Shown here in pieces: positions 1 through 64,000 of a stretch of DNA of 64,000 nucleotides; position 1 is the stretch's first letter; the number at the start of each line of letters is the position of its first letter. Below the pieces are notes generated by a model that ran no database searches, was not told the origin of the DNA, and saw only the letters and a program-made list of their open reading frames with translations. The DNA is from Phaeosaccion multiseriatum. Its lineage: Eukaryota > Protista > Ochrophyta, other classes. The DNA lies in NCBI GenBank assembly GCA_965112735.1, contig OZ218960.1:3224001-3288000 (forward strand), in the 5' to 3' direction. The translations under genes and the position numbers were made by a program.

Positions 1-6405
<6,405 letters not shown>

Positions 6406-6610
6406 GGGAGGAGGAGACATCTTATTGAGATACGAAGACAGAGTAGGTGCAGCAAGCACAGTGACAGTAAATTAAAAGCAAAAAATAATGTAAGGGAATT
6501 GACAAAGGGAAATTGGGGCACCTCAAGGCTCAAAAGAAGGCTTCGTCACTTTGTTGTCTACGGCATGCTCTGCTGAGCACTACGCGAAGTAGCTTATCAC
6601 AGCCTGAGAA

Positions 6611-6855
6611 GTGTGTGTGTGGTGGGAGGAGGTAATGGAGAGTGGGAGGGAGGAAGAGGGAACGGTCGATAGAAAGATGTGGAAGGGAGAGCATTGGGTG
6701 GTGGGTAGCGAGTGAGGAGGGCAGTAGGATGAGAGAGAGGGATGACGTGCGAGGAGGGTGTAGTATGGGAGGAAGAGATGGAGTGGAGGGCGGGAGGTGA
6801 GGATGAGGGAGTGGCACCATTAGAGGATGGCGAGGGGAGGGTCAAGGTGTGGGAG
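6611..6855. repeat. Dispersed repeat, an inverted diverged copy of 35427-35673
   Basis: Its reverse complement reads ctcccacaccttgaccctcccctcgccatcc...cctcctcgcacgtcatccctctctctcatcctactgccctcc...ccaccacacacacac, matching 35427-35673. Confidence 0.9.
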
Positions 6856-6937
6856 CGGTGGTGCTGGGGGTACTTCGCTGGTGTCTATGTGCTGCGCTGT
6901 CTGCGTGTGGTCGACTAACTGTCCGGCCCCTTGTATC

Positions 6938-7129
6938 TTCTGCCGGTCCTGGGGTGTGTCAAGCTGGCTGGTGCAGAAAGGAGGGGTCTGCATTGGCCAC
7001 GGCGCCCCAGTCAAGCTGTGCCGAGTTGACGAGTGTGATAAGCAAGCGAAGGGAGGGATGAACGGGACGTGCTACAGACATGCGCGCATCAGCAGGGAGG
7101 ACGCGAGGAGAGAGGCAGTCGTGCAGTGA
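6938..7129 (+). pseudogene. Fragment of a WRKY19-like Cys/His-repeat gene
   Basis: QKGGVCIGHGAPVKLCRVDECDKQAKGGMNGTCYRHARI resembles QGGVCIRHGAKV..CPIDQCGKYAQSGMNGMCKRHARI of the 55692 gene. The upstream GCVKLA half-repeat is in a shifted frame. Confidence 0.7.
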
Positions 7130-7576
7130 AGAAGAATGCGCTCCGTGTGGGGGACGAGGTCCAGCTGCCGAAGCGATTCCGCAGGTGCCATCGAGAGAAT
7201 AGGGGTGCGCTGCTGGCGTCAGTGAGGCTGGAGCGACAGACGTGAGATTCATCATCAGAGAACAGGCTCGCCTGCTGTCGGCCGGACCTGCTGCTTAGCT
7301 ACCTCACTCAGCCAGACTCGCGATTCGCAAACCTCCTGCATGCCCGTCAACCGTACCAGTTCTACACTTAGCCGAGTCTCATTTCGCCACCACTGGTCGC
7401 ATGCTGACCCCTCTATAGGGATGATCTCTCGAGGGGGAGGCGGGCCATGGCGGAGGCCTCTGGAAAATGCTGAGGCCTTCATTTGTTCCCCAGGGGGGGG
7501 GGCACCCAAAAAAGCCTTCCGCTTCCCTTTTACATAGCCCCACAGGGCACGCCCTACAGTCACGACGAAAGAGGAC

Positions 7577-10500
7577 ATGATCAATATACATGTTGGGGTG
7601 TTCCTCCTCTTCGCTGGCGGGACTCTAGGCGCGAGACTGGCCTCGTTCATAGCCCCTGCTCCACCCCCTAGCCGGATGCTGAGACTATCCTTCGCAAGGC
7701 GCATTGCCCTCCTCGAGAAGCCACCGCGGGGCTCCCGCAGCCCAGCCTCCCGACTGGCGGGGCAAGCACGCGGCCTTCACCGGCCAGTTGCAAGCCGCAG
7801 AGGTGGAGTCAGGCTGCTGTCCTCCTCTTCCCCAGGAGAAGGAGGGGCGGCCGCGACATCCCACGATCGCTCCTCATCCCTACCCCTCGAAGGTAGCTAC
7901 ACCCGTCCCTTGTTTTCTGAAGCTAGTACTCCTCTTGTTCTTATCACTTTCCGTCTTGGGCTCTTGCTTCGACGGGTGTACAGGGGAGGACCTGATCATC
8001 ATCGACGGTTCGCGCTTGCTCATCCGCGCCTTCTACGCGACTGCCCACCGGCAGAGCGGCAGCCCTTCCAGCCTGTTCAGAGGCCCCATGGCGCCGGTGC
8101 TCAGCTTCTGCACCTTCGTCAATGCGCGCCTGCTCAAGAAAGGAGGGGCAGAGGTGCGTTGCAGCTTTGCTCGGGCAAGTAAGAGCGAGCAAGCATTTGA
8201 AACTGCGCAAGGCAAGGCGTGAGCGTGGGGGAGGAACCTGCTAGCTTCTACTTCCGCCACGCTACGGATACGACTCTCGGGGCATAACTCGACCGCCCTT
8301 GCACCAGAGTACCAACCTCGCTCTCGCCTAACACCCCCTTCACCCTCCCCGCACATCGCGCTGCCTCGCCTGCTGAATCTGACGCTTCGCCATCTGTATC
8401 CACCTATACCCCATCGCTTTTCTCCGCTCCGGTCCTGTCCTCTTCTTTCCTCAGGCAGAGGCCGCTGAAGGGCCCGGCCCGCGCGCCATTGTCGTGTTCG
8501 ACTCTGTCCGGAGGGAGCGCTTCACCCCCCCCGATGAGGAGGCCACCCCCTCCAGAGAGCCCTTCACGGACGACCTCCGGATGCAGTTCCGGGTGGCGCA
8601 GGAGGCCTGCGAGGCGTAAGTGGCTGTATGAGCAACTGCTGTGGCTGTGACTGTGGCTTAGGCGGGGGCTGTGGGTGATGTGCAGATTATGCGGGACCTT
8701 CGCAGCTCTAAGCTTTCTGGTGGGGCACACCTCCAGCCGTAGCTCCTCTGCCGGTACAAGTCGGAAGGCTGCCCCCCCAGATACGTGCCTCCTCCCTATT
8801 CGAGCAAGCCAAGAGGAGACAAGACAGTCTGGGGGTGCCGCTGCCAACCTCCCACCTCCAATGCATAAAGCGCCTGCCTAACAAGCGCTGCCTAACAAGC
8901 GCTGCCTAACAAGCGCTGCCCCAACCTCAATATGACTGCCGCGGTCGATCAGGTACGGACTCCCCTTCTTGGCCACTGATGAGGAGGTGCGTGGACTGGA
9001 GGAGGGAGTGACGGACGTAGTAAGGCAGTGAGGCGGGGTGCTGCTGAGCGGAGTACAGCGGAGCAGCGAAGGAGGAGGGTGGGGTTCGAGGCCGGGAAGG
9101 AGGAGGACGAGGTTCGAAGCAGTGAAGGAAGGAGGGCCACACGTGTGGTTACGTGTCAGGAGTCAGACAATGCAGCCCGCCACCCACCAGAGTCACTCTG
9201 CTTGGCCTCTCCTCTCGACACCTACCCATTCCCTCCTTTCGACACCTACCCACTCCCCACCCTTCGTGACCGTCACCCCCTTCGCTCCCTCCTGACCTCC
9301 CTCGTCAGGGGCCCGGCTGGCACGGCGAGGACATCATTGCCACCCTCGCGGCGGAGGCAGAGGCACAGGGTGCTCGACGAGTGGTGGTGGTGAGCGATGA
9401 TCACAAACACCTTGCGCAGATCGTCACGGCCACGGTCCGCCTGCAGCAGCCGCACTTCGGTCAGTGGAGGTGTTGGGTGGGTGGGTTGGGTCGGTCCGTG
9501 AGTGAGTGGTTCTGCGGCATTTTCGTGGTGGCTGCTTTGTGCCTGCCTGTGTGCGTATCTACATGTGTGTGTGTGTGTGTGTGTGTGCGGGCGTGCGTCC
9601 CTCTCACACCCTATGTATATATGGCTGTGTCTGTATGACCAACGGCTGTACGACCAGGTGCTCCCCTGATAGGCCCGGGCGAGGTGTTCTCGAAGTGGGG
9701 AGTGCACCCCGAGCAGATGAGTGACCTCCTCGCTCTCGTTGGGGACCCCGCCAGTGGCATCCCCGGCGTGGCGGGCATCGGCAAGGTGAACGCGGCACGG
9801 CTTGTGCACAAGTACGACTCTGTGGACGCCGTCCCACCCCTCAAGCTCACCAAGAAACTCGCACCACTCGGGGAGAACGAAACCAAGGTGGGTGTAGTAT
9901 GTCAATGGGTGGGGTGCAGTGGGTGTGGTGAGTATAGTATGTCAATGGGTGGGAGGCAGTGGGTGTGGTGGGTATAGTATGTCAATGGGTGGGAGGCAGT
10001 GGGTGTGGTGGGTACAGTATGTCAATGGGTGGGAGGCAGTGGGTGTGGTGGGTATAGTATGTCAATGGGTGGGAGGCAGTGGGTGTGGTGGGTATAGTAT
10101 GTCAATGGGTGGGAGGCAGTGGGTGTGGTAGGTGCGATGGGGTGCTATGGGTTCGGCAACACTTGGAAGGGTTGACTCGACTCGAGTGTGTTGTGTGTGA
10201 AGGGTTGGCTCGACTCGAGCAAAGTCTCTCCACCGAGGCCCACAATCACACGCCCAGTCACCGGCACGGGCCTCGCTCGGCCCCTGCTGCTCAGCTCGCT
10301 TTCGCTCAGAGCGCGCCACGCGCCATAAGGACGTAGGGACATCGGTGGATCGGCGGCTGTCATGTGCATGTGCGGGAGCGCATTCTTTGGTAGAATGCAT
10401 TCTTTGTCCCATCGCGATGTCATGTTACGTGACGTGACCAAAGCCACAGGCCAATGATCATTGTCATTGCCCTTGTCGTTCTCCGATTGCCTCTCTCTCT

Positions 10501-11102
10501 CCCTCGGCCACTCCCTCGCTCGCGTGCCACCCATCAGAGGCTTGTGAAGCTCTGGAAGAACGCGATCACGCTGAGGCAGAACCTCGAGGTACGATACGCT
10601 ACAGGCTCACAGGCTGCGGATCACCAACACGAATGAGCCGTACGTAATCCCTTTGTCCCTCCCCCCTTTCTACCCACTCACTCGGTACCCACTCACTCGG
10701 TACCCACTCACTCGGCACCCACTCACTGGGTACCCACTCATTCGGTACCCACTCACTGGGTTCGCGCCCACAAAGCTTCCCTTCCCTGTGGAGGACGTGC
10801 CCTCGTACCAAGTGAGTGTGAAGTCGTGGGGTCGGAGGAGGTCTGGCAAGTCGTGTAGAGTAGCGGTTATACCCTGAGGGCCCCGCTGCAGCCTGCCTCT
10901 CACTACGCCCGTGCAGATGACCTCTGCAATGTTGATGCTGCTCCTCCCCGTCCTCCTCGTCCTCCTCGTCCCTCTTCCCCTCCCCCTCCAGTTGCAAGAT
11001 GAAGCTTCGCTCCTGTCCTTCTTGGAGCGGTACGGCTTGGAGGACTTGCAAATCAAGACCCGCGGCCTCCTCTCCAGCCTGAGGCATGAGGCGCAGTCGT
11101 GA
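7577..11102 (+). CDS. Pol I-type 5'-3' exonuclease (organellar OEX-like) paralog with degenerate catalytic motifs; predicted plastid presequence
   Basis: Exons 7577-7892, 7984-8153, 8455-8615, 8953-8986, 9309-9459, 9658-9887, 10538-10588, 10776-10811, 10992-11102 splice in frame (GT-AG). Motifs IIIDGS..RAFYA, VVFD and H3TH LVGDPASGIPGVAGIGK. Confidence 0.85.
9889..10129 (+). repeat. Intronic 40-bp minisatellite, about 6 copies (gtatgtcaatgggtgggaggcagtgggtgtggtgggtata)
   Basis: Read directly from the sequence. Confidence 0.9.
10671..10760 (+). repeat. Intronic 15-bp tandem repeat, about 6 copies (tacccactcactcgg)
   Basis: Read directly from the sequence. Confidence 0.9.
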
Positions 11103-11483
11103 GGAGTGAGGAGACACCGGCCTACAGACCCCTCCCCGGGGAGGGCGGAGGGAGGGGGGGAGGGAGGGAGGTGAGGCCATGCGCTGCTGTCCAACTCAAG
11201 GAACGAATAAAAGAAGGAAAGGGCCCACTATTGTCTCGCTCCTCCACCCAGTGCTGTCTGTGGATGTTTTCAATGTAAAGTTCATACAAAATATCATTTG
11301 TAAATTAATAATTAAATCATAAGACCCAAAACAAACAAATGGACACTTTTATCTTACAGCAGCACAGACGCTCTCCTCACGGACTCAGCTTGGGCAATCG
11401 AGATGAAGATGATGACGGCCCAGTTACTGCCCCCCCCCCCCAAGCTTCTGTACACAGCCCCCCCCCCCACAACACAACACATA

Positions 11484-11539
<56 letters not shown>

Positions 11540-11690
11540 CGCATGGGAGTGTTCATTTCGCCGTTACACTCACGCGCCCATTCTGCGCATCACCTCTCCG
11601 CTCCCTTTGTGATGGCTATGACACTGACACTCAAAGGTCCGTTTCTGTACATCACACTGAAACGCACACGTTTGCTTCTGTAAATCACAC

Positions 11691-14051
11691 TCATACGTCC
11701 GCTCTGTCATGGCCAAAGTCGTCAACGTGTCTGATGAAGCGCGTGAGCTCTGTGGGCAGCCAGCGGTCCTCCCTCCTCTTTCTCCCTCCTCCTCCCCCTC
11801 CGCCCCCCCCTCCTTCCGCGGCCGGCACCGAGGAGGCGAAGGACGGCAGTTTCAATTTCGGTCCCTGAAACTGAAAGGACGACAAGAAGCCGCAGTGCCC
11901 CCCCCGCTGGTGCACCACCACCTTGACGGGCGCCGCCAGCACGTGCTCGGGCTCTGTGGGCAGCGTGGACCCCTCGATGAAGGGGTCATCAAGCGCGTTG
12001 ACGGTGAGCAGCGGCACCCTTACCCGGCTGAGGTAATTGCGACTGTCAACTTCGTCATAATACCTGTCTACGCTCTCAAAGCCGAAGAGCTCCGCAATCA
12101 TGGTGGAGAAGGCGCGAAAGGAGCGTATCCTTTGGACGGCCCCCGGCCCGTCTGCACTGTGCGAGGGATGCATGTTGAAGTGTGCGAGAGCCTTGGCCCG
12201 CAGCAGGCGGAGGAAGAGCGGCACGTAGACGTGCCTACCGAGCCTGCTGCCTGCGAGCTTGGCATCCCCCCCTGCGGGGTTGAAGGGCACGCAGGCCACC
12301 GCCGCCCCGTGTACATTGAGTTCTTCGCGGGCCCTCTCTCCCTGCTCGCCGAGCAGCTTGATGACCACGTTTGCGCCGAGACTGACAAGACCACAGAGGA
12401 GTTGAGTGGAGTGAAGCGGTGGGTTCGAGGGGGGGAGGGTGATGGGGGATAGAGAGAGGGTAATAAGGGTAACGGTAAGGGAAAGGAGCGTAGTTGGTAG
12501 CCAGGGGAGGCGCCTGCCCATGCCGCGTCATCCCGTGCGTGTACGACGCGGGGGGGGCAGCTGCGCCGTGAGGTAAGAATAAGGCAAGGACGGGACCAAG
12601 AGCGAGAGCAGCTGCAAGCAAGGACCGGACAAACAAAGAAGCTGCAAGCATGCTCTTCGCCCCTCTGCACACACACACACACAGGCACACACACAAAACA
12701 CTTAACGCACGCACGCACGCACGCACGCACGCACCTGAAGCCGGAGAGGAAGACCTTGTCCCACTTGCCCGGGAAGCGCCTCTGCAGCTGCTCCAGCACG
12801 AACAGCAGGTCCTCCGTGAAGCCCAGATGGTACCCGAGGGGGGTCTGAGGTAGCTCAGCCTCCGAGCCGCTGTCGGAGCAGCCGCGGAAGTTTGGAGCCA
12901 ACACATCGTATCCGTGCTTGGAGAAGACGGTGGAGAAGCGCTGCGTTGAAACCGCTGTCAGGCCAGGAAGGGCGGGTTGGCGACGGGGATGGAGGGAGGG
13001 GGAAGAAGAGAGAAGGTGAGCAGCGAAACAGGCAAGAGAAGGCCAAGAAAGGGCACTCCCATGCCTCTTGCACCCTCGTCTGTCTGGCTCTGTCTGGCTC
13101 TGTCTGGCTCTGTCTGGCTCTGTCTGGCTCTGTCTGGCTCTGTCTGACTCTTGTCCAGCTCTGCCCAGCTCTGTCGAGCTCTGTCTGGCTCTGACTGCTC
13201 GCCCACCCCATCGGCTGCTGTGCCATTACGCACCAACGGCTCGGATCTCTTTTCCATCCGTCCTTCGCTGCTCACTTACTCACTCACTCACTCTGCCACT
13301 CACTCACTCACCTCACCCACTCATTCACTCCTCCACTCACCCACTCACCCACTCACTGACTCACTCACTCACTCACTCACTCCCTTCCTGAGTCACTCAC
13401 TTACTCACTCACTTCCTCTTTCACTCACTCACTCACTTCCTCTTTCACTCACTCACTCGCTCACTCCCTTCCTCACTCATTCACTCACTCACTCCCTCAC
13501 TCACATGTGCTGGCGGATTCGAGTCCATGCATGACAATGACGAGCTTCCTGCCAGAGCCCGGGAAGTCCCTCTCAAGCTCGAAGGCCTCCGTCATGGGCT
13601 CACCGAAAGGCTCCTCCTCCTCCTCCTCCTCCTCCTCCTCCTCCTCGACTGAGGCAGTGGCAGAGGAATCCTGCCCCCCGCCGACCTTCCCCTCCAAGCT
13701 CTCCGTTTGGAGCAAAGCCGCCAGAAGCTCTTCATGCAAGGCCGCCGTGTCGGTGTTACCTCTCTCCTCCACTTGACCCGCCGCTTCCCTCTCCCAAGCC
13801 CCTTCACCGCAGCTGCTCACACCCCCGCCACACTCCTCCCCCTGCTGTCCCTCCTGCCCCTGCTGTCCCTCCTGCCCCTGCTCTTGTCCCTCCTGCCCCT
13901 GCTCTTGTCCCTCCTGCCCCTGCTCTTGTCCCTCCTGCCCCTGCTGCTGCGCCTCTTGCCTGAGGAGGGCGGTGTCCTCGGCCTGCAGCCCCGGGGGGGG
14001 ACTCTGTGCGGGCAGCCAGTCCAGGTAGATCCAGTCTCCGTCTGTGCAGGG

Positions 14052-14086
<35 letters not shown>

Positions 14087-15119
14087 ATTGAGATACATGC
14101 ACAGGGTCACGTGAGGGCTGTGAAAGCTTGTCTTGTTGCCTCCCTCCGCCCCATCCCCGCCCAAAGCAAAGGGGAAACAAACGAATACCCAACAAGTGCT
14201 GAAGTAACCTCCACCTTGCCCTGGGTAAGCAGTGGCAGGCAGTTGGGCGCGGCCTCACCGCCTCACCTGGGGCTTTGACCTTCATCCTCCGATACCCGAT
14301 GGGGGCGCCGCTCCCCCTCAGCATCTTCTCGTAGTCCCCCGCTCCGAGCAGCGTCTGCACATGGGGACTACGGGCCCACAGAGGCGCCGTGTAGGAGGAG
14401 GGCTCGAAGTTCTGCACGAGCTGCTGCTGCTGCTCCAGCGAGGGGGACAGGGGAGGGCCGTGGTGAGGCGGGAGGGCCCGCTTGTTGGCGACGCCGGTCA
14501 GAGAGGAGAGAATCACCACCCCCAGCATCGACGACAGACCGGCGCCGTTTACCGTCGCGGCCGAGAGTACCGGTCCCAAGGCTGCTGCTGCTGTGGCCAG
14601 TGGTGTTCCCTGCGCCCTTGATGCCGCCCACGCCGATTGCGACCTTCGTCGCCACAGCTCGGCACCCGTCTGCCCCAAAGTCAGACAGGGGGGGAAGTGC
14701 GCCGTTTCCAGAGACCCTCCTCCCGAGGAAAAATACGTTCGCGCCTGGCCCAAGAGCAGCGCCAACAGGGCAGCAGCTACCACCAGAACCAGGGTGACTG
14801 TGGCCAGGGTGTTGGCAAGCGAAAGCCACCTCCTCCTCATCGACAGGTTTTGCGGTATGACCGACAGGTGCTTGCGCACAGCAGCCAGGATTCCTCGTAC
14901 CCAGTCCTCCGCGACTCTCTCCCTCCTCCTCGTCGCCTCCTCACCCCCCTCCCCGTCGTCACAGCTCACGCGGGTGAAATAACGTCCTTCCAGTTGGGCG
15001 ACAGCGTTTGGCCGCTGCCGGGTCCTATTCAGGACCCAACCACCACCCCTCCCGGTGAGGCAGTTCCTACTGCTATACAGACCCTCTCCCTGCTGTCCCG
15101 GCCGCTGTTGCTCCGCCAT
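11691..15119 (-). CDS. Alpha/beta hydrolase, ABHD1/3 (YheT/EMB8)-like
   Basis: Exons 15119-14267, 14041-13505, 12954-12735, 12381-11691. Motifs SPHVQT, DGDWIYLDW, HGLES, NFRGC, GFSLG nucleophile, DDPF, GGH. N-terminal hydrophobic segment. Start codon uncertain. Confidence 0.9.
13079..13503. repeat. Intronic (TCTGTCTGGC)n and (CTCA)n tracts
   Basis: 10-bp repeat at about 13079-13192; CTCA-rich tract at about 13270-13503. Confidence 0.9.
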
Positions 15120-15626
15120 GTCCTGCTGCTGCTGTGCGCAGGCCTTCACTCCCCTCCCCCCCCCTTTCTCATCTCTTTCTCCTTCGCTGTGGGAGCCACT
15201 TCTACTTCTCCTCCTCGTCCGCCTCTTCCTCACACTCTCACGAGAGCCAGGGGATTGGGTGCACATCACTCCCTCTCTCCAACCTCTCTTTCTCTTGTGT
15301 TTTCGTGTTTGGAAGAAAACGTGTTGGCGGGTCAAATTCTCAAATTTGAATATCGAGCGACTTCAAATGTAGAGGTATCTATTCGAATGTCGGGCCCGAC
15401 TTTTGTTCGAATTTGGTCTCCCCCTTGGGGCAGGTGGACAAGCTTGTATATATGGGGCACAATCAAGTACAGGGTCGCCCCATTCGGGCCAGCAATTGGG
15501 CGGGGGTCTAATAAACTGAAACTGAAACTTGGCTTGCAGGGGAGCCCTCAGAAAGAAAACATGGCACCAGCGAGCGGCGAGCCAGCATGCTCTCTGCTCA
15601 CAAAATCTCTTCTTTCTCGTCCTCCT

Positions 15627-30955
<15,329 letters not shown>

Positions 30956-31346
30956 GGTGAAGTGGGGTTATATATTTGTAAGTAAAGCAATCGGTCTGGC
31001 TAATCTACAGCTTCTAACACTTTGTCAGCGAGCAGAAACTCAGCCCAGATAAAACATTACTCCTCTATTTCAAGTCCCCTTTCTCTACACTGCTAAGTTC
31101 AGCTCCATGAAGGCATTAATCACTACAAGAACTGTATCATACTCAGCACAGATGGCAATAGATGTCGGCATTCACAGATCCCATTCTCGTGTTGTAGTCT
31201 GCTTTCCAGCTGCCTCTTTGTCTCTTTGAAGTATCTTCTCTTCGATAGAAACAGCTACAGCGACAGCCAGTGGGATCAGCAGAACTGAGCCTCGGTGTAT
31301 CCCACAGAATCCTTCTCTCCGTGTTTGTAGCCAGGAGGAATAACAT
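30956..31346. promoter_or_regulatory. Putative bidirectional promoter between SMCHD1 and the intact exonuclease
   Basis: 391-bp, relatively AT-rich gap between divergent ATGs. Positional inference only. Confidence 0.5.
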
Positions 31347-34178
31347 ATGCTCTTCGTAGGGCAGCAGGAAGGAGGCCTGCTGCTTGTACTGTTGACAATC
31401 CTCCAAGGCGGCAACGCCTTTGTTGCGACCTCCAACATGGTGCCACCCTCTCTGCAGCGGGTGGCTCGAGGGGTCGTGTCGGTATCGGAGGCAGCTGGCA
31501 GGCCAACGTGCCGCAGAAGAAGGCTTCCATCGTCAACGTCGGGACAAGGAGGACCGACTCGATTCTCACACTTGTCGCTCTCATCATTATCGCTATCGGC
31601 ACCAGCTGCCCTGCCTCACCAACGTTGTACTGCTGAGCAGGGGAGGATTTCACAGCCACGCCACTCACATCACCGAATAGGGAGGGCTGGGAGGACGGCT
31701 GCGCGCTCCTCCGGGAGTGGGATGGGTGAGGAATCAGGCGGGGGGGCGTCCTCCGTGCCCGCAGAAGGCGGACTGCTGCCTCTCTCAGGTGCGTGGTGGC
31801 AAGCTGTGAGCTCAGTGCGTTGCGAGCCTTCTGCTGTGGTCACAGGGTCGATGCTGCATGACCACAATGTTGTGCTTAAGGCTCTCGCTTACACTGAAGT
31901 CCGCTGCTCCTCTTTCCCGCCCGTCTATACTTCTTCATTGTGCCACCACTACTGTATCACCAACTCCTGTATCTGCAGGCCAGGATGTGCTGCTCATCGA
32001 TGGCTCGCACTTGATCTTTCGCTCGTTCTACGCCATGCCTCCCCTCACCAGCAGGACCAAGGCAGTGCCCGTCTCTGCCGTCGTAGGCTTCTGCAATACG
32101 ATCAACAAGGTCTGTTGGGTAATGGAAGTTCCTTTCCTGTTGCCTGCCCCACTCAACCACCGAGCCGAAAGATCTGCCGCAGGAAAGCCGCTGAGGTAGA
32201 GCCTCGACCTCCCTCACTCACTCACGTGTGTTGCTTGCTGTGTGAATGACGCAGGTCCTGCTCAAGCCTGTCGTGGACCTCCGAAAGAGTATCGCCAAGG
32301 GGGAGAGCGAGGTGAGCAAAGGTGGAACGCCGTAGACTGCCACCCGACCGACGCTGGTGGACAGGGGCAACGGAAAGCACGATCGACCGGCGACTGGTGC
32401 TTGGAGTAACAGTTCCCGCCCCCCCTTTGCGTGCGTGTGTTGTGTCCATCCCAGGAGGGCCCTGGGGTGCTGGCGGTGATGGTGTTCGACTCGGGGCTGG
32501 GGCCATCCTTCCGCAAGACGCTGTACCCGGGCTACAAGGCCAACCGCACCTCCCCGCCGCCGGAGATACGCGGGCAGTTCGACATTGCTAAGCTCGCGTG
32601 CGAAGCGTAAGTGTGCGGCAGTGTGTACACTGGTGTGTGTCTACACCGTGCCGGTACTTGTAGACCACCATGCCGTTGAGCCCTTTCCATCTGAGTGTCT
32701 GAGTGTCTGTCTGCCGGGCTACCTGCTCCCTCACCCCTCCCGCGCTGCCCTACTCTTCACTTCCTCCCTCCGGACTGCGGCGGCCACACGTGCAGCTATG
32801 GCCTTCCTTGCGTCGCTGCCACCAAGGTGGGGTCCGCGTCATGTTACGGGAGAAGCAAAGCAGGCTTTCCTTCCACGCACCACACACCCACCCCGTTCTT
32901 GCCCTGTAGAGTAGTGCGATTCAAGGCCTCGATGTAGTCATCTCGATCTCGCCCCCCCCCCCCCCACCCCTTCCCCTTTCTTCCTCTCTGGTTAGCCCGA
33001 TGCCATGTTCTTTGCTTTTGCGTGCGTGCGTGTAAGCGTATACTGTCTACTGAGGCAGTGAAGCTCTTTTTGCGACGGTCGGTCGGTCTTGCGTTGCCTC
33101 TCGCCTCCCTCTCCCCCTCTAACGGGCTCGCTCACTCCCTCACTATCTTACTCACTCACCTCACTGACTCCTTCCCTCCCTCCCTCCCTCCCTCCCAGGA
33201 CTTCGAAGCCGATGACGTGATCGCCACTCTGACGGCCTCTGCTCTGGCACAGGGAGCAGGCAAGGTGCTCATCATGTCCAGCGACAAGGACTTTGCGCAA
33301 CTCGTGACGGACGATGTCAACCTTGTCGATGCCAAGTTCGGTACGGAAGGAGGGGAGGAGGGAGGGGAGGGGGGAGGGAAGAAGGAGCGAGGGAAGAAGG
33401 AGCGAGGGGCGGCTCATGGAGGCTGAGCGACACCTTTCATCTCCCTCCCGCACAACCATCCACTGCCATAACACCTCCCTCCCGCATTACCATCCACTGC
33501 CATTGAGGATGTATTCAGCGGTCGCCTCTGCTCTGTCCGAGGCCCTCGTGCGGTGATTGAGTTCGACTCGCCCCTGCAGAAGGCAGGAGAGGGCTCTTTC
33601 TTTCTCTCTCTCACTCTCCATTGTCGCGAAAGGGCCGTTCCTGTACCCACTTGTTCTTGATTGCCCACAGGCAATACAATACCTCACTTTGCTTTGTGTT
33701 GGTTATCTGTGTCTGTGTCTGTCTCTCCTTGACTGTCTATTTCTGTACCTCTTATGGCTGCCGATGTATGGCTGTGTGTGCCTCGTAGGCAACGCCATCG
33801 GTCCCGAGGAGGTGATGGAGAAGTGGGGTGTGCAGCCCAATCAGATGAACGACCTCATGGCCATGATGGGGGACGCAGCCGACAACATCCCCGGCGTGCC
33901 CGGTAAGGAGTAAGTCAGTGAGGGTACAGGGGCGGGCGTGCGGCCGTGCGGCCGTGCGACATTCTTACGCTGAAGGGGTGCTCTAGAGATGAGCGAGCGC
34001 CATGTGCAGAGCCCTCATGTGCTGAGCCCGCCCCCTCATACCAACGCCACCACACCACCCTCCCCACCTCCCGTCCGGGCTGTTGTTTGCGTAGGCGTAG
34101 GGAAGGGGAGGGGCGCCACGCTCCTGTCTACTTACCCCTCTCTTGAGGCCATCTTAGCCACCGCAACACGAGACAACG

Positions 34179-34213
<35 letters not shown>

Positions 34214-35105
34214 CCAGGCGGGGAGACAGAGGGCGAGCAGCAGCAGCAGCAGTCCCTGCCCCCGATGAAGAAGAGCAAAATGCGGCAGACCCTCGCCGCC
34301 CCTGAGACTCAGGTATCCATGACGTGAGAGAGTCATGTACGGTCTCTTCTTCCTCCCTCCGAGTGTCCCCCTCGACATGTGCATGGACCTGTTGCCTGCC
34401 CTCCCCTTCCAACACTCTGTGTGCTGTGGCCGTCGACCCCCGCAGGCTCTAGCCCGACTGTCCAAAGAACTTCTCACCCTGAGGGAAGATGTGCAGGTGT
34501 GTGTGTGTATGCAGGCGCATGGCTGTGGAGCGCTTTTACCCCTTGTTGGCGCAGCTTATGGACCTGACCCTGATCCCGACCGTCCGCCTCTCTCTCGCCC
34601 TCTCTGTCCCCACTTCTCGCAGCTCGACTTCAGCCTCACGGAGATGGATGCGTACGAGGTGAGTGCGTGGGTGCGTGAGTGTGTGAGCGCGTGAGTGGGA
34701 GTACTCCCGAACCGGCTTGACCAGGACTGATACCATGGCACCGTTGACGCCTTTGACGAGGAGGAAGCACTTGTTTGCTCCGCCCGCTTGCTTTCCACCA
34801 ACCCGAACTGCTTCGTGGCTCAAAGTATATGAGCTTAGAGCTTGCATGGCATTGCCTCCCCCCGCTGCGTGCCCTCCGATCGCCCCTTCTGAATTCTGAC
34901 TCGGAGCCGCCTCCCATCCTCACAAGCTCGGACTGCCATCCCTGGGTTGCGTGTGCGTGTGATGTGATGTGTGACGTGCTCGTGTGCCGTGCTTGCTGCT
35001 GCTCAACAGGTGCCGGACGGGGCTGCTCTCTCCGCCTTCTTCGCAGACTACGGGCTCGACGAGCTGGACAGGAGGACGAGGCAGATCCTTCGGGTGCTGC
35101 AGTAG
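31347..35105 (+). CDS. Pol I-type 5'-3' exonuclease / flap endonuclease (organellar OEX-like), intact; predicted plastid presequence
   Basis: Exons 31347-31788, 31979-32109, 32255-32311, 32455-32606, 32796-32826, 33199-33340, 33789-33902, 34095-34312, 34446-34496, 34623-34658, 35010-35105. Motifs LLIDGS, VFD, FRKTLYPGYKANR, EADD, SSDKD, GDAADNIPGVPGVG. Signal peptide followed by GNA-F. Confidence 0.92.
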
Positions 35106-35396
35106 GGGACTGCTAGGCGACAAAGGCTCGTCTGTCTCGGTGCTAAGACGCGAGGGGCCTGGCGGGATGGAAGGAGTCATCTTCATCCCTCCCCTGCCGG
35201 AAGGGCGGACCCATCTCGGAGCTTGGGAGTCTCGCGGCTCGAGGGTCATACGCATAAGCGCAGATGAGGGAGGGGCGGGGCTTGGAGGGGTTGCTAAAAG
35301 TAGTCTCCTCCGTCCGTGTGATAAAGGCACATATAGTTGTCTTGGTGCGTTCGCCAAGAGTACCAAGGTGGTACGGAATTTGTGTAAGTTTGGGCG

Positions 35397-35991
35397 ACGT
35401 TCAGCGCTTACCTACAAGGGATACCCTCCCACACCTTGACCCTCCCCTCGCCATCCCCCTCCCCTCTTCTCCCCATCCTCTTAATCGTGCCACTCCCGCC
35501 TCCTCACCTTCCTCCTTCCAGACTACAACCTCCTCGCACGTCATCCCTCTCTCTCATCCTACTGCCCTCCTCACCACTCGCTACCCACCACCCAATACTC
35601 TCCTTCCACCTCTTTCCATCGACCTTTCCCACTTCCTCCCTCCCACTCCGCATTGCCTCCCACCACACACACACGTGTCCATAGTCCGCACTCACCTCAA
35701 GGGCACGAATACCGAGTCCGTAAGCTCTCTATAGCCCTGCACAGAGCAGAGGTAGCCCCCGCCATGTCGACAGCAAAGCCCTTTTCTATGCCCGTCGCAC
35801 CCTTCGTCAACACATCTCTTGTAGCCCACATGATCACCAACAGCCAAACACTGGCCCTACTCTCCTATGGCTCCGTTGTAGTCTGGAAGGAGGGAGGTGA
35901 GGAGGCGGGAGTGGCACGATTGAGAGGATGGGGAGAAGAGGGGAGGGGGATGGCGAGGGGAGGGTATCCCTTGTAGGTAAGCGCTGAACGT
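35397..35991. mobile_element. Non-autonomous TIR (MITE-like) element with ~120-130 bp imperfect terminal inverted repeats
   Basis: 35397-35530 (acgttcagcgcttacctacaagggataccctccc...ccagactacaac) is the reverse complement of 35875-35991 apart from a short indel. Both ends carry ACGT, which is either a TSD or part of the TIR. Confidence 0.7.
35692..35856 (-). pseudogene. Degenerate WRKY19-like Cys/His-repeat exon inside the TIR element
   Basis: Translates as GQCLAVGDHVGYKRCVDEGCDGHRKGLCCRHGGGYLCSVQGY, then reaches an AG|gtgagt donor. Confidence 0.65.
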
Positions 35992-36884
35992 GTATGGGAG
36001 GAGGACTGCCTGACGTTAGACCTCTCCGTGCCGAAGGACTCGGTCCGCGCGTCCTCCGCTTCGGGCGCCAAGGTCGAGAAAGAGACTGGAAAAAGCGCAG
36101 CAATAAAGACGGAATGGAAAATACAGCAGGGCCGGGATAAGAAGGAGAGAAGGGAGGCCTGGTCCACAAAAAGTCTACTCATCCACACCGCTGGCTCAGA
36201 GAGAAGCCGGGCTCCAGGGAGACAGGCGCTGACCCGATCCAGCAGTAGCAAGCCGAAGCGAAAATTTCCCTCCCCCCCCCCCCCTGGGAAGACTTGAAGG
36301 CCTCAGCTTTTCCCAGAGGCCTTCTGCAGCAGTGAACCGCCTCCCCCTCGACAGACTTGCTCCCCATTCGCTGCAGACGTTGAGAGGGAGAGATGCAAAG
36401 ACGAGAGGTCAGGCATTTGGCCAGTGGTGGTGTAGCGTAGGAGCGGCTGCCCGAGCAGCGTGTTTAGGAAACTTCGAAGAGCAATAAGCGGGAAATAGGC
36501 TCTGCGAAAATCAAGGCTCGGCTCCGTGTGACCGAATGGTGCGTAAGCGGCTTGGATGACATCTGCGCAAGAGGGCGGGGGAGAATCAGCTCACCCGCTA
36601 ATTGTGTGAGTCGAGGAGGGCTGGTGGAGCCAAAACTGGCATATACCAGCGAGTTGGGCGGGTGAGGCAAAACAGGGGCTTTTCTTGGAACATGAATACT
36701 CAATCGGCTTCTTGTCAATGTGTAGCGTGAACGGGAAGCTTCTCTTCTACTCTCCAATAACCCCTTCATTCCCCCCCCTCCTCGTCTCTTCCTCCAGCCA
36801 TTGGCCACAAGCAAATCCGGCCCACGAGTTTCATTCTCTGTTTCGGAGGGAGGACCACAAGGAGCAATTCGACAGTCTGACAAG

Positions 36885-38335
36885 ATGAGCGGACAGCAAC
36901 AGCGGAACGAGCCTGGAGGAGGGGCCCATAGCACTCGTAAGTCCGGTGCTGCTTTCTGTCTCCGCCCCTTAACCTATTTGCTGTGGTGAGCTTGCTTCCC
37001 TTGCTCTAGAAAGGCTCGAAGTTATCCAACAATAAGGAATCGCTCCACTCATCCTTCTCCCTCTCCTGATCTCGCTTGACGTGTCCTTCGTGTACTGGTC
37101 CACCGCCGCTGGGTTTGCATCGGCTCTTAAGCCGCTGACCTTAGCGAGCTGCTGATACAGCTGTGCCAAGGTAACGCCTGGCAGGGTAACAGTATCGAAG
37201 CTCTACAGCTGGAGAAGATGCGCGCCCTCGTTGAAGCAGGGGCAGGAGCAGATGCGCTCTATTGGGCGTGCGAGAGGGAGCAGATATGGCTGGCTGCCAG
37301 CCTTCTTGAGTGTGGAGCTCAGGTGGACAGCAGCCCTTCCGCCGGCCAAACCCCTCTCCTCGGCGCGGTGAAAGCCGGTCATCTGGAAGTCGCGAGGCTC
37401 TTGCTGCTATGGAGGGCGGACCTGACCATCCCAGACGGAGTGCGGCACAACTCGCCTTTGGCGTGGGCGCTTGAGAGGGGCGATACCGACATGGTGCACC
37501 TCCTTCTCCACAGCAAGGCGCACCCATCGCAGGGGTCCAGCGTGGTGCTGAGCCACCTTTGCTTCGGCGGGAAGCTCTCCGCCCTCCACTGGGCGGCGAG
37601 TGACGACGAGCGCCTGCCCTGGACGTCCATGCTGCTCGAAGAGGGGGCTGACCTGGAGCAGCGGAGCGCAGGCGAGGGACACACGCCTTTGCTCAGAGCG
37701 GTGCGGCACGATGCCAGGCAAACGGTCCACGTGCTGCTGTGCAGGGGGGCGGACATGTTCGCCAAGGACACGAGTGGGAGCAACAGCTTGAGCACGGCTA
37801 TCCAGATGGGTCATCGAGACATAGAAGGAATGCTGCGAGGTGCGTACGTGGTATGGTAGATCAACCACTGCCTGATGAATAGAGTCAAAACGAAGGGCTA
37901 CTCTGGATCGAGTCCGGCTGGCGGCCTGCCTCGCCCACTGCTCCGCATTGCTCTGCGCCTGCACTATAACCAGCCCCGCTCTGCTGCTAAACTGTCAACC
38001 ACCACCGACTGTTCATCCTCTCTCTCGCTCTCCGGTCCTGGGCCTTCTCGCGGGTTGGCAGTCTTTACAGAGCGGAGGCAGGTACCGCGGCCCTCCTCGC
38101 TGCTTCGGAGTCGGGAGGCCACAGCGGCAACGGCGACTCTGAGTCCAATGACACCCGGCCCTTCACATGATGGCCCTCCCACCGTGGGGGCAGGCGGCCC
38201 GCCGGTCAGCTCCACCCCCCCTCCTGTCTTGAAAAAGCTCACTGGCGGGCTACAACAACCGGTGCAAACGTTTCAGGCTCGAAGGTCATCCTCTCGCACA
38301 CCACCACCTGAAACCGCAGCAGCGTCACCAGCAGT

Positions 38336-38370
<35 letters not shown>

Positions 38371-39896
38371 TAGCAAGGGCAACAGCAGCAGCAGTGGCAG
38401 CGGCGGTAGGGGCGGTGGTGCTGCCAACACGAGCACCAACCCCAACCCCAACCCCAAGCACGACCCCAGCACCACCACAACTCGGTGATGCAGCAGAGCC
38501 CTTACGGGTTGCTGGGGGCCCGCCCGCGGGTAACGCCCCGCCTCTGGGGTGTGATGCATACGCTGCAGACTGCTCTTCGCCCACGAGTAGAGCCGCAATG
38601 GCGGCCGTTCGAGGCGGCGAAGAGGCGGCGGCGACTGCCCGGAGTAACGCCGCCCAATTGGCGAAGAGCGTCGCGACACAACGGTCCCGCTCGCCCTCCA
38701 GCGCTTCCATGGAGTCAGATCGCTCCCCTCGCCCCAGCCACCCCCCCCCTCCGCCTTCTTCTTCACCCTCAACGGTCGTTTCGCGGCCACGAGCACCACC
38801 CGGCCCGCTTCCACCACCACCTTCGCGCCCGTGGTGGGCGAGTGCGATCTCCACGCCATTTGTGAAGCTCGGGGCGGTGGCGCGTTCTGCCTGCAGCTCC
38901 TCCTTCTGCTCCTCTTCGACGCGCAGCACACCGTCGTTTTTGGACGATGCGGACTTACTCAGAGAAGCGGAGGCGTCCGTGCAGAAGGCAGCTTTGGCCT
39001 GCCAAGAGGCGAGACAGACTCAACAGATGGAGCTTCCGACGCTGCGTGTCGCAGAGGAGGCCAAGCGATCATCAGAGGCGTCAGGCTCTTCGCCCTCTGC
39101 AGTGCCTGGTGTCGGGCTCAGAGGGAGTACTCCTTTTCATCATCCTCCTCCTCATCCTCGGCGGCCTTCCTTGCGCCTTGGCGGAGGGCGAGAGATGTGC
39201 ATTCACACCGCCACTCCCCCGCGCCCCTCCGCGCGTCGACCACAAGTAGCTCGGTCGCTCTCGGCTGGGGCGGAGAGGATGGCTGAGCAGGATCTTGGCT
39301 ATGAAGACGAGCAGGAGCTGCAGCAGGAGCTGCAGCAGGAGCCGTCGTTCGCTTTCGTCTTCTGTCCCAGCTCATCCTCCGACGACCACTCCACCTCACC
39401 CGGGCGGACCCGCGGTCGCGTCTCTCCCTACCAAGAAGGCCATCACCAAGACGCAAACAGTAATAACAGCGAAACGCCTGGGCAGGGAATGCGAAGGGGC
39501 AGTGGGGGAGAGATTGAACAGCTCCAGGAAGGAGTGATGCCAAGCAGCGCCACTGGCCTCAAGGTTGGCATTCCGCCGTCGTTCTCTGAGTCGCCTCCAT
39601 GCCGTGACTTCCCGGGCTCCGAGTCGGCCGCTCCACTCCCACCGAGGACAGGAGCTGCCCACACTGCTGCTACTGCTGATGCTGCTACATCACCACCAAC
39701 CGCTGCTGCTGCTGCAGGAGCGGCACCCCTGTCGGTCGGTGTCTGGGAGGAGGAGAACGTGGGGCAGGAGGGGCAGCAGCAAGCCCCGCCTTCATACCTC
39801 CCTTCACGGGGTCGGAGCGAGCGAGGCAGGCCCAAGGGGGGAAAGAGACATGACGGAAAGCCCTCCGGGCCTGGCTCTGCTCGACCCGGCCCCTGA
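36885..39896 (+). CDS. Ankyrin-repeat protein with a long low-complexity C-terminus
   Basis: Phase-compatible exons 36885-36936, 37132-37839, 38071-39896. ANK motifs GQTPLLGAV..GHLEVARLLL, SALHWAA, GHTPLLRAV. The first and last exon joins are less certain. Confidence 0.8.
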
Positions 39897-41195
39897 CTCC
39901 TATGTGGAAGGGCGAGAGGGAGGCCCTGCTTCCATTGGACGTCGAGGTTGTAGTCGGGATCAAGAAGAGTGCTGTCGGGCACCGCATAGGGCCTAAAACT
40001 GCAGCGGTCGGAGTGGGCAGGGGTTGGTGGAGTGAGTAGTCGTTAAGTGAGGAGATGTGGGCAAGCACATATGGCGCGGTAGCCGCTCTCTCAGTTGTAT
40101 GCCCAGGTGGCGCTTCGAGCAATGGCCAAGTCCTACTTGGCGGCATGAAGAGTCTGGCTGAGTGATGCAAGCGGCACACACGGCTCGCTCATCATCAATA
40201 TTGAATTAGTGCCTCTCTTTGGGTACGTGACACCCCCTGGTGCAACACCTCGGGCGGCCTTCCATCGGTGCACTCAAACAGTACACTCCTGCTTCCCTCC
40301 AGTCCATCCTCAATTTACGGTGCGGCTCCTTGGCCTCAACCGTACATCGCGGCGCCCACGCCTAGCCTCTTCTGTAGCAGGGACGGCGCAAAGTGGTCCA
40401 AGGCTGCGTCTAACATCCTCTTGTGATGTACCATATGCCTCTACCTGCTCCAGGCTCTTTACCTGCCCCTCTTCTCTCTAGGCGCTTCACAGGTGCTCCG
40501 CAGCCCACAAATCTTGCCAGTGTCAGGCCTACCTCCCGCGCAGCATAAAACATCTTCGCCCAGACCCCCTCCCCGACAACTCACGGCAGGGGCATGGGGC
40601 AGCTTGGGCGTCAGAGGGGCGCACTCGACTGAGAGACTATGCATGCATGCTGACTCTGACTCTGACTCAGGCGTCGAAGAGCGGGAGAGAAGAAGCAGAC
40701 CTTCGCTTCGCTCGCCTCCGATACGGGACGTGCTCGCCCCCTGCCGCACGTCGTGGAGCTTGCGTGGCTTGCCTTAGCTCTGCTCTCCTCTCGGTGCCTC
40801 TCTCTTTGGCCCGTGCGAGTGCGCTGCGAGGAGTGACATGCAAGTCCTTTTGCAAGCTTTCTGGGTGCTCTCTCTCCCTCTCTCTCTCTATCGTTCAAAC
40901 CCGACGGAGTCAGGTCGGCCCACCGGAAGGAATGCGCTCCTTCCCCAGCCGTCCAGTGCCCTCTCTACAAGAGGCGCCCTTCAGTTCTGCCCTCCTTTCG
41001 TGTCGGCGCAGAAGAAAACCCTCCGCTCGCAGCTCCCAGTGCCAATGGTGAGAGAAGGGGCTGACGCGGGATGCGTCGAGCAGAGAATGGAATGAATGGG
41101 CCCCTGTGGGTCTTGTGCCCCTCTCTGGAACTGACCACCATTGGGAATACCATCTACCTCGCCTCCCCGGCTCGACCCCGCAATCTCACAAATCG

Positions 41196-42443
41196 TCACT
41201 TGGGGAGCCTCTTGGCTGCCCAAAGCGTCTTGACCCCCAACGACAGCATGAGGGCCGAGAAGCCGTACTTCAGCCCCCGCTCGGAAACCTTGTCCGACAC
41301 CACCTTGCCCCCCACGAAGGCTCCCAGTGCGGTGCCTGCCGCCAGGGGAAGCACGATGGGTAGGGACAGACTGCCCCTGCCATAGTGGCTGCAGCAGCCG
41401 GCGAAGGCAGGGAGTATCATGGCTGCCAGTGACGTGGCCACCACCTCTCGGTGTGGCGTGTGCGGAGGGAGGGCGTAAGCCAAAACAGGCACCGTCAGGA
41501 CGCCCCCGCCCACCCCAAAGGCGCCGCTGATGGCCCCGCTCATGGCGCCGAGGGCGAGGTACACGGGCACGGACTCGCGCGGGCCCCCTCGGCCGAGAGG
41601 TCCCACTGTCTCTCCCTCACTCTTCATTCTGTCGTCAGCAGGGCGGGAGTAGGGACCAGCGCTGCTGCCGCCGCCACTGCTTGGCTCCTGCCGAGCTGCC
41701 GACATGCGGGCTGCATAGGCTACGAGCTGCTCCTTCAGCGGCAGGAGGGGCGCCACCACAAGCATCAGTACACCGAGCCCCATCTTGAGCCTCGCCTCGG
41801 GCACGTTGGCCACGGCCCTGGCCCCCAGCACGGAGGTCACCATGCCGGACGCCGCCATGGTGCCTGCTGCCGTAAGGTCCGGCTTGTGCCCGGCGGCGAA
41901 GTAGCCAGCGCTTCCGAGTAGGCCCGTGGCTGGGAGAAGGGCAAGGGATAAGAGGGGGAGGGGGGGGTCAGGGACGGGAACGCTTGCCCCCCCTCTGTTG
42001 CCTTTGCAACGAATTCCCCAGTGCTTGTTGTCGCAACACTCTCATCTTTCTCTCCCTATTCTACTCCCTCTCTCCCCTTTCTTAGCTTAAAACCCACCTC
42101 TGCTCCTCTTGTCCGCCCCACCCCCCCCTCCTCCTACAAACTTGCTTCGCTGCGCACACGCATCCTACTCTCAGGGTACCAGTAAGGACACTGCAGATAG
42201 TAGATGGTACGCTCTTCTTCCTCTACTTCTGTACTTCTTTTCCTTTTCTCTTCCCTTTCCGCTCCTTCCATAAACGTCCTTACCAAGCACCCCCCCGAGG
42301 GCGTTCGCGTGGGCCTGGTGCTGCGTCAGGGCGAGCAGGCTGGTCAGACTGGGGATGGCCACAAACCCACCACCCATACCGACGAGGCTACCACACAGCC
42401 CCGCGCCGCTGCCCACTCCGAAAGCAATCGCCGCCCTCTGCAT
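41196..42443 (-). CDS. TauE/SafE (TSUP) family membrane transporter
   Basis: Exons 42443-42284 and 41929-41196. Duplicated GxxGxGGG motifs (GSLVGMGGGFVAIP; SGAFGVGGGVLTVP), VVATS, multiple TM helices. Confidence 0.88.
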
Positions 42444-42707
42444 CTTGTTCAAGGCCGGCGTGCAGTCTCACAGCCCCTCTCTAGTTCTTACCGCGTTCAG
42501 GAAGACAAGCTTCGCAGTGGGTTGTGCTCAATTTCTTCTGCTGGTGGTGCTGCTGCTACTGTTGCTGGGGATAGAGGGGGGGTGAATTGAGGAAGGAACA
42601 AGAGAGTAAGTTCACGTGTTGTTCCGCAAGCCATCTGTGAGACCTCTCAACTGACTTATCGAGGCGGGACCTTTGGCAACGCACACAGAGCAGAGGAGCA
42701 CTCTCCC

Positions 42708-44244
42708 ATGATTGATACCTTGTCTGGGCTGAGCGTAGTACTCACCGCTGCGTCATGTGTTTTTTGTGGATCGAAACGAGCAGCAAACCAACGGATGTAC
42801 GCAAAGACACATCAAGAGAAGGCCAAGGAAAGTGGGTTTTTGGGGGGCTTGGGTGAGACGGAAGTGCAGGTCGTGGACACGCGTTCTGCGTGCCTCATGC
42901 CAGTCCTGGCCAGCTTCTCGCTCATGGTCCTCTTCTTCTTGTTCAGGTATGCAATACTGCCGCTTCTCTTCTATCACTAGACCCTTTTTTTTATAAAGAG
43001 AAAGTCAGGAATTTTGACGAAGCCAACACCGTCCGTTGAGCAGTCAAAACCCTATCCCTTTTTACTAAAACTGGACTCGCTTCTGTCTTTTCTCTCTTTC
43101 CAGATACATCTCCAGCTTTGTTGTAATCTACATCTCCCTCGCCGCGGGGGGAAGCCTCTGCTTCACTCTCAGCCGACCCCTCCGCGGCCTGCGCCTGCTG
43201 GCGCCTCGCGGCTGTGCCTGCTGGACTGACAGAAGAGCCGATATCCTAGCAATTTTTGTCTCCGCCGGGGTGATGCTCTCTTGGTTGGCAACCGGTGGCT
43301 GGCAGCTTAATGATGTGATTGGATGGTGTATCGGCTATACCATGATCGCCCAAGTGCTACGAATCCCCTCATTGAGAGTGGCGGCCGTCTGCCTTGGAGG
43401 TCTCTTTGTCTACGATGTATTTTGGGTCTTCTTCAGCCATCACCTCTTTGGAAAGAACGTGATGGTGGAGGTGGCAACGAAGGCGGCCTCCAGCCCTGTC
43501 AAGCAGGTGTCCGAGGCGCTGCACCTGCCCTTCAGCAGCTTTCTGGTGCAAGACTTGCAGCTTCCTGTGAAACTCATATTCCCCGACATGAGCGGGGGGG
43601 GCTTCCTCATGCTGGGTCTGGGGGACATTTGCGTGCCAGGCTTCTTCATTGCATTCGCCCTTCACTTCGACACCTTCCTCGCTCGAGCCAAGAGCTGCAG
43701 TAGCAGCGACCAGAGCCTAAGCAAAAGGCAACAAACGAGCACTGCTCGGGAGTTGGACGTGGAGGGGCAGCAGCAGTCGGACGACCCCTGGAGCCCCCTG
43801 CTCACGGAAGAGCAGGGTATGCCACCGGGGGCCCCAAGGAGGAGAGCTACAGCGGCAGGGGCGGGGTCAGAGGCGGGGGGTGGGCCTACCGCGAGGAATG
43901 GCGGTCGTAGTAGTGGTGGCATTGCTGGTGGTGGTGGTGGTGGTGGTGGCGGTGGTGGTGGTGGTGGTGGTGGTGGTGGTGGCGGTGGTGGTAAGCAGGA
44001 GCAGTACTTTCGAACGAGCATGCTTGGCTACGTCGTGGGGCTTATCGTCAGCCTCATCATGAGCAGCTCCTTTCAGGCAGCACAGCCTGCGCTCATCTAC
44101 CTCGTACCTGGTGTGCTGCTCCCTCTGGTGTGGAGAGCACGGAGGGACGGGATGCTGGCTCAGCTGTGGCGCGGCTTCGAGGAGGAGGAGCAAGAGGAGG
44201 AGCAAGAGGAGGAGGAGAACGGGGGCGACGACGAGCGGGTCTGA
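42708..44244 (+). CDS. Signal peptide peptidase-like aspartyl protease (A22B, SPPL3-like)
   Basis: Exons 42708-42946 and 43104-44244. YD (FVYDVFWVF), LGLGD and QPALIYL motifs; poly-Gly insert in a loop. Confidence 0.93.
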
Positions 44245-44827
44245 GGCAGAGGTTGGCAACGTGAGAGGAAGCACTCTCTGCAAGGTGGGAGGAAGCCCTC
44301 CCTCCCTCCCTCCAGTACCCATTTCATCTGACTACAACACCATTAGGCAAAAAGTAGTCTTCAGAGGAGGAGGAGGAACACACACACAGCTTTTTTGCGA
44401 TGTTGATGCTTTGCCTAAATTCCAAGGGCGGCTGAAGACTTTCAAGACTCGGGTTATATATCTTTCTCCCTCTCTCCTCTCGCTCTCCCATTTAGTTTTT
44501 GGGGGAAGTTGCTCCAGAACCTCGCCAGCGATACAGTAGCGGATAGCGCGCCGGCTGTCAAGGAAAGTAGCGCTACCCCACTTTTGAAATCGATCTCAAT
44601 CCAGCTCTTTTGGCTTTTTCCCCTCCCTTTTTATAGCCCCTTTGCTCGAGGCAGTCTAAACCCCCCCCCCCCCTCTCTACTCCAAGTCTTCTGTGAATCT
44701 AAGCTTGTAGGGAAAAAATACCAGAAACTTGAGCTGGGCTGGATCAAAAACAAGAGTCGTCGGCGGAGGGAGGGGAAAGAAGACCAGGGGAGGGACCGGA
44801 GATCGGAGAAGGGCAGCAGCAGCAGCC

Positions 44828-45718
44828 ATGGGTCGGCGCAAGAGTACCACGAAGAAGATGAGCACGAAGAAGAACGACAAGCTGGCGAAGGTGTTCAAGT
44901 GCCCCTTCTGCAGCCACGACAACTCCGTGGAGTGCAAGATGGACTTGAAGAGCTCCACGGCGACCCTGAGCTGCCGCAGGTGCGACGTGGAATACAACAC
45001 GCAGATCAATTGTAAGTGCGGCCCGCTGGTGCAGGGCAGGTGTGGCGTTTGCTTTGGGAGCGGACTTGAGAAAGAGAAGGGGGGGGGGGGTGCACAGCGG
45101 AACGACCTGCACAGAGGTGTCGGTGGAGAGGAGGGTAGAGAAGCGACGCATTGATCCAGGGAGTCCATCTTTGATCGAAGCGCGTTTTTCTGGCAGTGCG
45201 TGGCGTTTGCTTTGGGAGAGGAGCGGACTTGAGAAAGAGGGGAATGAATGAACTCAGAGGAGAGGGGGAAAGGGGAGCAACCTAGAGAGGTTGGTTGAGG
45301 GAGAAGAGGTTAGAGACGCGGCGCATTCGCAGAGAGCAGCAATCGAGAAATGTATGATGGAAGCTCATTGGCTTGGCAGTGGCCTCGTCCGGTGTCGCGC
45401 AAGTTGGGATCCGCTGTGGTCCGAAGCCCTGTAGCTCGGCCCATTGTTCAACCCCGCTTCGCAACAAAACAAGCCCCCCCCCCCCCTGCCGCTGTGTTGA
45501 CGGTAGGCCCGCCGCTGACTCTGTGTTCTCTGTCCTACTGCCCTTGACCCGCGCAATCCAATGTCCGGCCGCCCTGCTGCTGTGCACCGCTCTCAGACCT
45601 GTCGGAGCCCATCGATGTGTACACAGAATGGACGGACGCAGCGGAGGCAGAGAACGCCGCCAACGGAGACTTTGATGGAGAGGACGGAGACGGAGACGAC
45701 TTGGGTCTGGAGACATAG
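44828..45718 (+). CDS. ELF1: Transcription elongation factor Elf1/ELOF1
   Basis: Exons 44828-45011 and 45597-45718. MGRRKS..FKCPFCSH..LSCRRC..IN|YLSEPIDVYTEW. Confidence 0.95.
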
Positions 45719-47424
45719 CACTGACGCTCATGTCTAGTACTTGTCGTACATGGTAGCACGCACTCGCGCGGGGGGGGGCACACGGGAGGGAGAGGATGCG
45801 CTTGTCTGCGTCTCGCTGTTCAAGCGTTCAAGCTCTTGATCTGCACTGGCCTTGAAGTGCTTGCCCTTGATTTGGCCTTGAAGTGCCTTGAAGTATTTGG
45901 GGCACAGCAGCGGTGGTAGGGCAGCTTCCGTCGTATCTCCGTCGGCCGCTGCTCGCCTGCTGCCCCATTTGACGCGGCTCCAAGGGAGGGGGGGGGGTAT
46001 TCGCTCATGGCGACCTCGGGCCGCTCGATGGAAGCTCATGGCGACCCGTATGCCTCGGATGACCAGGAGGGTGGATGTCCCCCGCAGTGCGTAGTTAAGG
46101 GCGTGTGGGGTGTGTGAAGCGAGCTGCACATGTTTTCCATGTGATGTGTCTTGTAAGGCAGAATGGAATGTTTCCGAGTTTTAATGGACAGCACAGTCTG
46201 CACACAAGCCTTCGATGGAGACAGTGTCTTGCGTCCAAGACTGTTGGTAATCCAGACTCACCACCAAGTCACGCGGCGCGGCCTCTACCGTTCAAGTCTA
46301 TCCTCAGTCAACCCCTTTGCGTCTCCACACTAGCAGAAGGCAGACTGAGGTGGGGGGTGGTAGTTGGAGAGCAGCATTCTTGGTCAGCCCCTCCGTACCA
46401 CCCTATACGCCTCTGCATGCCGGCCCATAGCCTCTCTATGCCAGCCTCAGGCCTCCAGTGGTACCGCCCATGCCCATCCTCCTCTCTCTCTCGCACTCCA
46501 GCTCCCCCACCCTCTCTTTCGCGTGCCCTGGGGGGCGGAAGTGAGAGGCGGCGGCATCTCTCCTCTTCCTACCGACCTCCGCTGTAAGCACACAGCGGCG
46601 CTGCTCTTCACACCCAACGGGAGAGGGGGCGTGAGTGTGGCCCCAACAACACGACCAAAAGACCAGGGTCCGCGCAGTGCTTCTTCTTCCATCTGCTTCC
46701 CTCCTGTTGGTGCGACATGGTCCATGCAATGCTCTTCTGCTCCTGCTACCGGCGCCTCTGCCGTGCCGTTTTTCGTTCCCAAGGGGTGGGGCGCGCCAAC
46801 ACTACCGTCGAACCTGTCTCTTTTAGGGATGGCCTTTTGCTGTGCGTACCGCACTGGGCACCTAAGCAAGCGTGCTTCTCGGTAAGAGCGGGATCTCGAG
46901 TGGGGCGACTTCCGCATTGCACGCCCAGCTGCAATCTGCAAAGACATGTCTCTCTCAGCCGCCGAGAAGGAAACTGTCATATGCATGGAGGCGGAGCAGT
47001 GGAGCGTGGTCATGGTAAGATGGTGGGGGGTTGGATCTGACGCCGGACTACCTTTTCATTGTGGAGGGCGCACCTGTTCAGTAGAAGTAAGACGGCCAGG
47101 AAGGCAAGCGCTCCTCTCCACGACCCAGCTTCCCCTGCCGCGTCAAAGTATCCAGAAGGGGGGCGCGGTTCACCCAGATTGACCACCTTCAGAAAAGAGC
47201 TTCCTCTCCATCCTCTCGGGTAGAGGCAGTCCTGGGTGTAGGTCTCGGCCCCGGTGCACCGCTGCCGGAGTGTCATATCCTCTCTCTCTCTCTCTTTCTC
47301 TTTCTTTCGTTTTCTCTCTACAACCTGTATCCCTCTCTCCTCCCCACATCCGACGGCGGTTGATGTGGGGATGGATGCTCGCCAGAACGCCAACATCTGT
47401 AGAGAACTTGTGGGCCCCTCTCGG

Positions 47425-47613
47425 ATGATTGTCCATTTCCTAAGCGTTCTCACTCTTCTCGGCATGCTGTCTGCAGTCAGGGGATTCACAACGCTGCTCC
47501 GCCCGTCTGCTCTTGCCTTTGCAGGGGGCCCACGACGAGGGCAAACAAGCCTCAACATGAGCACAGCCGGGGGCCTTAAAGGTGAAAGCCCATGACAAGC
47601 AGTCACACGCTCG

Positions 47614-47667
<54 letters not shown>

Positions 47668-50283
47668 TCTCTCTCTCGCCTTCTCTCTCTTTCACTCACA
47701 CGCCTTTCCCTCTCTCTCTCTCACTCACTCGCATTTCCCTCTCTCTCTCTCCTTTCCTCCACCCCTCTGACCTTCCTCCCGGCAGCGGTTCGAGGCGATG
47801 GCCGAGGGGGAGAGGGCATCACAATGATTCCGGAGGACGGAAACTATGACAGCACCCTTGTGTTCTTGCACGGGCTGGGCGATGATGCTTCGGGCTGGGC
47901 GGGGGCCATGGACAGCTTCAAGCTCGCTCGCACCAAGTTTGTGCTGCCCTCGGCCGAGGCGAGACCCATCACGCTCAACGGAGGTGAGGCAGGCACGCGT
48001 ATGGCAGGCACGCAGGCAGGCAGGAAGGGAGGGAGGGGTAGGCAAGCAGACAGAGTAGGATTGCACTGAATGTGCAGAGGAGGAGGGTTGTGCCGCACCG
48101 CTTAGCGATAAGCTGCACACTGCGGCAGAGGGACGACGCGAGAGTCGGGCATGTGGACATGCAGTAGTCAGTGCGGTAGTCAGTGCGGTAGTTATTGTGC
48201 TTCTTTCTCTCTCTGATCTTCCCACTCTGCTGCTTTCCCCCTTCACCTCGATCTCTCTTCGTCATCTTCACACGCACGCACGCACCCACCTCAAGGCATG
48301 ACGATGCCAGGTAAGTGGGGTGAACACTTGGGGTCGGTTAATTGGGTGCCCGAATGGCAATGGCTCCCGATGCGTCGATGGAGCTGGTGTCCGTGGGGAG
48401 GAGGGGGGGGGGCATAGCTGGTGCAAAAGTGGGGCCACGAGCCCCAAGGACCACTTGCAAGACGGGCTGCAAGACGGGTGCAAGGGTTAGGCTGAGGGTT
48501 GGCGGAGCGGGATGTTTTGGGGGCGAACAAGGGGAGTCGTATCCACTTTCTGCTTAGGGAGGGAGGCCGGGCGGGCGTGCGCGCGTGTGTGCGTGTGTGC
48601 ATGCGGGCGTGCGGGTGTGCCTCTCCTCGTGTGTGCTCCTCCACGCTTCTCGTGCCCCTCCGACCCTCCCTGATGCCTCCGAATGCCTCTCCTCTCCCTG
48701 TTCCTCCTCATGTCTCTCCATGTTCCTTTTTCGTATGCCTCCCCATATTCCTCCAGGCTGGACGGACATCTTCTCCCTCACCGGAGACGCTGAGGAGGAC
48801 AGGGCGGGCTTCCAGCAGGCTGCGGCACGCATCAATGTGAGGGGGGGAGGGGGGGAGGCGGAGGGAGGGAGAGAAGAAGGGAGGGAGGGAGATGCAGAGA
48901 CGGAGAGCGAGGGGGTGGGTTGGAGGGGGGCACAAGTCAGAGAAGGGTGGAGGACAGGGAGAGGGGCAAGAGTCTGCTCTCCCGTGTTCCCGCTTGCACA
49001 AGGAGCGACTGCCTCCCCTTCTCTCTCCCCTCCTTTCTCTCTTCTTTCTCACTCCTCTCTCCTCTCTCTGGCCCTCCGTGGATGGTTTCCAGAACGAAGG
49101 TTGATCCCCCCACCGCAAGTCTGAGTGCATGCCCCACTGCCACTGCCCATACGTATCCTTACGTATCATTCACGTCCGTGTTTGTGTTGCTTGTTGTGAT
49201 GCCCACCTCCATCCCCCTCCCTCTCTCTCTCTATCTTCTTCCTCCCCGTCCAGGACATCATCGATGCGGAGATCTCAGCAGGCATCAAGCCTGAGAAAGT
49301 TGCCCTTGGAGGCTTCTCACAGGGTGGGGGGCTCGCAGTGCACGTCACTCTCAGGAGGGCAACAAGGTCAGGAAGGAGGAAGGGGGGGGACTTGATCGGA
49401 GGTTGGGTGTGGGCAGGCTGGGAGGGGAGGGCGCTCTCGCTGATCTGTTAACCCTATCCCGTTCCATATGCCTCTACTGCTTCTCCGCCTTTATGCCTCT
49501 ATTTGGAATCTCCGGTGTGTGCCGGTGGGTCACAGGCTGGCGGCGTGTGTGGTGTGCTCGGGATGGCTCCCCTTGAGGGATGACTACCCGAAGGAGCTCA
49601 GCGAAGCCGCCAAGAGCACCCCCATCCTGCAGTGCCACGGGACGGTAAGCGCAAGTGTTGCTGTTGCCTCTTCTTCATTAAAATTAAGCAGAGAGGGAGG
49701 CAGGAGGGGAGGAGAGTCTTCTTTTATGCAGGACAAGCGCCTCTACTCTCCGTGCCTGCGTGCCTGCCCATATGCCTATACTCAAACTCTCTGCCCGTAT
49801 GCCTCTGTCTGTCCGTCGCAGGACGATGCCGTGGTGGGGTTCCATTTTGGCCAGCTTAGGTAAGTGTGACACGCTGACCGCAAAGGCCTTGCTCGGAACG
49901 ATCCTGTTGTTCCACTCTCGCGGTGTGTGTGTATATGTATTTTATCCCTCCTCTCTCTCCCTCTCTCTCCCTCTCTCTCTCTCAGGCTGTAACGCTTATC
50001 ATTTGGTCCCTCACGTCACCCTTCAGCCCCACTGCGAATTCGCTGCCCATACGCCCTCACCCCACCCCTTGCGTTGTGCCGTACCGCTGACACCTTTTGT
50101 CGTCGCCCCGTCCCCTGCCATCTCCATCCACTGCCATCCCATCCCCCACGCTTTAGCCACGCGGCCCTGAAGGACGACCTGGGGCTGAATGCGCGCTTCG
50201 AGCCGTTCCAGGGAATGGGCCACAGCGCCTGCGAGGAGGAGATGGCCCAAGTTTCCACCTTCCTCAACGCCCAACTCAAATAG
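47425..50283 (+). CDS. Acyl-protein thioesterase / lysophospholipase (LYPLA/APT family) with a bipartite presequence
   Basis: Exons 47425-47581, 47786-47983, 48296-48310, 48757-48836, 49254-49366, 49536-49644, 49822-49859, 50157-50283. Motifs HGLGD, NGGMTMPGW, GFSQGG, QCHGTDDAVV, GMGHS. Confidence 0.93.
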
Positions 50284-51325
50284 GGAGGGCAGTTGGTGAT
50301 ACAGTAGGAGACGGGAGACAGCTGCAGGCAGTGGGTGGAGGGTGCAGAAAGAGAGCCCTTTCTACGGGGGAGGACCGTTGTGGCAGCTACTCCAGACCCG
50401 TTCAACCCCTTGCTGGAAGCGAGGGAATCGATGCTGGACCTTCGAAGCTTATGACCACGCCCTTACTCAGTCAGTCAGGCTCTGTTGCTGAGCCCCTCCG
50501 AGTCACGGAGGGGAGGGCACTGGTGGAGGCTGCTGGGGGCACGACTTGTTCGGAGCGGCGCAGAGCAAGGAGTGGAAGGGGCACTACACCCGCCTCTCTA
50601 TCTCTCTATCGGTCAAGGCAGCGCGCTTCGCAGGAGTGTGGTGGCGCTTGCCGGGCGTTTGAGTGAGAGGGCCAACAACAAGTCGGGTAGGCAGAGGCGC
50701 TGAGTGTCAAGAGCGGTTGAAACTGCGGCGGAGTACAAGCGTGTGCTCTACGTACGCGAGGCTCTTCACCGCATGGGCTGTGCCTGGGTGGGAAAGTGCG
50801 TGACACTGCTGGGAGGATTACTTTGAGGCCCGGAGTTATTTATGCACGGCAAAAGGAGAGATGCCGTGGAATGGAAGGGTGTGGGGCTGTGCTGTGGTTG
50901 TGCTGTGTCAGGAAGGAAGGAAGGAAGGAAGGAAGGAAGGAAGGAAGGAAGGAAGCATAAGGGAAGCAGCTGCAGCTCGGCAGGGGACGGGAGGGGAGAG
51001 GCAATACAAGGGGTCGGGCATGCTCTGCCTAGGAGGGGCAAGGCAATACCAGGACGAGGACGAGGCAAGCGCCTAGGGCCCGGGGCGGGGCTCGAGACCA
51101 CCCCCGCGGGGGCTGCGTTCTGTCTCCGAGTTGTCTTATCTCTCTGTCTTATCAATCCTTCGTAGTACATACATGTTTGACAGGCATACATACATGATCA
51201 CATGCTTGACAGGCCGAGACGTCTCGCCCAGGCATCAAGAGGCAAGCCTTCAAATGTAAGGGTGTGTTGTGTGTGTGTGCGTGTGTGTGGTCTTACCCGC
51301 AGCACGCCCACTCACTCACACCCAC

Positions 51326-51714
51326 TCACACGGGCACTCGCATCGGCTCATGGCCATGTCCCTGCCCCTGCCCCTGTGAGCCCTCGCCCTCTGGCAATCC
51401 TTCGCTGGGTAGCACCAGCAGCGGTGCCTCCCCCCCCTCCCCCCCCTCCCCCCCCTTTGCCCTTTGAGCAGCGCAGTGCTCTCTGAAGTGTGTCTCAAAC
51501 TTGTCTCTCATGACGGCGTTGATGGCGTAGATCTCAGACCGCCGCCGAGCCTGAGCGGTAGTGCGGTAGTGCGGTAGTGCGTTAGTGCGTTAGTGCGCCC
51601 GTTAGCATGGGGGAGGGGCGTTGAGCGCTCACGAACTTGAGCGTCCGGCATGCACCACAGCAGAAAATGGAAGGAACACGTGTGGGATGCGGTACGGGTG
51701 CTCCCTCCCTCCCT

Positions 51715-51759
<45 letters not shown>

Positions 51760-54104
51760 CCTCCCTCCTCCCTCCTTCCATCCCTCCTCCCTCTCCTTCC
51801 CTCACCTTCTCTTGCGCATGTTTAGTGCGCTGATCCTTCACCTCTTTCCGTAGCTTGAGCGCCTCCATGCTCTCTCTCTGACACAACCTCAAAGCGGAAA
51901 CCTTGGCCGAATCCGCCCTCTCCTGCGCCTTCTCCCTCAGCTCCTCCAAACTCTCATCTGACAGCCTCTTCCGCTCCCTCTCCTGTATCACCAACTGCTC
52001 CGCCTCTTCCTTTTCCGCCTTCTGGCGCTTCTGAAACGCTGCAACACGCATCATCGCGCCCTTGCGGAAGCGGTCGATGGCCTCTGCAGAGCAAGTCGAA
52101 GTCGAGTTGTTCGAAGTCGATGTCGAGGTGTTCGACTTTGAGGATATCGAGTTGCTCGACTTGCCTCCCCCCCTGCTCGCGGGAGCGGGGGGAGCAGATG
52201 GAGACCTTCTCCTCTGCAGCTGCTGCTGCTTGCGACAAGGCCCGCCCTCAGCACCAGCTTTAGGTGATGCAGACACAGCAGCAACAGCAGCAGTAGCAGC
52301 AGCAGCAGCGCTGGTCCTGTCTGCAGAGGAGGCGCGTCGACGGGGGGCTCTGGCTCTGGCTGCGACTGCATCACCAACTTGCTTAGCCGTACTACCAGCT
52401 GCTCCGCTCGTTGAGGCCCGCCTGCGGAGAGCCACAGCGGTGTTCGTTGCTGCTGAGGCCCCCCTTGACCCATGCAATGCTGCTGCTCCTGTTCCTGCTA
52501 CTACATTATTCTTTGCGTTGTTGCCGCGCTTCTTGCCGCCGCCTTCCTTCGTAGCCTCGCCATTTGCTGCCATCCCACCGCAGCCTTCCTTGGGCTCGCC
52601 ACAAGCAGAAGGACCGGGAGAGGGCTTCCCTTCTGCGGAAGGAGAGGGGCAGGGCTCCCCCTCTGCCTCCGAGCAACAAGGCTTCTCCGCTGAAGCTGCG
52701 TCACCTTCCCGTCCTTGCTTGGCCCAAGCCCTAGCCGCAGCGGCGGTTGGTGATGCACCGGTTGGTGATACAGACACAGCAACAGGGGAGGCGGCAGTGC
52801 TGTGAGGAAGTGGCCTTGCGGAAGGAACGGGGTTTCGAATCCGCCCTGAGTCTCTCGCACTGCTTGGGGCAGGGCCGTCTTCAGTCCGCCGAATCTCGTC
52901 GCCGCTGCATGGGGAGGGCTCTACAGCCGCTGTATCACCAATTGCTGTACTACCACCAACTGCTGTGTCACCAACTCCTGTACCGCCATCTACTGTATCC
53001 CTTCTCTGGGGGGTCCATGCGCAGGCTCTCTCTCTGCGGACTGTGAGTGCACCGCCCTTCTGCCCATCCACTGCCATCCCCTCCTGTCCTTCCCGCAGTT
53101 TCAGTGCGCCCCCCCGCCGCCGTGCGTCCCCCCCGGATCCGGGCCCTCGAGGCCGCTGCTCCTCTCCCCCTTGGGGTTGGTCCCCGCCCACCCCTGCTAT
53201 GTGCCCCTGCCCGGCTACTACCCCTAAAGCCTTCCCCCTCCCCCTGCCGTGATGCCCAATCGCCGCCCCCTTCCCTTCCTCCCCCTGAGGCTTGGCGAGA
53301 AGCTCCACCCCCTCCCCTTTGCTCCTGAGGCGGTGGTGGCGGTGGCCGTGGCGGCTGTGGCCGTGGGGGCCGAGGCCGGGCAGGGCCTGCGTGACGTCAG
53401 CGCTGGCCTTGACCCACGCAGTGTTGCTGCTTTGGCTGAGAGCAGCACGCCCACGCGAAATTCTACACTTCCCCTCCTGCTCCTCCTGCCCCTCCTGCTC
53501 CTTCTCCTTGGCCTTCCCCTCTACCTCTTCCTCATCCTCCTCCTCCTCCTCCTCCTCCTCCTGCTCCTGCTCCTGCTCCTCCTCCTCCTCCTCCTCCTCC
53601 TCCTCCTCCTCCTCCTCCTTGTTCTTCTTCTTCTCCTTCTTCTTCTGCTCTTGTTCGTCCTCCCTCTTCTCTGCCTCTCCCCGTTTGTCCTCCTTCTCTG
53701 CAGGACTGCGCGCTGGCCCATGCAATACTGCTGCTACTGCTGCTTCTGTATCACCGACTGCTGCCCTTGGCCCCTGCAATACTACTGAAGCACCAACTGC
53801 TGACCCGAGTGCCGGCACCGCCCCCCCCCCTTCTTCCCGCCAGTCCTCTGCCCCCCCCCCTCGCCCCTTCCCCTTCGAAGGCGGCGATAAAGTTACGGAG
53901 GGTAATGCCCCCTTCTGAGCTTGCTCGTGAGAGTGCTTGTGCTTGTGGGAGTGGTCCTCTCTGTCCCTGTCTCTGTCCCTCCTGCTTGGTGGCGTGCGGA
54001 CGGCTCCGTTCGCTGGTCTCCATGCGTGCGCCGCTGGTGTCGCTTGGGACGGCTTTGGAGCCTTCGGAGCGATGGTCGCTGTCCTCGTCGCTGCTGTATC
54101 CCCA

Positions 54105-54145
<41 letters not shown>

Positions 54146-54984
54146 TGCCTTACTCCCCCCTTTCGAAGAGACAGAGACAGTGCCGCTGCTCCACGCCAAG
54201 AGCGGAGTCGGCCCCTGCCTGTCACTCTGCGGCAAGGGCAAGGTCAAGGGTAAGGGCAGGGCGGCACGGGGGACCGACTCCGCCCTCAACGGCTCGCTCG
54301 CACCACGCAAGGGCTTCGCTGCTGATGCTGGTGCTGAAGCTGGTGCCCAAGCTGGTGCTGAAGCTGCTGCTGCGGGTGCTGGTGATGCTGCTGCTGGTGC
54401 TGCAGCTGCGGATGCTGCTGCTGCGGATGCTGCTGTTGCTGCGACTTCTGCTCGTATCCGAAGGGCCTGTATGCCTACTGCTCCTGCCACCCCTACTCCC
54501 CCCTTTACTATTGCTGGTGCTGCTGCGACGGCTGTGGAACTTCCTCCCGCCTCGGGTGAAGGAGGAGCTGTCGCTTGCCAGTGCGCACTCCGCTCTTCTC
54601 TCCATCGGAGGCGGTTGCTGCTGTAGCGCTTGGCGGGAGGGATATGCGCAAGTTTCCTTTGTGCAGGAAGGCACAGCGAAGCGGCAGAGCGCGGGATCAG
54701 AACGAGACATGCAATTAGAACCAGATGTCGCAGAAGGAGAGAGGAGAGAGGGGAGAGAGGGACGGAGAAAGAGGGAGGGAGCAGGGAGAAGAGGAGAGGC
54801 AGAGGGGGCGGGATAAGAGATAAAGAGACAGAGAGAGAGAGAGAAAATGATCCGCAACTCACTTTGTCGGCGGTGACCACAAGGCGCCACCCGCCAAGTT
54901 GTTGACCGACACCTTTCGGCTTCCGACGATGCATAGCTGGGAAAGCACTTGCACCTGGGCTTGCTGCTGCTGCGAGACTCCCAT
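51326..54984 (-). CDS. Large disordered / coiled-coil protein (~1,070 aa) with a C-terminal SVBP (CCDC23)-like helix
   Basis: Phase-compatible exons 54984-54863, 54656-51806, 51550-51326. The last exon encodes ARRRSEIYAINAVMRDKFETHFREHC. Confidence 0.75.
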
Positions 54985-55691
54985 CGAGGGAGCCATCCTA
55001 TAGGAAAAGCCCCTCAGCTATCGTCTACCCAGCCACCCACACCCCATTCCCCCCTTCCCCCACTTTCCTCATCTTCCCATTTTTATGAAACTGTAAGATG
55101 GTTTTTTTTCTTCTTTCCAGCGACGCCGTGCGGGCCAACGCGACCGGAGAGGAAGAGGTGTATTGCTGATATGACTTGCGGTGCTTTCTCTCGGTGCGAA
55201 GGGATGACCCAGAGCAAGCAGCCCAAGGGGAACAGATTCAGTGTCAAGTGCCAGTTTGCCAGATCCCTGGGGGGTGCGTCCTCTCGATGGCAGTCCAAAC
55301 GCCCCAGGGATGGCAGTCGCTGTTTTGAGCTGATATATCTCACGCAAACAAAGCACCCCGTCGCATACTGTAGTGACTTCTTGAGGCCAGGAGGGAGTGA
55401 ATCGGGTGCATCAGCTTTTGGGAGAGGAGCGTGGTGGGGAGCTTGCTTTTGTTTCTGTTCGCTAAGATATCCTCAAGGCCTCTCTACAGGGGAGAGGACA
55501 GGGAGAAGGGGGTTAGGGGCTGGGGGGAGAAGCAAGCACTTCACTGGGCGGCACTGCTGGGTAGAAGGGAAGGCTTGGTGGTCAGGAGATAAGGGGCGGC
55601 GTAAGTTTTCCCTGCGGCTGGAGAGGCACTCATCATCGAAGGAGAGGATTACCTTACCAAACGGCGGCAACCAGGACTCGCGGCGACGGTC

Positions 55692-58031
55692 ATGAGCGCC
55701 AAAGCAGCAGGACCAGCAGCTCCGGCGACGCAAGCTGCAGCCCCTGCCGCAGTGTCGGGGCCAGCAGCGGCGTCAGCTGCAGCAGGACCGGCTGCCGCAG
55801 AAAGAGCACCAACTGCGGAGACAGGCCCGACACCCGCGATGGCGATCTTGCCAAGGGGGTCTCTATTGGCTCCACGAGGAGCGCCAGCATTAAAGCCGCC
55901 GACAGCGGCCCCAGTAGGAGTACCGAAAGCACCACCAGCAGCAGCGCCCGCAGCAGCTTCGAAAACACCAGCAGCAGCAGCACCAGCAGCAGCAGCAGTT
56001 TCGAAAGGACCAGCAGCAGCACCAGCAGCAGCAGCAGCAACAGCAGCGCCAGCAACAGTTTCGAAAGGACCAGCAGTGCCAGCGCCAGCAGCGGCTTCGA
56101 AAGCACCAGCAGCAGCATCAGCAGCGCCTTCAGTTGTTTCTAAAGCTCCACCAGCAGTGTCCAAAGTACCAGCAGCTCCAGTGGCAGCGCCAGGAGCAGT
56201 CGCGAAAGCACCAGTAGCGGCAGTATCCAAGGCGCCATCAGCAGCGCCAGCGGCAGTATTGCCGAGCATCGGCTCCGCAAAAGCACCGGCGGGGCCATCA
56301 GCAGCGCCAGCGGCGGTGCTGCCGAGCCTCGGCTCCGCAAAAACACCGGCGGGACCAGCAGCAGCAGCGGCAGCAGCATCCAAAGGGCCAGGACCAGCAG
56401 GAGGAGGAGCGCCAGCTGCGTCCGCAACTTCAACGCAGGGACCAGCCGTGTCTCTGCCGGGATCAGCAGCGTCAGTAGCGACATCAGTAGCATCAGCAGC
56501 CGCCGCCGCCGCAGCCGCCGCGTCAGCCGCAGAAGCAGCAGCAGCAGTGGCGGCATCGTCAAGCACCCCCGCTCTCGGCCTCGGAAGGAGGGGCGGTGTG
56601 GACCCTGCCCGACCTCGTAAGCGCGCTCTGTGCACGATAGAGGGCTGCAAGAAGATGGCGCAGCGCAACAAGGTGTGCATCTCGCACGGGGCCACTCGCC
56701 GGTTCTGCGACCATGAAGGCTGTCAGAAGTGGGCCATCCAGGCAGGTGTGTGTATCAAGCACGGGGCCGTCGTCAAGAAGTGCGGGACCAAGGGCTGCGG
56801 CAACCAGGCTTTCCAGGGGGGCGTCTGCATCCGCCACGGGGCAAAGGTGACTCGCAACAGACCCACGTGCCCGATAGACCAGTGTGGCAAGTACGCCCAG
56901 TCGGGCATGAACGGCATGTGCAAGCGGCACGCGCGCATTGAGAAGAGCAAGGCGGGGGGCGGGGCTGTAGCAGGTGCAGTGGGGGCAGTGGGAGCAGCGG
57001 GGGCAGCGACCGCAGCGGGGGAGCAGAGCAACCCCAACGCGACGCCAGGGCAGCAGGGGCCGCAGCAGCAGTTGGTGGTACAGCAGGGGCACCAGTTGGG
57101 GGTGCAGCCGCAGCAGGGCGCAGCAGACAAGAGGCCAGGACAAGCTCCCGGGCAAGGCCCACCCTTGAGCGGCGGCCCCGCGAAGCTCGCGAATGGCATC
57201 CCCGGCATCGGTGGCATGGGTGGTAGCAGCGGGGCCGGAGCTCCGGCCAAGAAGCTGCCCGGGGGGGCGGCAGCGGCTCTCCCCAAGGGTGTGGCCCGCT
57301 CCTTCCCCGGCCCCTCCGCGCCCAACCCCACCGCCCGAGCGACAGTGCAGGTGGCCCGTGCTGCTGCCAGCGCTGCCGCCGCCGCCGCCGCCGCGTCTGC
57401 CGCCGCCCTGTCTGCCGAGAGCCTCAACGGCCCTCCTCGAGCGAAGCGCAGCAAGTTCTCGCACCCGCCGCCTCCCCCTCACAAGGCCAACAAGGCGCTG
57501 CAGTCGCAAGCCATGAGTCGCAACATGGACCTCAGTGCCGCCGCCACGGCTGCTGCCGCCGCCGTTGCGGCCTCTGCGGCGTCCAGTGCCATCTACACCC
57601 CGGCCGCCGCCGCCGCGAGGGACGAGAGCGCTGCCCTCCTGGCCGCTTCTGGTGGTGGTGTCGGGGCTGCTGTGGGTGCGGGTGCGGGTGCCGCTCGGCC
57701 GGAGCTCAGTGCTGCTGCTCCTGCCGCAGCCAAGGCTATGACAAACCCCGCTCCCCCTGCCGCAGCCAAGGCTATTACAAGCCCCGCTCCCCCTGCCGCA
57801 GCCCCTGCCCCCTCCACCACCACCTCTGCCCCTACCGCGGCGGAGGGTGCGGACAAGGACAAGGCCGCAAGTGGCGCGAAAGCCCCCACTGCCCCGAGCC
57901 CGGCGCTGCCGTCGCTTCTCGGTCTTTCCGCCGCTACCACTGCTGCTGCTGAAGGACCGGAGAAGACCGCTGCTGCCAGTGGTGCTTCCAATGCCACCGC
58001 CGCCGCAACTGCCGAGGGGGGGGCGAAATAA
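55692..58031 (+). CDS. Ala/Pro-rich protein with 4 WRKY19-like Cys/His (C-x4-C..C-x2-HG) zinc-finger repeats; putative DNA-binding factor
   Basis: Single 779-aa ORF with CTIEGCKK..VCISHG, CDHEGCQK..VCIKHG, CGTKGC..VCIRHG, CPIDQC..MCKRH and a PRKR NLS-like motif. Confidence 0.85.
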   Translation: MSAKAAGPAAPATQAAAPAAVSGPAAASAAAGPAAAERAPTAETGPTPAMAILPRGSLLAPRGAPALKPPTAAPVGVPKAPPAAAPAAASKTPAAAAPAAAAVSKGPAAAPAAAAATAAPATVSKGPAVPAPAAASKAPAAASAAPSVVSKAPPAVSKVPAAPVAAPGAVAKAPVAAVSKAPSAAPAAVLPSIGSAKAPAGPSAAPAAVLPSLGSAKTPAGPAAAAAAASKGPGPAGGGAPAASATSTQGPAVSLPGSAASVATSVASAAAAAAAAASAAEAAAAVAASSSTPALGLGRRGGVDPARPRKRALCTIEGCKKMAQRNKVCISHGATRRFCDHEGCQKWAIQAGVCIKHGAVVKKCGTKGCGNQAFQGGVCIRHGAKVTRNRPTCPIDQCGKYAQSGMNGMCKRHARIEKSKAGGGAVAGAVGAVGAAGAATAAGEQSNPNATPGQQGPQQQLVVQQGHQLGVQPQQGAADKRPGQAPGQGPPLSGGPAKLANGIPGIGGMGGSSGAGAPAKKLPGGAAAALPKGVARSFPGPSAPNPTARATVQVARAAASAAAAAAAASAAALSAESLNGPPRAKRSKFSHPPPPPHKANKALQSQAMSRNMDLSAAATAAAAAVAASAASSAIYTPAAAAARDESAALLAASGGGVGAAVGAGAGAARPELSAAAPAAAKAMTNPAPPAAAKAITSPAPPAAAPAPSTTTSAPTAAEGADKDKAASGAKAPTAPSPALPSLLGLSAATTAAAEGPEKTAAASGASNATAAATAEGGAK

Positions 58032-58766
58032 GTCAATAGGCGAGACCCGAGGGGGGGGGGAAGAGGGAGGAGAGACTGAGGGGGGAGGGGGGGGGGGGGG
58101 GCATCGGCTGAGCGCACGCCTCTGTGTGGGTGAGAGAGATAAGGGCCTGAAAGGAAAGAATGCATCGACTGAGATGAGGGCTCCACAGGGGGAGGAGAGG
58201 GAGGAGCGGAGCGTCGGATGCGGCGGAGTATGTGAAGGGGGGAGGGAGTGGATGGAGCGGACATCTGAGCGGGATAAATGAAGTTATAGAGCTACAGCGA
58301 GGGGGGGGAGGGGGAGTGCAGCAGTATGTGGGGAACGGTGACGAGAGTCATGAGGGTGAAACAGTGCAATGAGGCCCAATGAGGGGACCCAACGACGGGA
58401 CCCAGAGCTACCGGGGAGGGCGAGAGGGGTCGTTGCTGGAGAGGGCTGGAGTATTTACGATCGCTTGGACGGTAATGGATGATAATGTAACACTTCGAAG
58501 TATATAAATATATTGCAATGGCACGGCACTGCAGTACTCGGTTCGGTCTACGGTCTACTCTATGCCACTAAGGCATGCCACACGGCCATTGTAAGCCGCG
58601 CCCTCCAAGCTTGCACTTCACTTCACTGCAGTCCAATTCAATAGGCCTTAACCAATATCGATGCCACGCCCTCTTAAGCCGACATTTACATCATGAATAA
58701 GATATTCATATATGTGAGACCACACCGTAACATGTGCTGCCATCTGTTGCGAGTGGGTGTGGCCCA

Positions 58767-59015
58767 CTAATAGTAGGAGGAGGCAGACAAGGGCCTGACC
58801 ATTGGCGGCGGCGGCTGCTGCTGCTGTATCACCAACTGCTCCGGCTGCTGCCGCTCTGAAGTCTCTGCTGCGATCGTTTGCCGGAAAGAGACGACACGGG
58901 GGGAGTCCGAGTCGGGACAGTCGGGGTGGTAAAAAAACGACCTCTCACTCCTGCCTTCGCTCTCTTCGCTTCTCTCGAGCGTTGCCGCCCTTGATCCACC
59001 TCCTCCTCCTGTTGC

Positions 59016-59048
<33 letters not shown>

Positions 59049-61791
59049 TGCTCCTTGTCCAGCCGCTCCTGCTGTCCCTACTTCCCCTGCCCCGGGCAAT
59101 GGTTGGGCTCTCAAGGGAGCGGCCGAGGCGGGGCGAGGTCGAGGGCGGCGCCGCGAGAGCTTCTTGCCACCCCTTGCCTTTGCCTTGGTGCTTGCCTTTG
59201 CCTCTGTCTCTACATCTATATCTGTCCGTTGTGTCTGTGCCTGAGTCTGCTTCCCTCTCCGAGGGCCCTCCCCCCCCCCCTGGGGATGCTTGCCCCTCCC
59301 GGGGTGGTCCGTCCCGCCTCCCCCTCCACACGCCCTCCCCCGACTATTGCTCCGGCTCGGGCCGAAGCCGACGCGAAATCTATTCCTCTCCGCTCCCCCG
59401 GGGCGGCTCCTTCTCCAGCTGCTGCTGCTGCTTGTCTCCTGTAGCACGCGCCCTGAGTAAGGCACGTGAGCCCCGCCCCCCCGGGTGGTGTCTACCCCCC
59501 CCCTCGGGGCTGGAGCTCCGTCAAAGAAGCTGCCACACACAAGCGAGAAGAAGGTCGCCGCGCCGAATGGGCCCCTTGGCCCATGCAATGCTCCTCCCCC
59601 GCCTCGCCCCTTCTGCTGCTCAGCAGAGTCCACCCCCTGCCCTGTGCCACTAACGTCAGTGCCACTCATGCCTATGCCTACGCCTACACCCCTCCTCCTC
59701 CTCCGCAGGACCCTCTGCGCGTGCGGATGCAGCCTCCGGAGGGGGGCAAGGTAGGCGGGGACGCTTCTCACCTGGACATTGGACATTGGACATTGGACAT
59801 TGGACATTGGACATTGGACATTGGACATTGGACATTGGACATTGGACATTGGACATTGGACATTGGACATTGGACATTGGACATTGGACATTGGACATTG
59901 GACATTGGCGAAGTAGGAGGGTGGGGCACCGGGGCAGCGGGGCGGTGAGTCAGTGGGAGTGGCGGGGCAGTGGTGGAACAGTGGCATAGACGGGGAATAG
60001 GGCAGCCACGGAAGGCAGATGAGAGGCATGTGGGGGATGGGAGTGGCAGATGAGAGGCGTAAGGGGGATGTGAGAGGCATGTGGGGGATGGGAGTGGCAG
60101 ATGAGAGGCGTAAGGGGGATGTGAGAGGCATGTGGGGGATGGGAGTGGCAGATGAGAGGCGTAAGGGGGATGTGAGAGGCATGTGGGGGATGGGAGTGGC
60201 AGATGAGAGGCGTAAGGGGGATGTGAGAGGCATGTGGGGGATGGGAGTGGCAGATGAGAGGCGTAAGGGGGATGTGAGAGGCATGTGGGGGATGGGAGTG
60301 GCAGATGAGAGGCGTAAGGGGGATGTGAGAGGCATGTGGGGGATGGGAGTGGCAGATGAGAGGCGTAAGGGGGATGTGAGAGGCATGTGGGGGATGGGAG
60401 TGGCAGATGAGAGGCGTAAGGGGGATGTGAGAGGCATGTGGGGGATGGGAGTGGCAGATGAGAGGCGTAAGGGGGATGTGAGAGGCATGTGGGGGATGGG
60501 AGTGGCAGATGAGAGGCGTAAGGGGGATGTGAGAGGCATGTGGGGGATGGGAGTGGCAGATGAGAGGCGTAAGGGGGATGTGAGAGGCATGTGGGGGATG
60601 GGAGTGGCAGATGAGAGGCGTAAGGGGGATGTGAGAGGCATGTGGGGGATGGGAGTGGCAGATGAGAGGCGTAAGGGGGATGTGAGAGGCATGTGGGGGA
60701 TGGGAGTGGCAGATGAGAGGCGTAAGGGGGATGTGCGCTGGTCTCGGGCTGCATCGCCGGCCGTTGGCTTTGCATTGGCGAGGAGGGGGAGGGTTGGGAC
60801 TGGCGCCTCTCCCTTGCTTGCCCCTGCTTGTCCTCTCCCCCTCTCACCTTGCCCTGCAGCCGCATCGCGTATAGGAAGTCGTCGCTGCCCAGCCACACCT
60901 CCGCTTTGGACACGCTGCCCCCCGCATCGAACAGCAGAGTCGCGGCCTCTGCATTGCTCAGCCCCCTGCCCTTGCCCTCCTTGCTGCCCCTGTTGCTCTG
61001 AGTGCCCCTAGTGTTATGATTACTGCTCCTCTGATTGCTCCTAAAGCGCATGTCGAGAATAACCTGCCAGAAGAGCATTTTGTCCTCGAAGGAGGGCGCT
61101 CGGGCCGCGATACGCTCCCACGCCTCGGCCCACAGTCGACGCTCGCCGGCCGCCCGACTGCTGCTGCTGCTAGTGATGCTACTGCGGCTCCTTCGTCTCC
61201 CTGAGTTTGTTGCAGCGCCGCTTTCATGCGCTGACCACGCCCCCCGTGTCCCTCCTCCTCCCCAGCCCGAGTCTCCACCCTTGAGCAGCGCAGGCATCTT
61301 CCTCCGAACGAGGGTGCCTCTGCACCAGGCCTGCAGCGTCAGCAGCGAGCCCCACGCCCTCGCGAAGAGGAGCTGCAGCACTCTCCGCCTCGCCAGCCAA
61401 CCCCGCGCCACTCTCTGCATCTCCGTCGCGGCTCCCTCCCTCCCCGGGCCGCTGAGTAAGTGAGGGAGTGAGTGAGTGCGTGGGGAAGTGAGTTAGGGAG
61501 TGAGGGAGTAAGGGAATAGGTGACAGGGAGAGAGGGTGTGAGGGAGCGCGTGAGGGAGCGCGTGAGTGAGTGAGTGAGTGAGTAAGTGAGTGAGTGATCG
61601 AGCGAGTGAGTGATATAAAGCGAGTGAGTTACTCACTTGCCCACCGTCACGGAGAAGCTCACGGTTCGGGGAGGCTTGCACGGGGAGAGACTTCTCGGCC
61701 TCCTCCGCGAAGACCGGGCGGGAGCAGCAGCGTTGGGGCTACTGGTGACGAGTCCTCCGTCGAAAGGAGCCATGCCACTGGAAGCAGTCAT
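58767..61791 (-). CDS. IQ-motif protein of unknown function
   Basis: Exons 61791-61637, 61451-60848, 59771-58767 join in frame. IQ-like MQRVARGWLARRR and LQAWCRGTLVRR. Confidence 0.7.
59774..59908 (+). repeat. (GGACATT)~19 heptamer repeat abutting the splice acceptor
   Basis: Read directly from the sequence. Confidence 0.95.
60019..60732 (+). repeat. 51-bp G-rich minisatellite, 14 near-perfect copies, intronic
   Basis: Unit gtgagaggcatgtgggggatgggagtggcagatgagaggcgtaagggggat; 14 x 17 aa in the ORF track. Confidence 0.95.
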
Positions 61792-61823
61792 GCTCTGTCT
61801 GCCGCAGCCCCCCTCAGCATCAC

Positions 61824-62094
61824 CTCAGGAAATCCAGATACTGCCGCCCCTCCACATCAGTCATGGTGCAGCCGCGAGCCTCCTGCAGCGTGGCCAAAAC
61901 AAACAAAAGTGGGCTCGCAAGTAAGTGGGGTGTAAGATGGAGGTGTGAACGAAGAGGGGGTAGGGCGAAGAGGAAGGAGAAAGGGGATCGTGACAGCCAG
62001 AGGCCCAGCAGGTAGACTCAGGACAAGCACCTACTTTGACCACCACGGGCAGCGGATGATAGTTGTGTGCACCGTACTGATCCTCAAGTCCCAT
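61824..62094 (-). pseudogene. OAT: Two orphan 5' exons of ornithine aminotransferase
   Basis: 62094-62035 plus 61882-61824 splice to MGLEDQYGAHNYHPLPVVVK|EARGCTMTDVEGRQYLDFL, the class-III OAT N-terminus. I saw no downstream AYSAVNQGH exon in the window. Confidence 0.8.
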
Positions 62095-62223
62095 GTAGCC
62101 AGGGCTGAAGCTTAAGTTACCGCCCAACTTGTTTGCTGCCTTACAAATTCCTGCCGTTACACTCTCGTCTCAGTGTCCCACAGACAAAACAAAAGCAAAA
62201 ACAGCACGAAGGGCGCGGCTACG

Positions 62224-63939
62224 ATGGACATGGATGATGACGAGCAGCAGCAGGCGGCCATACGCCTCCAAGCCCTGCACCGGGGAATGCGGGCGCGACA
62301 GAAGACGCGACAGCGGCGACAGCTCAAGCAGACGGAACGGGCGGAGCGTGAGAAGATGGCCACACGGCTGCAGGCTCTCAGCAGAGGCAAGAGGGAAAGG
62401 CAGCTTGCGGGGGAGCGGAGGGAGCGGGTGGCCGCAGCCACTGCGATTCAGACCAAGATACGCGCCAAGCAGGCCACCAGAGGAGGAGGCGGGGAGGCGC
62501 TGAGTGGGCCTGGACATTTCGAGAAGCACTCCATCGCACTCAATGGGGCGGACATTAAGAAGGGCCTTCATACGGTGGGCAGGAACCCGCACACGCTCAC
62601 GCACTGCTACACGGGCCTGACCTTGAAGGACACGCACATTGGCAGCATCGCGGCCATTGCAGACTACCCTTTGCTGCAAAGCGTGGACCTCAGTGGGAAC
62701 TGCATCTCTGACCTGCGCCCGCTGGCCCGCCTTCCCTTCCTCCTCGAGTTTAAGGCGTCCAGCAACTGCGTCAAAGAGTGAGTGATGTGATACTCGAGGG
62801 GTCGAAGCGAGGGGCAAGGCGACGAACCATTGCATCACCTAAACTCATTGCTATCTCTCCCTATCTCTCTCCGCCCCCCGTCCCTCCCTCCCCCCCCTCC
62901 CCCCTCTCCCACTCCCCCCCCCCTCTCCCCCACAGACTACCTGACTTGTCGCTGGTACGTGACGAGGATTACTCGTGGCGGGCCTCGGAGGCGGTGCTCC
63001 AGGATTGGCGCAGCGAGCTCGTGCACAGCGTCAGCATGCTGCACAATCTCGAGCTCGACTGTAACGAAATCGAGGTCATCCGCCCCATGCACGAGCACCG
63101 CTACCTGCAGCGCCTGGTTCTCAGCCACAACAATATTGGCAAGATAGAGGGGCTAGAGGGGCTCCACAGTCTCACTGACCTCGATCTCAGCTTCAATCGC
63201 ATCTCCGCCATTGGTACGGCGCTGAGCGGGCTCGGCATCACGGAGCTCAACCTCGAGCACAATGCCATCTGTGAAGTGGAAGGGGTGGACTCCAACCACC
63301 TCCCCCACCTGGCGACGCTCATGCTTGGTCACAACAAGATCACCACCTTGGGCGGGGCCAAGGGCTGTCTGCAGTTGCGAGCCCTGCACCTCGAGAACAA
63401 CTCCATCACACACATCCGCCAGGTGGAGTGGCTCACAGAGTCCACCGCGCTCTCCTGCCTCGTGCTGGAGGGCTGCCCGGTCATCGGGGAGGAGCTGTAT
63501 CGCCTGCGGGTCATCGCTCGCCTGCTGACCCTGCGCCTGCTCGACAGGACAAGCGTGAGCGCAATGGAGAAGGTGCGAGCGCTGAACCTGCAGGGAGGGG
63601 CCGACTCGGACCTGCCCAATCGCATCAAGACGCACATGGAGGCCTTCCGCGGGCCTAGGGGGGCAGGGGTCTGCGAGGGGGAGGAGATGGCAGTGGATGG
63701 GGAGGGCGAGTGCCTCAACGAACCCTTCTACCACGACATGTTGCCCAAGTGAGTGCCCTGAGTGCTGAGGAGTGAGTGGTGGGTAGTGAGAAGGGAGAGT
63801 CGACCATTGGGTACGGCATGCCGGCCACCCAACCGCATGAGTCCCCTCCCTCCCCCCCCGTCACCGCTGCCCTACCCGTACCCGTCTATCCTGCCCTGCC
63901 TGCAGATACGAGGAGCCCGAGCCGGAGCCCATCTTCTAG
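62224..63939 (+). CDS. IQ + leucine-rich-repeat protein (LRRC23/LRGUK N-terminal-like), probably ciliary
   Basis: Exons 62224-62777, 62936-63748, 63906-63939. Three IQ-like motifs, SDS22-type LRRs, and an LRRcap CPV..YRLRVIARL..LRLLD. Confidence 0.85.
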
Positions 63940-64000
63940 ATAATTTACGCTCTGGGCCCTGCTGCCTCCAAGCAGATTAACAGATGGCTTGGAGGGGGAG

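Follow-up and report, generated by a model that had tools for sequence, protein, structure and literature searches.

The minus strand of the window, as we call the whole 64,000-nucleotide stretch of DNA analysed here, raises the question of whether a stramenopile alga encodes a counterpart of the vasohibin cofactor SVBP (CCDC23) and, if so, in what form. In the literature that we searched, SVBP figures as a small animal cofactor and is mentioned in algae for Chlamydomonas VashL only; none of it links vasohibin to stramenopiles, and the sole diatom-related paper merely cites vasohibin. Vasohibins themselves are described as widespread among eukaryotes, with fungi as the exception (PMC4866520). 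Our reading of the sequence is that the locus probably codes for a diverged SVBP/CCDC23 family member, in which the helix sits towards the C-terminus of a long, mostly disordered protein and would act as a vasohibin cofactor. A stramenopile SVBP, if true, would place the emergence of the vasohibin-SVBP pair far outside animals and would provide an entry point to tubulin detyrosination in heterokont flagella.

Results

Exon structure of the locus

The predicted gene lies between a convergent carboxylesterase-like gene (ending at ~50283) and a divergent WRKY19-finger gene (from 55692), with its proposed start codon ~750 nt from the latter (Table 1). Exon 1 ends in the residues KHAQEK at 51806, immediately followed by a GTGAGG donor, and exon 2 opens at 51550 with A-R-R-R-S-E-I-Y-A-I-N-A-V-M; the junction is phase 0 and the frame is preserved across it. 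The intron contains two CTAAC branch-point-like boxes, at 51593-51589 (39 nt from the AG) and 51585-51581 (31 nt), as well as a (GGGA)n/(GGCA)n microsatellite, with a tandem repeat at 51701-51803. The neighbouring carboxylesterase-like gene uses similar splice sites (donors GTAAG and GTGAG; acceptor ..GCAG). Judged by these signals the intron is splice-competent. Upstream of the acceptor the exon-2 frame contains stops and is without an ATG, so the SVBP-like motif would be translatable by way of splicing only. Both structural claims of the initial annotation are borne out here: the exons that it joined from 51806 to 51550 do read in frame across a GT..AG intron, and the motif, which it had described as hidden from the list of open reading frames because it lies beyond an intron and before the first Met of its exon, is indeed missed by the listed exon-2 ORF, which begins at the Met of ..AVM (51511), downstream of the start of the motif. 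The predicted protein would most likely comprise 1,117 residues, read from the ATG at 54934 through exon 1 to 51806 and, after removal of the 255-nt intron, through exon 2 from 51550 to 51329.

Table 1 Features of the SVBP-like locus, with positions in the window
Feature	Position	Strand	Details and basis
Exon 1 open frame	51806..54934	(-)	1,043 codons; ATG 54934 is the first ATG past an in-frame stop at ~55000
Poly-Glu/acidic block	53525..53674	(-)	Net charge ~ -25 per 60 residues
Predicted long charged helix, last 94 residues of exon 1	51806..52087	(-)	AF2 single-sequence model; residues 107-199 of a 200-residue piece, pLDDT 97-98
Predicted intron	51805-51551	(-)	255 nt, phase 0; donor AAG/GTGAGG, acceptor CTCAG/G
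Exon 2, coding part	51329..51550	(-)	74 codons; sequence; Pfam CCDC23 at 27.1 bits
SVBP-like alpha-helix (predicted), exon-2 residues 2-32	51455..51547	(-)	Corresponds to human SVBP 34-~63; PDB alignments, AF2, hhalign columns 2-30
Core motif R-S-E-I-Y-A-I-N-A-V-M	51509..51541	(-)	One pattern match in the window
Stop codon TGA of exon 2	51328-51326	(-)	Sequence

Contigs assembled from the source sample agree with the window, being identical to it over 51295-51423 and 51466-51693, and they confirm the assembly at the locus. Neither they nor the contigs from a second-study run of the same organism show indels in exon 1. Between 51824 and 52226 the second-study run does not differ from the window, and in 52320-53058 it differs in six places; each of the four SNPs listed there changes the amino acid in frame 0. 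This pattern would fit a fast-evolving disordered region and a product made up of the last ~160 residues only equally well. Contigs of two other organisms of the second study share only a (GCT)n tract with the locus, at 80% likeness. The sequencing runs that contain the stretch all behave as DNA, with no RNA run among them.

Exon 2 matches the SVBP family

The two exons were profile-searched and folded separately. The initial annotation had proposed the relationship to SVBP with a CCDC23/SVBP HMM search as its check, and in such a search exon 2 alone matches Pfam PF15674 at 27.1 bits (E 4.2e-6), which is marginal against the curated cut-off of 27.0; exon-2 residues 2-33 align with positions 31-62 of the 63 profile positions. 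Searching all PDB sequences with phmmer returned seven matches, every one of them an SVBP chain (E 0.07-0.37). In the phmmer search exon 2 aligns without gaps to human SVBP 34-66, and the HMMER alignment exactly reproduces the gapless core alignment that had been written down earlier, including its 12 named identities within human SVBP 34-58 (R34, R36, E38, I39, Y40, A41, N43, V45, M46, F54, E56 and C58). In a language-model feature search (ESM-Atlas) the top three clusters were all CCDC23 (0.88, 0.82 and 0.81).

The degenerate DNA motif encoding R-x-E-I-Y-A-[hydrophobic]-N-x-V-M has a single match in the window, and 100 shuffles yielded none. The same motif picked out 19 contigs or loci in metagenomes, 18 of which look SVBP-like by eye, and when ten of the loci were scanned with Pfam seven reached or exceeded the CCDC23 cut-off (up to 75.8 bits, for L007); the remainder comprised one sub-threshold match (L010, 14 bits) and two loci without a match (L008 and L014, the latter likely a chance match to the motif). 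As most of these loci are SVBP-like by eye or CCDC23 by Pfam, the motif comes close to being diagnostic of the family. When the 1,543 six-frame pieces of the window were searched with an HMM made from the environmental SVBP-like ORFs, the exon-2 piece alone was found (34.3 bits, the next at 5.4), a test that is partly circular, the loci having been retrieved by the motif. Less circular is a profile of 15 invertebrate SVBP C-termini, five of which do not fit the DNA pattern, and against this profile hhalign gave a probability of 95.1% (E 3e-8).

Estimated from the Pfam E-value, the six frames of a ~90 Mb genome would yield ~4e-4 chance matches to PF15674 alone and, in order of magnitude, ten 27-bit matches to any Pfam family. 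Since chance matches to some family are thus expected, the family call rests on the agreement of methods and on gene context, not on the score. Taken on that footing, the exon-2 helix is very probably homologous to SVBP. Exhaustive phmmer comparison of exon 2 with 1.84 billion protein representatives gave no match at E<=1e-3, which is unsurprising given a match of ~30 residues and a very large library, and which shows that no predicted protein among these representatives contains exon 2. A word-index protein search with exon 2 among candidates of 41-130 aa found no match, and none of the 599 pattern matches from a protein-guided metagenome scan was confirmed. The end of exon 1 gave no CCDC23 match at E<=10 with Pfam and only 0.4% with hhalign; we therefore rejected the idea that it represents the domain's N-terminal half (profile positions 1-30), which neither method detects there.

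Conservation of the vasohibin-contact residues

Human SVBP contacts VASH1 through hydrogen bonds made by Q35, R36, E38, Y40 and N43 and hydrophobic contacts made by I39, A41, L42, V45 and L49; the double mutant Q35A/R36A loses activity and V45A/L49A has lowered activity (PMC6937246). At positions 35, 36, 38-43, 45 and 49 the algal residues are R, R, E, I, Y, A, I, N, V and K. Seven of the ten contact residues are thus identical (R36, E38, I39, Y40, A41, N43 and V45), L42 is conservatively replaced by I, and Q35 and L49 are replaced by R and K. I39, Y40 and N43, which had been assigned to the vasohibin-binding helix before this analysis, are all VASH1 contacts according to PMC6937246 and are all identical in the alga. 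Among the columns that are invariant in invertebrate SVBPs, six of 11 are kept (R36, Y40, A41, N43, M46 and F54), L42 is again I, and Q35, T47, E50 and F57 differ. As aligned, the N-terminal half of the putative binding helix is well conserved and the C-terminal half is divergent. A single-sequence AF2 model predicts a helix over exon-2 residues 2-32 (pLDDT ~88-90), after which comes a Gly/Glu/Gln-rich tail of 40-odd residues, the SVBP motif ending 60 residues before the stop.

No vasohibin domain (PF14822) was found in the 1,043-residue ORF or in ten other ORFs on both strands of 52035-55733. A vasohibin-SVBP fusion like that of Chlamydomonas was accordingly rejected for this locus, the frames between the flanking genes being without a vasohibin domain.

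The long open reading frame upstream

Frame 0 has no stop in the 3,129 nt (1,043 codons) of exon 1, whereas the other five frames have 10-27, and the longest ORF in 2,000 first-order Markov simulations of the same composition averaged 205 codons with a maximum of 471. The long open frame is statistically non-random. Given its continuity relative to the other frames and to the simulations, we think it likely that a disordered protein of ~1,100 residues is made. Below 54224 frame 0 alone is open; frame 2 is open too across the first 700 nt, which leaves the exact position of the start less certain. In composition (A 18%, G 10.5%, S 10%, E 9%, R 8% and P 8%, with Y at 0.1% and F at 0.5%) the product is of low complexity and is predicted to be strongly of the disorder type, and no Pfam family matches the exon 1 frame. 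The last 164 residues of the long ORF, compared by word search with proteins of 574-1825 aa, retrieved nothing, the ORF itself included.

Charge is unevenly distributed along the predicted protein. Beyond the acidic block listed in Table 1, basic stretches (+5 to +9 per 60 residues) adjoin the predicted long helix that closes exon 1. A (CCT)n array on the plus strand at 53473-53619 overlaps the acidic block. In the AF2 models predicted helices adjoin the splice junction from both sides, and because the exon-1 helix reaches the junction, a continuous helix of ~125 residues running across it is plausible.

GC3 is heterogeneous, at 0.2-0.5 in Ala-rich parts against 0.77 in confirmed exons, and both GC3 and codon-usage scores are atypical across much of the long ORF; only from ~52240-52100 onwards does GC3 reach values typical of coding sequence (0.72-0.77) and do codon scores turn positive. 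We dropped low GC3 as a sign against coding, since the adjacent Ala-rich WRKY19-finger gene, a real gene confirmed by Pfam, is similarly low (0.59). A codon-usage model derived from five Pfam-confirmed exons of the window was too weak to fix the start.

Discussion

Several lines of evidence suggest that the locus encodes an SVBP relative. In the mechanism that we favour, the helix would dock into a groove on a vasohibin of the alga itself, in the manner of human SVBP and VASH1/2, and would thereby stabilise or activate tubulin detyrosination. The ~125-residue helix and the charged disordered extension may tether or localise the enzyme, and a tethering extension would have its counterpart in the long N-terminal extensions found in invertebrate SVBPs.

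The main rival to this view concerns the size of the product. The SVBP homologue might be real and yet be a small protein, made from an internal ATG or a separate transcript that excludes the Ala/Gly/Glu-rich upstream sequence; starts at 52054/52051 would give ~157 residues, and those at 52573 or 53077 ~330 or 500. The late onset of typical GC3 and codon scores is in keeping with such a product, as is the confident helix prediction, which starts at ~52087, just before the Met-Met at 52054. The second-study run points the same way, with no difference in 51824-52226, six in the more upstream 52320-53058 and the listed ones altering residues, and there is an environmental precedent of 147 residues (L008). 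We nevertheless consider a small product unlikely: ~800-1,000 open codons upstream in frame 0 are hard to explain if untranslated, the long ORF and the helix are not divided by any in-frame stop, low GC3 is also found in the real Ala-rich neighbour gene, and invertebrate SVBPs have long extensions as a rule.

Other alternatives question the function or the reality of the helix. It could be derived from SVBP, or merely SVBP-like, and have lost vasohibin binding, serving another partner or forming part of a long helix or coiled coil. T47, E50 and F57, invariant in invertebrates, and the contact residue L49 are all altered, and trypanosomatid vasohibins act without SVBP (PMC11761321), but the identity of R36, Y40, N43, E38, I39, A41 and V45 would be unexpected without selection for the interface, and we regard loss of binding as quite improbable. 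Least probable of all, in our judgement very unlikely, is that the resemblance arose by chance in a stretch that is non-coding or not transcribed. The match is borderline (27.1 against 27) and covers only ~30 residues, many windows were scanned, so that some 27-bit Pfam match is expected in such a genome by our estimate, and exon 2 has no close relative in the protein library at the phmmer threshold used. Against this, Pfam, phmmer against the PDB, the feature search and hhalign converge on the same small family, the whole-genome six-frame expectation for that one family is ~4e-4, and the helix follows a canonical donor, branch point and acceptor in frame and lies close to the C-terminus, as in true SVBPs. 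An SVBP helix ending a long protein thus remains our preferred reading of the locus.

Comparison with known SVBPs and vasohibins

Human SVBP/CCDC23 was represented by Pfam PF15674 and by PDB entries 6J4O, 6NVQ, 6OCF, 6LPG and others. It resembles the algal candidate in being a single helix with the same contacts R36, E38, I39, Y40, A41, N43 and V45. It differs in its length of 66 residues, where the algal helix ends a protein of ~1,100 residues, in having Q35 and L49 where the alga has R and K, and in ending without the Gly/Glu/Gln-rich tail that the alga adds.

Invertebrate SVBPs are closer in layout. Used as a query, the coral-like environmental ORF L007 retrieved 36 proteins, 280-637 residues long and most with PF15674, from Porites, Acropora, Oculina, Nematostella, Mytilus, Dreissena, Pecten, Asterias, a chiton and others, several of them titled 'Small vasohibin-binding protein' in UniRef. 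The annotated SVBPs of corals, a sea anemone, molluscs and a starfish have 430-560 residues (Porites 462 aa, Nematostella 448 aa, Asterias rubens 513 aa, Dreissena 551 aa). In these invertebrate proteins, which start with Met, about 70-77% of the residues are disorder-promoting and the motif lies 19-33 residues before the C-terminus, except in one, probably a false fusion with a small GTPase. The K/E/Q-rich N-terminal half of the SVBP domain is poorly conserved even among true members. The animal extensions contain a conserved box, ..YLSE.QSG..PCAPP.TPT..EY[IV]PS..D[VL][KR]SQR.., 60-100 residues before the helix. Like the alga, then, the long-form invertebrate SVBPs have the PF15674 helix C-terminal to a long extension that is without other Pfam families; the algal extension is twice as long as the animal ones, and the algal helix ends ~60 residues before the C-terminus as against ~20. 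Compared by phmmer with the 36 animal and nine environmental proteins, the algal exon-1 ORF gave only composition-biased whole-sequence scores of <=2 bits. Homology of the algal extension to the animal or environmental ones was rejected, there being no similarity and the animal box being absent from the alga.

The same layout recurs in environmental eukaryote ORFs of 200-470 residues (L001, L006, L005 and L018). The 266-aa ORF L010, found on TARA and JGI contigs and adjoining a LIS1-like gene, probably comes from a protist, as its contigs are compact and gene-dense. Like the alga it has the core, a 12-residue stretch, after a charged helix; it differs in its sub-threshold Pfam score, in being shorter and in having an acidic tail after the helix. 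Since annotated invertebrate SVBPs and environmental ORFs share the layout, a long extension before the SVBP helix is, as far as these sequences go, the usual non-vertebrate form. Of the earlier proposal that the alga tethers an SVBP cofactor to a scaffold of ~1,000 aa, the long frame with its 0 stops against 10-27 therefore stands, and the implied novelty does not, the layout being common in invertebrates. What the alga adds is a divergent member of a known family, in a lineage from which the family had not been described, with a layout that is itself already known. The contribution is incremental and brings no new mechanism. Perhaps of more general use is a by-product, namely that non-vertebrate SVBPs are long and carry a conserved second box, for which we found no paper in a literature search that was not aimed at this point specifically.

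Among green algae, Chlamydomonas reinhardtii VashL (Cre05.g241751) aligns to both human VASH2 and SVBP, and its knock-out lowers axonemal detyrosination (PMC11770126, Nat Commun 2025). VashL is reported with a vasohibin region, whereas the locus described here is without a vasohibin domain; like our candidate, it holds an SVBP-like stretch within a large algal protein. It is conceivable, if rather speculative, that the partnership of vasohibin with an SVBP in the form of a C-terminal helix on a long disordered tether is older than animals and ancient among eukaryotes, in which case the 66-residue vertebrate SVBP would be a reduced form, trypanosomatid autonomy would be a secondary loss, and the charged algal extension of ~1,000 residues might target detyrosination to particular microtubules, for example those of the flagellar axoneme. 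The vasohibins of the trypanosomatids T. brucei and Leishmania are autonomous enzymes, with no SVBP homologue reported in the genomes (PMC11761321). Vasohibin detyrosination in these protists thus proceeds without SVBP, whereas the alga has an SVBP-like gene.

Genomic surroundings of the SVBP-like gene

The SVBP-like gene lies between two plus-strand genes. One, convergent with it, appears by eye to encode a protein resembling an acyl-protein thioesterase or phospholipase/carboxylesterase, with the stretches ..LVFLHGLGDD..GW.., ..ILQCHGT.. and ..GMGHS..; the other, divergent from it, encodes an Ala-rich protein with WRKY19-type zinc fingers and is overlapped by an antisense shadow ORF of 574 aa. 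The five exons confirmed by Pfam elsewhere in the window served as the codon-usage training set, for which GC1/2/3 is 0.64/0.48/0.77.

Other features of the window
Feature	Position	Strand	Basis or details
Inverted duplication, large	arms 98-6417 and 15615-22000		ten collinear arm pairs
SMCHD1 S5-like domain exon	26634-27539	-	Pfam-confirmed
Ankyrin-repeat protein exon	37131-37856	+	Pfam-confirmed
TauE/SafE exporter exon	41199-42041	-	Pfam-confirmed
Signal peptide peptidase exon	43069-44241	+	Pfam-confirmed
Thioesterase/carboxylesterase-like gene, multi-exon	47824-50283	+	read by eye
WRKY19-type zinc-finger protein, 779 aa	55692-58031	+	PF24906, 46 bits
LRR protein exon	62754-63749	+	Pfam-confirmed

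The paired arms of the inverted duplication are 96-99% complementary and sum to at least 6.3 kb per arm around a spacer of ~9.2 kb, and one arm overlaps the start of a putative SMCHD1-type gene region. Either true palindromic duplication or a fold-back error in the assembly could account for the arrangement.

Candidate phosphorylation sites

Four R-R-R-x-S/T sites (RRRAST, RRRASS, RRRSPS and RRRSE) are found on the minus strand at 52230-52520 and 51541-51549, and the last of these forms the opening of the SVBP motif itself. In sequence they resemble phosphorylation sites of basophilic kinases; phosphorylation at the putative RRRSE site would put a phosphate on SVBP position 37, within the binding helix.

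SVBP-like proteins in invertebrates and environmental sequences

Invertebrate SVBPs (the animal proteins P0001-P0036 and environmental loci L001, L006, L007, L015 and L019) are 430-560 aa long, as compared with 66 aa, and contain a second box that is conserved among them, ..[VI][YF]LSE.[QH]SG..PCAPP.TPT..EY[IV]PS..D[VL][KR]SQR.., situated 60-100 residues upstream of the SVBP helix. The scans made here gave no Pfam family specific to it.

On an environmental eukaryote contig (L020, 3592-5444; also L021-L023), a 147-aa SVBP-like ORF overlaps the end of a 470-aa ORF by 4 nt in a different frame. Neither ORF has a Pfam match, and the two may belong to a single longer gene that either a frameshift or a short intron interrupts.

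Five further environmental loci (L003, L005, L011, L013 and L017) form one SVBP-like group with a conserved lead-in, ..REPVF..DVRTQNTRLVTPRQ, and a common C-terminal end, ..YDIFM. Their genomic contigs place an intron acceptor ~10-13 codons before R34, a position that differs from that of the algal intron.
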